From contig OZ219785.1 of assembly GCA_964291285.2 (NCBI GenBank), positions 992,001-1,056,000 of the forward strand: 64,000 nt of DNA. The letters are read 5' to 3'. The stretch is from Alphaproteobacteria bacterium (GTDB taxonomy: Bacteria > Pseudomonadota > Alphaproteobacteria > Bin95). Numbering within the stretch: the first letter of the stretch is position 1; the number at the start of each line of letters is the position of its first letter. This document shows, one piece after another, positions 1 to 64,000 of the stretch. The translations under genes and the position numbers were made by a program. Below the pieces are notes generated by a model. It searched no databases, was not told where the DNA came from, and was given only the letters and a program-made list of their open reading frames with translations.

Positions 1-378
1 GTTGGGGTCGCCCAGGCCCGGGAAGGCGACCTCGTCCCATCCCGCGCCGACCGCGTAGCCGGCATCGTCGAAATAGCCGTGGACGCCCGCCTGGGCATGG
101 CCGATCACCGGAATGGTGCTCGCCGGCGCCCCCTCGCGCCGCAATTGCTCGCCGAACAGCCCCGAAACGCCGCAGCCGGTCGCTGCCATCGCCTTGGAAA
201 TGCTCTCCGTACTGGGCCAGCGCGGCCGCCCGCCCCTGGTGGTCCGCTTGCTGCGGTTGAAGGTGGTGGCATCCAGCCCCGAGCGTTTGGCGAGTCCGGA
301 TACCGACAGGCCGTGACGGTCCGCCAGCGCGTCGATCGCGGCCCAGACTTCGGAATGGGTCAGCATGGAATTCATCAT
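1..378 (-). CDS. XRE/HTH transcriptional repressor, probably with a C-terminal S24 peptidase (3' end lies outside the window)
   Basis: Own minus-strand translation, not in the ORF track: M(MNSM)LTHSEVWAAIDALADRHGLSVSGLAKRSGLDATTFNRSKR...RPRWPSTESISKA, then IPVIGHAQAG..GYFDDAGYAVG.GWDEV. This is typical of alphaproteobacterial HTH-S24 repressors. Start at ATG 378 or 366. Confidence 0.8.
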   Translation of the reverse strand, partial: MMNSMLTHSEVWAAIDALADRHGLSVSGLAKRSGLDATTFNRSKRTTRGGRPRWPSTESISKAMAATGCGVSGLFGEQLRREGAPASTIPVIGHAQAGVHGYFDDAGYAVGAGWDEVAFPGLGDPN

Positions 379-392
379 AGGCACAAATCCGC

Positions 393-446
393 TTGACATG
401 CACTAGGAATTTGACCACATACGGAAAATCGGAACATTCAAAGAAC
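393..446 (+). promoter_or_regulatory. Putative sigma70 promoter (-35 TTGACA at 393-398) with a LexA/SOS-type box GAAC-ATTCAAA-GAAC at 432-446
   Basis: Exact match to the alphaproteobacterial LexA consensus GAAC-N7-GAAC, 13 nt before the ATG at 460, in an AT-rich divergent intergenic region. Confidence 0.7.
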
Positions 447-459
447 CAAGGGGGGATTC

Positions 460-828
460 ATGCCTGTTCCCGATTTTTCGCGGAGCACCCGCGACGAAAG
501 ACCGTTCAGGAACGCCGAAGAGGCGTGGTTCTGGTTCATGTCCTGGCGCCTCGTGGTCGAGGATGGCGGCGTGCCGGGCCTTGAAGGCCGGGGCCGGCCC
601 TGCACACCGCTCGACATGCTGGCCTGCCTGCGCCGGTTGGTAAAGCCCGGTGTGCTCACCCGGCGGCACCTGCAGGTGCTGACCGGGTTCGGCCGCCGCC
701 TCGAAGCCCCGGCGCACGGGCCGCTGGCCCGGCTCTGGGAGGAGGGCATGGCGCGGCTGGAGGACCTGTTGCGCGCCAAGGGGATCGTTGCCGGCAGAGG
801 CCCGGGACGCCCGGGGATCGCGGCATGA
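460..828 (+). CDS. Hypothetical protein at the head of the phage-like cluster (possible regulator)
   Basis: 122-aa ORF with PFRNAEEAWFWF...RPCTPLD...LWEEGMARLEDLLRAKGIV. G-rich RBS upstream; ATGA overlap with the next gene. Confidence 0.7.
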   Translation: MPVPDFSRSTRDERPFRNAEEAWFWFMSWRLVVEDGGVPGLEGRGRPCTPLDMLACLRRLVKPGVLTRRHLQVLTGFGRRLEAPAHGPLARLWEEGMARLEDLLRAKGIVAGRGPGRPGIAA

Positions 829-1217
829 CGGGCGGTTCCGGGGATGGAGGCGGTTTCGGCGGACCGGCGCTTGCGGTGTTTTCCGGCAAGGCTGACCTCG
901 GCTGGCTCCGGCTGCTCCGGCCGGGATTCCGCCACTGCTTCGTCGCGCTGGAGGAAGCCGGCCGCTGGATCACGGTCGATCCGCTGGCCGGCTATACCGA
1001 CGTCGCGGTGCAGCCCGTGCCGGCGGCTTTCGACCTTGCCGGGTTCTACCGCGAGCGGGGCTTCACCGTGGTCGAGACACGGCGACGGCGGCGCTTCCGG
1101 CCCGCGCCGCTCCTGCCCGCCACCTGCGTCGAAGTGGCCAAGCGGGTGCTCGGCATCGCCTCCTGGCGGGTGCTCACGCCGGGCCAGTTACACGATTTTC
1201 TCCTAAAATATGGGTAA
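825..1217 (+). CDS. Hypothetical protein, possible permuted papain-like (His...Cys) peptidase/amidase
   Basis: 130 aa with GFRHCFVA and TCVEVAKRVLG motifs, His preceding Cys. Translationally coupled to 460-828. Confidence 0.6.
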   Translation: MTGGSGDGGGFGGPALAVFSGKADLGWLRLLRPGFRHCFVALEEAGRWITVDPLAGYTDVAVQPVPAAFDLAGFYRERGFTVVETRRRRRFRPAPLLPATCVEVAKRVLGIASWRVLTPGQLHDFLLKYG

Positions 1218-1233
1218 TGTTTCTCTTATATAC

Positions 1234-1261
1234 TTGACAAATGAAAAACATGGGGTAGTAT
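1234..1261 (+). promoter_or_regulatory. Putative sigma70 promoter for the portal gene
   Basis: TTGACA (1234-1239), 16-nt spacer, TAGTAT (1256-1261) in an AT-rich patch. RBS GAGGGA before ATG 1287. Confidence 0.5.
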
Positions 1262-1286
1262 GCAGGTGAACATGAGGGAAACACAC

Positions 1287-2819
1287 ATGATTGCCGAAAC
1301 ACCGGATCCGGAAGCGCTGCTGGCGGGATACCGCCGCGGCGAGGCCCGGCGGCGTCCCTGGGAGGCGCTCTGGCGCGACTGCGCGACCCATGCCCTGCCT
1401 TACGGCGCGGACGGGGCGGTCAATGGCGATGGCGGCGCCGCCAGGCGCATCTATGACGCAACGGCCGCCGATGCCGCGGAGCAGCTTGCCGCCAGCCTGC
1501 TCGCCGAACTCACCCCGCCCTTCGAGCGCTGGGTCGGCTTCGAGCCGGGGATCGGGGCCGGTCCCGAGGCCGCCGATGCACTGGAAGCCGCCGCCGGCAC
1601 CGTGCAGGGCCATCTCGACCGCTCCGCCTTCGCAGTCGAGATGCACCAGGCGCTGCTGGACCTCGTGGTGCTCGGCACGGGCTGCCTGCTGTTCGAGGAG
1701 AGCGCGGTCGGCGCGGCCTCGGCCTTCCGGTTCACCGCCGTGCCGCTCCGCGAGGCGGTGCTGGAAGAGGGGCCGGAAGGGCGGCTCGACCGGGTGTGGC
1801 GTCGGCGCGAGTTCGGCCCCGCCGCGCTCCGCGCCCGCTTTCCCCGCGCGCCCGTCCCGAGCGGCGAGGGGCCCTTCGGCGTCGTCGAGCGCGTCGCGCC
1901 GGAGCCCAGCGGCGGCGCCGACGCCGCCAATTCGACGAATCGCCGCGTTCCGCGCGGCGGCGGCGCTGACGCCGCCAATTCGACGAATCGCCGCGTTCCG
2001 CGCGGCGGCGGCTACCGTTACCTCGCCGTGCTGGAAGGCGGCGGCGGGCAGGCGGCGCAGTTGCTGGCCGAGGGCCGCTTCGCGGTCTCGCCCTTCATCT
2101 GCTTCCGCTGGCTGAAGGCGCCGGGCGAGGTCTATGGGCGCTCGCCGGTGATGAAGGCGCTGCCCGACATCAAGACCGCCGACAAGGTGGTGGAGCTCGT
2201 CCTGAAAAACGCCTCGATCGCCGCGACCGGCATCTGGCAGGCGGACGATGACGGCGTGCTCGACCCGACGGCGGTGGAGCTGGTGCCGGGCGCGGTCATG
2301 CCGAAGGCGGTGGGCTCGGCGGGGCTGACGCCGCTCGCCGCGCCGGGGCGCTTCGACGTGTCGCAGATCGTGCTGGAGGACCTACGCAAGCGCATCCGCC
2401 ACGCGCTGCTCGCCGACCGGCTGGCCGAGCCCGCGAGCCCGGCCATGACCGCGACCGAGGTGCTGGAGCGCGCGGCGGAGACGGCGAGGCTGCTGGGCGC
2501 AACCTACGGGCGGCTGGAGGCCGAACTGCTGACGCCGCTCATCGGGCGCGCGCTCGCCATACTCGCCCGGCGCGGCGAGGTGCCGGCCTTTGCGCTGGAC
2601 GGGCGGGACGCGGGGCTCCGGCTGCGCTCGCCGCTGGCGCAGGCGGCCGGGCGGCGCGAAGCCGGGGCGGCGCTCACCTGGCTCGGCGCGGTGGCGGGGC
2701 TCGGGCCCGAGGCGCTGGCCGCCGTCGATACCGGCCGCGCCGCGCGCTGGCTCGGCGCCCGCCTCGGCGTGCCGCCCGCCCTGCTGGAGCCGCCGGACCT
2801 GCTGCCCGGCGCGGCCTGA
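1287..2819 (+). CDS. Portal (head-tail connector) protein, podovirus T7 gp8/BPP-1-like
   Basis: Motifs IYDATAADAAEQLAASL, PFICFRWLKAPGEVYGRSPVMKALPDIK and MTATEVLERAAE...LGATYGRL..ELLTPLI. Confidence 0.92.
   Translation: MIAETPDPEALLAGYRRGEARRRPWEALWRDCATHALPYGADGAVNGDGGAARRIYDATAADAAEQLAASLLAELTPPFERWVGFEPGIGAGPEAADALEAAAGTVQGHLDRSAFAVEMHQALLDLVVLGTGCLLFEESAVGAASAFRFTAVPLREAVLEEGPEGRLDRVWRRREFGPAALRARFPRAPVPSGEGPFGVVERVAPEPSGGADAANSTNRRVPRGGGADAANSTNRRVPRGGGYRYLAVLEGGGGQAAQLLAEGRFAVSPFICFRWLKAPGEVYGRSPVMKALPDIKTADKVVELVLKNASIAATGIWQADDDGVLDPTAVELVPGAVMPKAVGSAGLTPLAAPGRFDVSQIVLEDLRKRIRHALLADRLAEPASPAMTATEVLERAAETARLLGATYGRLEAELLTPLIGRALAILARRGEVPAFALDGRDAGLRLRSPLAQAAGRREAGAALTWLGAVAGLGPEALAAVDTGRAARWLGARLGVPPALLEPPDLLPGAA
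1911..2012. repeat. Two tandem 48-bp copies of a REP-like element inserted in frame in the portal gene
   Basis: Encodes (ADAANSTNRRVPRGGG)x2. Shares TCGCCGCGTTCCGCGCGGCGGCGGCGC with the intergenic repeat at 13744-13904. Confidence 0.85.
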
Positions 2820-2847
2820 CGAGGCGAACCGCACCGCAGTTTTCAGG

Positions 2848-2882
2848 CGGGCGGCTCCTCCGGGGGCCGCCCGTTTTCTTTC
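2848..2882 (+). terminator. Intrinsic terminator between the portal and scaffold genes
   Basis: Stem CGGGCGGCTCC / GGGGCCGCCCG with a TCCG loop, followed by TTTTCTTT. Confidence 0.7.
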
Positions 2883-2917
2883 GACCCCTGACGACAATCC
2901 AAAGGAGACACGACCCC

Positions 2918-3598
2918 GTGGAAACGGACATCGAAACCGAAATGGAGACGCCGGTTCGCCCGGACGGCCTGCCGGACGAGTTCTGGGACGCCGACGCCGG
3001 CCAGGTGCGCCTCGGCGAGCTGGTCGGCGCTTACGGGGCCCTGGCCTCGGCAGAACGCCCGCCCGCGAGCCCGGAGGACTACCGGCTCGAGCTGGACGGG
3101 CTGATCGGCGGGCCTGACGCCGAGGCCAACCGGCGGATGCACGAGGCCGGCTTCACCAACGCCCAGGTCCAGCTCGTCTACGACATGGCGTCCTCGCTGC
3201 TGCTGCCGCTGGCGGGCGAGGTCGCGGGCGAACTGGAGCGGGCCGAGCGCGAGGCCCGGCTCGCGGACCGCTATGGCGGCGAGGACGGCTGGCGGCGCGC
3301 GAAAGGCCAGATGGAGGCCTGGGCGGCGGCCAACCTGCCGGCAGGCGTCGGCGCGGCGCTCACCGGCTCGGTCGAGGGCGCGGCGGCGCTGGAGCGGCTG
3401 ATGGATGCGGGCGAGCCCGGCCTCGGCGGCAGCGGCGGCGAACGGCCGGGCGGGGCGGTGACGCTCGACGGCCTGCGCCGCCTCCAGGGCGACCCGCGCT
3501 ACTGGCGCGACCGCGACCCCGCCCTCGTCCGGCAGGTGATGGAGGGCTACCGGCGCCTCTATCCGGGCGAAACCGAAACCGATCCCGGCGAGTCCTGA
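2918..3598 (+). CDS. Capsid assembly (scaffolding) protein
   Basis: Acidic protein with RPDGLPDEFWD, PPASPEDYRL and DPRYWRDRDPALV motifs, located between portal and capsid. RBS AAGGAG upstream. Confidence 0.75.
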   Translation: METDIETEMETPVRPDGLPDEFWDADAGQVRLGELVGAYGALASAERPPASPEDYRLELDGLIGGPDAEANRRMHEAGFTNAQVQLVYDMASSLLLPLAGEVAGELERAEREARLADRYGGEDGWRRAKGQMEAWAAANLPAGVGAALTGSVEGAAALERLMDAGEPGLGGSGGERPGGAVTLDGLRRLQGDPRYWRDRDPALVRQVMEGYRRLYPGETETDPGES

Positions 3599-3624
3599 CG
3601 CGGGCTCGACACACCAACCCTGAA

Positions 3625-5320
3625 CCTAAATCCGGCAGTTGACGAGCTTGATCGCTGTCTCGGGGTAGTGTGAACGGTCGGATTTGGGCGTGGATTTCAG
3701 CACGTGGTCGCGGCCCTGGGTGGCGGCAGCCAGGGTTGACGCCCCGGTTCGCGGCCATGGAGGTATTTCCTGAGCGCCTCGGCGAGGATGCGGCGCCAGC
3801 GATCCCCGGCGCTCAACTGCTCCGCAGTTTGCGTCAGCGACCGGAAGAAGCCGGCGATCCGGCGCAGCGCCGCCATCACCGTCTTGCGACGCCCGTGATG
3901 GGAGGTCACCGTCAGCCGGGTCTGGCCGGCGTGGTGGGTCTGGCGGGCAACCCCGTGCAGGAGCAGCGGCCGGCTGGTGATCGCCTCGCGGTGATGGTCG
4001 GGGTCGGCGAGGCGCACGAACAGGCTCCACCAGTTGTAGATGAGCGCGATCAGCCGGGCCATGTGCCGGCAGCGCGTCAGGTCGCGCGTGGTGAAGCCGC
4101 CCCAACCCCACTGGTTCTTCAACTCGTCGAAGCCGTTCTCCGCGTCCGCCCGGTCGCGGTAGAGCTGGGCCAGCGAGCGTATCTCCAGGTCCAGCGAGGT
4201 CGCCAGCACCGCGAACTCCCACACCCCGGTGCCGGGCTGCGCCTCGGTCCAGAACAGCTCGCCCTGGGCCTTGTCGCCACGCGTCAGCGCCAGCGTCGCA
4301 GGAAGCCGCCGACGCAGCACCACAACCCGGCGCGTCCGGCTCCAGCCCTGCAGACGCAGATCGGCCCCGATCCCCGACCAGCCCTGGCCTGCATCCTCCC
4401 AGCCGTCCCGCACCATCAGCCGCTCGGCAAGCCGGCGCGCCCCCTTCGTCAGGCGCAGCTTGAACAAATAGTCCAGACCCGCAGCCTCGCACGACGCCAT
4501 GTTGGCCTCGCTGCCCCAGTCCTTATCGCCCCGCACCAGACGCGGCCAGCGATCCCGACCGAGACGGTCGAGCAACGCCCACAAGGACGGCGCCGCGCGC
4601 CTCGAATGGTGATGGTTGCCCGGCGCCACCTCGACATCCAGAACAAGCCGCGTGCCCGCCATCAGGAACGCATGGCAGGCATGCGAGGGGCGGCCCGGCT
4701 TCTTCGGGTTGTAGCTCACAACCGCCCCCTCCTGACGACCGTAAAGCGCCTTGATCGTCGTGTCGCAGTCCAGAACCCACGGCTCCCTCAGCAGCGGACG
4801 GACCACCTCGTCCAGATGGCCCTGAAGCCACGATGTGCCGACATCCGCACCGATCCGCTCCAGACCGCGCCGCACCGAATCCTCGCTCGCAACCTTGTCC
4901 ATACCCAGCAGCGCAGGGTTCACCCCGTCGCCGCGCAGCGACGTGATGTGCGCATAGCGAGACTGCCCCGCCAGAACCGACAGAAGAACCGTCCCCAGGA
5001 CATCCCGCTTCGACGGCGCGTTCGGGCTCGTGTAGTGCAGCGGGCAGTCCGCAACCAAAGCGTCAAAGCGACCGCTTACCTTCAGGTATTCCGAGAAAAA
5101 CGCCAGATGCCCCAGCGGCGTCACCGCCGCATCAGGGTCCCATTCCACATGAACCGCGCCGCCGAAGGTGTCCACCTTCACCGACGCTCGGGCGACATCC
5201 CGCACAGCGCCAGGATAATCACCCAAAGGGTGAGCCTCTTCGGCCCCTGAAAAGCCGCTCATACCCGCAGACTACAAGGGATTCGGCAAGGCCAAGCCAT
5301 CCTCAACTGCCGGATTTAGG
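3625..5320 (-). mobile_element. IS1380-family insertion sequence
   Basis: Terminal inverted repeats CCTAAATCCGGCAGTTGA / TCAACTGCCGGATTTAGG. 5-bp target duplication CTGAA at 3620-3624 and 5321-5325. Confidence 0.92.
3697..5262 (-). CDS. IS1380-family DDE transposase
   Basis: LDCDTT...YGRQEGAVVSYNP, LVRGDKDWG and YRDRADAENGFDELK motifs. Confidence 0.9.
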   Translation of the reverse strand: MSGFSGAEEAHPLGDYPGAVRDVARASVKVDTFGGAVHVEWDPDAAVTPLGHLAFFSEYLKVSGRFDALVADCPLHYTSPNAPSKRDVLGTVLLSVLAGQSRYAHITSLRGDGVNPALLGMDKVASEDSVRRGLERIGADVGTSWLQGHLDEVVRPLLREPWVLDCDTTIKALYGRQEGAVVSYNPKKPGRPSHACHAFLMAGTRLVLDVEVAPGNHHHSRRAAPSLWALLDRLGRDRWPRLVRGDKDWGSEANMASCEAAGLDYLFKLRLTKGARRLAERLMVRDGWEDAGQGWSGIGADLRLQGWSRTRRVVVLRRRLPATLALTRGDKAQGELFWTEAQPGTGVWEFAVLATSLDLEIRSLAQLYRDRADAENGFDELKNQWGWGGFTTRDLTRCRHMARLIALIYNWWSLFVRLADPDHHREAITSRPLLLHGVARQTHHAGQTRLTVTSHHGRRKTVMAALRRIAGFFRSLTQTAEQLSAGDRWRRILAEALRKYLHGREPGRQPWLPPPRAATTC

Positions 5321-5348
5321 CTGAAACCACGACAGGAGGACAGGCAAC

Positions 5349-6167
5349 ATGCCCGTCGATCTTTCCCCTTCCTTCATCAAGGCGTTCGAAGGCGAAGTCC
5401 ACAACGCCTATCAGCGCCAGGGCTCCAAGCTCCGCGACACGGTGCGCACGCGCCGCGGCGTGATGGGCTCCAGCGTGACCTTCCGCAAGGTCGGGCGCGG
5501 CGCCGCCGCCACCAAGGCCCGGCACGGCCAGATCCCGGTGATGAACGTCGATCACAGCGCGGTCGAGTGCAATCTCCGCGACTACTATGCCGGCGAGTGG
5601 GTGGACCGGCTCGACGACCTCAAGATCGGCGGCGGCGAGCGCGACACGGTCGCCAAGGCGGGCGCCTATGCGCTCGGCCGCAAGACCGACCAGCTCATCG
5701 CCGCCGCGCTCGACGGCTCGACCAACCATGCCGGCGCCGACACGGACGGGCTGACCAAGGCCAAGGTGCTCACCGCCTTCGAGATGCTCGGCCAGGCCGA
5801 CGTGCCGGACGACGGCGAACGCACCGCCGTCATCGGCTGGAAGCAGTGGTCGGACCTCATGAAGATCGAGGAGTTCGCCAATGCCGACTATGTGGGCGCG
5901 GACGACCTGCCCTGGCGGGGCACCCAGGCCAAGCGCTGGCTCGGCACCCTCTGGCTGCCGCATTCGGGGCTGACGCTCAAGGACTCGGTCCGGCTCTGCC
6001 ACTGGTACCACAAGAGCGCGGTCGGCCACGCCGCCGGCGCGGAAGTCACCACCGACATCACCTGGCACGGCGACCGCGCCGCCTGGTTCGTCGCCAACTG
6101 GATGAGCCAGGGCGCGGCGCTGATCGACGCCGAGGGCGTCGTGACCATGCGCTGCCTCGAAACCTGA
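5349..6167 (+). CDS. Major capsid protein (short, 272 aa)
   Basis: FIKAFEGEVHNAYQRQGSKLRDTVR, DYYAGEWVDRLDDLK and GAYALGRKTDQLI motifs. Strong RBS AGGAGG. Confidence 0.88.
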   Translation: MPVDLSPSFIKAFEGEVHNAYQRQGSKLRDTVRTRRGVMGSSVTFRKVGRGAAATKARHGQIPVMNVDHSAVECNLRDYYAGEWVDRLDDLKIGGGERDTVAKAGAYALGRKTDQLIAAALDGSTNHAGADTDGLTKAKVLTAFEMLGQADVPDDGERTAVIGWKQWSDLMKIEEFANADYVGADDLPWRGTQAKRWLGTLWLPHSGLTLKDSVRLCHWYHKSAVGHAAGAEVTTDITWHGDRAAWFVANWMSQGAALIDAEGVVTMRCLET

Positions 6168-6195
6168 CCGGAACGAAAAGGAGACAACAGAAGCA

Positions 6196-6555
6196 ATGGC
6201 GTCCAAATCCGCGAACCTCTCCGTCCTGGCCTATGCCAACGGCTTCACCTTCTGGCACTACAAGTCCGCCGAGGACGCCGACGGCGACATGGTGGCGGCC
6301 GGCTATTTCGACGCGGCCGCCGACCTGCTCCGCCCCGGCGACATGCTGGCGCTGAACGGCGCGGGCGACAGCGCGGCGCTGGTCCGCGTGTCGTCCAGCC
6401 GCAATGGCAGCGTCGGCGTCGGCTTCACCACCGACTGGGAGACCCAGGCGGCGGTCGCCGACGCGGCCGGCGGGGCGACCGTCGATGCCCAGGCGCGCGC
6501 GGCCGTCAACGCGGTCATCCGCGCGCTCGAACGGGTCGGCGTCCTCGCCGCCTGA
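6196..6555 (+). CDS. Putative head decoration or small virion protein
   Basis: LSVLAYANGFTFWHY...GYFDAAADLLRPGD domain plus a C-terminal VDAQARAAVNAVIRALERVGVLA helix. Directly follows the capsid gene. Confidence 0.55.
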   Translation: MASKSANLSVLAYANGFTFWHYKSAEDADGDMVAAGYFDAAADLLRPGDMLALNGAGDSAALVRVSSSRNGSVGVGFTTDWETQAAVADAAGGATVDAQARAAVNAVIRALERVGVLAA

Positions 6556-6633
6556 CGGACCGGCGGCCGGTGGACGGCATGTCCGCCGGCCGCCACCCGC
6601 CATTCCCCTTCCCCTGCCGAAAGGAGGCCGCCC

Positions 6634-7194
6634 ATGGCGTTGACCGCCGTCCAGATTGCGAGCCAGGCGCTCGTCCGGCTCGGTGCGCTGCCGATTTCCG
6701 ATTTCGCGGAGCCGACCCTCGAGGCGCGCACCGCCGCCGCGCTCTATCCCACGCTCCGCGATACGCTGCTTGCGGGCCATGCCTGGCGTTTCGCCACGGC
6801 CGAGGCGGCGCTTTCACCTGCGGAAGAGCCGCCGCTCGACGGCTTCGCGCATGCCTTCCGGCTGCCGGCCGGTTTCCTGAATGCGCTGGCGGTGGAGGAC
6901 GGGCGCGAGACCGGCTGGCGCATCGCCGGCGGAAGGCTTCACGCGCACACGGCCCGGCTCCGGCTCGCCTATATCTTCCGCGCCGGCGAGGCGGAGTTCC
7001 CGCCCTGGTTCGCGGATGCGCTCGCCGCCCATCTCGCCGCCGCCTTCTGCCTGCCGGTGACGGAGAACACGTCCCGCGCGGAGGCGCTCCAGCGGCTGGC
7101 GGACGCAGCCCTCCGCCGCGCCCGGCGCACGGACGCGCTCCAGGACCCGGCGCGCGCGCCGCTCCGCTTCCCGCTGATCGAGGCCAGGGCATGA
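6634..7194 (+). CDS. Tail tubular protein A / head-tail adaptor (T7 gp11-like)
   Basis: IASQALVRLGALPISDF...LRDTLLAGHAWRFAT...AFRLPAGFL; size and position fit. Confidence 0.8.
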   Translation: MALTAVQIASQALVRLGALPISDFAEPTLEARTAAALYPTLRDTLLAGHAWRFATAEAALSPAEEPPLDGFAHAFRLPAGFLNALAVEDGRETGWRIAGGRLHAHTARLRLAYIFRAGEAEFPPWFADALAAHLAAAFCLPVTENTSRAEALQRLADAALRRARRTDALQDPARAPLRFPLIEARA

Positions 7195-9068
7195 CCCGGA
7201 TCAACACCCTCAAGACCAATTTCAGCGCGGGCGAGCTCACCCCGCGCCTCGCCGGCCGGCCCGACCTCGCGGCCTATCGCGACGGCGCGCGCCGGCTGCG
7301 CAATGTCACCGTCCACCCGACGGGCGGGCTGTCGCGGCGGCCGGGGCTCGCCTTCGTCGAGGCCGCGCCCGGCCCCGGCCGGCTGGCCGCCTTCGAATTC
7401 AACACGGAGGAAAGCTACCTGCTGCTGTTCACCGACCGGGCGCTGCGCATCTACCGGGCGGGCCGGCGGGTCGCGCTCGTCGCCGCGCCCTGGCGGGAAG
7501 CGGACCTGGCCGGGCTCAACTGGACGCAGACCGCCGACACGCTGCTGGTCGTCCATCCCGACTATCCGCCGCAGACCCTGACGCGCCGGGGGCAGGACGA
7601 CTGGCGGATCGCGCCCTGGGAATGGGCCGAGCGGGCCGGACGGTCGATGCGGCCCTACCACCGCTATGCCGCGCCGTCGGTGACGCTGGCGGCCTCGGCG
7701 GCTTCGGGCCGCGTCCGGCTCACCGCCTCGGCCGGCGTCTTCGCGCCGGAGCATGCGGGCCAGCCCTTCCGGATCGGCAGGGACGAGGTCCGGATCCACC
7801 GGTTCGTCTCCGCCACCCAGGCCGAGGCGGACGTCACGGGCGCGCTTGCAGGCGGCACGGCGGCGACCGCGAACTGGCGGGAGCCCGCCTTTTCGGCCCG
7901 GCGCGGCTGGCCGGTCTCGGTCGTGTTCCACCAGGACAGGCTGGTGATCGGCGGGTCGCGCTCGCTGCCGGACCGGCTCTGGCTCTCGCGCTCGGGCGCC
8001 TTTTTCGACTTCGACCCCGGCGAGGGGCTCGATGACGAGGCCATCGCCTTCCCGCTGCTTTCGGACCAGGCGAACGCGGTGCGCGCGGTCGTCTCCGGGC
8101 GGCATCTGCAGGTCTTCACCTCGGGCGCGGAATGGACCGTCTCCGGCGACCCGCTGACCCCCGCCTCTATCCAGCTCCGCCGCCAGACGCGCATCGGCTC
8201 GCCCGCCGACCGCGCCGTCCGGCCGGTGGATGTCGAGGGAGCGGTGATGTTCCTCGCCCGCAACGGGCGCGAGCTGCGCGAATTCCTGTTCGCGGACGCC
8301 GAGCTTGCCTACCGCGCGCAGGACCTGGCGCTGCTTGCCGGCCACCTGTTCGCCGCGCCGGTCGAGGCCGTCTGGGACGAGGCGGCCCGGCGGCTGCTGG
8401 TCGTCATGGGCGACGGGTCCATCGCCGCGCTCACGCTCTGGCGGGCCGAGGGCGTCCATGCCTGGACGCGGCTGGAGACCGAGGGAGCCTTCCGGTCGGC
8501 GGCGGTGGCGGGCGGCGCGGCCTGGGCGCTGGTCGAGCGCGAGGGGCGGTATTCGGTCGAGCGCTTCGACGAGGCGATCGGCGTGGACGCCGCGGTCTCC
8601 GGAACGGCCGCCCGCCCGACCCGCTCCTGGGGCGGCCTCGCCCATCTCGAAGGCCGGGAGGTCGCCGCCGTCGCGGGCGGCAGGCCGCTCTCCGGGCTCC
8701 GGGTGACGGGCGGACGCATCCTGCTCGACGCCCCGGCCCGGAACGTGCAGGCGGGGCTGCCCTTCGCGCACGAGATCGAGCCGCTCGCCCCCGGCGTCCA
8801 GCTTGCGCGGGGCGCGATGCAGGGCGTGGCCCACCGGGCGGTGCGGCTGGTGCTGCGCCTTGCCGGCGCGCGGGCGCTGCGCTGCGACACGGGCTTCGGC
8901 TTCCGCCGGGCCGCGCTCGGCGCGGATGCCTTCACCGGCGACATCTCGCTCGGCGCGGGCGGCTGGCGGCGCGACGGCGCGGCCCCGCTCTGGCGCATCG
9001 AGGACGAGACCCCGCTTCCCTTCCACCTCCTTTCCGCTGCAACCGAACTCAAGGTGACCGACATATGA
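7191..9068 (+). CDS. Tail tubular protein B / nozzle (T7 gp12-like)
   Basis: TNFSAGELTPRL..R.DL, GWPVSVVFHQDRLVIGGS and LQVFTSGAEW motifs. True start is ATG 7191 (ATGA overlap). Confidence 0.85.
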   Translation: MTRINTLKTNFSAGELTPRLAGRPDLAAYRDGARRLRNVTVHPTGGLSRRPGLAFVEAAPGPGRLAAFEFNTEESYLLLFTDRALRIYRAGRRVALVAAPWREADLAGLNWTQTADTLLVVHPDYPPQTLTRRGQDDWRIAPWEWAERAGRSMRPYHRYAAPSVTLAASAASGRVRLTASAGVFAPEHAGQPFRIGRDEVRIHRFVSATQAEADVTGALAGGTAATANWREPAFSARRGWPVSVVFHQDRLVIGGSRSLPDRLWLSRSGAFFDFDPGEGLDDEAIAFPLLSDQANAVRAVVSGRHLQVFTSGAEWTVSGDPLTPASIQLRRQTRIGSPADRAVRPVDVEGAVMFLARNGRELREFLFADAELAYRAQDLALLAGHLFAAPVEAVWDEAARRLLVVMGDGSIAALTLWRAEGVHAWTRLETEGAFRSAAVAGGAAWALVEREGRYSVERFDEAIGVDAAVSGTAARPTRSWGGLAHLEGREVAAVAGGRPLSGLRVTGGRILLDAPARNVQAGLPFAHEIEPLAPGVQLARGAMQGVAHRAVRLVLRLAGARALRCDTGFGFRRAALGADAFTGDISLGAGGWRRDGAAPLWRIEDETPLPFHLLSAATELKVTDI

Positions 9069-9481
9069 GCGCACTCCTCCCCGTAGCCCTGGCGGCGGGC
9101 AACGCCCTGCTCGCCGAAACCTCCGCCGCCGAGGCGGCCTCCCGGCGCCGCGCCGCCGCGAACGCGCAGGCCGCCGATGTCCGCGCCGGCGCCGCCGAGC
9201 GCGAACGCCTGCGCCGCCGCCGGCTGAAGCAGGCGCTGGCCCGCGCCCGCGCCCGGTTCGGCGCGGCCGGCACCGGCTCCGCCGCCGGTTCGGCCGCCGC
9301 GCTGCTGGGCGGGCTTGCCGCCGAAAGCGAGCGGGAGGGCCGCCATGCGGGCGACGCCGCCTCGCGGCGCCTCGCCTCGCTCCGGGCCGACAGCACCCAT
9401 GCGGGCCGGCTCGAACGGCTGGGCCTCCTCAGCCGGACGGGCGGGCTGCTCGCGCTGCGCGGGCCGCGGCGAAACGGCTGA
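9065..9481 (+). CDS. Putative internal virion/ejection protein
   Basis: Ala/Arg-rich helical ORF (ARARARFGAAGTGSAAGSAAALL) coupled to the tail B stop, in the position of podoviral core proteins. Confidence 0.5.
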   Translation: MSALLPVALAAGNALLAETSAAEAASRRRAAANAQAADVRAGAAERERLRRRRLKQALARARARFGAAGTGSAAGSAAALLGGLAAESEREGRHAGDAASRRLASLRADSTHAGRLERLGLLSRTGGLLALRGPRRNG

Positions 9482-9492
9482 CGGGCGGTCCC

Positions 9493-9672
9493 GTGGACAC
9501 GCTCGCGCTCCGGGTCTTCGCCGAATACGGGCCGCTCGCCCTTGGCTGGGGCCTTGCCGGCTGGCTGCTGCACCGGGATTCGCGCGGCCGCCAGCAGGTG
9601 CTCGACGTCATCGTCGCCAACACGCGCGCGCTCGCCGTGCTGGCGGAGAAGATCGACGCGCTCCGGCGGTAG
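9493..9672 (+). CDS. Small membrane protein, candidate single-TM holin or lysis accessory
   Basis: Own translation, below the ORF-track cutoff: VDTLALRVFAEYGPLALGWGLAGWLLHRDSRGRQQVLDVIVANTRALAVLAEKIDALRR. One hydrophobic segment plus a coiled coil. Confidence 0.5.
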   Translation: MDTLALRVFAEYGPLALGWGLAGWLLHRDSRGRQQVLDVIVANTRALAVLAEKIDALRR

Positions 9673-9731
9673 CGGGCGCCCGGCCACCGACCGCTGCCAC
9701 TATCCACTACCCACTATTCAAAGGAGGTTCG

Positions 9732-11198
9732 ATGAACCCCACCTTCACCTCTTTCCTCGACGCCTGGAACCGCAGCCAGACTCTGGCAACGCCCGCGCTT
9801 CACCGGAACATCGCCGGCTGGTTCGACGAGCGGATCGCCAAGGGCACGCGGCGCATGCTGCTGCTGGCCTTCCGGGGCTCGGGCAAATCGACCCTGCTCG
9901 GCCTGCTGTCCGCCTGGCTGCTCAAATGCAACCCGGACCGGCGCATCCTGGTGCTGGCGGCGGAGTCGGCGCTGGCATCCAAGACGGTGCGCACCGTGCG
10001 CCGCATCCTGGAGCGCCATCCCGACACGGAAGCGCTCCGCCCCGACAAGCCCGAGGAATGGGCGGCCGACCGGCTGACCGTGCCGCGCCGCCTCGTCTCG
10101 CGCGACCCCTCGCTGCTGGCGCGCGGCATCGGGGCCAACATTACCGGGGCGCATGCCGATGTCGTGATCTGCGACGATGTCGAAGTGCCGAACACCTGCG
10201 GCACGCCGGCGAAGCGGGCCGACCTGCGCGCGCGCCTCTCCGAGGCCGACTATGTGCTGAGCCCCGGCGGCTTCCAGATCTACAGCGGCACGCCGCACAG
10301 CTACTACTCGATCTACACCAAGGACCCGCGGCCGGAGGAAGGCGACAAGCGCCCGTTCCTGCACGATTTCCGCCGGTTGACGAAGAAACTCACGGCGAGA
10401 GCTTGGCCGGAGCGCTTCCCGCCGAAGGTCATCAAGGAAATCCGCAAGCGCGCGGGCCCGGCGCGCTTCGCCAGCCAGATGCTGCTCGAACCCATGCAGG
10501 CGGTGGACGGCCGGCTGAACGCGGAGTGGCTGCGCCGCTACGAGGAGCCGCTCGACTACAGCGAGGTGAACGGCAGGCCGGTGCTGCGGCTGGCCGGCCG
10601 GCGGCTGCTCTCCGCCTCGGCCTGGCTGGACCCCTCCTTCGGCAGGCGGGACAAGGGCGATGCCTGCGTGCTGGCCGCGGTGTTCACCGACGAGGACGGC
10701 CGGCGCCTGCTGCACCGGGTGGCCTACCTCTACTACGACCCGAAGAACGACCGCGACGGCGCGGCGAAGCAGTTGTGCCGGCAGGCGGCCGCCCATGCGC
10801 GCAAGCTGGCGCTGCCGGCCGTCCATGTGGAGTCCAACGGCGTCGGGGCGTTCATCCCGAAAATCCTGCAGCGGGAACTCGCGCGCGAGGGCCACGGCGC
10901 CACGGTCATCGGCATCCCCAACAGCCGCCCGAAGCACGAGCGCATCCTGGAGGCGTTCGACGCGCCGCTCGCCGCCAATGCGCTCTGGGCCCATGCCAGC
11001 GTATTCAAGTCGCCCTTCCTGCGAGAACTGAGGGAATGGCGGCCGGAAAACCGCAGCGGCCCGGACGACGGACTGGACGCGGCCGCCTGCGCGCTGCTGA
11101 TGGAGCCGGTCCGCATCCGCCCGGTCGGCCGCGCGCCGCGCCTGGAGTGGCGGAAGCACGCAAGCCCCGGTCGCGCCCGCACCGATTTCGGCATCTGA
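9732..11198 (+). CDS. terL: Large terminase subunit (T7 gp19-like)
   Basis: Walker A LLAFRGSGKST, Walker B VVICDDVE, GTPH, nuclease motifs LDPS and DDGLDA. RBS AAGGAGG before ATG 9732. Confidence 0.92.
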   Translation: MNPTFTSFLDAWNRSQTLATPALHRNIAGWFDERIAKGTRRMLLLAFRGSGKSTLLGLLSAWLLKCNPDRRILVLAAESALASKTVRTVRRILERHPDTEALRPDKPEEWAADRLTVPRRLVSRDPSLLARGIGANITGAHADVVICDDVEVPNTCGTPAKRADLRARLSEADYVLSPGGFQIYSGTPHSYYSIYTKDPRPEEGDKRPFLHDFRRLTKKLTARAWPERFPPKVIKEIRKRAGPARFASQMLLEPMQAVDGRLNAEWLRRYEEPLDYSEVNGRPVLRLAGRRLLSASAWLDPSFGRRDKGDACVLAAVFTDEDGRRLLHRVAYLYYDPKNDRDGAAKQLCRQAAAHARKLALPAVHVESNGVGAFIPKILQRELAREGHGATVIGIPNSRPKHERILEAFDAPLAANALWAHASVFKSPFLRELREWRPENRSGPDDGLDAAACALLMEPVRIRPVGRAPRLEWRKHASPGRARTDFGI

Positions 11199-11206
11199 GG
11201 CGGGGG

Positions 11207-11285
11207 CCGCCCTTCGATACGCCCGCCGGAGGCGGGCTACTCAGGGTGAGGGAAGAGCCTGCCCTGGGCCTGTCGAAGGGGACGG
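11207..11285. repeat. REP/MITE-like palindromic element
   Basis: Outer inverted repeat CCCTTCGA...TCGAAGGG with an inner hairpin GCCCGCC-GGA-GGCGGGC. Confidence 0.6.
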
Positions 11286-11337
11286 CCTCCATGACAGGCT
11301 CGACCCATCCACCAACCACCATCCACGGGAGGAACCC

Positions 11338-11907
11338 ATGATTCCTGCACTTCTCGCCCAGATCGGCCTGCCGCTCATCGCGCGCCTCGCGGGCGCCGGG
11401 CTGGAGGCGCTCGACAACCCGGCCGCCGACACCGCCGCCAGGGCGCTCCGCGAGGTGGACGGCGTGCTGCGGACCGGCGGCGTCGCCCCGGAGGCGCTCG
11501 ACGCCGCGAACCGGCGCATCGAGGCCGAGGCGCGCTCGCGCGAGGCCGAGACCGCCTGGCGCGAGGTCAACGCCACCATGCGCGCCGAGACCCGCGCCGG
11601 GGACGCCTATGTGCGCCGCTGGCGGCCGACCTTCGGCTATGCCGTGACGGCGGCGTGGGCCATGCAGATGGGCGCCATCGCCTGGGCGGTGGTGGCGCAC
11701 CCGACCGACGCGCCGGCGATCCTGGCGGCGGCCGCCTCGCTCAGCGCCATGTGGGGCGTGGCGCTCGCCGTGCTCGGGGTCGCGGTGCATGAACGCTCGC
11801 GCGACAAGGCGCTCGCCGCAGGCCAGCCCGCCTCCGGCCTGGCGTCGCTGGCCGCCGCGCTGCTGGACCGCAGGAAGGCGGAACGGCCCGCCGCGCCCGC
11901 CGGGTAG
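11338..11907 (+). CDS. 3TM holin family protein
   Basis: ATMRAE...DAYVRRWRPTFGY followed by hydrophobic helices and VLGVAVHERSRDK. Confidence 0.8.
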   Translation: MIPALLAQIGLPLIARLAGAGLEALDNPAADTAARALREVDGVLRTGGVAPEALDAANRRIEAEARSREAETAWREVNATMRAETRAGDAYVRRWRPTFGYAVTAAWAMQMGAIAWAVVAHPTDAPAILAAAASLSAMWGVALAVLGVAVHERSRDKALAAGQPASGLASLAAALLDRRKAERPAAPAG

Positions 11908-11928
11908 CGGGCGCGGCCAGGCCCCGGC

Positions 11929-12723
11929 TCAGTAGGGGCTGCCGGAGATGTTGCTGTCGGCCATCTTGCCCTTGAGGGCTGCGACCGCGGCCATGGCGCC
12001 CTGGGCCATCAGCCGGCTGTCGTTTGCGATGGTCGCGAGCTGGAAGCCCTTCTCGAACATCCGCGCGGCATATTCGGGCGAGCCGCAATGCAGGCCCGCC
12101 GGCACGCCGTGCTTCTTCGCCCCGGCGAGGATGGTGTCGATGGCCGCCACCACCTCCGGCACCTCGGTGTCGAGCTGCGGGGCGTGGCCGAGCGAGAGCG
12201 AGAGGTCCGAGGGGCCGACATAGATGCCGTCCAGCCCCGGCGTGGACAGGATGTCGTCCAGATTGTCGATCGCCTGCTGGGTCTCGATCATGGCGATGGC
12301 GAGCACCGTGTCATTGGCGCGCTCGCCATAGTCCGCGCCGGCATACATGACGGCGCGGATCGGCCCGAAGCTGCGCGAGCCCTTGGGCGCGTAATTGCAG
12401 CAGGCGACGAGCGTCTCGCATTCCGCCCGGGTGTTGATCATCGGGCAGATGATGCCGTAGCTGCCGGCGTCCAGAAGCTTCTGGATGATGCCCGGCTCCA
12501 GCCACGGCACCCGGGCCATCGGCGTGGCGTCGGAGAGCGAGATTCCCTGCAGCATCGGCACCGCGGCGGTGTAATCGACCATGCCGTGCTGGAGGTCGAT
12601 GGTGACGCTGTCCCAGCCGCAGCCGGCCATGACCTCGGCGGAAAAACCGCTCGGGATCGCGAGCCAGCCGTTGACGACCGCGCCGCCGGCCTTCCAGGTT
12701 TCGAGGACGTTGTTCTTGCGCAT
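11929..12723 (-). CDS. HpcH/HpaI family aldolase
   Basis: IDLQHG, LDAGSYGIICPMIN, MIET and YVGPSDLS motifs. Confidence 0.9.
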   Translation of the reverse strand: MRKNNVLETWKAGGAVVNGWLAIPSGFSAEVMAGCGWDSVTIDLQHGMVDYTAAVPMLQGISLSDATPMARVPWLEPGIIQKLLDAGSYGIICPMINTRAECETLVACCNYAPKGSRSFGPIRAVMYAGADYGERANDTVLAIAMIETQQAIDNLDDILSTPGLDGIYVGPSDLSLSLGHAPQLDTEVPEVVAAIDTILAGAKKHGVPAGLHCGSPEYAARMFEKGFQLATIANDSRLMAQGAMAAVAALKGKMADSNISGSPY

Positions 12724-12737
12724 GTTCCTTGCGTTCC

Positions 12738-13718
12738 TTAGCCGAGGACTTCCTTGTTGACCACATGGGCGGGGACGGGCCTGCCGTCGAAGACGTCGAT
12801 CACGTTCTGGCAGGTGACCATCGCCATGCGGTCCATCGATTCGCGGGTCACGCCCGCCGAATGGGGTGAGAGCAGCACATTGTCCATGGTGAAGAGCGGG
12901 TTGCCGGGAAGCGGCGGCTCCGGGTCGAACACGTCGATGCCGGCCGCCAGGATGGTCCGGTTCTTCAGCGCCTCGATCAGCGCGGCCTCGTTGACGATGC
13001 CGCCGCGCGCCGTGGTGACGATGATCGCGGTGGGCTTCATCCGCGCGAGCCGGTCCGCGCCGATCAGGCCGTAGGTCTCCTCGTTGCGCGGGCAGTGGAT
13101 GGTTACGAAATCCGCCTCCGCCAGCGCCGCATCGAGGTCGTCCACGAGCGCCGCGCCCGCTGCATGCACGGCCGCCGGGTCCGCATAGGGGTCGTAGACC
13201 TGCACATCCATCTCGAAAGCGACGGCGCGCTTCACCGTGCGCGAGCCGATGCGCCCGAAACCGACCGACAGCAGCCGCTTCTCGTAGAGGTCGAGGGCCG
13301 AATACTCGTTGCGCACACCGAAGTTCCCGGCCGCCACGCCGGCATGGTACTGGCGCGCCATCTTGGCGAGGTCGAGCATCATGAACATGGCGTGCTCGGC
13401 CACGGTGACCGAATTGGCGGTGCCGGCGACCATGAGCGGCACGCCGCGCTCGGTGAGCGCCGCCACGTCCACGGAGTCGAAGCCGACGCCGAAGCGCGAA
13501 CAGACTTCCAGATTGGGCGTGGCCGCGATCAGTTCGCGGGTGTAGCGCGTGCCGAACAGCGTGATCCCGTGGATGTCGGCCAGATGCGCCTTCAGGTCCA
13601 GGTCCGGGCCTTCGTGGACGATCTCGACCTCGATATCGTCGCGGGCCGCGAACAGGTCGAGCCCCGCCTTCGGCATGCCCTGCACGCAGAGCACCTTGCG
13701 CATGTTGGTCGCATTCAT
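12738..13718 (-). CDS. D-2-hydroxyacid dehydrogenase (SerA-like)
   Basis: RFGVGFDSVD, GFGRIG, TARGGIVNE and SPHSAG motifs. Start taken at MNATN. Confidence 0.9.
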   Translation of the reverse strand: MNATNMRKVLCVQGMPKAGLDLFAARDDIEVEIVHEGPDLDLKAHLADIHGITLFGTRYTRELIAATPNLEVCSRFGVGFDSVDVAALTERGVPLMVAGTANSVTVAEHAMFMMLDLAKMARQYHAGVAAGNFGVRNEYSALDLYEKRLLSVGFGRIGSRTVKRAVAFEMDVQVYDPYADPAAVHAAGAALVDDLDAALAEADFVTIHCPRNEETYGLIGADRLARMKPTAIIVTTARGGIVNEAALIEALKNRTILAAGIDVFDPEPPLPGNPLFTMDNVLLSPHSAGVTRESMDRMAMVTCQNVIDVFDGRPVPAHVVNKEVLG

Positions 13719-13743
13719 GGGGAAGCGCCCCCTCCCGTTCCCT

Positions 13744-13904
13744 CGGCGGCGCGGAACGCCGCCATTCGTAATGGTCCGGCGCGGAACGCCGCCCTCCTTA
13801 CAGTTCGCCGCGTTCCGCGCGGCGGCGGCGCGGAACGCCGCCATTCGTAATGGTCCGGCGCGGAACGCCGCCCTCCTTACAGTTCGCCGCGTTCCGCGCG
13901 GCGG
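13744..13904. repeat. Two tandem 79-bp units built from GCGCGGAACGC / GCGTTCCGCGC inverted motifs (REP/BIME-like)
   Basis: Perfect 79-bp period. Each unit has two GGCGCGGAACGCCGCC and one reverse-complement copy. Confidence 0.88.
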
Positions 13905-14017
13905 AAGCCCCTGCCATAATCCAGCCGGCCGTGAAATGCAAAGGCGCGCGGGCACGGGCGGCCTCTTGCCGGCGCGCTCCGTTGGGGGCACACTCCGCGC
14001 CGAAGGAAAGGTCGTCC

Positions 14018-14407
14018 ATGCCGCTGGAACTGTCCGCCTGGCTTACGCCCGCCATCCTCATCGCCGTCGCGGCGCTGCTGCTGCGCAGCCACGCGCGGCT
14101 CGAGGAGCGTCTCGGTGCGCGCATCGACGAGACCAACAAGCGCATCGACGAGACCAACAAGAGCCTCGGCGCGCGCATCGACGAGACCAACGGGAGCCTC
14201 GGCGCGCGCATCGACGAGGTCAACAAGAGCCTCGGCGCGCGCATCGACGAGACCAACAGGCGCATCGACGAGATGAACAGGAGCCTCGGCGCGCGCATAG
14301 ACGTGATCGACGACCGGCTGCGGGCGGTCGAACACGGGCAGGCACGGCTCGAAGGCCTGCTCGACGGCCTCCGCGAGGCGATCGCCGGCCGCCGCCCCGC
14401 CGCCTGA
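14018..14407 (+). CDS. Membrane-anchored coiled-coil protein with RIDETNK(SLGA) repeats
   Basis: N-terminal hydrophobic helix, then 7- and 11-residue repeats encoded by 21- and 33-bp tandem units. Confidence 0.75.
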   Translation: MPLELSAWLTPAILIAVAALLLRSHARLEERLGARIDETNKRIDETNKSLGARIDETNGSLGARIDEVNKSLGARIDETNRRIDEMNRSLGARIDVIDDRLRAVEHGQARLEGLLDGLREAIAGRRPAA

Positions 14408-14455
14408 CGGCGGCGGAAGCTTCCGGGCAAAGGCGATAGCGAAAGTGACGGCAGG

Positions 14456-15517
14456 GTGAAATTCGGCTGGCTGACGCTTTCTGCCTCGCCGGCGCCGGAG
14501 ACGGACCGCGAGCGCATCGCCGACCAGATCGCGCTGGCCGAGGCCGCGGAGGCCGCGGGCTTCTCCGACGTCTGGCTGACGGAGCACTACTTCACCGGCG
14601 AGAGCGTCTATTGCGATGCGCTCACCTTCGCCGCCGCGCTCGCCATGCGCACGACGCGGCTCAGGATCGGCTTCGCCGTGGTGCAGGCGCCGTTCCACCA
14701 CCCGGTGCGGCTGGCGACGCAGCTCTCCCTGCTCGACAACCTCTCCGGCGGGCGCATCGACATCGGCGTCGGCAAGGGCACGGTCTACAACGAATACGAG
14801 TTCGTCGGCTACGGCCTGAGGAGCGGCGATTCCCGCGCGCGGATGGCCGAGACCGTCTCCATCCTGGAGCGGGTCTGGACCGAGGCGCCGTTCCGCCACA
14901 AGGGCGCCTTCCACGAGTTCGAGATGCCGGAAATCCGCCCGCGGCCGGTGCAGCGGCCGGGGCCGCCGCTCTGGCGCTCGGCGATCTCGCCCGCCTCCTT
15001 CCGCGAATGCGGCGAGGCCGGGCTGCCGCTGCTCACGACGCGCCTGCCGCTGGAGGCCATCCCGGCGCGCTGGAAGCTCTATGCCGAGGGGCTGGAGGCC
15101 GGCGGCCACACCCCCGGCAAGCGCGCCCGGCTGCTAGGCGACGCGGCCGTCTGGCGCAACGTCTATGTGGCGGACTCGGACGCCGGGGCGGAAGACCGGC
15201 TGCACGGGCACCTGGTCGCCACCCGCGCCCATATCATGCATTTGCGCACGACGCTCAACCCGCCGGATTTCGAGATCGACCCCGCCATGCTGAACGCGAT
15301 GAGCGACCCTTCGGTCCCGGACGAAGAGGCCGTCCGGCAGGCGATGGAAACCGGCTCGATCTGGGGCTCGCCCGCCCGGGTGCGCGAGCAGGTGGCGGCC
15401 CTCGGCGATGCCGGCGTCGGCCACCTCCTCTGCCAGACCGCCTTCGGCGCGATGGAGCGCGAAGAGGCGCTCGCCAACATGCGCCGCTTCTCCGAGGCGG
15501 TGATCCGGCGGCCCTGA
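14456..15517 (+). CDS. LLM-class flavin-dependent oxidoreductase
   Basis: WLTEHYF and HHPVRLATQLSLLDNLSGGR motifs. Confidence 0.9.
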   Translation: MKFGWLTLSASPAPETDRERIADQIALAEAAEAAGFSDVWLTEHYFTGESVYCDALTFAAALAMRTTRLRIGFAVVQAPFHHPVRLATQLSLLDNLSGGRIDIGVGKGTVYNEYEFVGYGLRSGDSRARMAETVSILERVWTEAPFRHKGAFHEFEMPEIRPRPVQRPGPPLWRSAISPASFRECGEAGLPLLTTRLPLEAIPARWKLYAEGLEAGGHTPGKRARLLGDAAVWRNVYVADSDAGAEDRLHGHLVATRAHIMHLRTTLNPPDFEIDPAMLNAMSDPSVPDEEAVRQAMETGSIWGSPARVREQVAALGDAGVGHLLCQTAFGAMEREEALANMRRFSEAVIRRP

Positions 15518-15532
15518 GGCGGGCGGGAAGGC

Positions 15533-16774
15533 CTACTCCGCTGCGGCGGCCGGCGCTTTCAGGTCGGTGGAGTATCTGATCGAGACGGGGGCTTCGGCCT
15601 CGAAGGGGCTCTTCAGGTCGAGCTCCTTCGCGATCTCGCGGATCGCCGGGAAAACCTCCGTGCCGATCATCCTGATGCAGGTCATCGAGTCCTCCTGGCT
15701 CACGGTCCCGTCATTGCCCCAGAGCGCCAGGATGCCGGGCCGCGTCTCCTCCAGGATGCGGCGCAGCTTCGGCACCACCGTGTCCGGCGTGCCGGCGATG
15801 ATGCGCAGATCCTCCATCTGCTGCTCGAAGCTCGTCTGCCCGCGCGGGTTGGCCCGGCGCCCGGCGGCGAACTCGACGAAGGCGCGGCGGTTGCGCGGCG
15901 AGGAATAGCCGGACGGCGTGGACCAGACGGGGTGCGCCAGGCCCGTGAACTCGCCCTGCATCCAGCGGAACTGGCGCGCGTTCTCGATCGCCTTCTCCTC
16001 ATTGTCGGAGACGTGGACCTGGATCAGGTAGCCCCGGTTCTCCGGCCCGGCCTCGTAGCCGGCCTCGAGCGCCACATCGTCATAGACCTGCCAGATCTTC
16101 TTGGTGTCGGCGATGGAGGTGTTGAGCGCGATATAGGGATAGCGCTGCTGCGCGGCCCACACGATGGTCTCGCGGCTGATGACGCCCGGCACCCAGACGC
16201 GCGGATAGGGCTTCTGCAGCGGCACCGCCCAGGGATTGACCACCCGGTTCTGGTAGTGCCTGCCCTCGAAGCGGAAGGGACCGGTCTCGGTCCAGGCGCG
16301 GACGACGAGGTCGTGCGCCTCCTCGAAGCGCTCGCGGTTGTAGGCGGGGTTGACGCCGGCGGCGAGCTGCTCCTGGCCGCCGCCGCGCACGAAGCCGGAG
16401 ACCAGGCGGCCCTTGGAGATCATGTCGATCATCGCCAGCTCTTCGGCGAGCCGGACCGGGTTCTCCGCCAGCGGCAGCGGGTTGCCGAGCATGACGATCT
16501 TCACCTTCTCGGTCATGCCGGCCAGGATCGCCGCGAAGATGTTGGCCTTGGCCTGCATGCAGAACGGCGCATTGTGGTGCTCGTTCAGCATGATGCCGTC
16601 TATGCCGACTTCCTCGGCGTAGAGATACTGCTCCAGGAACTCGTTGTAGAGGCGGCTGCCGTCCACCGGGTCGAAATAGCGGTTGGAGAACATCAGCGCC
16701 GTCGCGCCGAACTCCAGGCCCTTGTCCGCCGGGTAAGTGGACATGGGCTGCTCGGTGAAATACATGAGATGCAT
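15533..16774 (-). CDS. LLM-class flavin-dependent oxidoreductase
   Basis: NEHH and NPVRLAEELAMIDMISKGRL motifs. Confidence 0.9.
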   Translation of the reverse strand: MHLMYFTEQPMSTYPADKGLEFGATALMFSNRYFDPVDGSRLYNEFLEQYLYAEEVGIDGIMLNEHHNAPFCMQAKANIFAAILAGMTEKVKIVMLGNPLPLAENPVRLAEELAMIDMISKGRLVSGFVRGGGQEQLAAGVNPAYNRERFEEAHDLVVRAWTETGPFRFEGRHYQNRVVNPWAVPLQKPYPRVWVPGVISRETIVWAAQQRYPYIALNTSIADTKKIWQVYDDVALEAGYEAGPENRGYLIQVHVSDNEEKAIENARQFRWMQGEFTGLAHPVWSTPSGYSSPRNRRAFVEFAAGRRANPRGQTSFEQQMEDLRIIAGTPDTVVPKLRRILEETRPGILALWGNDGTVSQEDSMTCIRMIGTEVFPAIREIAKELDLKSPFEAEAPVSIRYSTDLKAPAAAAE

Positions 16775-16780
16775 CGGCCG

Positions 16781-17569
16781 TTACTCCGCGATGAAGTCCA
16801 GGACGAGCCGCGCCAGCGCCTCCGGGCGCTCCAGCGCGACGGCGTGGCCGCAATCCGCGACGGTTTCCAGGCGGGCGTTCGGCAGGGCGGCGGCATATTG
16901 CGCCGCGCAGTCCGCCGGCACCACCCCGTCGTCGGCCCCGTGCACCACCAGCGCCGGCGCGGTGACGCTGCCCAGCAGCGGCGCCAGGGTCTGGCTGTAC
17001 ATGTAGGGCTTCCAGGCGATGCGGAAGCACATTTCGCGGCAGATGTCCCAGGCTTCGAGCTGGTCGTTCGTGGGCTCGCGCCCATAGACCGCGTCGAAGG
17101 CGGCGGGGTCCTTGAAGAAGGCCTCGGCATAGTCGATATAGCCGACCAGCGCCTGGTCGAGGATAAAGCCCTCGCGCGGCTGGAGGCCCATCGCGCCGAC
17201 CAGCACCAGCCGGTCCACATCGGCGGGCGCCATGCTCGCCATCTCGGCCGCCACCCAGCCGCCGAAGCCGAGCCCGACCAGGGTCGCGCGTCCGACGCCG
17301 AGCCCCGCCAGCAGGCCGCGATAGAGCACCGCCAGGTCGCGCACGCTGCGCATCCACTCCGCCCGCTCGCTGCCGAGGCCGAAACCGGGATGGACCGGCA
17401 TCAGCACATCGCGGGAGCCCGAAAGCGCCTCTGCGAACACCGCGCGGTCCGGACAGCCGATATCGTGGTGCAGGATCAGCACCGGGCTGCCGGTGCCGCA
17501 GCGGCAATAGCGCACCGGCACTCCCGCCACCTTCGTCTCCTGCCAATAACCGTCGCAACCCCCGGCCAT
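16781..17569 (-). CDS. Alpha/beta hydrolase-fold protein
   Basis: HPGFG, GLGFGGW at the nucleophile elbow (no Ser), HGADD and CGH motifs. Confidence 0.8.
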   Translation of the reverse strand: MAGGCDGYWQETKVAGVPVRYCRCGTGSPVLILHHDIGCPDRAVFAEALSGSRDVLMPVHPGFGLGSERAEWMRSVRDLAVLYRGLLAGLGVGRATLVGLGFGGWVAAEMASMAPADVDRLVLVGAMGLQPREGFILDQALVGYIDYAEAFFKDPAAFDAVYGREPTNDQLEAWDICREMCFRIAWKPYMYSQTLAPLLGSVTAPALVVHGADDGVVPADCAAQYAAALPNARLETVADCGHAVALERPEALARLVLDFIAE

Positions 17570-17642
17570 CCGGCTGTCCCCTCTCCTTCGCTTCGGGCAC
17601 AAAGCTAACACGCCCGACGGGGCCAGCAACCGGCAACGGCCG

Positions 17643-18725
17643 TCACATGCCCGCGGACTGCAATCGCTCGAGGGCGATGCCCAACACGCGGTCGTCGAAT
17701 ATCCGGCGCTTGCGCCGCCCCCATTCGGGTCCGGCCGGCCATGCCTCGACGCCGCCGGCGATGGCGGCAACCTCCGGTGCGCAGCCTTCCCGTGTCAGGA
17801 GCCAATCGACCGTTGCCAGCAATTCCAAGCCGAAAGGCGACTGGAAGCCGTCGATCAGGTCTTCCACCTTCTCGACGACGGCGCCGTAACCGTCTGCATC
17901 GGATGTCTTGAGAAATGCCTCAACCCGGTCGCTGCGGTCGTAACGGCACCGTACGACATCGAAGGGCTTCGCGTCGGGGATGCGGATGTCCGCGTGGAGA
18001 TAGCTGCCGTCCAGCCCGTCGAGCAGATGGGTCAGCCGGTGCGAATAGGGGCCATAGCGCTCGGCTTCGAACCGCAACTCCAGCCGGTCCGGCAATCCCA
18101 GCTTCGCCGCGACCCGCTCCGCGAACCAGGCGAGCTTGTGCATTTCAAGCAATGTGCATTCGAAGCCCAGCACCTCGTACCGGCGCAGCAGGCCGGCCAT
18201 CGCGGCTCGCGCCGGGGTGAGCGTTTCGACACCGGCGCGCTTGCTCACATTGCGGTATTCGTCCGTCGGCTCGAAGACAATGACCCGGACGCCCTCAAGC
18301 CCGCCAAGATGCTGGTCGATGCGCGGCCGCACCTCGTTCCAGTCCAGGCCGCCATTGCCGGCCCCGAGCGGCGGCAATGCAACGGAACGGATGCCTTCCC
18401 CCCGCACCAGCGCCGCCAATTCTGAAAGGCCGCTCTCGATCCACTCCATGCGCGATTTGCCGCGCCAGTGGTCCTTGGTCGCGAAGTTCACGATCAGCCG
18501 GGGGCCGACCAGATCGTTTGTGCGATGAACGAACAGGCCGCCGGGCCGGAGGTCGCCGGCCTTGCACGCAGCCCGGTACGAGCGGTAGTTCTCCGGGAAT
18601 GCCTCGCGGAACATGAGCGCGACGCCCTTGCCCATCACACCGACGCAATTGACGGTGTTGACCAACGCCTCCGCTTCGGCGTCGAGGAGATTCCCCGTCC
18701 CGGTTTCGATCACCGGAAATACCAT
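17643..18725 (-). CDS. darG: DarG macrodomain antitoxin (DNA ADP-ribosyl glycohydrolase)
   Basis: LVNTVNCVGVMGKGVA, VNFATKDHWR, PPLGAGNGGLDW, YGPYS and GLELLATVDW motifs. Immediately downstream of darT; may start at GTG 18713. Confidence 0.92.
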   Translation of the reverse strand: MVFPVIETGTGNLLDAEAEALVNTVNCVGVMGKGVALMFREAFPENYRSYRAACKAGDLRPGGLFVHRTNDLVGPRLIVNFATKDHWRGKSRMEWIESGLSELAALVRGEGIRSVALPPLGAGNGGLDWNEVRPRIDQHLGGLEGVRVIVFEPTDEYRNVSKRAGVETLTPARAAMAGLLRRYEVLGFECTLLEMHKLAWFAERVAAKLGLPDRLELRFEAERYGPYSHRLTHLLDGLDGSYLHADIRIPDAKPFDVVRCRYDRSDRVEAFLKTSDADGYGAVVEKVEDLIDGFQSPFGLELLATVDWLLTREGCAPEVAAIAGGVEAWPAGPEWGRRKRRIFDDRVLGIALERLQSAGM

Positions 18726-19290
18726 TTCGGTCGCTCCGCTACTAGAAGTATAACACCTGCGTCCTCAATGAGCAATTCGATTTTTCGTGCATCTGAGGCC
18801 GTTTTTGTCGCTAACCCAAGCAGAGCGTTCGTAGGCACATGCATGTGAACTAGCGCCTCCGCCTGATAGCGCCCGATCTTATCTGGATCATTTCGATCAC
18901 GCTTAAAGTCTCTTCGTCGCAGTAGCTCCCAGTCGATCAAGTCGAGACCCGACTGAGGTGTGGAGAATTTCGCTGCCCCCAAATACGCATGAGAGTCAGT
19001 CACGAGGCATCGGGCACCAGCTTCCTCCAGACGGGCGATCGATGTGACAACAAATACGATTTCACCGGGTTTTCTCTGCTGCGCGCCGACTCGGCCAGAA
19101 AGGATATTTAGCTGCATCGGTGAATAGGGAGTGAAATAAAACGGCACATAGTCATTCAGAGTGCCGCCAGGTGGAGTGGGGACCAATCGTCGTTCGCGTT
19201 TTCCAATGAGATCTGGATTTCCGATGGGAACTATATACTTGACGATCCTAAATGAGCGGGGTATGATGGTCTCAATCGAAGGAGATCGTC

Positions 19291-20202
19291 ATGGACAGCC
19301 TCATTCAGTTCACGCAGCGGTTCGCAACGGTTGAAGCCTGCTTGGACCACCTTCGGGCGGTGCGGTGGGCCGATGGGGCTTATTGCCCGCACTGCGGCGG
19401 CGCGGATCGCATCTACCACTACAGCGACGGCCTCCGGCACAAGTGCGGCGAGTGCCGGCGCACTTTCCGCCTGATCACCGGCACCATCTTCGCGGACAGC
19501 CCGATCAAGCTGCTGCCGAAGTGGTTTGCGGCAATCTGGCTCGATACATGCCATGCGAAGGGCATTTCGAGCGTCCAGCTTGCGAAGGATATAGGGGTCA
19601 CTCAGAAGACGGCTTGGCATATGCTTCACCGTATCCGCCATGCGGCCGGCAACGATACGACCGGGATGCTGGGCGGGACCGTTGAAGTCGATGAGACCTA
19701 CATCGGCGGCAAAGAGAAGAACAAGCACAAGAGCAAGCGGACCGAGGGAACGCGGGGTCGCAGCACCAAGACGAAATCGGTGGCATTCGGCATTGCCGAG
19801 CGCGGCGGCGAAACAAGGGCCTTCGCGGTGGAAGGCGCGGCGACTCGCCATATCATGCCCCATGTGCTCCGCAATGTGGCGCTCGGATCGACGGTCAACG
19901 CGGACGAACACCGGCCCTATTCGTCGCTCGACAGCTACTACGCGCTGGAGCGCGTCAATCATGGTCGCGGCGAGTATGTGCGCGGGAAAGCCCATACGAA
20001 CACCGTGGAAGGCTTCTGGGCGCTGGTGAAGCGGGCCTATGTCGGCATTCACCACCATTGGAGCCGGAAGCACTCGCAACGCTACCTCGACGGATGCACC
20101 TATCGCCTGAATTGCCGGAAGATGGGCCGGGCGGACAGAGTGACGCGCTTGCTCGGCCGCGGGATCGGAGTCAGGCTCCCCTACAAGGTGCTGACACAAT
20201 GA
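19291..20202 (+). CDS. IS1595-family transposase
   Basis: Zn ribbon CPHCG...CGEC, VEVDETYIGG, VNHG..EYVRG..HTNTVEGFW. Confidence 0.93.
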   Translation: MDSLIQFTQRFATVEACLDHLRAVRWADGAYCPHCGGADRIYHYSDGLRHKCGECRRTFRLITGTIFADSPIKLLPKWFAAIWLDTCHAKGISSVQLAKDIGVTQKTAWHMLHRIRHAAGNDTTGMLGGTVEVDETYIGGKEKNKHKSKRTEGTRGRSTKTKSVAFGIAERGGETRAFAVEGAATRHIMPHVLRNVALGSTVNADEHRPYSSLDSYYALERVNHGRGEYVRGKAHTNTVEGFWALVKRAYVGIHHHWSRKHSQRYLDGCTYRLNCRKMGRADRVTRLLGRGIGVRLPYKVLTQ

Positions 20203-21076
20203 CCGCCGCAGAGATTGTCCCCTTCGAGAATGTGCTACGGCGCACCCGCCGCCCCTATCTCGACAAGGCCCCGGCAACGCCCTTCGTGAAATGGGCGGGC
20301 GGCAAGCGAGCGCTCATCCCCGACATTGCCAAGCATCTTCCCGAACGAATCGGCAACTATTGGGAGCCGTTCATCGGAGGCGGCGCCGTCTTCTTCACCT
20401 TCGCGGATCGCATGGACCGGGCGATCCTGTCGGACCGCAACGAGGAATTGGTCATCGCCTATCAGATCGTGAAGGACAATGTGGACGATCTGATTGAAGC
20501 CCTTCGCGCCCATGAGCGCGGCCACAAGGACGACCGCTACTATCTCCGCGTTCGAGCGCAAGAGCCAACGGATGCGCTCGCCATCGCCGCGCGGTTCATC
20601 TACCTGAACAAGACCTGCTTCAACGGCCTTTACCGCGTGAACAAGCAGGGCAAGTTCAACGTCCCGAAGGGTCGCTACAAGAACCCGGACATTTGCAACC
20701 CGGAAAAGCTGCGCGCCGCCAGCAAGGTTCTGGCGAAGGCGACTATCCGGCTGGGTGACTTCGAGAAGGTTGTGCGGCCGGGACCGGAAGACTTCATCTA
20801 CTGCGACCCGCCTTACGACGATTGTTTCACCGGCTACCAGCCTGGCGGCTTCACTGGAGACGACCAGGAGCGGCTTCGCAACTCCGTGAACACTTGGGCC
20901 GACGCGGGCGCGGCGGTGCTGCTGTCGAACAGCGATACGCCGCTCATTCGTCGCCTGTATCGGGGGGGGGGGGAGGTAGATTCTCCGTCCATGAGGCCGA
21001 AGCCCCGCGCCTCATAAACAGTCGCGCCGAAGGGCGCGGGGCCGTTGCCGAGCTGATCATCACCACCTATGGCTAG
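20199..21076 (+). pseudogene. Dam/D12-family N6-adenine DNA methyltransferase, frameshifted at a G12 tract
   Basis: KWAGGK, EPFIGGGAV, YLNKTCFNGLYRVN, YCDPPY and LSNSD motifs. The family-type C-terminus (RLINSRAEGRGAVAELIITTYG) lies in another frame after the G run at 20962-20973. Confidence 0.88.
20962..20973 (+). repeat. Poly-G12 homopolymer (possible phase-variation tract)
   Basis: Twelve consecutive G. G10 or G13 would restore the methylase frame. Confidence 0.8.
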
Positions 21077-21111
21077 AGGCGCACGGGCAAACAGGCGCGG
21101 GCGCACGCTAG

Positions 21112-23126
21112 CCCGACTTCCGCAACTCGGCTTGAGAATCGACTGATTTGACGGTTTTCCGGCGCGAGAAGTGTCGGATTTCGGTGCAGTACCTCTCGGG
21201 ACCGGCTTGTAGTGCCGACCTACCCCCTTGATCGGGCTGGCGAAGATCCGGACGCTGCGCTGATGTTCGTGCGCTGCAAGAGACGCTTCAAGGACGGCAA
21301 GGAGCACCGCTACTGGAGCGTTGTGGAGAACGTCCGGGTCCACGGCGGTCGGGTTGTTCAGCGTCAGGTGCTCTATCTCGGGGAGATCAACGACAGCCAG
21401 CGAGCGGCGTGGTGCCGCTCGATCGAGGTGGTGGAGGGCAAGTCGCGATCACGGCAGATGGCGCTGTTTCCCGAGGACCGGGAGGCGCCGGCGCTGACTT
21501 GCGAAGTGGTGAAGATCGACCTCTCGCAGGTGGCGCTTCACGACCCGCGCCAGTGGGGGGCGTGCTGGCTGGCGCTGTCCTTGTGGGACCGCCTGGACCT
21601 GGACCGCTTCTGGGAAGAGCGGCTGCCGGCGAGCCGGCAAGGCACGCGGTGGCTGGACATCCTGAAGATCCAGGTCTGCTACCGGCTGATCGACCCGGGC
21701 AGCGAGTGGCGCCTTCACCGTCACTGGTATGAGCACAGCGCGCTTCGCGATCTTCTGGGTGGCGAGCGGGCGATCGCCGACGACACACTCTATCGCTGTC
21801 TCGACAAGCTGCTGGCGCACAAGCAGGGCTTCTTCTCGTTTCTGCGCGACCGCTGGGCGACGCTGTTCGAGGCGCGCTTCGACGTGCTGCTCTACGACCT
21901 GACCTCGACCTACTTCGAGAGCGATCCGCCGTTCGATGACAAGCGCCGCTTCGGCTACAGCCGGGACAAGCGGCCCGACTGCGTGCAGGTGGTGATCGCC
22001 CTGATCGTTACGCCGCAGGGCTTTCCGCTGGCCTATGAGGTGATGCCGGGCAACACCTCCGACGACACCACGCTGGCGGCGTTCCTCAAGAAGATCGAGG
22101 ATCAGTATGGCCGCTCCGAGCGGGTGTGGATCATGGACCGCGGCATCCCCACCGAGGAGACGCTGGCCGCGATGCGCGAGGGCGAGGCGCCGGTGCGCTA
22201 CCTGGTGGGCACGCCCAAGGGCCGGCTGACGCGGCTCGAGAAGGTGTTCCTGGGCCTGCCCTGGCAGGAGGTGCGCCAGTCCGTGACTGTCAAGCTTCTG
22301 GTCGAGGATGGCGAGCTCTACGTCCTGGTGCGCAGCGAGGGGCGGCAGGTGAAGGAACGCGGCATGCGCCGGCGCCGGCTGAAGAGGCTGTGGCGTCGAT
22401 TGGCCGAGTTGCAAGGGCAGTCGAACAGCCGGGATCAGTTGTTGCTCAAGCTCGGCGCCGCCAGGAAGGAGGCCGGCCGGGCCTGGAGCCTGGTCGACAT
22501 CACCGTGCCCGGGACCGACAGCGAACTCGCCGCCAACGGCTTCTCATTCCGCCTGCAGCGCGACCGGCTGCGCCAGGTCCGCCGCCGCGAGGGCCGTTAC
22601 CTGCTGCGATCCAACATGGTCGCCGAAGACCCCGCCACGCTGTGGCATCTGTACATGCAGCTCGTCGAGATCGAGCAGGCGTTCAAGGAACTCAAGCACG
22701 ACCTCGCGATCCGCCCCATCTTCCATCAGCGCCAAGAGCGCATCGAGGCGCATATCTTCGTCTCGTTCATCGCCTACTGCCTGCTGGTGACCCTGAAGAA
22801 CCTCGCCCGGCCGCGCGCCCCGGGCCTCACCCCACGCGCCATCCTTGAGGCCTTCGCCACCATCCAGATGGTGGACGTCCATCTGCCAACCACCGACGGC
22901 CGGCACCTCGTCCTGCCGCGCCACACCCGGCCGAACAAGGAGCACGAGCTACTGCTGCAACAGCTCGGCATGACCTGGCCGCAGCAACCCGCACCCCGGA
23001 TCTCCGCCTGACGGCACACGGCGCCGCCTCTCCGTTCGCCGCCTTGTAGTGCCGACCCTCGGGGAGACGATCAAGGCTATTCAATGAGTTAGCATCCTCA
23101 TGACCCCCGAGTTGCGGAAGTCGGGG
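21112..23126 (+). mobile_element. IS1634-family insertion sequence
   Basis: Terminal inverted repeats CCCGACTTCCGCAACTCGG / CCGAGTTGCGGAAGTCGGG(G), flanked by TAG on both sides. Confidence 0.88.
21263..23011 (+). CDS. IS1634-family DDE transposase
   Basis: LYDLTSTYFE, FGYSRDKRPDCVQV, IMDRGI and IEQAFKELKHDLAIRPIFHQ motifs. Confidence 0.92.
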   Translation: MFVRCKRRFKDGKEHRYWSVVENVRVHGGRVVQRQVLYLGEINDSQRAAWCRSIEVVEGKSRSRQMALFPEDREAPALTCEVVKIDLSQVALHDPRQWGACWLALSLWDRLDLDRFWEERLPASRQGTRWLDILKIQVCYRLIDPGSEWRLHRHWYEHSALRDLLGGERAIADDTLYRCLDKLLAHKQGFFSFLRDRWATLFEARFDVLLYDLTSTYFESDPPFDDKRRFGYSRDKRPDCVQVVIALIVTPQGFPLAYEVMPGNTSDDTTLAAFLKKIEDQYGRSERVWIMDRGIPTEETLAAMREGEAPVRYLVGTPKGRLTRLEKVFLGLPWQEVRQSVTVKLLVEDGELYVLVRSEGRQVKERGMRRRRLKRLWRRLAELQGQSNSRDQLLLKLGAARKEAGRAWSLVDITVPGTDSELAANGFSFRLQRDRLRQVRRREGRYLLRSNMVAEDPATLWHLYMQLVEIEQAFKELKHDLAIRPIFHQRQERIEAHIFVSFIAYCLLVTLKNLARPRAPGLTPRAILEAFATIQMVDVHLPTTDGRHLVLPRHTRPNKEHELLLQQLGMTWPQQPAPRISA

Positions 23127-23707
23127 TAGAGAACGCCATCAACGACCTGCTGTCGGAAGAATATGAGCAGGTTTCGCCGGCCCGGTTCTTCGCCATGCGT
23201 TCGCTCCGCCAGCCCATCTTCGCCGAGCAATGCACCATAGGGCGCGACATCTACGGCAAGCAGCGCCGCGTCGATTTCATCCTCTACCATCCGCAGCGCT
23301 GGGCGGAGTGCTTGGTCATTCAGTGCAAGTGGCAGGCTTCATCCGGCAGCGTCGATGAGAAGTTCCCCTTCGAGGTGCTGTCGATCCAACTCAACGAATT
23401 CGATACAATCCTCGTGCTGGACGGTGGTGGCTACAGTGCCGGCGCGGAACAGTGGCTTCGCGGACAGGCTGGCAAGAACAAGCTCCGCCATGTCCTAAGC
23501 CTTGGAGAGATCAGCAAGTTTCAAAGTCAGGGGCGACTATAGGGATCGTCTTGTATATAAGTCCCTTTCCGATTGACACGAAATCAGGATCTTGGAGGCC
23601 GGAGGCTGCATGAAGGCCATTGCGCAGCAACCACGGAAGGTTCCGAACATGCGTGATGCGGAACAACCATGCGCGGTCGCGGGATATCAGTTGGTTGGGT
23701 GCCACTC

Positions 23708-25441
23708 TCACGCGATCCTGTCGCCCTGCTCGATTTTCGGGGCGGTGCGGTTGTCCATGCCGGGAAGCATCTGGGCCGGGTCGCGGGTGACGACGACATC
23801 GACGACGCTTGGGCGGCCCTGCTCGGCGATGGCCTCGGCGAAGGCGGCGTCGAGGTCGGCCGGGTCCTCGACGCGCACGCCGTGGCAGCCGAGCGCGCGG
23901 GCGGCGTCGGCATAGTTGGTCTCGGAGAGGTCGGAGGACTGGTAGCGGCCTCCGTACATGGCGTGCTGGAGTGCCTTCACATAGCCCGACGCGGCGTTGT
24001 TGACGACCGCCACCGTGACGCCGAGGCCGAGGCGGCGCGCGGTCTCGATCTCGCCCAAGGTCATGTTGAAGCCGCCGTCGCCGGAGAGCGCCACCACCGG
24101 CCGGTCGCCGGCGGCCAGCGCCGCGCCCATGCCGCCCGGCAGGCCGTAGCCGATGGAGGCGAAGCCGCGGTCGGCGATATAGGTGCGGCCGGCCTGCCGC
24201 GTGTCGTAGAGGAGGCCCGTCCAGTGGCCGGCGAAGCCGCCGTCGGCCACCAGTATGCCGTCGTCGGGGAGCGCCGTGCGGATGGCGTGGACCAGCCGCG
24301 CCATGTTGACCGGGACCTCCGCGCTCTCGTAGCGGGCGCGGGCCTCCTCGCGCCAGGCGGCATGGCGGCGGGCGGCCTCGCCGGTCCAGGCGCTGCGGTC
24401 GATGCGCGCGTCGCAGGCCGCCGCCAGGTCGTCGAGGCCGGCCGCGGCGTCGCCCCAGAGGCCGACATGGGCGCGCACGGCGCGGCCGATCTCGCCCGCC
24501 TCGATTTCCAGGTGGATGAGCGGGATATGCGCCGGCGGCAGCGTGTAGCGCTTCGTCGCGATCTCGCCGAGCTTGCAGCCGACCGCGATCAGCGCGTCCG
24601 CCTCCTCGATCAGCCCGTTGGCGATGCGGTCGTAGCGCCCGAACAGGCCGACGGACAGCGGGTGCGTGCAGGCGATGGCGCCCTTGCCGGACATGGTGTG
24701 CGCGACCGGCACGCCATGCGTCTCGGCGAAACGGCGCAGCGCCTCCCAGGCTTCGGAGAGGTGGATGCCGCCGCCGGCGAGCAGCAGCGGGCGCTCGGCG
24801 CGGTCGAGGAGGGCCGCCGCCCGCTCCACCGCCGCCGCATCGGGCCGGCAGCGGAGCGAGGGGATGCGCTTGCACGCCTCGTCCACATAGAGCGCTTCCT
24901 CGCTGAAATCGAACTCGCCATGCGCGATGTCCTCCGGCACGTCGAGGATAACGGGGCCGGGCCGCCCGCCGGTCGCCACCGCGAAGGCGCGGCGCACATG
25001 CTCCGGGATGCGCTCGCCGACCTCGACCCGGATCACCTCCTTCACCGCCGGCGCCAGCATCTCGATCTGGCGGGTCTCCTGGGTCATGTTCTTCCAGGCA
25101 TGCGCCCGGTTGGCGTCGCCCACCACGGCGATCATCGGCACGCCGGCGTTCAGCGACTCCACGAGCGCGGTCAGCAGGTTGGTGGCGCCCGGGCCGAGGG
25201 TCGCATCGACCACGCCCGGCCGCCCGGTCACGCGCGCCCAGGCGTCGGCGGCGAAGGCCCCGCAGCGCTCGTCATTGATGAGCGTGTGGGTCATGCCGAG
25301 CGCGCGCACGCCGTCATAGAAGGGCAGGAGCTGGAAGCCCGCCATGCCCCAGACCGGCGCGCCGCCATAGGCGTTCAGCATTTCGGCGACGGCGCGGCCG
25401 CCATTCATCCGCCGCGTCGGGTCGTTGCGCCGGTCGGTCAT
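23708..25441 (-). CDS. Thiamine diphosphate-binding enzyme (acetolactate synthase-like)
   Basis: DERCGAFAAD, TLGPGATN and the GDGGF...NN ThDP motif. Confidence 0.9.
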   Translation of the reverse strand: MTDRRNDPTRRMNGGRAVAEMLNAYGGAPVWGMAGFQLLPFYDGVRALGMTHTLINDERCGAFAADAWARVTGRPGVVDATLGPGATNLLTALVESLNAGVPMIAVVGDANRAHAWKNMTQETRQIEMLAPAVKEVIRVEVGERIPEHVRRAFAVATGGRPGPVILDVPEDIAHGEFDFSEEALYVDEACKRIPSLRCRPDAAAVERAAALLDRAERPLLLAGGGIHLSEAWEALRRFAETHGVPVAHTMSGKGAIACTHPLSVGLFGRYDRIANGLIEEADALIAVGCKLGEIATKRYTLPPAHIPLIHLEIEAGEIGRAVRAHVGLWGDAAAGLDDLAAACDARIDRSAWTGEAARRHAAWREEARARYESAEVPVNMARLVHAIRTALPDDGILVADGGFAGHWTGLLYDTRQAGRTYIADRGFASIGYGLPGGMGAALAAGDRPVVALSGDGGFNMTLGEIETARRLGLGVTVAVVNNAASGYVKALQHAMYGGRYQSSDLSETNYADAARALGCHGVRVEDPADLDAAFAEAIAEQGRPSVVDVVVTRDPAQMLPGMDNRTAPKIEQGDRIA

Positions 25442-26208
25442 GCGAAAAGCTCCGCGAATTGGGGGACGGTCATGCCGGGCGCGGCACCCGCCGCGCGGGC
25501 CAGGCTGTTGACGGCGGAAAGCCGCCCGGTGTTCCAGAGCGAGCGGGCGTCGCCGATGCGCGCGGTCGCGCCCGCAACCGCCGCGGCCGGCACGCCCATG
25601 CCGGCGCAGGGCTCCAGCCGGCCGATTCCCGCTCCGTCGCAGCCCATGCCGGCATCGTGGCAGACGACGGCGCGCACGACATGGTGGATGACATAGCCCG
25701 GATTGGCCGGCAGCAGGGCGCCGTGGCTGCCGGAAACGACCGCCTTGTCACCGTCCGAGGCTTCGAGCAGCGAGAGCGAGTCGAGGCCGACCACGCCCGG
25801 CGCGAGTTCCATGCGGGCCTCTTCCAGCGGCGGCAGGACACCCGATGGGTCCGGCGCTTCGGCAAGCAGTGCGCCGGCTTCCGCCGCGCCCATGCCGATG
25901 CGGCAACCGGCGCGGGCGGCGGCCTCGTTGATGGCGGAGAGCACGCCCCGCCGGGCCATGTCGGCGCCGTCGCCGATGCGCGCGCTCATATGGTCGATGG
26001 CGGCGGCGCCCATGCCGATCCTGTCCAGCAGGGCAAGCGCGCCGGCGCCCGCCCGGTCGAGCCCGAAGCCGGCGTCGTTCAGCATCACGGCGCGCAGGCC
26101 CGCCTTCGCGGCCACGCCGGCGCAATAGGCCCCGCCATGGCTGCCTGCCAGTACCACGCGGCCGCGATGGCCGGGTTCGACATGGGTAATCGAGTCGATG
26201 ACGATCAT
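25438..26208 (-). CDS. Hypothetical protein with an internally duplicated domain
   Basis: Two halves, each DS(I/L)...GSHG...DAG.G.D.AG...ARIGD(G/A). Confidence 0.75.
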   Translation of the reverse strand: MIVIDSITHVEPGHRGRVVLAGSHGGAYCAGVAAKAGLRAVMLNDAGFGLDRAGAGALALLDRIGMGAAAIDHMSARIGDGADMARRGVLSAINEAAARAGCRIGMGAAEAGALLAEAPDPSGVLPPLEEARMELAPGVVGLDSLSLLEASDGDKAVVSGSHGALLPANPGYVIHHVVRAVVCHDAGMGCDGAGIGRLEPCAGMGVPAAAVAGATARIGDARSLWNTGRLSAVNSLARAAGAAPGMTVPQFAELFA

Positions 26209-26230
26209 GGGGTCTCCCGCGGGCTGGCGG

Positions 26231-27655
26231 TCAGGCGGTGAAGACGGGCTTGTCGCCGGGGGCGGGGGTGCCGGAGAAGGCGCCGGCCTGCATCACGGCC
26301 ATGCGGCCGCCATGGGCCTCGACCAGCGCATTCTGGCTTGCCCGCGCGCGCCGGTGGACCTCGTCCGGGTCGCAGACCTCGCGCATCGCCGCCGTGAGCC
26401 GGGCGGCCGTCTCCGGCTCGCTCGCAGCCAGATTCCGGCGCTCCCCGGGGTCGGCTTCGAGGTCGAACAGCTCCGGTTCGAAACCGGTGTAGCGGATGAG
26501 CTTCCACCTGCCCTGCCGCAGCATGAAGCAGCCCGAGACGGCCCCGGCCGCGTGATATTCGCTGAACACGGCGCGCGCCGGCTCGTCGCCGAGCGTCCAG
26601 AGCGAGCGGCCGGGGAGCGCGGGGTCGGTTTCGAGGCCCGCGCATTCGAGGATCGCCGGGTGGCAGTCCAGCAGCGAGGCCGGCGTTTCCGAGACCCGCC
26701 CCTCCGGCACGCCCGGCCCGGCGGCGATGAGCGGCACGCGGACCGCCTCCTCATACATGTTCGACTTGCCCCAGAGCCCCCGCACGCCGAGATTCTCGCC
26801 GTGGTCGCTGCTGTAGATCACGCGCGTATCCCCGGCGAGCCCGGTGTCGGCCAGCGCGGCCAGCACGCGGCCGATATTGTCGTCGAGGAAGGAGCAGAGG
26901 CCGTAATAGGAGGCGATGGCGACCCGGCGCGCCTCGTCGTTGAAGAAGCTGTCATAGGGCTGGGCCTCGGCATAGGCCTCGATCCAGGGGTGGCGCGGCC
27001 GGCGGCGGTAGTCCCTCGGCAGCGGCATGTCGGCCGGGTCGTAGAGGGCGAAGAAGGGCTCGGGCGCAATCAGCGGGAAATGCGGGCAGACGAAGGAGAC
27101 GAACAGCATCCACGGGCCCTCCGCCGCCGGGGCCTCTTCGCCCAGCCAGCGCACCGCCTCGTCCGCGATCGCCCGGTCGTAGCGCGTATAGCCGCTCTCG
27201 CCGGGGCCGATCTCGCGCGAGAATTTGGCCCCGCCGAAGCGGATCGGCATCGGGTCCTTGATCGCGCCATACACATCGCCCTTGCCGTCCACGACATGCA
27301 TCGGGCGGATCTGGGTGTCGAAGCCGGTCGGGTCCGCCTCGTCGCGGTAATGCAGCTTGCCGATGGACAGCACAGGGCGGCCCGCCGCCTGCAGCGCATG
27401 GCCCCAGCCGGGAACGCTGCCGTCATAGGGGTGGCCATTGTCCCAGGCGCCGATCTCGTGGACATGGCGCCCGGTGGCGAAGGCGGCGCGGGCCGGCACG
27501 CAGATCGGCGAGGGCGTGTAGGCGCTGGAAAAGAGCGTGCCCCGCGCCGCCAGCGTGTCCAGGTTCGGCGTCTTCACGAAGGGATGGCCGGCGACCCCCA
27601 TGGCATTGGCGCTATGCTCGTCGGACATGATGAAAAGCAGATTTTGCGGCTGCAT
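26231..27655 (-). CDS. Sulfatase (choline-sulfatase-like)
   Basis: SDEH, formylglycine motif CVPARAAFATG, GKLH and SDHG. Confidence 0.9.
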   Translation of the reverse strand: MQPQNLLFIMSDEHSANAMGVAGHPFVKTPNLDTLAARGTLFSSAYTPSPICVPARAAFATGRHVHEIGAWDNGHPYDGSVPGWGHALQAAGRPVLSIGKLHYRDEADPTGFDTQIRPMHVVDGKGDVYGAIKDPMPIRFGGAKFSREIGPGESGYTRYDRAIADEAVRWLGEEAPAAEGPWMLFVSFVCPHFPLIAPEPFFALYDPADMPLPRDYRRRPRHPWIEAYAEAQPYDSFFNDEARRVAIASYYGLCSFLDDNIGRVLAALADTGLAGDTRVIYSSDHGENLGVRGLWGKSNMYEEAVRVPLIAAGPGVPEGRVSETPASLLDCHPAILECAGLETDPALPGRSLWTLGDEPARAVFSEYHAAGAVSGCFMLRQGRWKLIRYTGFEPELFDLEADPGERRNLAASEPETAARLTAAMREVCDPDEVHRRARASQNALVEAHGGRMAVMQAGAFSGTPAPGDKPVFTA

Positions 27656-27795
27656 GGCGCGACGTCTCTCCGCCCGGAGCGGGCAGGCGGGATTGAAGCC
27701 GATTGCCCCGCACTTTCCAAGCCGGCCCGGCTGCGAAACCTTGTGCGGCGCCGGCGGCCGGCCGCGAACGGATCTGCGATGAGGCGAGGAACGCC

Positions 27796-29040
27796 ATGAA
27801 CCACACGACCGCAGAGGCTTCCGCATCCGGGCCGTTGCAGGGGCTGCGGGTCATCGAGCTCGGCTCGACCGTGGCCGCTCCCTTTTGCGCGCGCCTGTTC
27901 GCCGATTTCGGCGCCGATGTCATCAAGGTGGAGCAGGCCGACGGCGATGCCGTGCGCTCCATGGGCCGGCGGAAGGACGGCCGCTCCCTCTATGCGGCCT
28001 CGATCCTACGGGGCAAGCGGCTGGTCTCCATCGACCTCAGGAGCGAAGCCGGCCGGGACCTCGCCCGCCGCCTCTGCCAGGGCGCGGACATCCTGGTCGA
28101 GAACTTCCGCCCCGGCACGCTGGAGCGCTGGGGGCTCGGCTACGAGGCGTTGAGCGCGGGCAATCCGGGGCTGGTCATGGTCCGGATCAGCGGCTTCGGC
28201 CAGACCGGCCCGGCCAGCGGCCGGAGCGGCTACGGGGTGGTGTGCGAGGCCGTGAGCGGGCTCAGGGACCTGACCGGCGAGCCCGATGCGCCGCCGCCGC
28301 GCATGAACACCTCGCTTACCGACTATATCGCCGGGCTCTACGCCGCCTTCGGCGCCTTGACGGCCCTGCAGGAGCGCGCCCGCACCGGCCGCGGGCAGGT
28401 GGTGGATGCGGCGCTCCATGAAGCGGCGTTCACCTTCATGGAGCCGCATGTGCCGGCCTTCGACAAGCTAGGCGCGGTCGCCGCCCGGGCTGGCCACCGC
28501 CTGCCCGGCAACACCCCCAACTCGCTCTACGAAACGCGGGACGGCCGCCATGTCGTCATCGCCGCGGCGGCCGACGCTGTCTGGCGGCGGCTCGCGCATG
28601 CGATGGGCCGTCCCGGCCTCGGGGCCGACCCGCGCTTCGCCACCGCCCGGGACCGCGCCGCGAACGCCGATGCCTGCGAGGAGCTGGTGGCCGGCTGGGC
28701 GGGAACGCTCGACCTCGACGCCCTGCTGGCGGCGCTGGAGGCCGGGGGCGTGCCGGCGGCCCCGATCTACAATGTGGCCGACATCTTCGCCGACCCCCAC
28801 TACCGGGCGCGGGACATGCTGGCGGAGGCGCCCGATCCGGAATGGGGGAGCGTGACCGTGACGGGCGTGGTGCCGAAGCTCTCGGCCACACCGGGCCGCA
28901 TCTGCTGGGCCGGCCGCGAAACGGGCGCCGACACGGCGTCCGTGCTGCAGGGCGAACTGGGTCTGGACGATGAGGAACTCGCCAGCCTCGCAACCGACGG
29001 TGCCGTGGCGGGCGCGGGCCTGCCCCGGGTGAAGCGGTAG
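27796..29040 (+). CDS. CaiB/BaiF family CoA transferase
   Basis: ADFGADVIKVE, DILVENFRPGTLERWGLG and ISGFGQTGP motifs. Confidence 0.92.
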   Translation: MNHTTAEASASGPLQGLRVIELGSTVAAPFCARLFADFGADVIKVEQADGDAVRSMGRRKDGRSLYAASILRGKRLVSIDLRSEAGRDLARRLCQGADILVENFRPGTLERWGLGYEALSAGNPGLVMVRISGFGQTGPASGRSGYGVVCEAVSGLRDLTGEPDAPPPRMNTSLTDYIAGLYAAFGALTALQERARTGRGQVVDAALHEAAFTFMEPHVPAFDKLGAVAARAGHRLPGNTPNSLYETRDGRHVVIAAAADAVWRRLAHAMGRPGLGADPRFATARDRAANADACEELVAGWAGTLDLDALLAALEAGGVPAAPIYNVADIFADPHYRARDMLAEAPDPEWGSVTVTGVVPKLSATPGRICWAGRETGADTASVLQGELGLDDEELASLATDGAVAGAGLPRVKR

Positions 29041-29064
29041 CCTTACCCCGTGTCCAGCCCACAA

Positions 29065-29171
29065 TCGTCACCCCGGCCGGAGCGAAGCGGAGAGCCGGGG
29101 TCCATCTCCCGCCGGTCCTGCCATATTCGGACGATCGAGGCTGGGCCCCGGATCGGGGTCCGGGGCGACGA
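29065..29171. repeat. REP/MITE-like palindromic element
   Basis: Outer inverted repeat TCGTCACCCCGG...CCGGGGCGACGA with inner CCCCGG hairpins. Confidence 0.65.
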
Positions 29172-29201
29172 ACCCGAGGCGCGGCCGGGTCGATTTCTGT
29201 C

Positions 29202-29400
29202 CTATTCCCCGATAAATCGCGGCGGGCGTTTCTCGACCCACGCGGTATAGCCTTCCCGGCTGTCATGCGTGTCGTCCAGCGGGTCCCGGAGCGCCCGCGA
29301 AAGCGCCGTCGCCGAGGACAGGTCCATATCGACGCTCTGCCGGATCAGCCGCTCACGATGTCCCGCGCGACGGCCATGGTCTCCTCCGCTGGCCTGTCTT
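29202..29400 (-). pseudogene. C-terminal remnant of an enoyl-CoA hydratase/isomerase-like gene
   Basis: Frameshifted fragments EETMAVARDI / QSVDMDLSSA...THDSREGYTAWVEKRPPRFIGE*; no N-terminal part. Confidence 0.55.
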
Positions 29401-29453
29401 CCTCTCCGGCCAGAGGATAGTGTGGCACGGACCGGGGCGGGCGGGGGCGGCCA

Positions 29454-30236
29454 ATGGCGATAATCGGCAAGATCCTGGGCGGGGTGCTGGGCTTTGCGGT
29501 CGGCGGGCCGCTCGGCGCGCTGATCGGCGCGGCCGCCGGCCACGGCCTCATCGACCGGGGCCGCAGCCGCGCGGCCTTGGAAGGCAACGGGGCGGACGAG
29601 GAGCAGGCCGGCGTGATGTTCGCGCTCGGCGTCATCGCCCTTTCGGCAAAGGTCGCAAAGGCCGACGGCACGGTCACGCGCGATGAAATCCGGACCTTCC
29701 AGCGCATCTTCCCGTTCGACCCGGACGAACGGGGCCGGATCGCCGACCTTTACAACGAGGCGCGCCGGAGCCCGGAGGGTTTCGAGGCCTATGCCGCGCA
29801 GGTGCGGGACGCGCTCGCGGCGAAGCCGGAACTGCTGGCCGAGGTGGTGGATGCGCTCTACGCCATTGCCGCGGCGGACGGGGAGCTGCACGCGGCGGAA
29901 GAGCGGATGATTGCCGAGATCGGCGCGATCTTCGGCCTCGGCGGTTACGAGATGGCCTCGCTCCGCGCCCGCCATGCCTCCGGCCCGGGCGCCGGGGCAG
30001 GCGCCGCGAGCGACGGGGGCAGGGGCGCTGCGGACGCCTATGCCGTGCTCGGCGTGGAGCCGGGCGCCTCGGACGATGAGCTGCGCGCCGCACACCGCAA
30101 GCTCGTGCTGACCTACCACCCCGACAAGCTGGCTTCGAAGGGCCTGCCGGAGGAGTTCATGGAGCTTGCCAACGACCGGCTCGCCGCCATCAACGCCGCC
30201 TATGAAACCGTGACGAAGGAGCGCCGGGCACGCTGA
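29454..30236 (+). CDS. djlA: DjlA-like co-chaperone (TerB-like domain plus J-domain)
   Basis: N-terminal GKILGGVLGFAVGGPLGALIG, AKVAKADG, and a C-terminal J-domain YHPDKL. Confidence 0.85.
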   Translation: MAIIGKILGGVLGFAVGGPLGALIGAAAGHGLIDRGRSRAALEGNGADEEQAGVMFALGVIALSAKVAKADGTVTRDEIRTFQRIFPFDPDERGRIADLYNEARRSPEGFEAYAAQVRDALAAKPELLAEVVDALYAIAAADGELHAAEERMIAEIGAIFGLGGYEMASLRARHASGPGAGAGAASDGGRGAADAYAVLGVEPGASDDELRAAHRKLVLTYHPDKLASKGLPEEFMELANDRLAAINAAYETVTKERRAR

Positions 30237-30373
30237 CTCCTGCCGCCGGCGCGGTCCCCGGAAGCTCCCGATTTCGCTTTGTTTTTCCGGGCCGGTCTGG
30301 CAGGGTTGCCGTCCTGCACTGCCGTCGATCCGAGCGGAGCGCGATACTCGACATGTAACGGAGGAGGCTGCCG

Positions 30374-31630
30374 ATGACCCGCCTGAAACAACCAACCCGG
30401 CGCGATTTCATGAGAACCGCCGCCGCGGGAGCCGGCGCCGCCGCATTTTCCACCGTGTTCCCGGCCATCTCGGCCGATGCCGACGATGCGATCCTGGTCG
30501 GCGGCCTGCACGACCTCTCCGGCTTCATCGATTTCGCTGGCATCCCGATGAACCAGATCATGCTGATGGCCATCGAGGAGATCAACGCGCAGGGCGGCCT
30601 GCTCGGCCGCGAGGTCAAGGGCGTCGTTTACGATCCCCAGTCCAACATGTCGCTCTATTCGCAATACGCCACGCAGCTTGCGCTGAAGGACAAGGTCGCG
30701 GTCGTCATGGGGGGCATCACCAGCGCCAGCCGCGAGACCATCCGCCCGATCTTCCACCGCTTCAAGACGCTCTATTTCTACAACACGCTCTATGAGGGCG
30801 GCGTTTGCGACCGCAACGAGATCACGCTCGGCACGACGCCCGCGCAGACCGTCGAGCAGCTTGTGCCGCACACCATGAATCTGTGGGGCAAGAAGGTCTA
30901 TACCATCGCGGCGGACTACAATTACGGCCAGATCACCGCCGCCTGGGTGAAACGCTATGTCGAGCAGAACGGCGGCGAGGTGCTGTCCACCGACTTCTTC
31001 CCGCTGGACGTGACCAATTTCGGCCCGACGATCTCCAAGATCCAGGAAGCGAAGCCGGACATGGTGATGTCGGTCCTGGTCGGCACCGGCCATCTCGGCT
31101 TCTACAACCAGTGGGCCGCGGGCGGCATGAAGGACGAGATCCCGATCGCGTCCACGACCTTCGGGGCGGCGGGCGCGGAGATCGAGATCATCGCGCCGGA
31201 AGTCGCCAACGGCATCATCACCTGCTACGGCTACTACCCGCAGATCGACTCGCCGATGAACAATGCCTGGGTCGAGTCGGTCAGGACGCGCTATCCGGAC
31301 GACACGCCCTTCCTGACGGAGCTCTCGGCGTTCACCTGGGAAGGCATGATGATCTGGGCAGACGCGGTGCGGACCGCGGGCAGCCTCGACCGCATGGCGC
31401 TCATCGAGGTGATGGAGTCGGGCAAGGAATACGAGTTCCCGTCCGGCAAGGTCACCATCGACCGCAAGACCCACCATGCGATCCGGGACGTCTATGTGGC
31501 GGACCTCCAGGACAAGAAGTTCGTCATCAAGGAGAAGTTCTCCCAGGTCCAGCCCGTGGACACCCAGACCGTCTGTGACCTCGAGAAGGATCCGAACGCC
31601 AACAAGCACTACGAAATCTCGCTGAATTAG
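30374..31630 (+). CDS. Urea/short-chain amide ABC transporter substrate-binding protein (Tat signal)
   Basis: TRRDFMR twin-arginine motif; SASRETIRP, YEGG and DYNYG motifs (UrtA/FmdD/AmiC-like). Confidence 0.85.
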   Translation: MTRLKQPTRRDFMRTAAAGAGAAAFSTVFPAISADADDAILVGGLHDLSGFIDFAGIPMNQIMLMAIEEINAQGGLLGREVKGVVYDPQSNMSLYSQYATQLALKDKVAVVMGGITSASRETIRPIFHRFKTLYFYNTLYEGGVCDRNEITLGTTPAQTVEQLVPHTMNLWGKKVYTIAADYNYGQITAAWVKRYVEQNGGEVLSTDFFPLDVTNFGPTISKIQEAKPDMVMSVLVGTGHLGFYNQWAAGGMKDEIPIASTTFGAAGAEIEIIAPEVANGIITCYGYYPQIDSPMNNAWVESVRTRYPDDTPFLTELSAFTWEGMMIWADAVRTAGSLDRMALIEVMESGKEYEFPSGKVTIDRKTHHAIRDVYVADLQDKKFVIKEKFSQVQPVDTQTVCDLEKDPNANKHYEISLN

Positions 31631-31688
31631 AAGACCTTGCCGCTTGTCCGTCGCCCCGCCGGCCGGGGCGGCGGCGCGGGGTTCGTTC

Positions 31689-32555
31689 ATGGATTACGCC
31701 CTTATCGTCCTCATAGAGCTCCTGCGCGCCGTGGCGGGGCTGGTGCTCATCGCGGCCGGGCTCGCGATCATCTTCGGCATGATGCGGGTCATCAACATCG
31801 CCCATGGCGAGTTCCTGATGCTGGGCGGCTACACCGTGGTGCTGACAACCAAGCTGGGCGTGAACCTCTGGGTCGCGATCCTGGTGCTGGCGCCGCTGTT
31901 CGTGGGCGTGTTCGGCATTATCGTCGAGCGCTGCATCATCCAGTTCCTCTACAACCGCCTGCTGGATTCCATCCTCGCGACCTGGGGGTTGAGCCTGCTC
32001 CTCATCGGGGCTGTGACCGTCGTGTTCGGCAACACGGTGGAGGGCGTGGCGACGCCGCTCGGCGGCTTCGACATCGGCGACTACAAGATGGCCAGCTACA
32101 CGCTGGTGCTGATCTTCGCGGCAGCGCTTATCCTGGCCGCCATCTTTGCGGGGCTCAAATACACCCGCTTCGGGCTGATCGCGCGCTCGACCATGCAGAA
32201 CCCGGGCATGGCCGAGGCGCTCGGCGTCAACTCCAAGCTGGTCTATATGGCGACCTTCGGCATCGGCGCGGCGCTGACCGGGCTGGCAGGCGGCCTGCTG
32301 GCCCCGATCGCCGGTGTCGTGCCCAGCATGGGCGTCTATTTCATCGGGCAGGCCTTCATCACCGTGGTGACGGGCGGCTCGGCCATCGTCGCCGGCACGC
32401 TCAGCGCCTCGACCATGCTCGGCACGCTCAGCCAGAGCGTCACCTTCCTGTCCGGGCCCGTGTTCGGCGATGCCGCGCTCCTGCTCGTCGCGCTCATCCT
32501 GCTCCGGCTGCTGCCGCAGGGCATCACCGGGCGCATCTTCTCGCGCAGCCTCTGA
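31689..32555 (+). CDS. ABC permease (UrtB/LivH-like)
   Basis: GLAIIFGMMRVINIAHGEF motif. Confidence 0.88.
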   Translation: MDYALIVLIELLRAVAGLVLIAAGLAIIFGMMRVINIAHGEFLMLGGYTVVLTTKLGVNLWVAILVLAPLFVGVFGIIVERCIIQFLYNRLLDSILATWGLSLLLIGAVTVVFGNTVEGVATPLGGFDIGDYKMASYTLVLIFAAALILAAIFAGLKYTRFGLIARSTMQNPGMAEALGVNSKLVYMATFGIGAALTGLAGGLLAPIAGVVPSMGVYFIGQAFITVVTGGSAIVAGTLSASTMLGTLSQSVTFLSGPVFGDAALLLVALILLRLLPQGITGRIFSRSL

Positions 32556-32567
32556 GGCGGGGACGGC

Positions 32568-33584
32568 ATGTCGGCACTCGGATACTGGCGCGGCGTTGCC
32601 CTGGTGGCGGCGATTTTCCTCGCGATCCTGCTGTTCGTCCCGGCCTGGTTCGACCTCTTCGAAGTCCTGCAGATGACGCAGTACATCGTTCTGGCGATCT
32701 ACGCGCTCAGCCTTGCCTACATATGGGGCTTCGGCGGCATCGTCAGCTTCGGCCAGGCGGGCTTTTTCGGCCTCGGCGGCTACGCCTTCGCGGTGACCTC
32801 GATCAATATGGGCGACACCACGGTTCCCTTCCTGCTGACCATCGCGCTCTGCTTCGCCTTCGCGGCCGTACTCGGCTATTTCATGTTCTACGGGCGCCTC
32901 AGCGACGTCTATCTCGGCGTCGTGACCCTGGTCGTCGCCCTCATCATGTGGAAGCTGATAAGCCACACGGCCGGGCCCGAATACGCCATCGGCAAGGCGC
33001 GGCTCGGCGGCTTCAACGGCATTCCCAGCATCCCGATCATGCGGGTGCCGTTCACGGACCGGGAAATGGATCCGGGGGAGATGTTCCAGTATTTCATGGG
33101 GCTGCTGATCTTCGTCTATCTGCTGCTCCATGTGCTGATCCGCTCCAAATTCGGCCGGATCGCCATCAGCATCCGCGAGAACGAGGTCCGGACGGGCCTG
33201 CTCGGCTACGACATCCGCCGCTACAAGCTGCTGGTGTTCTCCATCGGCGGCGCGCTCGGCGGGGCGTCGGGCGCCATGTGGGCCACCTACCAGACCTTCA
33301 TCGACCCGAACGCCTTCAGCCTCGAAATGTCGGCCAAATGCCTGATCTGGGTGATGGCCGGCGGCGTCGGCACGCTGGTCGGGCCCATCGTCGGCGTCGT
33401 GGCGCTCCAGTATCTTTCGCTCCGGCTCGGCGAGACGGCGTTCATCAACAATCTGGTGATCCTCGGCATCGTGCTGGTGCTGCTGGTGCTGCTCATGCCG
33501 CGCGGCATCGTGCCGACCCTGCATGACTGGCTGCGCAAGGCGTTCGCGCTCGTCCGGCCGCCGTCTCGCGGAGGCGCGCCGTGA
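32568..33584 (+). CDS. ABC permease (UrtC/LivM-like)
   Basis: WGFGGIVSFGQAGFFGLGGY and IRENE..LGY motifs. Confidence 0.88.
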   Translation: MSALGYWRGVALVAAIFLAILLFVPAWFDLFEVLQMTQYIVLAIYALSLAYIWGFGGIVSFGQAGFFGLGGYAFAVTSINMGDTTVPFLLTIALCFAFAAVLGYFMFYGRLSDVYLGVVTLVVALIMWKLISHTAGPEYAIGKARLGGFNGIPSIPIMRVPFTDREMDPGEMFQYFMGLLIFVYLLLHVLIRSKFGRIAISIRENEVRTGLLGYDIRRYKLLVFSIGGALGGASGAMWATYQTFIDPNAFSLEMSAKCLIWVMAGGVGTLVGPIVGVVALQYLSLRLGETAFINNLVILGIVLVLLVLLMPRGIVPTLHDWLRKAFALVRPPSRGGAP

Positions 33585-34318
33585 GCCCGGCATCCGAACC
33601 CATCCTGGCCACGTCCAGCCTCACCATGCGCTTCGGCGGCGTGGTGGCGGTGGACGATGTCGATTTCAGCCTCGCGCCGGGCGAGCTGCGCTGCCTGATC
33701 GGGCCGAACGGCGCGGGCAAGAGCACCTTCTTCAAGTGCCTCACCGGGCAATTGCGGCCCAGCAGCGGCTCCATCCTGTTCAACGGCGAAGAGATCGGCG
33801 GCCGCCACACCCACGAGATCGTCGCGCGCGGCATCGGCATCAAGACGCAGGTGCCGAACCTGTTCGAGGGCCTCTCGGCCTATGAGAACGTCAGCCTCGC
33901 GGCCAGCCGCAGGAACCGGGCGGACCGGGCGGCGGAGATTGCCGCCGAGATGCTGGAACTCATGCAGATTCCGGAGATCGCGGGCGAGGCGGTCGGCACG
34001 CTCGCCCACGGCCAGCGCCAACTGGTGGAACTCGCCATGGTGCTCGCCGGCCGGCCGCGCCTGGTGCTGCTCGACGAGCCGGCGGCGGGCATGGCGGGCG
34101 AGGAGCGCGCGCGCCTCGCCGGCGTGGTGCGAAGCCTCGCCGGCGACAACACGCTGATCGTCGTCGAGCACGATATGGACTTCATCAAGGACATCGCCAG
34201 CACGGTCACCGTGTTCCACCGCGGGCGCATCTTCATCGAGGGCCATGTCGAGGAGATCATGGCGCATTCGGAGGTGCAGGAGATCTATCTCGGGAAGGAG
34301 ACGAATGCCGCTGCTTGA
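33581..34318 (+). CDS. ABC ATPase (UrtD/LivG-like)
   Basis: GPNGAGKST, LAHGQRQ and LLDEPAAG motifs. Confidence 0.9.
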   Translation: MSPASEPILATSSLTMRFGGVVAVDDVDFSLAPGELRCLIGPNGAGKSTFFKCLTGQLRPSSGSILFNGEEIGGRHTHEIVARGIGIKTQVPNLFEGLSAYENVSLAASRRNRADRAAEIAAEMLELMQIPEIAGEAVGTLAHGQRQLVELAMVLAGRPRLVLLDEPAAGMAGEERARLAGVVRSLAGDNTLIVVEHDMDFIKDIASTVTVFHRGRIFIEGHVEEIMAHSEVQEIYLGKETNAAA

Positions 34319-35021
34319 GATACGAGGCCTGCGGGCGACCTACGGGCCGGTTCCGGTCCTGCACGGTATCGAGCTCGATGTCGGGGAGGGGGAGCTCGTC
34401 GGCGTCCTCGGCCACAACGGCATGGGCAAGACCACCCTGCTGCGCGCGATCATGGGCTTCGTCAATGTCAGCGGCGGCTCCATCCGCTTCGACGGGCGGG
34501 AAATCCAGCGGCTGGCGACCTGGCGGCGCGCGCGGCTCGGCATGGCGCTCGTGCCGCAGGGACGCGAGATCTTCCCCAACCTCTCCGTGCGGGAGAACAT
34601 GCTGGTCGGGGTGCCGCGCGGCGAGGAGCCGGAGGCGCGCATCGAGGAGATCCTCGGCTACTTCCCGCGCCTCACCGAGCTCCTGGACCGCCGGGGCGGC
34701 GCGCTCAGCGGCGGGGAGCAGCAATTGCTGGCGCTCGCGCGCTGCCTCTGCGCGCGCCCGTCCATGATCCTGCTGGACGAGCCGACCGAGGGCATACAGC
34801 CCTCCATCATCCAGGACATCGCCGCCGTCATCGGGGAATTGCGGGCCCGGCAGAAGCTGACGATCGTGCTCGTCGAGCAGAACCTGGACTTCATCGCCGC
34901 GCTGGCCGAGCGCGTGCTAATCCTGCAAAAGGGTGAGATCACCCGCCAGGTCGACAGCCGCGACCTGGGCAATGCCGAGATGATGAGCGCCTATACGGGC
35001 TTCAGCACTCCGGCAGCGTGA
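34305..35021 (+). CDS. ABC ATPase (UrtE/LivF-like)
   Basis: GHNGMGKTT, LSGGEQQ and LLDEPTEGIQP motifs. Confidence 0.9.
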   Translation: MPLLEIRGLRATYGPVPVLHGIELDVGEGELVGVLGHNGMGKTTLLRAIMGFVNVSGGSIRFDGREIQRLATWRRARLGMALVPQGREIFPNLSVRENMLVGVPRGEEPEARIEEILGYFPRLTELLDRRGGALSGGEQQLLALARCLCARPSMILLDEPTEGIQPSIIQDIAAVIGELRARQKLTIVLVEQNLDFIAALAERVLILQKGEITRQVDSRDLGNAEMMSAYTGFSTPAA

Positions 35022-35039
35022 CGTCGAGGGAGGAAGAAA

Positions 35040-36554
35040 ATGCCAGTTCAGATGCCGACTGCGGAGCAGCTGCGCGATGTCGCGGACGAGATGGGCCTGA
35101 CGCTCAGCGAGGATGACGTGCAGTCCTTCCTCGGCCTCATCGCCGGCAGCATCGAGGCCTACAACGTGGTTGACGGCCTTCCCGACAACCTGCCGCAAGT
35201 CCGCTATCCGCGCACTCCCGGCTACCGTCCGGAGGGCGAGGAGAACAAATACAACGCCTGGTACTACAAGACCCGCATCCAGGGCGCGGCAGGAGGCAAG
35301 CTGGAGGGCAAGACCGTCGCGCTCAAGGACAATGTGATGCTGGCCGGCGTGCCGATGATGAACGGCGCGGCCACGCTGGAAGGCTATGTGCCGGACATCG
35401 ACGCGACCATCGTCGAGCGGCTGCTGGACGCGGGCGCCACCATCGAGGGCAAGGCGCATTGCGAGAATTTCTGCCTCTCCGGCGGCAGCCACACCAATGC
35501 GACGGGCGCGGTCCACAACCCGCACCGCATGGGCTATTCCGCGGGCGGTTCGTCCTCCGGTTCGGCGGCGCTGGTGGCGGCCGGCGAGGTCGATATGGCC
35601 GTCGGCGGCGACCAGGGCGGGTCGATCCGCATGCCCGCCGCCTATTGCGGCATTTACGGCATGAAGCCGACGCACGGGCTCGTCCCCTATACCGGCATCA
35701 TGCCCATCGAGATCTATGTGGACCACACCGGGCCGATGACCGGCAACGTCCGCGACAATGCGCTGATGCTGGAGGCGATCGCCGGCCCCGACGGCGTGGA
35801 CCCGAGGCAATATGATGTCGAGACGCACCCCTATTCCGAACTGCTGGAAGGCGGCGTCGGCGGCATGAAGATCGGCGTGCTGCAGGAGGGCTTCGGCCAC
35901 CCGAACTCGGAAGCCGATGTGGATGCGGCCAACCGGGCGGCGGCGGACATTCTGGCCAAGCTCGGCGCGGAGGTCCGGGAGGTCTCGGTGCCGATGCACG
36001 CCATCGGCGCCGCGATCTGGACCCCGATCGGCGTCGAGGGGCTGACCGGCACCATGATGTGGGGCGACGGCTACGGCCACAGCCGCCAGGACCTCTATGT
36101 GACGAGCCTGATGGACTTCCACCACCGCTGGCGCGACCGGGCGGACCAGATGTCCGAGACAACCAAGCTGTTCACCATGCTCGGCACCTATATCCGCAAC
36201 CATTACGGCCTGCGCTACTACGGCAAGGGGGTGAACCTCTCGCGGCGGCTGGCGGCGGAATATGACAGGGTGCTGGCCGAGTGCGACCTGCTGCTGCTGC
36301 CGACCGTGCCGCTCAAGGCCACGCCGCTGCCGGGCCCCGAGGCCTCGCGCGAGGAATATGTGCAGCGCGCGCTCGAGATGATCGGCAACACCGCGCCCTT
36401 CGACATCACCCACCATCCGGCGATGTCGCTGCCCTGCGGCATGGGCGACGGGCTGCCCATCGGCATGATGCTGGTCGGCAGGCGCTACGCCGAGCCCGCC
36501 ATCTACCGGGCCGCCTACGCCTTCGAGCAGGCCGAGGACTGGAAGAGCCTCTGA
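35040..36554 (+). CDS. Amidase-signature family amidase
   Basis: ALKDN, GGSSSGS and GGDQGGSIRMP motifs. Confidence 0.93.
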   Translation: MPVQMPTAEQLRDVADEMGLTLSEDDVQSFLGLIAGSIEAYNVVDGLPDNLPQVRYPRTPGYRPEGEENKYNAWYYKTRIQGAAGGKLEGKTVALKDNVMLAGVPMMNGAATLEGYVPDIDATIVERLLDAGATIEGKAHCENFCLSGGSHTNATGAVHNPHRMGYSAGGSSSGSAALVAAGEVDMAVGGDQGGSIRMPAAYCGIYGMKPTHGLVPYTGIMPIEIYVDHTGPMTGNVRDNALMLEAIAGPDGVDPRQYDVETHPYSELLEGGVGGMKIGVLQEGFGHPNSEADVDAANRAAADILAKLGAEVREVSVPMHAIGAAIWTPIGVEGLTGTMMWGDGYGHSRQDLYVTSLMDFHHRWRDRADQMSETTKLFTMLGTYIRNHYGLRYYGKGVNLSRRLAAEYDRVLAECDLLLLPTVPLKATPLPGPEASREEYVQRALEMIGNTAPFDITHHPAMSLPCGMGDGLPIGMMLVGRRYAEPAIYRAAYAFEQAEDWKSL

Positions 36555-36584
36555 GAGAAACGCGATCACGGGAGGAACGGGCCG

Positions 36585-38099
36585 ATGACGATTCAGGGTC
36601 CCAAAGCGTCGGAACTGCAGGAACTCGGCCGCTCGCTCGGCTTCGGCCTGACCGATGAGGAAGCCCGGGAATACAGCGAACTGCTTGCCCCCCTGGCCGC
36701 CATGGCCGACGCGCAGCAGAAAATGCCGGACTACCTGCCGACGGTGAAATATCCGCGCACGCCCGGCTACCGTCCGGAGGGCGAGGAGAACAAATACAAC
36801 GCCTGGTACTAAAAGAGCCGGATCGAGGGCGCGGCGGAGGGCCCGCTCAGGGGCAAGACGGTCGCGCTCAAGGACAACATCATGCTGGCCGGCGTGCCGA
36901 TGATGAACGGGACCTCGATCCTCGAGGGCTATGTCCCGGAGGTCGATGCGACCATCGTGACGCGCCTGCTGGACGCCGGCGCCACGATCCTCGGCAAGGC
37001 GCATTGCGAGAACTACTGCCTCTCCGGCAGCAGCCATAGCAATGCGACCGGCCCCTGCCACAACCCCCACCGGATGGGCTACAGCGCCGGCGGCTCCTCT
37101 TCCGGCAGCGCCGCGCTGGTGGCGGCCGGCGAGGTCGATATGGCCATTGGCGGCGACCAGGGCGGCTCGATCCGGATGCCGGCCTCCTTCTGCGGCATCT
37201 ACGGCATGAAGCCGACCCACGGCCTCGTGCCCTATACCGGCGTGCTCGGCATCGAAGCGGGCATCGATCATGTGGGGCCGATGACGGCGACCGTCGCCGA
37301 CAACGCGCTCATGCTGGAGGCCATTGCGGGCGCCGACGGCATAGACGGAAGGCAGCGCGATCTGGTCACGCACCCCTATTCGGAGATGCTGGAGGGCGGC
37401 GTCTCGGGCCTCCGGATCGCGGTGATCGAGGACGGGTTCGACCATCCGGGCTCTGAGGCGGAGTCCGATGCGGTCGTCCGCGCGGCCTGCGCGAAGTTCA
37501 GCGAACTCGGCGCGGAGGTCGAGACCATCTCCTTCCCGCTACACCGCGAGGCCGCGGTCATGTATTTCCCGGCGCTCGCTGAGGGGCTGGCGCGGGAGAT
37601 GATGCTGCAGGGCGGCGTCTTCTACGGCCTGCCCGGCCTGTATGTCGGCGGCGCGCTGGAGCGCAGCAACCGCTGGATGGAACGCGCGCACGAACTGCCG
37701 CCGACGGTCCGCGCCTTCACCCTGCTCGGGGCCTGGTACATGGAAGCCCTGAACGGGCGCATCTACGCCAAGGGCATGAACCTCCAGCGCAAGGCGAAGG
37801 ACGGCTTCGCGCGCCTGATGGAGAGCTACGACCTGCTGCTGATGCCGACCACGCCGCTGGTGGCGCAGGCGATGCCGGGGCCGGACGCCTCGATCACCGA
37901 ATACTGCATGCACGCCTGGAACATGCTGGCCAACTGTCCGACCTACAACTACACCGGCCAGCCCTCCATGTCGGTGCCCTGCGGCATGGTGGACGGCCTG
38001 CCGGCCGGGCTGATGATTACCGGGCGCTGGTGGGACGAGCCGACGATCTACAGGGCGGCGGCGGCCTTCGAGGCGAACTACGACTGGCGCGCTCTCTGA
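36585..38099 (+). pseudogene. Second amidase paralog with one in-frame TAA at 36810-36812
   Basis: NAWY*KSR versus NAWYYKTR in the upstream paralog. Both ORF halves share a frame and the amidase signature is intact. Confidence 0.85.
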
Positions 38100-38126
38100 C
38101 GGGGCGGCGGTTGGCTCCCTGAGCGG

Positions 38127-39509
38127 TTACTGCGCGGCGGCGGGCCGGGCGGCGAGCGAGCTTGAGGTCGCGTAGTCGAGGTCCCTCGGGAAGCCTTCCA
38201 TCGAGCGCTGCACGGCGGTCTCCAGCCGGCCGAGCGTCTCGTCGATCTCCGCCTCGGTGATGATGAGCGCCGGGCAGACGCGGATGAAGTTCTTGACCGC
38301 GATGGTGGCCAGCCCCTCGAGCAGCGCGTTGTAGCGGATGCGCTCCGCCATCGCCGGGTCCGGGCGGCGGCTCTCCGGCGTCTCGACGATGTCCAGCAGG
38401 TAGTAGAGGCCCTCGCCCCGCACATCGCCGACGACATCGTATTTCCGCTGGATCGCCTCCAGCCCGGCGCGGAGCCTCGCGCCCTTGGCGGCCGCCTGTT
38501 CCGCCAGATTGTCGCGCAGCACGATCTGGAGCTGCTTCAGCGCGACGGCGGCGGGCAGCGGGTCGCCGGAATAGGTGCCGCCCCAGGGCAGGCCCGCCTT
38601 GCCGCGCGCCTCCTCCGCGATTTCCGGCGTCGTAACGGTCCCGGCGATGCCCATGCCGGCGGTCATGCCCTTTCCGAAGGAGACGATGTCCGGCGTGACA
38701 TCGTATTGCTCGAAGGCCCAGATACTGCCGGTCTTGGCGGGTGCCAGCTGCGCCTCGTCCAGCATCAGCAGCGCCCCCCAGCGGTCGGCCATCGCGCGCA
38801 GGCGCGGCAGCCATTCGGGCGGCGGCACCACCATGCCGCCCGCCACGGGGATCGTCTCGGCCATGATGAGCGCGAGGTTTCGGCTGGTGATGTGCTCCAT
38901 CAACTCCTCGCTGTGGTCGAGGCAGGCGACATTGCAGCCGGGATATTCGAGGTTGACGGGGCAGCGGTAGCAGAGCGGGGCGTAGATCGCGTTTCGGTGG
39001 GACGGCATCATCAGCGGCCCCAGATGCGCCTTGCGCCCGCCGCCGACGCTGGTGACGGCCTCGGCCGCCAGGCTGCCGCCATGCAGGCCGCGGATGACCG
39101 ACACGATGTCGTAGCGCCCGGTGACGCCGAGCGCCATGCGCATGGCGATTTCGTTGGCCTCCGAGCCCGTGACAGCGAAGTTCACCACCTTCAGGTCGCC
39201 CGGAAGGGTGCCCGCGATCAGCTCTGCGAACTCGATCAGCCAGGGGTTGGAATACCAGGAGGAGGTATGGACCAGCTTGTCCGCCTGCTCCCGGATCGCC
39301 TCGGTCAGTTCCGGGTGGCTGTGGCCCAGCACCATGCACATCATGCCGGCGGTGAGGTCGAAATATTCGTTGCCGTCCACGTCCTTCAGTACGATCCCCC
39401 GGCCGCTCTCGAAGATCACCCTGGGCTCGTAGCGCCAGCCGTAGATATAGGCTTCGTCACGGGCCATCAGCTCGTGGTGCATGTTCGAGAACTGGAAGCT
39501 CTTCTCCAT
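38127..39509 (-). CDS. Class III PLP aminotransferase
   Basis: GSEANE, LDEAQ and PDIVSFGKG motifs. Confidence 0.9.
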   Translation of the reverse strand: MEKSFQFSNMHHELMARDEAYIYGWRYEPRVIFESGRGIVLKDVDGNEYFDLTAGMMCMVLGHSHPELTEAIREQADKLVHTSSWYSNPWLIEFAELIAGTLPGDLKVVNFAVTGSEANEIAMRMALGVTGRYDIVSVIRGLHGGSLAAEAVTSVGGGRKAHLGPLMMPSHRNAIYAPLCYRCPVNLEYPGCNVACLDHSEELMEHITSRNLALIMAETIPVAGGMVVPPPEWLPRLRAMADRWGALLMLDEAQLAPAKTGSIWAFEQYDVTPDIVSFGKGMTAGMGIAGTVTTPEIAEEARGKAGLPWGGTYSGDPLPAAVALKQLQIVLRDNLAEQAAAKGARLRAGLEAIQRKYDVVGDVRGEGLYYLLDIVETPESRRPDPAMAERIRYNALLEGLATIAVKNFIRVCPALIITEAEIDETLGRLETAVQRSMEGFPRDLDYATSSSLAARPAAAQ

Positions 39510-39604
39510 GGGTCCGGCCTCCTCCGCCTGCCGCGCCGGGCCATCATGGCACAGCCCGGCGCAACTTGCGCGCCTGCCGCCCCGCACCTATCTTCCGCTC
39601 CGCC

Positions 39605-39695
39605 GGGGAGGTGGCCGAGTGGCTGAAGGCGCACGCCTGGAACGCGTGTATACGGTAACCCCGTATCGTGGGTTCGAATCCCACCCTCTCCGCCA
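39605..39695 (+). tRNA. tRNA-Ser (anticodon GGA)
   Basis: Acceptor stem GGGGAGG/CCTCTCC, anticodon arm CACGC-CTGGAAC-GCGTG, long variable arm, GGTTCGAATCC, encoded CCA. Confidence 0.96.
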
Positions 39696-39934
39696 TAGTC
39701 GATGCTCTTTTTGTGGGAATTCGGCATCCTCCAAGTCATTGGAATTCCGGACTTCATGATTCGGCAAAACCGCCTTTCGGGGCGCACTCGAAAACTTGAG
39801 TGGGGTTGCCGCACCCTAACATGCGAGTTTTCCCGGAACAGGCGGGTCTGGGTGTTCCTTGCGGACTTTCGGCCGCCCTGTCAGGCCGGCACGAGCGCTG
39901 TCATGGCCTCGGCGATGCCGCCGGGCTCTTTCGC

Positions 39935-40808
39935 TCAGAAGGCGACATTCGCGCCGGCCAGAAGGATGTTGGACCGGGCGCTGCGGTCGCTGTGCGTGCG
40001 GGTATTGTCCACTTTCCTTTTGCCGTCTGTCCCCATGGCCATGATGCTGCCGCCGCTGATGAAGTTCAGCGGCACATAGCCGGCGGTCCGCACGACCTCC
40101 GCAAACAGCTTCACGCTCGGTTCGACGAACCAGGCAACGCCCAGCACGATCTGGTCCTGCTTCTCCCAGGGCGCGCCGCCCGGTCCGGCCGTGAAGCGGC
40201 TGAACTCGACCGAAAGGTCCAGCGGCCCGCTGCCGGAATCGACCCGGTATCTGGCCCCGGCATCGAACGCCGTCACCTTGCTGGCGGCGAATTGCGGTAT
40301 GTCGGGGTTGAAGGTCCCCGGCCACACATCGGTCGTCCGGGCGAATTCCGCCTTGAAGGTGAAGGGGCCGTTGACGCGCCGCCCGTAAAAGGCCGACCGC
40401 CGGGTTGTTGTCCTGGCAGGGCTCGAAATGTTGCACGGGGTAGTCCTGGCAGTAGGCCGAGCCGCGCTGGTATGAGCCGCCCAGGAGAGCCGTTCCCACC
40501 GTCTCCAGCCGGAATTCGTAGCTCGTATCGACGGCAAAACTGTTCAGCCTGCCGGGAACGGCGGTCCCCTTCACCGGCGTGTTCGCCGCGCGGAACTGGG
40601 CCCCGCCCTGTATGCCCATCAGGGCGAGGGTCCCGTCCCGCTTGCGCTCCAGCACAAGGCGTTCCTTGCGGTTGATGCCTTCCGTCGGGTCGAGGAGTTC
40701 ATAGGCGAGGCGCGCCTCGGTGCGGACGAAGCCGGCCGGGGCCTTCGCGGCAGCGACGGGAGCGGGAACGGCGGCGGCGGAGGGTGGTGCGGGCTCGCGG
40801 GCCTGCAC
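39935..40808 (-). pseudogene. Fragmented outer-membrane beta-barrel-like gene
   Basis: Two overlapping out-of-frame ORFs. The distal one has amphipathic strands and ends ILLAGANVAF with a terminal Phe. Confidence 0.45.
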
Positions 40809-40886
40809 CGTCCAAAAGTTGAACCGGGGCCGGGGCGAAGCGGTCGACGCCGGGTCTCGAGGGATCGCAAATCTCAGCCGTTGGTA

Positions 40887-43800
40887 TCAGTTCATCGTCA
40901 GGCGCCGCAGGTCGTGCCCGACAGCCAGCATTGCCGGCACGACGAACAGGATGAGCAGGGTCGCGGTGGCCAGGCCGGCCACGATGGTGAGCGCCACGGG
41001 GATCAGGAACTGCGCCTGCAGGCTGGTCTCGAAACAGAGCGGCAGCAGGCCGCTGATGGTGGTGAGCGAGGTCAGGATCACCGCGCGCAGGCGGTCGCAG
41101 GACCCGTCTTCTATGGCCTGCAGCGGCGGCTTGCCTTCCTGCTCGTGGTCGGTGATCGCCACGATGAGCACGATCGAATCGTTGATGACGATGCCGGAGA
41201 GCCCGATCATGCCGATGATCGACAGGACGGTGAGGTCGAAGCCGGTGAAGAAATGGCCGAGCGAGACGCCGATGAAGCCGAGCGGCACCACCGCCAGCAC
41301 CGCCAGCGGGCGGCTGTAGCTGCCGAAGATCCAGGCGAGCACCAGGAACATGCCGGCCAGACCGATCGCCGCGCCGACGCCCATGTCGGCGAAGGTCTCG
41401 GCCTGCTCTTCCGCCTTGCCCGCGAAACGCCATTCGAGGCCCGCATCCCCGGCGATCTCCGCCAGGCCGTCCCGCCGGAGCGCGGCGAGCACCACATTGT
41501 TGGTAGTGACGGTCTCGTCCACCTCCGCCGTCACCGAGACCTCGCGCCGGCCGCGCTCGCGGCGGATGACGTCGTAGCCGCTGGAGGGCGTCACGGTCAC
41601 CACGGCGCTCAGCGGCACCTCGGTCCCGTTCGGGCCGAACAGGTAGAGCGCGCCGAGCCCGCCCGGGTTCTCCTTCTGCCGGACCCTGACCTCGACCTCT
41701 TCGTCGTCCCTGGCGAAGCGCAGCGCGATGTCGCCCTCGAGCGCGCTGCGAAGCTGGCTGCCCGCCCGCGCGATGTCGAAGCCCATCGCCCGGCCCGCCG
41801 GCGTCACCCGAAGCTGCATTTCCCGGTTGCCGTAGGCGAGGTTGTCGCCGATGGCGCTCACGCCCGGATATGAAGCGAGAAGGGCCTTCACGCGCCCGGC
41901 CGCGGCCTTGAGGTCGTCGAGGCTGTCGCCGGACAGGCGCACATCGATTTCGCGCCCGGGCGGTCCGCCGGTCGCGGCGCGGATGGTCAGCGCATCGGCC
42001 CCGACGATCGGCCCGTTGCGATCCCGCCATGCCTGCACGAAGGCTTCGGTGCGCACGTCGCGCTTGTCGGAATCGACGAGTTGGACGACCACCGCGCCCA
42101 CCGTGTCGTCGCGCCGGTGGAGTCCCGACAGGGCCTGGTTGCGCTCGATGCCCTGGACGACGAGCGAGGTATGCACGAGGCCAGGGTCTCCGAAGTCCCC
42201 GGCGGTGGCGCGGGCGCCCCGCTCGATCTGAAGGAGCCGCTCGAGGGTCTCCTCGCCGGTCGTTCCCGGAACCATGCGGAGGTTCGCGAAGATGTTGTTC
42301 GGCTCGACCGAGGGGAAAAAGGTGAAGCCGATGCGCCCGCTGGCCGCAATGCCGAGACTGACGAGGAAGAAGCCGACCGCCAGCGCCAGCACCAGGTAGC
42401 GGTGGACGAGCGCGCGCCCGACCGTGCGCCGGAACGGACCCTCGCGGAACCGGCGGAAGCCTTCGTCGAACCCCCGGCGGAAGCGCGAGGCCCGGCCCTC
42501 CGCAGCGGCCGCGGTCGCGGCGAGCGAATGGCGCAGATGGCCGGGCAGCACCAGGAAGCACTCCACCAGGCTCGCCACCAGCGCCAGCACGACGATGATC
42601 GGGATTTCCCGGATGATCTGCCCGATAATGCCGCCGATCAGGATCAGCGGCAGGAAGGCGGCGATGGTGGTCAGGCTCGAGGAGAACACCGGGCCCGCCA
42701 TGCGCCGCGCGCCTTCCATGGCCGCGTCCAGAGGGTTGTCGCCCCGGCGCGCGCGGGTCTCGGCGTGCTCGGCCACCACGATGGCGTCGTCCACGACGAG
42801 GCCGATGGCGAGAATTGTTCCGAACAGGATGATCATGTTGATCGCGTGCCCGAACGCCCAGGCAAGCGCCATCGCGGCGAGCAGGGCGGCGGGGATGCCG
42901 GCGGCCACCCACAGCGCCGTGCGCGCGTTCAGGAACACGAACAGCACGACCAGCACGATGACAAGGCCGCCGATGCCGTTGCGGACCAGCAGGTCGATGC
43001 GCTGGTCGATCAGGTCCGCCGCCGCGTCGTAGCGGTTGACCGCGATGCCGGGAGGCAGGGTCGGCACGAAACCGTCCAGGAACCGGTCGGCGGCCTCGGC
43101 CGTTTCCAGCGCGTCGGCGGTCGTCGCCCGCTTGACGATGAGTTCCACCGCCGGGCGGCCGTCGAACCAGACCCGCGGCTGGTCCTCGTTCCAGGCTTCG
43201 CTCACCTCCGCAATCTCGCCCACCGTCAGCCTGCGCCCGTCCGGGAACGCCCGGACCTCGACCGCGGCGACCTCCTCGGCCGTGCGCGCAAGACCGAGCG
43301 AGCGCACCCGCGAGAGCGAGCGCCCGCCGGTGTCGCCCCCCGGTATGTCGCGCGAGGCGCCCGCGATCCGGCCCGATATTTCCGAGATCGGCAGGTCGAG
43401 GGCCAGCAGGTCCTGCTGGTCCGCCTCGACCAGGATCCACTCGTCGCGCGCCCCGACCATCTCCACTTCATCGACCCCGGCGCGGATCAGCCCGTCGCGC
43501 ATCCGGGTCGCCCATGCCTTGAGCGTGCGCTCCGGCAGGTCTCCGGCCAGCACGATGCGCAGCAGGTTCTCGTAGCGCACCACGCGCCGTATCCAGGGCG
43601 TCTCGCTGTCCTCGGGCAGGGTCGCGACCCGGGACACGGCCGCCTCCACATCCGCCAGCGCCGCCTGCATGTCGGTCCCGGCCTCGAAAACGATCCGTAT
43701 GTTTGCGAGACCCTCCTGGGAGTTGGAAACGACCCGCTTCACCCGGTCGAGGAAGCGGACCTCGGGCTCGATCGCCTGGACGATGGCATTGTCCACATCC

Positions 43801-43964
43801 TCCGCGCCAGCGCCGGGCCATGTCACGGAGACGAGGACCGCGTCGATGCCGAAATCGGGGAAGAACTGCTTGTTCATCCGCCCGAGCGCCAGCAGCCCGA
43901 CCACCAGCATGGCCGCCATCACCAGGTTCGCCGCCGTCGGGTGGCGCGCGAAAAGCGCGATCAA
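40887..43964 (-). CDS. RND efflux permease (AcrB family)
   Basis: HPTAANLVM, IGLVVDDAIVVAE, GIVINDSIV and RLRAVILTSLTT motifs. Likely TTG start at LIALFARHP. Confidence 0.92.
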   Translation of the reverse strand: MIALFARHPTAANLVMAAMLVVGLLALGRMNKQFFPDFGIDAVLVSVTWPGAGAEDVDNAIVQAIEPEVRFLDRVKRVVSNSQEGLANIRIVFEAGTDMQAALADVEAAVSRVATLPEDSETPWIRRVVRYENLLRIVLAGDLPERTLKAWATRMRDGLIRAGVDEVEMVGARDEWILVEADQQDLLALDLPISEISGRIAGASRDIPGGDTGGRSLSRVRSLGLARTAEEVAAVEVRAFPDGRRLTVGEIAEVSEAWNEDQPRVWFDGRPAVELIVKRATTADALETAEAADRFLDGFVPTLPPGIAVNRYDAAADLIDQRIDLLVRNGIGGLVIVLVVLFVFLNARTALWVAAGIPAALLAAMALAWAFGHAINMIILFGTILAIGLVVDDAIVVAEHAETRARRGDNPLDAAMEGARRMAGPVFSSSLTTIAAFLPLILIGGIIGQIIREIPIIVVLALVASLVECFLVLPGHLRHSLAATAAAAEGRASRFRRGFDEGFRRFREGPFRRTVGRALVHRYLVLALAVGFFLVSLGIAASGRIGFTFFPSVEPNNIFANLRMVPGTTGEETLERLLQIERGARATAGDFGDPGLVHTSLVVQGIERNQALSGLHRRDDTVGAVVVQLVDSDKRDVRTEAFVQAWRDRNGPIVGADALTIRAATGGPPGREIDVRLSGDSLDDLKAAAGRVKALLASYPGVSAIGDNLAYGNREMQLRVTPAGRAMGFDIARAGSQLRSALEGDIALRFARDDEEVEVRVRQKENPGGLGALYLFGPNGTEVPLSAVVTVTPSSGYDVIRRERGRREVSVTAEVDETVTTNNVVLAALRRDGLAEIAGDAGLEWRFAGKAEEQAETFADMGVGAAIGLAGMFLVLAWIFGSYSRPLAVLAVVPLGFIGVSLGHFFTGFDLTVLSIIGMIGLSGIVINDSIVLIVAITDHEQEGKPPLQAIEDGSCDRLRAVILTSLTTISGLLPLCFETSLQAQFLIPVALTIVAGLATATLLILFVVPAMLAVGHDLRRLTMN

Positions 43965-44238
43965 GGGACGGTGACCCTGACGCCGGGGGCGATCTCCGGG
44001 ACGCGCATCAGCACGATGCGCTGGCCGTTCCCCAGCGGCCTCTGCTCCGGCGTCCTCCGGGCGGCCATCGGCGCCAATGCAGTAAACCCCCTCGCCCTCG
44101 AAAACGAAGGACTTTATGAGTATTGCCAACTACTATACGAAGTATAGCTGATTGTTCTAGCCGTTGCGGGTGACTCCCCGAGTCCAAAGGGGCGTTGGTC
44201 GGGTCGGGGCCCGCTTGAGGGTAAAATTGAGGCAGGCC

Positions 44239-45285
44239 ATGGACATCTCTCCAGCAATCGTCGTCAGTTCCGGACGCTGCGGTTCGACCATGCTGTCCGA
44301 TGTCCTGAACTCGCATCCGGACATTCTCAGCATATCCGAGTTGTTTATCTTGCAGGGTCGCGCCCTGTTTCACTTCCGGCGCCTGACCGGCAACGAGATG
44401 TGGAGCATCGTCAGCAGGCAGACGAGGGCGCAGCGCCGGCAACTCGGCAGCCACTCCGAAGCGCTCTTGTACCCGGTCGGCACCCCGCGCGGCCGCTATG
44501 CCGGCGCGGAGATACCCCCCATTTCGTGGGTCACGCTTCCGCATATCACCGACCGGCCCGACGACCTTCTCGACGAGCTCGAGCCGGTGATCCGCTCGCA
44601 GCCGCGCCAATATGCGGCCGATCATTACCGGGCGATGTTCGCGTGGCTGAGCCGGAAGTTCGACCGAAAGGTCTGGGTGGAGCGCTCGGGCGGGGCCGGG
44701 ATGTATGCGCCCAGACTGGCGCAAATGTTTCCCGAGGCGAAGTTCATCCATCTCTACCGCGACGGGCGCGATACCGCCATGTCGATGAAGAAGCACCCCG
44801 TGTTCCGCGAAGCCATGCGCTACATTGTGACCATGAGGGAGTATGGCGTGGATGCGCTGAAACCGATGACAGGGGTCTCGGGACATGCGTTCCGGGACTG
44901 GGCGATGCTGCGCACCCAGCTTCTCGTGTATGTCGTCTTTCTGTTCAGCAGAACCAGAGACCGGGAATTCACGCTTGCCGAATTCGGGAAATTCTGGTCG
45001 GACATAGTCGACTTGGCGGACCGGTTTCTCGACACGCTTCCGCCGGAAAAGGTGCTGCGTGTGCGGTTCGAGGACATGCAGAGCGAACCGGAGAAGGAGA
45101 TTGCGCGCCTCGCGCGGTTTCTCGATCCGTCTCTCGAAGATCCGGAATGGGTGAAGGAGGCGGCGCGGATCCCCCGCCCGACACCCTCGAAGCTGGGAGA
45201 CCTCATTCCCGCCGAGCGCGCCGCCTTGACCGAATCCTGCCGGTCAAGCCTCGAACGCCTCGGTTACGATCTCAGGGAATCATGA
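44239..45285 (+). CDS. Sulfotransferase
   Basis: 5'-PSB motif SSGRCGSTML, WVERSG, 3'-PB motif HLYRDGRDTAMS and VRFEDM. Confidence 0.88.
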   Translation: MDISPAIVVSSGRCGSTMLSDVLNSHPDILSISELFILQGRALFHFRRLTGNEMWSIVSRQTRAQRRQLGSHSEALLYPVGTPRGRYAGAEIPPISWVTLPHITDRPDDLLDELEPVIRSQPRQYAADHYRAMFAWLSRKFDRKVWVERSGGAGMYAPRLAQMFPEAKFIHLYRDGRDTAMSMKKHPVFREAMRYIVTMREYGVDALKPMTGVSGHAFRDWAMLRTQLLVYVVFLFSRTRDREFTLAEFGKFWSDIVDLADRFLDTLPPEKVLRVRFEDMQSEPEKEIARLARFLDPSLEDPEWVKEAARIPRPTPSKLGDLIPAERAALTESCRSSLERLGYDLRES

Positions 45286-47729
45286 ACCGGTCCCGCACAG
45301 CCGGGACCGGCCTGAGAGGCGCGCTTCCGTTTTCAATCACGCTGCTGCTTGTGCCTTTGGTTATAGCCATGGCGCTGGACTTGCTGCCCGACTTCATTCC
45401 ATGGGTCGTTCCATGGATTATCTTGCCGCTTATTCCCTATATCAAAATTGTGGAAACATTATGCAAGAACGATGTCCCGAACCTGGATCGCAACACGCCG
45501 GAGTCCCGGGTATTCTGGCATATGGCCATTCTCGTTTTATGGGCAGTACTTTATCCTCTGTTGGTGATCTTCATACTTTGGGCCGTATGCAACTTACCGA
45601 CCCTGCTGCTCTACGAACGCCTTGTTCTGCTCGTATTTTGCGGAATGCTCGGCAGACTCGTAACCATAACGTCGCATGACCTGATCCACAGGCCGAAACT
45701 ATGGATGCGGCGGCTGGCGGAATTCACGATGGGCGCAATCGCCATGCCGCACATGTACACGGAACATGTTTATATGCATCATCCGAATGTCGCAACGCCG
45801 CGGGACAGGGAGTCCGCGCGACTTGGGCAAAGCTATTACAATTACTTCTTTACCGGACTTCCCTATGTCTATGCGGAGGCGATTCGTGTCCAGCATCGCC
45901 GGTTGGCCCGCCGCGGTCTGTCGTTCTGGCACAAGTCGAATCCGGTCTGGCTATGGGCCGCCATGTGGGCCGCCTGGCCCGCCCTGGCGCTTGCTATCGG
46001 AGGATGGCTGGGGCTCGCCGCCTGGGCGTTTATTGCCTTGTTCGCAGCCTGGGGGATCAGAGCCGTCGATTATATGCAACATTACGGTTTGCAGCGTGTC
46101 CTGAGGCCGAACGGCAAGTACGAACGGATCCAGCCGCATCATTCCTGGAATCATTCCAGTGCTTCGAACTATCTGTATTTCTCCATACAGCGGCACTCGG
46201 ATCATCACGACAAGCCGACCAGGCCGTACCCATTGCTTCACGGCCTCCCCGAAGACAAGGCCCCCAGCCTTCCATCGCATTACGGCTCGATGATGACCTT
46301 GCTTCTCTTTCCATCGGCCTGGTTCCGGAAAATGAACCCGATTGTCGAAGAGTGGCGGCGCAAATTTTATCCCGATATCAAGGATTGGCGGGCGCTCTCC
46401 AGCAAAGCCTACCGCCACCGGCCCGAGTCGCTCCCCTTGATTTCGGAGGTTATTCAGGGCGCGCCATGTCTGGCAAGATATATGGAGGTCTGTTATCCGC
46501 TGATCGACAGCGTTGCCAGCCGACAATTTCAGCAGATTACCGTTCCCGACAATATAGGCATGGAGCCTGACGAGTTGCTCTTTGCCCAGAGGGGGTTGCT
46601 GCGGCTCTATTACGGTCATGAGTTCGGCTGCAGCGAAATGATTGAAGATATGGACCTTTCAGAAACGGATATGGCCGAGGAAGTCGCCGAAAATGCGCAA
46701 ATCTGGTGCAACGACCAGGCCTTCCAGATCGGCGTAAGGATGATGCGGGGACATGTTTTGGGGCAGGACGCCGGCCGGCCGCTCTCCAACATGGCCGACG
46801 CGGCGATAACCCTGCTGGCGCGGGCCGTTCTCGACGAATTCGTTGCCCATCGAGGCCCGGTTCCCGGCTACGGCATCGCCTTTGTGGCCCTTGGCAGGCT
46901 CGGAGAACGCCGGATGACCTTCGAATCGGAAGTCGAGATCATCGCTTTGGCGGATGGCGCATCGGACATCGAAGGCAGCGGATTCGTTCTGGAGGACAGT
47001 GCCGGCGAGTTCTGCAGGAGGTTCAACAAGGTCGCGGCGCAGTGGTCGGCCAACAACATGCTGGTCAAGTCCGTCCATATGCGGGCCCCGGGCAGCGCGG
47101 CCGACAATGTTACCGGTGCGCTGGAGCGCTTTGCGAACGGCGCCGGGAAACCGGATGCGGATTTTCTGCGGGAAGCGGCGTCGGCGAGGATCGTGTGCGT
47201 GGCCGGCGACCGCCCCGACAAGTTCGCCGAACGGTTCGAGGAAGCCAGGCGGTCCCTCCTCCTCCGGCAGGCTCCGCCGGCCGCCGATAGTCTTCACCCC
47301 GTCCCGGACGAGGAAGGCGAGCGGTTGCTCCCGGCGATTCTGGAAGGCCTGGGCGGTCTGGGCGATCTCGAACGGACCGCGCTCGGGTTGCGTCTGCAAT
47401 ATGGCGAGAGCCATCCGGATATGGCAGGTGGGGATGGACCGGCGGCTGTACTGAAGAAAGCCGGAGAGGTCGGAATTCTCGAATCGCAGACTGCGGAGGA
47501 ACTTGCCGGGGCAGCGGGTTTCCTGCTGGGCGTGGAGTGTGTCCTGTCGCTGGTGAACGGCGGACAGGCCGGCGAGGCGCATTGGGAGGATGCGGTCAAG
47601 GCCACCGTGGCCCGGGCCTGCGACGCCCGGGATTTCGAGGAGGTCGTTGCGAAGGCAAAGGACGCGGCCGCCCGCATCGCTGCATATCCGGTTGCGGAAC
47701 AGGAGCCAGGCGACGGCACCGAGCGGTAA
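45282..47729 (+). CDS. AlkB/fatty-acid-desaturase-like diiron membrane enzyme fused to a degenerate GlnE-like nucleotidyltransferase domain
   Basis: His boxes HDLIH, EHVYMHH, DYMQHYG and QRHSDHH. The C-terminal part has LSNMADAAI...FVALGRLGERRMTFESEVEII and GGLGDLE. Start at ATG 45282. Confidence 0.8.
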   Translation: MNRSRTAGTGLRGALPFSITLLLVPLVIAMALDLLPDFIPWVVPWIILPLIPYIKIVETLCKNDVPNLDRNTPESRVFWHMAILVLWAVLYPLLVIFILWAVCNLPTLLLYERLVLLVFCGMLGRLVTITSHDLIHRPKLWMRRLAEFTMGAIAMPHMYTEHVYMHHPNVATPRDRESARLGQSYYNYFFTGLPYVYAEAIRVQHRRLARRGLSFWHKSNPVWLWAAMWAAWPALALAIGGWLGLAAWAFIALFAAWGIRAVDYMQHYGLQRVLRPNGKYERIQPHHSWNHSSASNYLYFSIQRHSDHHDKPTRPYPLLHGLPEDKAPSLPSHYGSMMTLLLFPSAWFRKMNPIVEEWRRKFYPDIKDWRALSSKAYRHRPESLPLISEVIQGAPCLARYMEVCYPLIDSVASRQFQQITVPDNIGMEPDELLFAQRGLLRLYYGHEFGCSEMIEDMDLSETDMAEEVAENAQIWCNDQAFQIGVRMMRGHVLGQDAGRPLSNMADAAITLLARAVLDEFVAHRGPVPGYGIAFVALGRLGERRMTFESEVEIIALADGASDIEGSGFVLEDSAGEFCRRFNKVAAQWSANNMLVKSVHMRAPGSAADNVTGALERFANGAGKPDADFLREAASARIVCVAGDRPDKFAERFEEARRSLLLRQAPPAADSLHPVPDEEGERLLPAILEGLGGLGDLERTALGLRLQYGESHPDMAGGDGPAAVLKKAGEVGILESQTAEELAGAAGFLLGVECVLSLVNGGQAGEAHWEDAVKATVARACDARDFEEVVAKAKDAAARIAAYPVAEQEPGDGTER

Positions 47730-47850
47730 CGGTGAAATGCCCCGCTTGCCTCGACTGCTGTCAGGCTCCGCATCCGTACCCTTCGGGGTCCGGCGCGGTC
47801 AACCCGTTCATGGCGCGGGTCCGGGTCCCAGGCGGCGTGCCGGGCGACGG

Positions 47851-50271
47851 CTACGGCCCCGGCAGGAGCGTCAGCACCCCCGCCGCCTCCTGCAAGGCCT
47901 CGGCGCGGGTTCGGGGAATGCGCATATAGTCGCCGTCCCGCCACCGGCGGGTCGTGTTGTCGTAGCGCCAGGACAGGAAATTGCCGCTGGCGCCGGTTCC
48001 GACGGAGAACACGGAGTTCGAGAGATCGGACAGGTCGTAAACCGCGCGGTAGCCGGAGCCGTGGTTGGCGGCGAAGGGCGCCTCCTTATTGGCGACGTTG
48101 TGCCGCCCGCGATTGACGGTGAAGCCGCCGCCTCCCGTCTCGATGCGGATATCCGCCAACCGCTTCAGGACCGGTATGCGGCCGAGCAGGACATGGCCGA
48201 ATACGGCCCGGTGCGCCTCGCCCCAATGCCAGTCCTCCATGTCGTCTCCGTAGCGGCGCGCCAGATCGTCGAGAGCGCGTGAAAGAGCGGCGGCGACGGT
48301 CTGGCCGCACGTCTCGACGGGCGTCGTCGTCACATCGTCGCACCATGCCCGGCGGTTTTTCAGCATGTGGGCGACAGTGCCCGGCCGGAGGCCGAAAAAG
48401 GGCTGGAAGAGGTCGCCGAGTTCGTCGGCGTAGAGACCGCGGTTCACTTCTGCGAGCCAGGCCGCAAATATCAACGGCGCCGCCGATGCGCGCGCCATAC
48501 GCAGGTCCCAGCCGCGCAGCAGGGACAATGCGCGTTTCCCGTTTTCGTCCATCCCGGCGGGTTCGGCGAGCATCAGAAACAGGGGGACGAGGTCAGCCGC
48601 AGCGCCGGAGAACTCGTCGTGCTGCAGCGCCGTTTCCGTTGCAACCGTGCGCGGAGCGACCTGCTCCATGTGCGCCTTGATCCGGTCCGCCCGGTATGGC
48701 GGCGGCCAGCGGCGGGCGAGGAACCACGGATGGTCGGCAGGGACGATGCGTTGATTGGCATGCACGAGCAGGCCCGACGGCGGGTTGAAGGCGCGCGGAA
48801 GCGCATCGTGCGGCACGAACCCGGTCCAGTCCCCTTCGCCGGTCCAGCCGGCCGAAGGCAGCCAGCCGTCGCCGGCGCTGCGTATCGGAACCCGCCCCGG
48901 CGACAGGAAGCCGATATTCCCATCTATGTCGGCATAGGTGATGCTGACATGAGGAGAATGGAAATTCTCCAGGGCGGACGTGAATCCGGCCCAGTTCTGT
49001 GCCCGGTTCAACCTGAGAAAGGCGAGAATTGTCATGTCATCGTCGCGCAGAAGCGTCGAAGAGAATGCGACGACATGGTCCCGCTTCCCGGGATATTGCC
49101 CATCGAGGGCGGCGAAGTCGGGCGCGAGGTCGGAAACCACCGGGCCGTGGCGCGTTTCCCGGACGACCAGCTCCACGGGTTCCCGCCCCTTCACGGCAAG
49201 GGTTTCGATCCGCTCATCGAATGGCCGTGATCCGCCGGGCGCGTCGTAACGGCCCGGCTCGCCTTCGCTTATGCGCTCTATGAAGAAATCCTGAAAGTCG
49301 CTGCCTGCATTGGTTACGCCCCACGCAATGGCGTCGTTATGGCCCAGAACGAAAACGGGTCCGCCCGGAACCGTTGCGCCTGCCAGGCTAAGGCCCGGCG
49401 CTTCCATGCGCGCGAGATACCAGAGTCCGGGCGCTGTCAGCGCCAGATGGGGATCGCTGGCCAGCATGGGGAGGCCGCTTGCCGTCCTGCTGCCCGCAAC
49501 TGCCCACGCATTGGACGCCTGTGACTCTGATTGCGAGCCGCCGGACATGGCCCTCCACAGGGATTTCCATTGGGCGGCAACGGGCGTGTGTCCCGCAATC
49601 CCGCGACCGGCGCCGGACAAGTCGCCATCGACGTCCTCGGGGAACAGGTCGGAGAGTTGCGCGGGGGACAATCTTGCCGCAAGCGCGCCTCGAAGGGCTT
49701 CACTCTCCCACTCCCAAACCAGGTTGGCCAGTTTGACGCCGCTCCGCGCCAGCGAATCCTTCGGCCGCCACGGTTTCGGTTCGTAGCCGAGCAGGACGAA
49801 TTCGGGCGGCAGCGCGCCGGGCCGCGTTGCCAGCCAGGCGTTGATGCCGGCGGAATAGGCCTTCAGAACCCCGACCGCATCTTCCGGCAGGCGCGAGAGA
49901 ATCCGCTCCGCATTCCGTTCCGTCCCGAGCGTTCGCGCCATGCGGTCTATGGAGAGCGTTCGCTCGCCGACGACTTCGGAAAGCGTTCCGCTGCCAATCC
50001 GGCGCGCGAAGTCCATCTGGAACATCCGGTCGCGCGCATGCACGTATCCAAGAAGGAAATAGGCATCGTCGACCGTCGCCGCCCGGATATGGGGAATGCC
50101 GTTGGCGTCGTAGATCACTTCTCCCCGCTGCTGGAGGCCGGGAAGCCGGATCTCGCCGTCGAGCCGCGGCAGCGATGTGCGCAGCCAGAACCAGCCCGCC
50201 GCGCCTGCAAGGAGGATCGCGGCGGCGAATGCCACCGGCAGAGCGATCCACAGTTTCGTCCTCCGTCTCAT
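47851..50271 (-). CDS. Penicillin acylase family (Ntn) hydrolase
   Basis: GIPHIRA, GYVHARDRMFQMD, nucleophile SNAWAV and LASDPHL motifs. Confidence 0.92.
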   Translation of the reverse strand: MRRRTKLWIALPVAFAAAILLAGAAGWFWLRTSLPRLDGEIRLPGLQQRGEVIYDANGIPHIRAATVDDAYFLLGYVHARDRMFQMDFARRIGSGTLSEVVGERTLSIDRMARTLGTERNAERILSRLPEDAVGVLKAYSAGINAWLATRPGALPPEFVLLGYEPKPWRPKDSLARSGVKLANLVWEWESEALRGALAARLSPAQLSDLFPEDVDGDLSGAGRGIAGHTPVAAQWKSLWRAMSGGSQSESQASNAWAVAGSRTASGLPMLASDPHLALTAPGLWYLARMEAPGLSLAGATVPGGPVFVLGHNDAIAWGVTNAGSDFQDFFIERISEGEPGRYDAPGGSRPFDERIETLAVKGREPVELVVRETRHGPVVSDLAPDFAALDGQYPGKRDHVVAFSSTLLRDDDMTILAFLRLNRAQNWAGFTSALENFHSPHVSITYADIDGNIGFLSPGRVPIRSAGDGWLPSAGWTGEGDWTGFVPHDALPRAFNPPSGLLVHANQRIVPADHPWFLARRWPPPYRADRIKAHMEQVAPRTVATETALQHDEFSGAAADLVPLFLMLAEPAGMDENGKRALSLLRGWDLRMARASAAPLIFAAWLAEVNRGLYADELGDLFQPFFGLRPGTVAHMLKNRRAWCDDVTTTPVETCGQTVAAALSRALDDLARRYGDDMEDWHWGEAHRAVFGHVLLGRIPVLKRLADIRIETGGGGFTVNRGRHNVANKEAPFAANHGSGYRAVYDLSDLSNSVFSVGTGASGNFLSWRYDNTTRRWRDGDYMRIPRTRAEALQEAAGVLTLLPGP

Positions 50272-51665
50272 GCTGCATCCTTCGGCGATGGTTCCGGCGC
50301 CCTCATCTGCGCAACAAGGCGCCAGGCAAGCCCGAGCGAGAGGGAGCCGGCGAGAGCTCTGCCGATCGGCACCGCGCACACCGCCGCCGCCGCGCCAAGC
50401 GCGAGCACGACCGGCTCCCCGTCCGGCATTCCCACGAGCAGCACCAGCGCCAGCAGCGTCAGGACGTTCGCCGTCCAGTCCAGGACCGTCGTCCAGACCG
50501 AACGTCCGAAATGGTAGAATACCGGCCTGCAGAGCGCTGCCATGCTTGCCGGGACGAGCGCGGCGAAACCGTACAGGGCGTAAACATGCACCAGGCCCGA
50601 CGCTCCCGCCGTCAGATCGAACATTCGGGAGATCTGGCCGGAGGTCGACGCGAACAGCGCCCAGACCGCAATGACGTAGCAGATGGAGAACACCGCCGCG
50701 CTGCGAAGGCTGGCGGCGGTCCGGCCGGTGTCGCCGGCACCGTAATTCTGCCCCAGCACCGGGTTGAGCGCGATGGTCAGTCCCATGATCCCGCACCCCG
50801 CGAGCAAGGTGATCCGTGCGAGCAGCGCCCATGCGGCAAGCGCGCTGTCCCCGAACGCCGCGACCCACCAGGTCGCCAGCAGCCAGATTGTGGGCGTCGC
50901 GAGTTCCGACAGGGCGGCCGGCCCCGCGATTGCCAGAACGGGCCCGGCGTCGCGAACCGTCTCGAAAATGTCGGGAAGCTTCAGGAGACGGTATTTGCGG
51001 ATGACGAACCCGACGCCGAGCGCCGCGCTGATCGCGCGGTCCGCCAGCAGCGCCCAGGCGGCTCCCTCCAGGCCCAGACCGGCCCAGAAAATCAGCGCCG
51101 GGCTGACCGCCAGGGCCGCCAGACTGCCCGAAACGGTCACCGCCACGGATCGGCGCACGTCGCCGGCACCGCGCAATATCGCGCCCGTCGCCAGGCTCAC
51201 CGCTGCCAGGGGGACGGAATACAGGGCGATCTCCAGATAGAGGTCCGCAGCGTCGAAGACCGCGCCCGGCTCCACGAAGGAGGCGAGAGCCGCGCCGCGA
51301 AAGACCTGCGCCAATCCGACGGCGGCGCACAGGACGGCCAGGGTGACGACCAGGCATGAGGTCGCCTGCCGCACGGCCAGCGCTTTGTCGCCGGCGCCGA
51401 GCGACTGGCTGACCTGCACGGTCGCCGATGACGCAAAGGCGAGCCCGATGGCAATGACGAAATACTCGATGAATCTCGCGAGCCCGACAGCAGCGATCAA
51501 CCGCTCGTCGCGCAATAGCGAGACATAGAAGAGGGTCACCAGGTCGGCCAGGAAGATGAACAGCAGTGCCGTCGAAGCGGGCCCGGCCATGCGCAGCAGG
51601 TGGCGCCCGACCGGGCCGGTCGTATAGACGCCCTCGGCCGCGCTCCTCGCTCCCGGCTCCGCCAC
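50268..51665 (-). CDS. MATE family transporter
   Basis: Multiple TM segments with VSQSLGAGD, ILRGAGD and GQNYGAG motifs. Start uncertain. Confidence 0.85.
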   Translation of the reverse strand: MAEPGARSAAEGVYTTGPVGRHLLRMAGPASTALLFIFLADLVTLFYVSLLRDERLIAAVGLARFIEYFVIAIGLAFASSATVQVSQSLGAGDKALAVRQATSCLVVTLAVLCAAVGLAQVFRGAALASFVEPGAVFDAADLYLEIALYSVPLAAVSLATGAILRGAGDVRRSVAVTVSGSLAALAVSPALIFWAGLGLEGAAWALLADRAISAALGVGFVIRKYRLLKLPDIFETVRDAGPVLAIAGPAALSELATPTIWLLATWWVAAFGDSALAAWALLARITLLAGCGIMGLTIALNPVLGQNYGAGDTGRTAASLRSAAVFSICYVIAVWALFASTSGQISRMFDLTAGASGLVHVYALYGFAALVPASMAALCRPVFYHFGRSVWTTVLDWTANVLTLLALVLLVGMPDGEPVVLALGAAAAVCAVPIGRALAGSLSLGLAWRLVAQMRAPEPSPKDAA

Positions 51666-51679
51666 CGCTACGCCGCGCT

Positions 51680-52726
51680 CTACACGGCGTAGCCGAGCCG
51701 CTCCAGACCCGGCCGGCAGGCTTCGGTCAATGTCGCCCGTTCTTCCGGATCGAGCCGGCCAAATTTGGACCGGGACGGCCTCGGTATCCCGGCTGCTTCG
51801 TGAATCCAGTCCTCGTTTTCCAAATCTCTGGAAATAAACCGGATTATACGACGCAGCTCCCACTCTGCATTTTGCTGCAAATCGTCAAACCGTACCTCCA
51901 GGACCTGTTCCGACGGCAGGTTCTGGATGAAGTCCTGAGCTGCTCCTACCATCGAGCTCCATATTGCGCCGAAGTGCGCGATCTCCAACCGGTCGGCGGA
52001 CATGGGGATCGGGAACCGGGACAAATACTTCAAAGGTTGCAGGCGCAGCGCCATCGAATCCCAGAATTCGCCATGTTTCGCCTCGACTCTAAAGGGATCG
52101 TATCTTCGCTTCTGGAGGGCAATTATGTAGGGCGCAATTCCTCTGAATGGATGATGTTGAAACATGGAAAGCGCAACATCCCGCCCGTCCCGGTGCATGT
52201 TGATCACCTTGGCTTCCGGAAATCTGTACATGAGCCTCGACGCATACATGGAAGACCCGCCGGAGCGTTCAACCCATACCTTCCGGTCGAATCTGTCACA
52301 CAACCACTCGAAAAGATCACGACAATGTTTTGCAGGAGACTGGCGTGGAAAACTTCGCACGACCGGTTCCATCTCATCGAAGAGTCTTTCGTAGTGATTT
52401 GTCAAGTGAGGAAGCGTCACGCATAGAATGGGAGGGACAGTTTTTCGTCCAAACCGGGAATCGGGATCTTCGAAGGGATACAGCAGTTCTTCGTAGTCTT
52501 TTCTCAGAAGATAACGAACCAATTGCGGTTGATGGGTAAGAACATGCCACATTCCGTTTCCGGTCAGGCGCCATCGGCTGAACAAGGCAGTGCTGTGAAA
52601 TGTAAAAAACTCGGAGATGCTGAGGAGATCCGGATGCAGGTTCAACATGTTGGACAACATCGTCGACCCGCAGCGGCCGGAACTGAGAACGATAACCGGT
52701 GGATAGCGCAGTGCCCGGCCGGTCAT
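51680..52726 (-). CDS. Sulfotransferase (paralog of 44239-45285)
   Basis: SSGRCGSTMLS, KVWVERSGG and HRDGRDVALS motifs. Confidence 0.88.
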   Translation of the reverse strand: MTGRALRYPPVIVLSSGRCGSTMLSNMLNLHPDLLSISEFFTFHSTALFSRWRLTGNGMWHVLTHQPQLVRYLLRKDYEELLYPFEDPDSRFGRKTVPPILCVTLPHLTNHYERLFDEMEPVVRSFPRQSPAKHCRDLFEWLCDRFDRKVWVERSGGSSMYASRLMYRFPEAKVINMHRDGRDVALSMFQHHPFRGIAPYIIALQKRRYDPFRVEAKHGEFWDSMALRLQPLKYLSRFPIPMSADRLEIAHFGAIWSSMVGAAQDFIQNLPSEQVLEVRFDDLQQNAEWELRRIIRFISRDLENEDWIHEAAGIPRPSRSKFGRLDPEERATLTEACRPGLERLGYAV

Positions 52727-52820
52727 CGAACGCCTCCCGGTCGTGTTGCGGCCCTTCGTCCGCCGGGACAGCCGGCGGGCAGGGGAGCGCGTCTGGTAAG
52801 CGGCAGCGGAAATCCCGACA

Positions 52821-53831
52821 TCAATCCAGCAATCGAATTACTGCGTCCGCGGCGAGGTCCACCGTCATCGTCGCCGTATCGATCCGCAGTTCGGGAGCTT
52901 CCGGGGGTTCGTAAGGGGAATCGATCCCGGTGAAGTTCACGAGATCGCCCCTGCGCACCTTGGCGTAGAGGCCCTTCGGGTCGCGTGTCTCGCAGACCGC
53001 AAGCGGCGCGTCCACGAATATCTCCAGGAACTCGCCTTCCTCCATCAGGTCGCGCGCCATGCTGCGTTCGGACCTGAATGGGGAGATGAAGGAAACGATC
53101 ACGATCAGCCCCGCATCGGCCATCAGCTTCGCGACCTCGGCCACGCGGCGGACGTTCTCGACCCGGTCGCGCTCGGTGAAACCGAGGTCCCTGTTGAGCC
53201 CGAGCCGGACATTGTCCCCGTCCAGGAGATATGTGCGCCTGCCGCTTGCATGGAGCTTCTGTTCCACGCGGTCGGCGACAGTCGATTTCCCCGCCCCGGA
53301 CAGGCCGGTCATCCATAACACGCAGGGGCGCTGCCCGAGAGCGTGCGACCTCGCCGCCTTGTCGATCTTCAACTCCTGCCGGACGATATTGGTCGCGCGG
53401 CGGAGCGCGAATTCGATGGCGCCCGTGCCCGCTTCCTCGCCGGTGAGCAGGTCGGCAAGGCTGAACACGCCCGCCCTGCGGTCGGCGGCAAAATCCAACT
53501 CAACAGGCCGGTCGAGCGACAGCTTGCAATAGCCGATCTCTTCGGGACCCAGCGTCCTTGCAGCCATATGCTCCAGCGTATCCGTATCGATCCGGTGAAC
53601 GATCTCGGTGACCTGTGCAACCGCTGAGACATTGGCAAAATGAATGAGATAGCGCCGCTTCGGCAGCAGCGGCTTGCTGGCCGTCCAGATGATATGGGCG
53701 GCATACTGGTCGGCGGTCTCCGGCGCAGGGCCTTCCTCCCCGACCGTCCTGCTGCGACCGATATCGACGGTTTCGAGCAGTTTCGTCAGCTCAGAACCGG
53801 AATGTCCGGGCATGCCGCCGCTGGTCGTCAA
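52821..53831 (-). CDS. cysC: Adenylyl-sulfate kinase with the C-terminal domain of CysN (N-terminally truncated CysNC/NodQ-like)
   Basis: WMTGLSGAGKST, LLDGDNVR, RDPKGLY and FTGIDSPYE motifs, preceded by a CysN domain III-like segment with no GTPase domain. Confidence 0.85.
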   Translation of the reverse strand: MTTSGGMPGHSGSELTKLLETVDIGRSRTVGEEGPAPETADQYAAHIIWTASKPLLPKRRYLIHFANVSAVAQVTEIVHRIDTDTLEHMAARTLGPEEIGYCKLSLDRPVELDFAADRRAGVFSLADLLTGEEAGTGAIEFALRRATNIVRQELKIDKAARSHALGQRPCVLWMTGLSGAGKSTVADRVEQKLHASGRRTYLLDGDNVRLGLNRDLGFTERDRVENVRRVAEVAKLMADAGLIVIVSFISPFRSERSMARDLMEEGEFLEIFVDAPLAVCETRDPKGLYAKVRRGDLVNFTGIDSPYEPPEAPELRIDTATMTVDLAADAVIRLLD

Positions 53832-54399
53832 GACGTTTTACCCACGCGGCACGCAAACCGGAGGCCGCGCCTTCGCGCATCGAACGCGCGAGCGCTTATC
53901 GCCATGGCGTTGCAGCAACGCAGATACGCCAGCCGTCCGTCATGCGATCCGGAAGCGCGGCGTAGGGCATCGTCGACAGGGCGGGGGAAAGACAGCGAAG
54001 TGTTTCTGCAAGAACTGAATACATGCATCGGCCACGAAAACCGCCGGACAGGACTTGCGTTACAGGTGCGCCGATGCACCGGAACTACATCAGAGACAAC
54101 CTCGCTGCTGAACTTCAAGTCCATCGTCGACCCGGCCCGAAAACGCGGAAGTTCTCCCCGATCCAGCGGAGCAGCGCGAACCTGAGGCTGCACAATTTGA
54201 GCTGCCCGCCTCCAATATGTCAACGACAATCGAATTGAGGTTGGTCGATGATTGCGTCCATTGGATGACCGGGTTCGGGCGGAGACAGATGCCATATCAG
54301 GTCCGCCCACCTGCCTTATTCACCGTTTCGAGAAATCCGGCTCATCGGGCCTTCGTTCGAGATTCTCCTCGACTTTCTGCCCGCCAACGACGCAAGGGC

Positions 54400-54745
54400 G
54401 GAAGGTTTCTCCGGCTACACGCTCACCGCGCGGCGCCACGGCAACGGGTTCGCGATCGACGCCCGCTACCCCTTCTGGCCGATCGGTTCGACTGCTTCGT
54501 TCACGATGTCCGCAATCATGGATGGAATCCGGTCGACCAGGGCCCGCTCCGGCACAACCTGCCGTTCTTCGTGAACGACGGCAAGCGTATTGCACGCGAC
54601 ATCGAGAGACGGTTCGGCCCGATGCCGACCATCGGGTGTTCCATTCGCTCTCGACCATCCTGGCGCTGCGTCAGGCGAGCACGAGCGAGTGCTTCGATGC
54701 GCTGGTGCTGTTCGATCCGCCGCTGTGCCCGTCCGGCCCGGCATG
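54400..54745 (+). pseudogene. Frameshifted alpha/beta hydrolase remnant
   Basis: Fragments HGNGFAID, HDVRNHGWNP and VFHSLS...LVLFDPP lie in different frames. Confidence 0.5.
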
Positions 54746-55414
54746 CACGCGGATTCGCGTTTCTTATCCTGGCGCGGGTGCAATGTCCTTCACGCGCCGC
54801 CCGTCTTCGACCCGGCCCGAGCCGGCAAGGGCGCGGTTACCTTCCGCTGTGCCCGGCCAGCGCCGGTTCGATGCTGGCGATGGCGATAACCGCAACGAGC
54901 ATGGCGAGCCACGCAACGGTCGTCAGGTCTTTCCTTGCTTTCATGTTCATCGTCTCCCCCTTCAACGAGGCTCTCTTCGGATGGCGGCAATCTAGCTATA
55001 CCGCCGGGGCAAGTTCCAATGCCGTTTTCCTTCGCAGTCCATAAGAATTTCCTATGAGAGCGGGCCCCGGCAGTCCGGAGCGGCGCGGTTCAGTCTTTGC
55101 GTGTTGTTCGGCGCTCCATGTCGACGCCGATCAGCATCCGCATGCCATCGTTCCCAATTTGGATTCCGAGGGGTCAGGGCCCTGGGCCGGGGCACCACAC
55201 CCGTTGCGCGCGACCCGCGATCTGACGAACGCGGTGCTGTCGGAGATACGCCACAAAAAAGAGCATCGGCTATCTCTCCGCCATAGGCGGCAGCCGCCGC
55301 GCTCTGGTCCCTGCCGCGGAAGTGCTTTCCGGCACGCAGCGTCCGGTTGCGCCTACTGCCCGCAGGCGAACCGGGCTAGGATTGCGCCTGTCTGACCTTA
55401 GCGGGAGAAGCGCG

Positions 55415-56719
55415 GTGGACATCGCGGCCCTGCGCGCGGCCGGCGCGCGCCACCTGATCCAGAGCGAGCTGCTGTCGGACGTGGTGCCGGCCGTCGAGGG
55501 GCCTGTCTTCGTGCGGGCCGAGGGCGCCGAGATATTCGATGCCGACGGCCGGGCCTATCTCGACTTCAACTCGGGCCAGATGTGCTCGGCGCTCGGCCAC
55601 AACAACCCGCGCGTCACCGCTGCCGTGCGCGAGGGGCTCGGTACGCTGACCCATGCGAGCTCGGTCTATTTCAACGCGCCGCAGCTCCGGCTCGCCGCGC
55701 GCCTGGCGGAGACCTTCGATGCGCCGCTCAGCCGCTCGCTCTTCATCCAGTCGGGCGCCGATTCCAACGAGGCCGCGCTGCTGTTCGCACGCCGCGCGAC
55801 CGGGCGCAGCGGCATCGGCGCGCTGCATCTGAGCTTCCACGGCTACACGGACGTGACGCGCGCGATCAGCTTCGCCGCGGCCACGCCGGGCAACGGGCCG
55901 GCGATCCCGGAGGTGTTCGCGATCCCCGCGCCCTACGCCTACCGCTCGCCGGTGCCCGCCGAGGGCGAGGACTGGTGGCGGCCGCTGCTCGCCATCGCTT
56001 TCGACCTGCTCGACCGCGAATGCCCGAACAACCTCGCCGCCGTCATCGCCGAACCGCTCATCAGCGCCGGCGGCGTCATCGAAATGCCGCCCGGCTACCT
56101 CAAGGCGCTCAAGGCGGGGCTCGAGGAGCGGGGTGCGCTGCTCATCCTCGACGAGGCGCAGACCGGGCTCGGCAAGCTCGGCAGCATGTATGCCTACCAG
56201 CAGCACGGGGTCGTGCCGGACATCATGACGCTGTCCAAGCATTTCGGCGGCGGGCTGCCGATCAGCGCCATGGTGACGACCGATGCGGTCGCCGAACGCG
56301 CGCTGGAAGGCGGGCTCACCTTCGGCCACTCGCACTCCTCCGACCCCATCGCCTGCACGGCCGGCCTCGCCAGCCTCGACGAGATCCTGGAAGAGGACGT
56401 GCCGGCGAAGGCCCGCGCCATCGACGCCCGCTGGAAGGCCGGCATGGAGAGCCTCATGCAGCGCTTCGCGATCATCGGGGACCTGCGCGGGAAGGGCTGC
56501 CTGCAGGGGGTGGAGCTGGTGCGCGATCGCGCCACGAAGGAGCCTGCAAGCCGGGAGGCGCAGGAAATCTACCGCGACTGCCTGGCGAACGGCCTGCTCT
56601 TCTCGGTGCGGGGCCAGCACGGCAATGTGCTCCGCTTCGTGCCGCCCTTCTGCTCCAGCGGCGACCAGATCGACCGCGCCGTCTCGATCCTCGAGGGCGC
56701 TCTCGCCCGCCACGGTTGA
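55415..56719 (+). CDS. Class III PLP aminotransferase
   Basis: SGADSNE, ILDEAQTGLGK and PDIMTLSKHFGGG motifs. Start uncertain. Confidence 0.9.
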   Translation: MDIAALRAAGARHLIQSELLSDVVPAVEGPVFVRAEGAEIFDADGRAYLDFNSGQMCSALGHNNPRVTAAVREGLGTLTHASSVYFNAPQLRLAARLAETFDAPLSRSLFIQSGADSNEAALLFARRATGRSGIGALHLSFHGYTDVTRAISFAAATPGNGPAIPEVFAIPAPYAYRSPVPAEGEDWWRPLLAIAFDLLDRECPNNLAAVIAEPLISAGGVIEMPPGYLKALKAGLEERGALLILDEAQTGLGKLGSMYAYQQHGVVPDIMTLSKHFGGGLPISAMVTTDAVAERALEGGLTFGHSHSSDPIACTAGLASLDEILEEDVPAKARAIDARWKAGMESLMQRFAIIGDLRGKGCLQGVELVRDRATKEPASREAQEIYRDCLANGLLFSVRGQHGNVLRFVPPFCSSGDQIDRAVSILEGALARHG

Positions 56720-56740
56720 AGAGCCCCCGGCCTCATCGTT

Positions 56741-57487
56741 TCAGGGCGCGCCGCCGTCCACGCGGATGACGGAACCGGTGGTGAAGGCGCTCGCGTCGGA
56801 GGCGAGGTAGAGGGCGGCGGTGACGATCTCCTCCGGCTCGCCGCTGCGCCGGAGCGCGGCCTCTGCGTTGCGGCGGGTCTCATCGTCCCAGGCGTGCGAG
56901 ATGTCGGTGAGGAAGCGCCCCGGCATGATGGCGTTGACGCGCACTTTCGGCGCATATTCGCGCGCAAACGCTTCCGTAACCGCGTTCAGCGCCGCCTTGG
57001 CGCCGGCATAGGGCGCGAGCTCCGGGCGCGGGCGGATGGCGCCTGTGCTGGAGATGTTAACCACCGCCCCGCCCCGGCCCGCCGCCATGGCCGTGCCGAG
57101 GAGCGCGGTCAGCCGGAACGGCCCCTTGAAATTGAGCGCGATCACCTTGTCGAACAGCTCTTCCGGCGTTTCCAGCGAGGAGGGCGCGAGCGGCGAGGAC
57201 CCCGCATTGTTGACCAGCACGTCGATGTCGCCTGCCGCCGCCCAGGCCCGTTTCGCGAGGTCCTCCAGCGCGTCCCAGTCCGAGACGTTGCAGGGCATCG
57301 CCCAGGCCCGCCGGCCGAGCGCCTCCACCTCCGCCGCCACGGCCCGGCAGGACTCCTCGCGGCGCGAAACGATGACCGCATCGGCCCCGCGCCGGGCGAA
57401 GGCCAGCACCATCTCGCGGCCGAGCCCGCGGCTGCCGCCGGTGACGAGCACGGTCTTGCCGGTGAAGTCGAACAGCGGATCGGTCAT
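56741..57487 (-). CDS. SDR family oxidoreductase
   Basis: TGGSRGLG, NNAG and YAGAK motifs. Confidence 0.92.
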   Translation of the reverse strand: MTDPLFDFTGKTVLVTGGSRGLGREMVLAFARRGADAVIVSRREESCRAVAAEVEALGRRAWAMPCNVSDWDALEDLAKRAWAAAGDIDVLVNNAGSSPLAPSSLETPEELFDKVIALNFKGPFRLTALLGTAMAAGRGGAVVNISSTGAIRPRPELAPYAGAKAALNAVTEAFAREYAPKVRVNAIMPGRFLTDISHAWDDETRRNAEAALRRSGEPEEIVTAALYLASDASAFTTGSVIRVDGGAP

Positions 57488-57739
57488 GGGCCCGGGCTCC
57501 GTTCCTTTCCTCGGGAAAACGACTCGGCCGAAAGGTTAAACCCTTTTCCACATCCCGGCCGAGTTCACCGAGATTTGAATGCGGCCGCCAGCATCGGTAT
57601 TTGGCGGAATGCGGGACTGTTCCTATCTTATGGAGATGCACGGGATAACGGCGAAACATGCGGTGACAACGGACCGATCCGTATGTGGACCGATTCGAAA
57701 CGCCCCTGCTGAAACCTCGACAATCCGAAAGGAAGCAGA

Positions 57740-58033
57740 ATGACGACCTCGACACTCAAGGGCCTTGCGGTCGCCAGCGCCGTCGCGGCGGCGCTCGCCA
57801 TGCACACCGCCACCCCGGCCGCCGCCGGCGAGAAGGAGAAGTGCTTCGGCGTCGCGCTCGCGGGCCAGAACGACTGCGGCGCGGGCTCCGGCACCACCTG
57901 CTCCGGCACGTCCACGGTCGATTACCAGGGCAATGCCTGGAAGCTCGTGCCCAAGGGCACCTGCGTGACCATGGAGCTGCCGGGAGACCGCAAGGGCTCC
58001 CTGGAGATGCTCGACCGCGACCTGCCGAGCTGA
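57740..58033 (+). CDS. bufA1: DUF2282 bufferin-type RiPP precursor with signal peptide
   Basis: Signal peptide followed by the four-Cys core [14 protein letters not shown]...[21 protein letters not shown]. Confidence 0.88.
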
Positions 58034-58110
58034 GGACGGCGCCACCGCGTCCCGGATTTCCTTTCCGGGACGCGGCAAGCCGGCCCTGGCCCGCCGGCAG
58101 AGGACCTGCG

Positions 58111-58968
58111 ATGGACGGCATGGACAAAGGGTGGAGCGGCCTGCCGCCGAAGGCCGGCGTCGGCTACAAGCCCCGGCATCTCGAAGACATCCTCGCTGCG
58201 CCCGGCCGGGTCTCCTGGGTCGAAATCCACGCGGAAAACTATATGGCGGACGGCGGCCCCGCGATTGCCGGGCTGAAGCGCCTTGCCGCGCGCTTCCCGG
58301 TCTCCTGCCACGGCGTCGGCCTGTCCATAGGGTCGGAAGGCCCGCTCGATACGGAACATCTGGACCGTCTGGCGCACCTTGTCTCCTGGCTCCGGCCCGC
58401 CAGCGTCTCCGAACATCTCGCCTGGTCCCGCCATGACGGCGGATATCTTGCCGACCTCCTGCCCGTGCCCTGTGACGAAGCGGCGCTCCGACGGGTCTCG
58501 GACCATATCGACGAGGTGCAGGAACGCCTCGGCCGCCGCATCCTGCTCGAGAACCCCTCCAACTATCTCCGGTTCTCCCGCAGCACGATGGCCGAAGTGG
58601 AGTTCCTGGGCGCGGTTGCCGCGCGCACGGGCTGCGGCCTCCTGCTCGATGTGAACAATGTGCATGTCTCGGCGGCCAACGGTGCCTGCGATGCCGAGGC
58701 GTATATCGACGCATTTCCCACGGACCTTGTCGGGGAAATCCATCTTGCCGGCCACGAGATCGAGGCGGACGAGAGCGGCGGCCCGCTGCTGATCGACGCC
58801 CACAACAATCCCGTCGCCGACCCCGTCTGGGCGCTGTTCGAGCGGGTCTGCGCGCGCACCGGGCCGCTGCCGACCCTGATCGAATGGGACAATGACGTGC
58901 CCGAATGGCCGGTGCTCGCCGCCGAGGCCGCGCGGGCCGATGCCGTGCTCGCAGGCTGCCATGCCTGA
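58111..58968 (+). CDS. bufB: DUF692 multinuclear non-heme iron oxidase (BufB-like)
   Basis: EIHAENY, HGVGLS, SEHLAW, LENPS, LLDVNN, EIHLAGH, IDAH and IEWD motifs. Confidence 0.92.
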   Translation: MDGMDKGWSGLPPKAGVGYKPRHLEDILAAPGRVSWVEIHAENYMADGGPAIAGLKRLAARFPVSCHGVGLSIGSEGPLDTEHLDRLAHLVSWLRPASVSEHLAWSRHDGGYLADLLPVPCDEAALRRVSDHIDEVQERLGRRILLENPSNYLRFSRSTMAEVEFLGAVAARTGCGLLLDVNNVHVSAANGACDAEAYIDAFPTDLVGEIHLAGHEIEADESGGPLLIDAHNNPVADPVWALFERVCARTGPLPTLIEWDNDVPEWPVLAAEAARADAVLAGCHA

Positions 58969-59710
58969 CGACCAGCGCACATTTGCAGCCGCGCTGCTCG
59001 ACCCGGCGAAACCCGTGCCTCCGGGCCTCGTCCGGCCGGACGGGCGGCCGGCGGGGCGGCGCTTCGACATCTACCGCAACAATGTCGTCGTCGCGCTCAT
59101 CGAGGCATTGGGAGAGGCGTTTCCCGTCGTGAAGGCCCTGGTCGGCGAAGAGTTCTTCGAGGCGATGGCGGGCGTCTATGCGCGCGCCCATCCGCCTTCC
59201 TCGCCGCGCATGATCTTCTACGGAGAGGGGTTCGCGCCCTTCCTGGAGAGCTTCCCGCCGGCGGCCGGTCTGCCCTACCTGCCGGACGTGGCGAGGCTCG
59301 AATATGCGCGCCGGCTGGCCTACCACGCCGCCGCCGACCCCGCCGCCGATCCCTCGGTGCTGGCCGGGCTCGACGCGGATGCGCTGGCGGCGGCCCGCTT
59401 CGACTTGCAGGCGGCCTGCCATATCCTCCGCTCGGCGCATCCCGTCCATGCGATCTGGCGCTTCAACGCAACGGACGACAAATCGCCCGTGCAACCCGCC
59501 GCCGAGGATGTTCTGGTGTCGCGCCCGGAAGATATTGTGCTCGTGCAGTTGCTTCCCCCGGGCGGCGCGGCGTTCCTGCAGGCGCTCGACGCCGGCGAGC
59601 CGCTCGGCCGGGCGGCGGAGCGGGCCGCTGCCGAGGCGCCGGAATTCGATCTCGGCGCCAGTCTCGCCGGGATGTTCGCCGGTCCAATCGTCAGGACAAT
59701 CTCCGTTTGA
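58961..59710 (+). CDS. DUF2063 partner protein (BufC-like)
   Basis: RFDIYRNN...FPVV..LVGEEFF and YLPDVARLE motifs. Confidence 0.88.
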   Translation: MPDDQRTFAAALLDPAKPVPPGLVRPDGRPAGRRFDIYRNNVVVALIEALGEAFPVVKALVGEEFFEAMAGVYARAHPPSSPRMIFYGEGFAPFLESFPPAAGLPYLPDVARLEYARRLAYHAAADPAADPSVLAGLDADALAAARFDLQAACHILRSAHPVHAIWRFNATDDKSPVQPAAEDVLVSRPEDIVLVQLLPPGGAAFLQALDAGEPLGRAAERAAAEAPEFDLGASLAGMFAGPIVRTISV

Positions 59711-59729
59711 AACGTCGGGAGACCCCGCG

Positions 59730-60281
59730 ATGAATTTCCTCTACCGCCTTGAAGACACGATTCTGGGACCGGTCGGCCGGTTCCTCGACGGCGCGGCCAC
59801 GCCGGTCCTGGCGCGACTGGTGTTCCTGGCGACGCTCGCCACCTTCTTCTGGTCGTCCGCCATGACCAAGCTCGGGGAAGGCGTCGGCGGCATCTTTTCG
59901 CTCTCGGCCGGCGCCTATGTGCAGATCCTGCCCGCGCAGATGGAGGCCGTCGGCTACGATGAATCGCAACTCGGCTTCTTCGCGGACCTGATCGTCCTCG
60001 CAGGCACCTGGGCGGAGTTCATCATTCCCGCGCTGATCGTGGTCGGGCTGTTCACGCGCGCCGCCAGCCTCGCCATGATCGGCTTCATCCTCGTGATGAG
60101 CTTCGTCGATATCGCGGGCCACGGGGCGGACGCGGCCACGATCGGCATGTGGTTCGACAATGTGCCGGACGCGAAAATCCTCGACCAGCGGCTGCTCTGG
60201 ATCTTCCTGCTGCTCATCCCCATCGCCCGCGGCGCCGGCCCGGTCTCGCTGGATGCCCTGCTGAGGCGCGGCAGCGCGTAG
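59730..60281 (+). CDS. DoxX family membrane protein (BufD-like)
   Basis: FWSSAMTK, GLFTRAA and GAGPVSLD motifs. Confidence 0.85.
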   Translation: MNFLYRLEDTILGPVGRFLDGAATPVLARLVFLATLATFFWSSAMTKLGEGVGGIFSLSAGAYVQILPAQMEAVGYDESQLGFFADLIVLAGTWAEFIIPALIVVGLFTRAASLAMIGFILVMSFVDIAGHGADAATIGMWFDNVPDAKILDQRLLWIFLLLIPIARGAGPVSLDALLRRGSA

Positions 60282-60360
60282 AGTTCCCAGGACCGGCGAA
60301 TTTACCGCGTGGGCCGCACCGGGTTATCCTCGCGCCGGACGCATCGCCGGCAGGGAGGGC

Positions 60361-60657
60361 ATGATGGCGAAGAGCTACTGGGTGAGCTGTTACCGGTCGA
60401 TCACGAATCCCGACGCGCTGGCCGCTTATGCGAAGCTTGCGGGCCCGGCGATAGAGGCCGGCGGCGGCAGGTTCCTCGCGCGCGGCGGGCGGGTACAGGC
60501 CTATGAGGCGGGCGTCGGCGAGCGCACCGTGGTCATCGAGTTCGCGAGCTTCGAGCAAGCCGTGGCGACCCATGACGGCGAAGCCTACCAGGCGGCGGCG
60601 GCAAAGCTCGAAGGGGCTGTCGAGCGCGACCTGCGGGTGGTCGAGGGTGTCGATTGA
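60361..60657 (+). CDS. DUF1330 family protein
   Basis: GGRFLARGG...RTVVIEF...YQAA motifs. Confidence 0.85.
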   Translation: MMAKSYWVSCYRSITNPDALAAYAKLAGPAIEAGGGRFLARGGRVQAYEAGVGERTVVIEFASFEQAVATHDGEAYQAAAAKLEGAVERDLRVVEGVD

Positions 60658-60718
60658 CGCCGCGCCGGGCCCGGATGATAGTCTGGCGCCCGGACACCGA
60701 ACCGAGGAGGCCTGAACC

Positions 60719-61036
60719 ATGGCGGTAACTGCGATCGTCCGCATCCCGCTCTCCGACGGCATGACGCGCGAGGCGGCCAGGGCCGCGTTCGAGGCATCCG
60801 CCCCGCGCTATCGCGGCATAAGGGGGCTGGTGCGGAAATACTACCTCTTCTCCGAGGAAGCCCGGACGGGCGGCGGCGTCTATCTGTTCGACTCGCGGGA
60901 GGACGCCGAGCGGCTCTACGACGATGCCTGGAAGGCCAATATCCGCGAGCGCTACGGCGCCGACCCGTCGATAGAGATTTTCGAGTCGCCGGTGATCGTG
61001 GACAACGACGCAGGCGCCATCTCAGTCGCGGCCTGA
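60719..61036 (+). CDS. YdhR-like small monooxygenase-fold protein
   Basis: GLVRKYYL...GGGVYLF motif. Confidence 0.75.
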   Translation: MAVTAIVRIPLSDGMTREAARAAFEASAPRYRGIRGLVRKYYLFSEEARTGGGVYLFDSREDAERLYDDAWKANIRERYGADPSIEIFESPVIVDNDAGAISVAA

Positions 61037-61185
61037 CCCGCGTCCCCTCACCTTCGGCGACCGGCGTCCTCCGAGAAGGGAATCTCCCTCCGGGACCGTC
61101 TGTCCGCGGATCCATCCAGATTTGTGCCTCGGGGCATGTTCTCCGGCAGCCATTGGCCCATGGGCGGCCGGGGCTGTGTCTTCGC

Positions 61186-61806
61186 CTACCGCTCGCCGTA
61201 ATGGCGGCGCCAGAGGGGGCCGACGACGGGGTGGGCGCGGACCGCGTCCCTGATCCGGGCGAGGCGCGGCGGCTCCGTGTCGCCGCGATACCAGACGAGG
61301 AACATGGCGAGGTAGATGTCCGCGACCGTCATCTCGCCGCCCAGCAGGAACGGCTCCTCGACATGCGCGTCGATGAGGCTGAGCGCCTCGCCCATGCGGC
61401 GGATGGCGGCGGTTCTGAGCGCATCGTGCCCCTCGGGGTCGTCGGTGAAACGGAACGGGTAGCCCCGCCTGAGCACCGCCTCGTAGAGGTTGACGTTGGC
61501 GAAGATCGTCCAGCGCAGGAACGCGCCATGCGCCGGCGTGCCGGGCGGCGGCGCGAGGCGCTTTTCCGGGAAGGAGAGCGCGAGATGGACCAGGATCGCC
61601 GAGGTCTCGGTCATCGCCGATCCGTCCGGCAGGATCAGGACGGGCAGCTGGCCCCAGGGATTGGTTTCGCGAAAACTCTCCGGCAGGGGCGTTCCGGCCT
61701 TCGAGTTCAGCTCGATCAGCTCGAACGGCGCCTCCGCCAGGGTCAGCGCCGCCTCGACGACGAACCCGCCCGAGCCCGGCCGGTTGTAGAGCGTGTAGCT
61801 CACCAA
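61186..61806 (-). CDS. Glutathione S-transferase family protein
   Basis: NPWGQLPVL, MTETSAI and TVADIYL motifs. Confidence 0.88.
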   Translation of the reverse strand: MVSYTLYNRPGSGGFVVEAALTLAEAPFELIELNSKAGTPLPESFRETNPWGQLPVLILPDGSAMTETSAILVHLALSFPEKRLAPPPGTPAHGAFLRWTIFANVNLYEAVLRRGYPFRFTDDPEGHDALRTAAIRRMGEALSLIDAHVEEPFLLGGEMTVADIYLAMFLVWYRGDTEPPRLARIRDAVRAHPVVGPLWRRHYGER

Positions 61807-61814
61807 TCCCTCCT

Positions 61815-62678
61815 TCAGCGCGCCAGCATGGCGACCCAGTTGGCGTAGAAGCGCTCGCCGGCGGCGCGCCAGCGGTCTCCCGGCGGCTCTGCGGGATCGT
61901 CGTCCGGGTAGTAGGCCTTGGGCACCGGCACGTCGTCGCGGCGGCCGAGGTCGCGCCTGTATTCGTCGTCGAGCGTGCCCGCCTCATATTCGAAATGGTT
62001 GAGCGCGTGGACATGGCCGAGCGCCGGCTCGCAGATGGCGCCGACATTGGCCTCGTCATGGTCGAGCAGCAGGTCGAGGCTTGCGCCGGCCCGTGCAAGG
62101 TCTTCCCGGCGGGTCTCGGTATGGCGCGAGACCGGCATCGCCACCGGCCCTTCCAGCCCGGCGACGGCGGCGCTGGCGGGCGCGGCGACCCGGTGCTCGA
62201 ACACGCCGAAGCGCTTCTCCGGCAGGGCGTGCTTGGGCACGCCGTGATAGCGGTAGAGCGCGGCCTGCGCGGCCCAGCACAGCGTGAACAGCGGCGTCTT
62301 CCGGGCGCGCAGCCCGCCCAGCAGATGCGTGATCTCCTCCCAGTAATCGACCGCCTCGAAATCCAGCAACTCGATGGGCGCGCCGGTCAGGATCACGCCG
62401 TCCGCCTCCTCCGCCGCGTCCAGCCCGCCATAGAAGGCGGCCATGTGCCCGGGATCGGCGTTCTTGCCCCGGTAGCGCGAGGGAACCGCGAGCGAGAGCG
62501 CGATATCCGGGCCGGCAAGGCCGAGCTTGCGGGCGATCTGCCGCTCGGTCTTCTGTTTCTCCGGCATGAGGTTGACCAGCAGCACGCGGCGCGCCGGCCT
62601 GTCGTCGGAGAAGAGCGGCACGCCCTCCTCCGCAAGCTCGGCCGCCGCCGGCAGTCCCTCCGCAAGCCGAATGGCCAT
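61815..62678 (-). CDS. metA: Homoserine O-acyltransferase (MetA family)
   Basis: NLMP.K..TE.Q, TGAPIE, LCWAAQAALY, SRH and HFEY motifs. Confidence 0.88.
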   Translation of the reverse strand: MAIRLAEGLPAAAELAEEGVPLFSDDRPARRVLLVNLMPEKQKTERQIARKLGLAGPDIALSLAVPSRYRGKNADPGHMAAFYGGLDAAEEADGVILTGAPIELLDFEAVDYWEEITHLLGGLRARKTPLFTLCWAAQAALYRYHGVPKHALPEKRFGVFEHRVAAPASAAVAGLEGPVAMPVSRHTETRREDLARAGASLDLLLDHDEANVGAICEPALGHVHALNHFEYEAGTLDDEYRRDLGRRDDVPVPKAYYPDDDPAEPPGDRWRAAGERFYANWVAMLAR

Positions 62679-63583
62679 CAGCCGCCCTTCCTTTCCGCCT
62701 GCCGCCGCTCGCAGAGTCCGGTGTAGGCCTCCAACCGGTCGCCGCCATGCTCCCAGAGGGTCGCGAGGAAGCGGTCCGCATCGGGAATGCCGTCGTTGGG
62801 GAACACGTCTGCGGTCTCCAGGGCCAGGCCGTAGCGGGCGAGGCGCTCATAGCGGGGCCGGCGGAAGGCAAGCAGTTCCGGGAAGAGCGGGCGCACGAAT
62901 CCGACCGGATCGACGCCCGCGCCGTCCCCGGGCATGCCCTCCAGGCGCGGCATCAGGAAGTCGGGATTATAGAACAGCGGCTTGGGATGGGTGCGGGCGC
63001 GTTCCTTCAGGGTCTCCTCGAAGGCGGCGTCGGCGCGGATATAGACGATCAGGCTGTGGGCCGTGAGCCGTTCCAGCACCGGGTCTTCCGGGTCGTCAAG
63101 ATCGACCACCTCGCAGAGCGAGCCGGAGGCGTCGTTGACGAAGCTCTCGCACCCGTAAAGCCGCCAGCCCTTGGCGATGAAGTCCGGCACGTCGAGCATC
63201 GACTGTATCTCGGCATCCCGGTAAAGCCTCTGGCGGTGGAGGAAGGTCTCCATGTCCAGCCCGCCCGCGGCCGGGTCGCCGTACATGCCGAGGAAGGTCG
63301 AGACCGGCTCCAGATTGTCCACGGAGATATTGTGCTCGATATAGATCGAGTCGGACCGCAGCAGGTCGGCGACGAAGCGGTCCGCCATCGACATGATCTT
63401 GAACTTGATGTTGTCGAGGATGTGCTCGGCCAGGTAGCGCGTGCCGATGCGGTAGTCGGCGGAATAGTGGAACCAGTCGGCCGACCGGCGCAGCGACGTC
63501 GAGAGCACGGTCTTGCCGACGCCCGACATGCCGAGCAGCGTGATCGCGTGGGGGAGCGCCCGGAACGCCTCGAAGCTGCCCAT
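62678..63583 (-). CDS. P-loop ATPase of unknown function, coupled to metA
   Basis: LLGMSGVGKT, WFHYSADYRIGTRYL and DASGSLCEV motifs. Confidence 0.8.
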   Translation of the reverse strand: MGSFEAFRALPHAITLLGMSGVGKTVLSTSLRRSADWFHYSADYRIGTRYLAEHILDNIKFKIMSMADRFVADLLRSDSIYIEHNISVDNLEPVSTFLGMYGDPAAGGLDMETFLHRQRLYRDAEIQSMLDVPDFIAKGWRLYGCESFVNDASGSLCEVVDLDDPEDPVLERLTAHSLIVYIRADAAFEETLKERARTHPKPLFYNPDFLMPRLEGMPGDGAGVDPVGFVRPLFPELLAFRRPRYERLARYGLALETADVFPNDGIPDADRFLATLWEHGGDRLEAYTGLCERRQAERKGG

Positions 63584-63591
63584 GGGCGCGC

Positions 63592-64000
63592 TCACCCGGC
63601 GAGGCGCGGATGCAGCCAGGCGGCGGCGGCGAGCAGGCCGGCATCGCCGCCCGCCCGGCCGACGAGCTGGACCCCGACCGGCAGGCCGTTGCCGGCGGAG
63701 AAGCCCGGCAGCGTGATGCAGGGCACGCCCAGCGTGGTCCAGATGCGGTTGCATTCCGGCGAGCCGGTCCAGCCGAGGCCTTCCGGCGCCTCGCCGGGCG
63801 CAGCCGGGGTGATGAGCGCGTCCACGCCGTCGAAGACCTTGTCGAAGGCCGCCCGCGCCGCCTCGCGGACGCCGAGCGCCCAGAGATAGCGTTCACGGTC
63901 GAGGCCGAGGCCGGTTTCGACGATCTGGCGGATGGCGTCGCTCATGTCCTCCCGGCGCATGCGGTATTCCCAGGCCAGCAGGCGGGCGCCCTCATAGGGC
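63592..64000 (-). CDS. Amidase (C-terminal part; the start lies beyond the window)
   Basis: DALITPAAPGEAP, WTTLGVPCITLP and GLPVGVQLVG motifs. Confidence 0.8.
   Translation of the reverse strand, partial: PYEGARLLAWEYRMRREDMSDAIRQIVETGLGLDRERYLWALGVREAARAAFDKVFDGVDALITPAAPGEAPEGLGWTGSPECNRIWTTLGVPCITLPGFSAGNGLPVGVQLVGRAGGDAGLLAAAAWLHPRLAG

Follow-up and report, generated by a model that had tools for sequence, protein, structure and literature searches.

A T7-like virion cluster in alphaproteobacterial chromosomes, probably a domesticated and GTA-like particle system

The gene transfer agent (GTA) known as RcGTA is regulated by a CtrA/GafA circuit, and recipients take up its DNA by means of ComEC/DprA. 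From Faecalibacterium prausnitzii, the accessible part of a report describes FpGTA, a GTA-like element of probable podovirus-like morphology, with a structural operon holding homologues of short-tailed phages and a further operon that encodes fibre and lysis functions, and with bench evidence in the form of particles, ~9 kb DNA and proteomics (PMC12946183). In the literature searched, and going by that accessible part, a podovirus-like GTA has been reported only from Faecalibacterium (PMC12946183). The same literature yielded no description of the alphaproteobacterial T7-like cluster presented here.

We analysed a 64,000-nt stretch of an alphaproteobacterial chromosome (contig OZ219785.1; hereafter, the window), in which positions 1-11907 hold the particle cluster. 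A divergent S24 repressor, an SOS box and two small genes are followed by the structural block, which runs from a T7-type portal through scaffold, capsid, a small protein, adaptor, nozzle, a small internal protein and a 59-aa membrane protein to the large terminase (TerL) and a GTA_holin_3TM protein. The gp8-type portal, gp11-type adaptor, gp12-type nozzle and T7-supergroup large terminase of a T7-like podovirus virion module are all present, and 13 of 13 frames are open in this genome. The co-oriented virion and packaging genes named in a first-pass annotation were borne out by family matches (Pfam, PHROG, PDB), with corrected coordinates. The high GC content that it had pointed out was also found, at 73.6% for the cluster vs a genome mean of 68.1% (5.4 points higher); only 1.5% of 9.8-kb windows across the genome reach this value (n = 3040). 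The genus of this genome is sponge-associated.

The head genes, all on the plus strand, begin with a portal of the T7 gp8 type at 1260-2819 (PF12236, E = 6.5e-117; PDB portals 9efk, 8ck0 and T7), for which 1272 or 1287 are alternative starts. Within it, an in-frame tandem duplication of 96 bp (1919-2014) is specific to this genome, and the segment is missing from contigs of relatives. The scaffold-like protein (2918-3598) is named for its position between portal and capsid and had no Pfam or PHROG family match; its gene is kept at the same position in relatives with a dN/dS of 0.19. The major capsid protein (5349-6167, 272 aa; PF19821, 1.3e-80; PDB 9eg4, 2e-33) is 92-99% identical across 12 congeneric species, with a dN/dS of 0.14 and a GC3 of 0.94. 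In most loci it is followed by the gene for a small virion-module protein, orf119 (6196-6555; phrog_18004, 2e-9; Atlas matches ≤0.80), for which a decoration or head-fibre role is a weak lead.

Tail, packaging and lysis genes follow on the same strand. Tail tubular protein A, the adaptor of the T7 gp11 type (6634-7194; phrog_394, 1.3e-41), has a stop overlapped (ATGA) by the start of tail tubular protein B, the nozzle of the T7 gp12 type (7191-9068; phrog_376, 2.3e-131; PDB 8ck1 'Tail Nozzle', 4.9e-55). The nozzle stop is in turn overlapped by the start of a small Ala/Arg-rich gene (9065-9481) that is conserved among congeners (dN/dS 0.25). Its product had been called internal-virion-like, and it may weakly resemble such a protein given its phrog_418 match (1.1e-4, weak), but it measures only 138 aa; beyond it, no internal core or ejection proteins of the gp14-gp16 type were found. 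Between the nozzle and TerL the earlier gene list had overlooked orf59 (9493-9672), a 59-aa protein with one predicted membrane helix that is conserved in congeners (85-97% identity in 9 of 9 congeneric loci) and had no match in other genera. It occupies the place of the fibre block of other lineages and may be lysis- or assembly-related. TerL itself had been placed in a frame at 9542-11341, which has no family match; it lies at 9732-11198 (ATG at 9732; phrog_38, 9.4e-70), within the frame of the open reading frame 9315-11198. A comparison of 12 sequences shows conservation of Walker A GSGKST, Walker B ICDDVE, GTPHS and DDGLDA, and the ATPase and nuclease motifs are intact. Cultured-phage TerL proteins are ≤31% identical among the best 15 matches listed. 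Among congeners, the TerL tree departs from the structural one and the gene recombines; its dN/dS is 0.50. The last gene encodes a holin-like membrane protein (11338-11907; PF11351 GTA_holin_3TM, 1.8e-11; phrog_3427 holin, 1.1e-3; dN/dS 0.20).

The first-pass annotation regarded the cluster as minimal, and the gene set is indeed small here (9.7 kb vs ~15-18 kb in other lineages), but this reduced, fibre-less form is a derived state of this genus. In other lineages the same cluster also includes a T7-type fibre, additional small genes and an endolysin, and the fibre of most of them has an esterase domain. The T7-type fibre was absent from all three genomes tested in the genus (this one, G000, and G007 and G012), and the identical search was positive in G021 and G033; tblastn of the sister-genus (g2) fibre against this genome gave no match. 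Neither a recognisable small terminase, or small genes preceding TerL, nor a classical endolysin was found anywhere in this genome.

The operon is interrupted between scaffold and capsid by a 1696-bp insertion sequence (IS) at 3625-5320 on the minus strand, with a DDE transposase at 3697-5262 (minus strand; PF13701/PF01609) and flanked by a duplicated 5-bp target (CTGAA at 3620-3624 and at 5321-5325). The element does not belong to the particle system. It is missing from the loci of all relatives, and contigs of two runs connect 3619 to 5321 without it. A tblastn search placed the transposase at 43 genomic sites, of which 12 are full-length and 100% identical. The insertion is recent, because these 12 copies are identical and relatives ~95% identical lack it, and, lying 24 bp before the start of the capsid gene, it probably disturbs expression here.

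At the regulatory end, the repressor that had been noted on the left is an S24 (CI/LexA-like) protein of 220 aa (PF00717 Peptidase_S24, 8.2e-22) on the minus strand; only positions 1-399 lie in the window, and the gene (full: G000:C1:991737-992399) runs 263 bases beyond it, with the C-terminal 88 codons outside. It has a dN/dS of 0.20, is divergent to and adjoins orf122 in relatives, and is, together with canonical LexA, one of the only two S24 proteins in the genome. The divergent regulatory region (400-459) contains the SOS box GAACATTCAAAGAAC at 432-446. An exact GAAC-N7-GAAC occurs in the repressor/orf122 intergenic region of 18 of 41 loci vs a background of 0.042 per kb, and of 111 occurrences genome-wide, one precedes the genome's own lexA by ~65 nt. 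The box in the cluster is of the same type as that before lexA, and host regulatory control of the cluster is predicted. The first small gene, orf122 (460-828, plus strand), encodes a conserved small four-helix protein and candidate regulator without a Pfam or PHROG match (dN/dS 0.32); homologues were detected at the same position in 34 of 80 loci (coverage ≥70%), and its AF2 model (pLDDT 77.5) had no fold match in a structure search. The second, orf130 (825-1217, plus strand; dN/dS 0.13), is a candidate permuted papain/NlpC-P60-like cysteine hydrolase, possibly acting on the cell wall. His37, Cys38 and Cys101 are invariant (n = 42 sequences), and the best structural matches of its AF2 model (pLDDT 87.5) are TseH 6v98 (Z 7.2, 110 aligned), YiiX 2if6 (Z 6.7) and cysteine peptidase 3kw0 (Z 6.0), all with Z values below a stand-alone safe level. 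A sigma-70-like promoter, TTGACA-16-TAGTAT, precedes the structural genes at 1234-1261 on the plus strand (10 of 12 positions match; 3 sites observed vs 0.3 expected), and a TTGAC..TAGGAT-type pair is found at the equivalent position in congeners and other families.

The cluster is flanked by host genes on both sides. The lack of integration and replication genes that was first noted for the cluster extends upstream: the 20 kb left of the window hold host genes (DAO oxidoreductase, AlaRS, acyl-CoA ligase, amine oxidase and others), with no integrase or replication gene among the 10 open reading frames scanned. Sister-genus loci are flanked by a TPP-binding oxidoreductase (PF02775/PF01558), a luciferase-like monooxygenase and DHODH. 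Across 32 loci (110 flanking open reading frames), class-I LysRS (9) and DHODH (6) are the commonest flank families, these neighbours recur in different families, and no integrase is among the flank families matched at least twice (25 of 55 families listed; single matches possible). The left flank is scrambled within the genus, where the DNA beyond the repressor is common to no pair among nine congeners. The cluster fits neither a functional temperate prophage, which would have an integrase and attachment sites at its borders and replication and lysogeny modules, nor a phage satellite (PICI, cf-PICI), which would have its own integrase and replication initiator, helper-dependent induction and variable sites.

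The cluster was profiled in related genomes and across the class. It is present in 12 of 16 species of its own genus (g1), in all nine of the sister genus (g2) and in none of eight in g3; class-wide, it was detected in 69 of 401 sampled alphaproteobacterial genomes (55 of 294 genera), as a single copy in all but one, and in at least 582 species genomes altogether. The genes are retained even in genomes of 0.9-1.6 Mb, and their order is the same in nine complete congeneric loci and in other families. The distribution is not phage-like, as capsid identity to this genome follows that of AlaRS within the genus (92-99% vs 89-95%), in the sister genus and family f10 (68-71% vs 71-73%) and in family f3 (56% vs 61%). 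In a tree built from a concatenation of five structural proteins (13 taxa), all deep nodes agree with those of AlaRS, and the cluster tree has all well-supported clades in common with that of the adjacent LysRS (13 loci). Selection is not relaxed, with a dN/dS of 0.13-0.32 in 11 of 12 genes vs 0.08 and 0.21 in two neighbouring host genes, at dS values of 0.2-0.46. These patterns indicate that the cluster is inherited vertically with the chromosome and kept by purifying selection, which appears weaker for TerL. It is also dispensable: no capsid was found in three of 16 congeners (G001, G002, G009), and another four (G008, G006, G016 and G004) have a truncated, deleted or interrupted cluster.

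We consider it reasonably probable that the cluster is what remains of a T7-like podovirus (RNA-polymerase-less, pelagiphage-type), fixed in the chromosome and inherited vertically, and that it keeps only particle, packaging and lysis functions under host DNA-damage control. It is probably a domesticated, SOS-controlled, podovirus-type particle system that is GTA-like, although the label 'GTA' is something we infer. DNA damage would activate RecA and cause LexA and the neighbouring S24 repressor to cleave themselves, which would allow expression of the orf122-orf130 unit and, from the promoter at 1234-1261, of the structural operon; metatranscriptome contigs (one RNA run) do not prove transcription of the cluster. 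Proheads would be built by portal, scaffold and capsid and loaded by TerL with DNA, mostly that of the host because the locus cannot replicate or excise, and with little sequence specificity because the genus has no recognisable small terminase. The nearest solved capsid relative, 9eg4, was deposited with seven chains, as a T=7 shell would have, and related phages have genomes of 31-34 kb, so the head may have room for the cluster's own 10-15 kb locus, which would go against the GTA hallmark of a head with too little capacity for the DNA that encodes the particle. Adaptor and nozzle would close the head, and the holin-like protein, orf59 and the candidate hydrolase orf130 would lyse a fraction of the cells. 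As gp15/gp16-type ejection proteins are missing, the DNA would get only to the recipient periplasm and then enter via ComEC/DprA, as in RcGTA; both proteins are encoded in the genome. With the T7-type fibre lost in the genus, adsorption would have to work differently, or the benefit may lie elsewhere. Points against the GTA-like reading are the missing fibre, small terminase and endolysin, the dN/dS and discordant tree of TerL, the dispensability of the cluster, the IS in its operon and the unshared left flank.

The same conservation data would fit a particle that the host keeps for a purpose other than transfer, such as SOS-triggered altruistic lysis that sets free DNA or cellular contents, use as a killer particle, or defence as an anti-phage decoy by packaging or blocking incoming T7-like phage DNA. 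That purifying selection still acts on the fibre-less form, which occurs in the genus and in some small genomes, is hard to square with adsorption to recipients, and the predicted SOS control would suit such a purpose as well. However, TerL, portal and nozzle are all retained with intact motifs, which argues for DNA being packaged and retained in a closed particle, and the esterase-domain fibre of most lineages implies binding to cells; we regard a non-transfer purpose as rather unlikely.

It is improbable that the cluster is a functionless prophage remnant, still uneroded and inactivated by the IS in this genome. Besides the IS between scaffold and capsid, the loss of fibre, TerS-like genes and endolysin in the genus, the loss or disruption of the cluster in 7 of 16 congeners and the dN/dS of TerL would all be expected of such a remnant. 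Against decay stand the 13 open frames, the low dN/dS of the remaining genes over the whole dS range, the recent date of the IS, a capsid that evolves as slowly as AlaRS, and the retention of orthologues from the genus up to the class, including genomes as small as 0.9 Mb. A mobile element, either a satellite or a minimal temperate phage for which a helper phage or distant genes supply replication, excision and fibres, seems very improbable. At least 580 IMG/VR contigs with this capsid are listed as viral or proviral, many Azospirillum loci run from capsid to TerL but have no portal, scaffold or repressor within 10 kb, and the left flank varies within the genus. Integrases were located in three of five larger IMG/VR 'proviruses', but in the two examined they belong to other elements, which have inserted into the gene for the portal or behind that for the nozzle. 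The cluster is single-copy without an integrase of its own, it co-diverges with AlaRS and the adjacent LysRS, its LysRS and DHODH neighbours recur across families, and the capsids of cultured phages are all ≤51% identical.

The domesticated particle system that we favour resembles RcGTA and the Caulobacter GTA in being a structure-and-packaging-only cluster fixed in alphaproteobacterial chromosomes, and also shares with them vertical inheritance, purifying selection, a GC content above the genome mean and a PF11351 holin. As neither RcGTA nor the cluster has ejection machinery, a need for ComEC/DprA in the recipient is plausible. In contrast to RcGTA, the cluster has a T7-type PF12236 portal, a PF19821 capsid and adaptor and nozzle instead of a long tail, has no prohead protease, and would be controlled by an S24 repressor and SOS box. 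An RcGTA-type GTA (Rhodogtaviriformidae), which would have an HK97-type capsid and genes for a long non-contractile tail, was ruled out by this capsid and portal and by the lack of PF13547, the g15-type GTA_TIM marker, which had no match in the genome; PF05065 gave only a weak fragment on another contig. This agrees with the ancestry unrelated to RcGTA that was first proposed. Homologous capsids occur in the Pelagibacter phage EXVC031P Hodr (34 kb; 45% identity) and in Vibrio phages (31.7 kb; 32% identity), and the module order of portal, scaffold, capsid, small gene, tube A and tube B is that of RNA-polymerase-less T7-like podoviruses. These phages have complete 31-34 kb genomes with early and replication regions, whereas the cluster has ~10 kb of late genes only; Hodr also encodes large proteins of 783 and 1247 aa after tube B, and its putative TerL (placed by size and position only) lies before the portal rather than at the end. 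If our reading is true, the cluster looks like an undescribed GTA-like device and not a prophage. A domesticated podovirus-type origin is supported, and the 'new class' of GTA first proposed is tempered by the podovirus-like GTA of Faecalibacterium, as described in the accessible part of its report (PMC12946183). By that description FpGTA is alike in its podovirus-like structural operon but belongs to the Firmicutes (PMC12946183). The cluster described here is alphaproteobacterial and T7-derived.

The 6.1-Mb genome (68% G+C, five contigs) carries a cluster of 13 plus-strand genes and one insertion sequence (IS), flanked by a minus-strand repressor gene and host aldolase/dehydrogenase genes. 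Family searches identified the virion and packaging genes of the first-pass annotation: a T7 gp8-type portal (1260-2819; PF12236, 6.5e-117), capsid (5349-6167; PF19821, 1.3e-80), tube A/adaptor (6634-7194; phrog_394, 1.3e-41), tube B/nozzle (7191-9068; phrog_376, 2.3e-131; PDB 'Tail Nozzle' 8ck1, 4.9e-55), TerL (phrog_38, 9.4e-70) and a holin-like protein (11338-11907; PF11351 'GTA_holin_3TM'), all on the plus strand. The scaffold (2918-3598, plus strand) gave no match in these searches and is named from its position. The first pass had missed a 59-aa gene (9493-9672, plus strand; 85-97% identity in 9/9 congeneric loci), whose product has a single hydrophobic helix. TerL had been placed at 9542-11341, a frame that matches nothing in family searches; the true frame is that of the ORF at 9315-11198, with its ATG at 9732 (9732-11198, plus strand). 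A 449-aa reading of 8132-9481, with its match confined to the last third, was also replaced, and the internal-virion-like gene proposed earlier is present with a smaller extent of just 9065-9481 (plus strand). ATGA overlaps connect tube A with tube B, and tube B with the next gene. With the IS excluded, G+C content of the cluster is 73.6% vs 68.1 ± 2.4% in 9.8-kb windows (1.5% of which reach 73.6%), and several of its products contain 30-40% Ala+Gly. An Ala/Gly bias has been described for clusters of the type of RcGTA, the Rhodobacter capsulatus gene transfer agent (GTA).

The IS (3625-5320; DDE_Tnp_1_4 transposase, inverted ends, 5-bp duplication CTGAA) is located 21 bp past the scaffold stop and 24 bp ahead of the capsid ATG. 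It is recent and specific to this lineage, because it is absent from all relatives' loci examined and because contigs from two public runs that match the window at ~95% identity link 3619 straight to 5321. An in-frame 96-bp duplication in the portal gene (1919-2014) is likewise missing from the public-run contigs that skip the IS. The IS is strongly expanded in this genome: tblastn with its transposase hits 43 places, and the 12 full-length, identical copies among them suggest a recent burst. A sigma-70-like pair, GCGACA-16-GATAAT (9/12), within the right end of the IS (5192-5219) faces the capsid gene and might act as an outward promoter that sustains expression of the genes behind it. In several lineages (L138, L156 and L071), 3-5 kb of other genes lie between scaffold and capsid, the same junction as that hit by the IS. 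Most public runs in which this DNA occurs carry a sponge-metagenome label.

The cluster spans 15-18 kb in the sister genus and other families. Between the small internal protein and TerL, this fuller form encodes a fibre of ~830-860 aa, consisting of a T7-fibre N-terminal domain (phrog_1640, 2.4e-31; PF03906 weak) and a GDSL-esterase-like part, together with two or three small genes of unknown function, and a cell-wall hydrolase follows 3' of TerL. Its flanks are host genes (TPP-binding oxidoreductase, PF02775/PF01558; luciferase-like monooxygenase; DHODH), and no gp15/gp16-type protein was found in any examined form of the cluster. Because the sister genus and other families carry the fibre, small genes and hydrolase, the form in the source genus is a secondary reduction; the description of a minimal cluster therefore holds for its few genes there and not as the original state. 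Fibre-less forms like this one also occur in some small genomes. Whole-genome tblastn of the source genome with the relatives' fibre, three small genes and two lysins found nothing. A search that recovers the fibre family phrog_1640 where expected in G021 and G033 detected none in the source genome, G007 or G012; a PF03906 search of the source genome, run with no working positive control, was also negative. The earlier claim that integration and replication genes are lacking was confirmed upstream: among the 10 ORFs scanned in the 20 kb before the window there is no integrase and no replication gene, and this stretch encodes instead an FAD oxidoreductase, alanyl-tRNA synthetase (AlaRS), flavin reductase, acyl-CoA ligase, acyltransferase, copper amine oxidase and enoyl-CoA hydratase.

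Of the small proteins, orf130 (825-1217, plus strand) has a predicted fold with a pLDDT of 87.5 and three residues, His37, Cys38 and Cys101, invariant among 42 sequences. Its best structural matches in the VIA search were the type VI effector TseH (Z 7.2), YiiX (6.7) and a Bacillus cysteine peptidase (6.0), Z values that are not safe alone; all three are permuted papain/NlpC-P60-type hydrolases. Foldseek found no match to it at E ≤ 0.001. Based on the predicted structure, orf130 is a moderately supported candidate cell-wall hydrolase. The product of orf122 (460-828, plus strand) is a four-helix protein with a best PDB sequence match no better than E 0.14, no Foldseek match, and Atlas matches to unnamed clusters only; for orf119 (6196-6555, plus strand) the Atlas scores of ≤ 0.80 are leads only. 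The small genes preceding TerL in other lineages (p101 and p109) match PHROGs of unknown function and are barely alike between lineages, and a TerS role for them is a guess.

The capsid has one match per genome, with 92-99% identity in 12 of the genus's 16 other species (only a 53-residue fragment is present in a thirteenth), 68-70% in 4/4 sister-genus genomes, 71% in another family and 56% in a third. A capsid profile (E ≤ 1e-70) detected it in 12/16 genomes of the genus, 9/9 of the sister genus and 0/8 of another genus. In an even sample of the class, it was present in 69/401 genomes and 55/294 genera, as a single copy except in one genome. Species-representative genomes contain at least 582 capsid relatives, among them Azospirillum species, Skermanella, Niveispirillum, Telmatospirillum, Elioraea, Roseospira, Magnetospirillum, Magnetovibrio, Ferrovibrio, Tagaea, Caenispirillum, Oleisolibacter, and Thalassospiraceae and Geminicoccaceae MAGs. 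The cultured carriers Azospirillum brasilense, A. soli, Elioraea thermophila, Caenispirillum salinarum, Roseospira goensis and Oleisolibacter albus are testable models for the cluster. A search for syntenic homologues showed the full gene order from repressor to TerL to be retained in nine complete congeneric loci and in other families. In many Azospirillum loci, capsid to TerL are found without portal, scaffold and repressor inside 10 kb. At least 580 contigs with this capsid are classed as viral in IMG/VR, many as ~18 kb proviruses.

The structural genes follow the host. The identity of AlaRS to that of the source genome (89-95% in the genus, 71-73% in the sister genus and family f10, 61% in family f3) nearly equals the capsid values, and the deep topology of a concatenated tree of five structural proteins is that of the AlaRS tree (13 taxa; G008 excluded for truncated genes). 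A class-I lysyl-tRNA synthetase (LysRS) lies just past the repressor in 13/80 named loci, and its tree shares every well-supported clade with the cluster tree, the placement of locus L029 being supported in the LysRS tree only. Homology among congeners stops at the repressor gene stop (window about -263; G000:C1 about 991700; the equivalent point in 8 congeners). The 4.5 kb past the repressor are common to no pair of nine genomes except for alignments of 208 and 641 bases, and the 4.5 kb past the holin-like gene are common to 6/10 genomes; with the left flank unshared and the right flank shared, a synteny breakpoint falls exactly at one border. Ten loci were examined in small genomes (0.9-1.6 Mb, and one of 1.9 Mb; 31-55% G+C); they retain capsid (10/10), tube A (9), tube B (8), TerL (8) and portal (5). 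One small-genome locus has capsid, orf119 and lysin only, and in some the gene order is changed or TerL is matched only in part. Three from 0.9 Mb genomes (L132, L133, L136) have the portal after TerL and a TerL match to the ATPase part only (query residues 83-278).

Selection was compared by pairwise Nei-Gojobori dN/dS within the genus (medians over 21-66 pairs). As the check proposed earlier, it gave 0.13 for orf130, 0.14 for capsid, 0.19 for portal and scaffold, 0.20 for repressor and holin-like gene, 0.23 for tube A, 0.25 for tube B and the small internal protein, 0.26 for orf119, 0.32 for orf122 and 0.50 for TerL, with two host neighbours at 0.08 and 0.21. TerL is open in a single frame in all congeners but two, and retains Walker A, Walker B, the coupling motif and the nuclease acidic residues. 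Its identity within the genus is 60-90% (window and loci L003-L011) vs 92-99% for the capsid. Because the TerL tree, which groups the source genome with G010, G016 and G011 and not with G007, conflicts with the structural tree, we suggest that TerL alleles have been swapped between close species. Some congeners have damaged loci: in G008 the repressor and the two small genes are missing and the portal and nozzle genes are truncated, G006 has a deletion running from orf119 into TerL, G016 has a ~2.5 kb insert in TerL, and G004 has a fragment only. No capsid match was found in G001, G002 and G009. In two IMG/VR 'proviruses' (L222/L156 of G433 and L183 of G435), an element with an integrase interrupts the portal gene or follows a truncated nozzle gene, and judged from this placement the integrases are a property of inserted intruders, not of the cluster.

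The repressor is an S24 protein of 220 aa (minus strand; PF00717, 8.2e-22) that extends 263 bases beyond the left end of the window, and the genome encodes only it and the canonical LexA as S24 proteins. The 60-nt region between repressor and orf122 contains GAACATTCAAAGAAC at 432-446, of the form GAAC-N7-GAAC, which we take to be the alphaproteobacterial LexA box. Exact copies number 111 in the genome (0.018 per kb), one of which precedes the genome's own lexA by ~65 nt. In other genomes, 18/41 loci have the exact motif in this intergenic region, vs 0.042 per kb across all loci. The lexA gene, with its own SOS box, adjoins comEC on the opposite strand (G000:C3:1242688-1244776). Ahead of the portal is a near-consensus sigma-70-type promoter, TTGACA-16-TAGTAT (1234-1261), kept in congeners and similar in form in other families. 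An extra ORF of ~65-130 aa lies between promoter and portal in other lineages (L012, at 5836-6285, L013, L016 and L138) and is lacking in the source genus. By-eye inspection of two short regions revealed no CtrA-type box. In metatranscriptome run X23, contigs of a relative are ~93-95% identical over repressor, portal, capsid, adaptor and nozzle; their depth over the cluster is similar to that of the host flanks and, with DNA possible in such libraries, is evidence neither for nor against expression.

These data are consistent with a particle system of viral origin that the host has retained, and the interpretation as a domesticated short-tailed particle is supported as far as sequence can go, the observation behind it being confirmed. 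They support a GTA-like domesticated virus with an ancestry unlike that of known GTAs, the copy in the source genome being reduced and IS-interrupted. Because the system cannot replicate or excise, and the genus has no recognisable small terminase, host DNA is the likely cargo; we infer the steps of its mechanism that come after transcription. Two observations tell against a simple GTA: the nearest solved capsid, 9eg4 (2e-33), was deposited with seven chains and the related phages hold 31-34 kb, so that the head may have room for the cluster's own 10-15 kb locus, and the fibre is missing in the source genus. We tentatively propose, at somewhat less than even odds, that an ancient and independent domestication of a T7-like podovirus may have produced an SOS-triggered, ejectosome-less GTA across much of the Alphaproteobacteria, which would pass DNA to the recipient's competence machinery and whose fibre-less form, seen in the sponge-associated source genus, would be useful without classical adsorption. 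The same tentative reading would span about one in five sampled genera, including Azospirillum, Elioraea, Magnetospirillum-type and Thalassospira-type lineages and tiny symbiont genomes. If the domestication is real, it would be a further, very widespread one, T7-derived, SOS-wired, single-copy, co-diverging with the host and surviving in 0.9-Mb genomes, and the fibre-less form under purifying selection would mean that a particle can benefit its host without classical adsorption. It would bear on gene flow in Rhodospirillales-type bacteria and symbionts, on the minimal gene set of a DNA-delivering particle, and on automatic labelling, such loci being classed as proviruses by IMG/VR.

To our knowledge, only a handful of independently evolved GTAs exist, those in Alphaproteobacteria being just of siphovirus or Bartonella type. 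Full-text literature searches, which did not cover the supplements of cited papers, found no T7-like or podovirus-type conserved cluster or GTA described in Alphaproteobacteria. A link between the cluster and the particles of Azospirillum is a lead only, because the original report is said to have described them as siphovirus-like. Those particles are mitomycin-induced and contain ~10 kb DNA, and according to two genome papers their genes were never found (PMC2818188, PMC3899980). FpGTA, a podovirus-like GTA of Faecalibacterium published in 2026, is called the first of that morphology (PMC12946183). The cluster would work in the manner of RcGTA-type agents but falls outside their family. By its virion genes it is part of the T7 supergroup, where the closest cultured capsids are those of Pelagibacter phage Hodr (45%) and 31.7-kb Vibrio phages (32%), and the TerL proteins of cultured phages have ≤31% identity among the best 15 listed.
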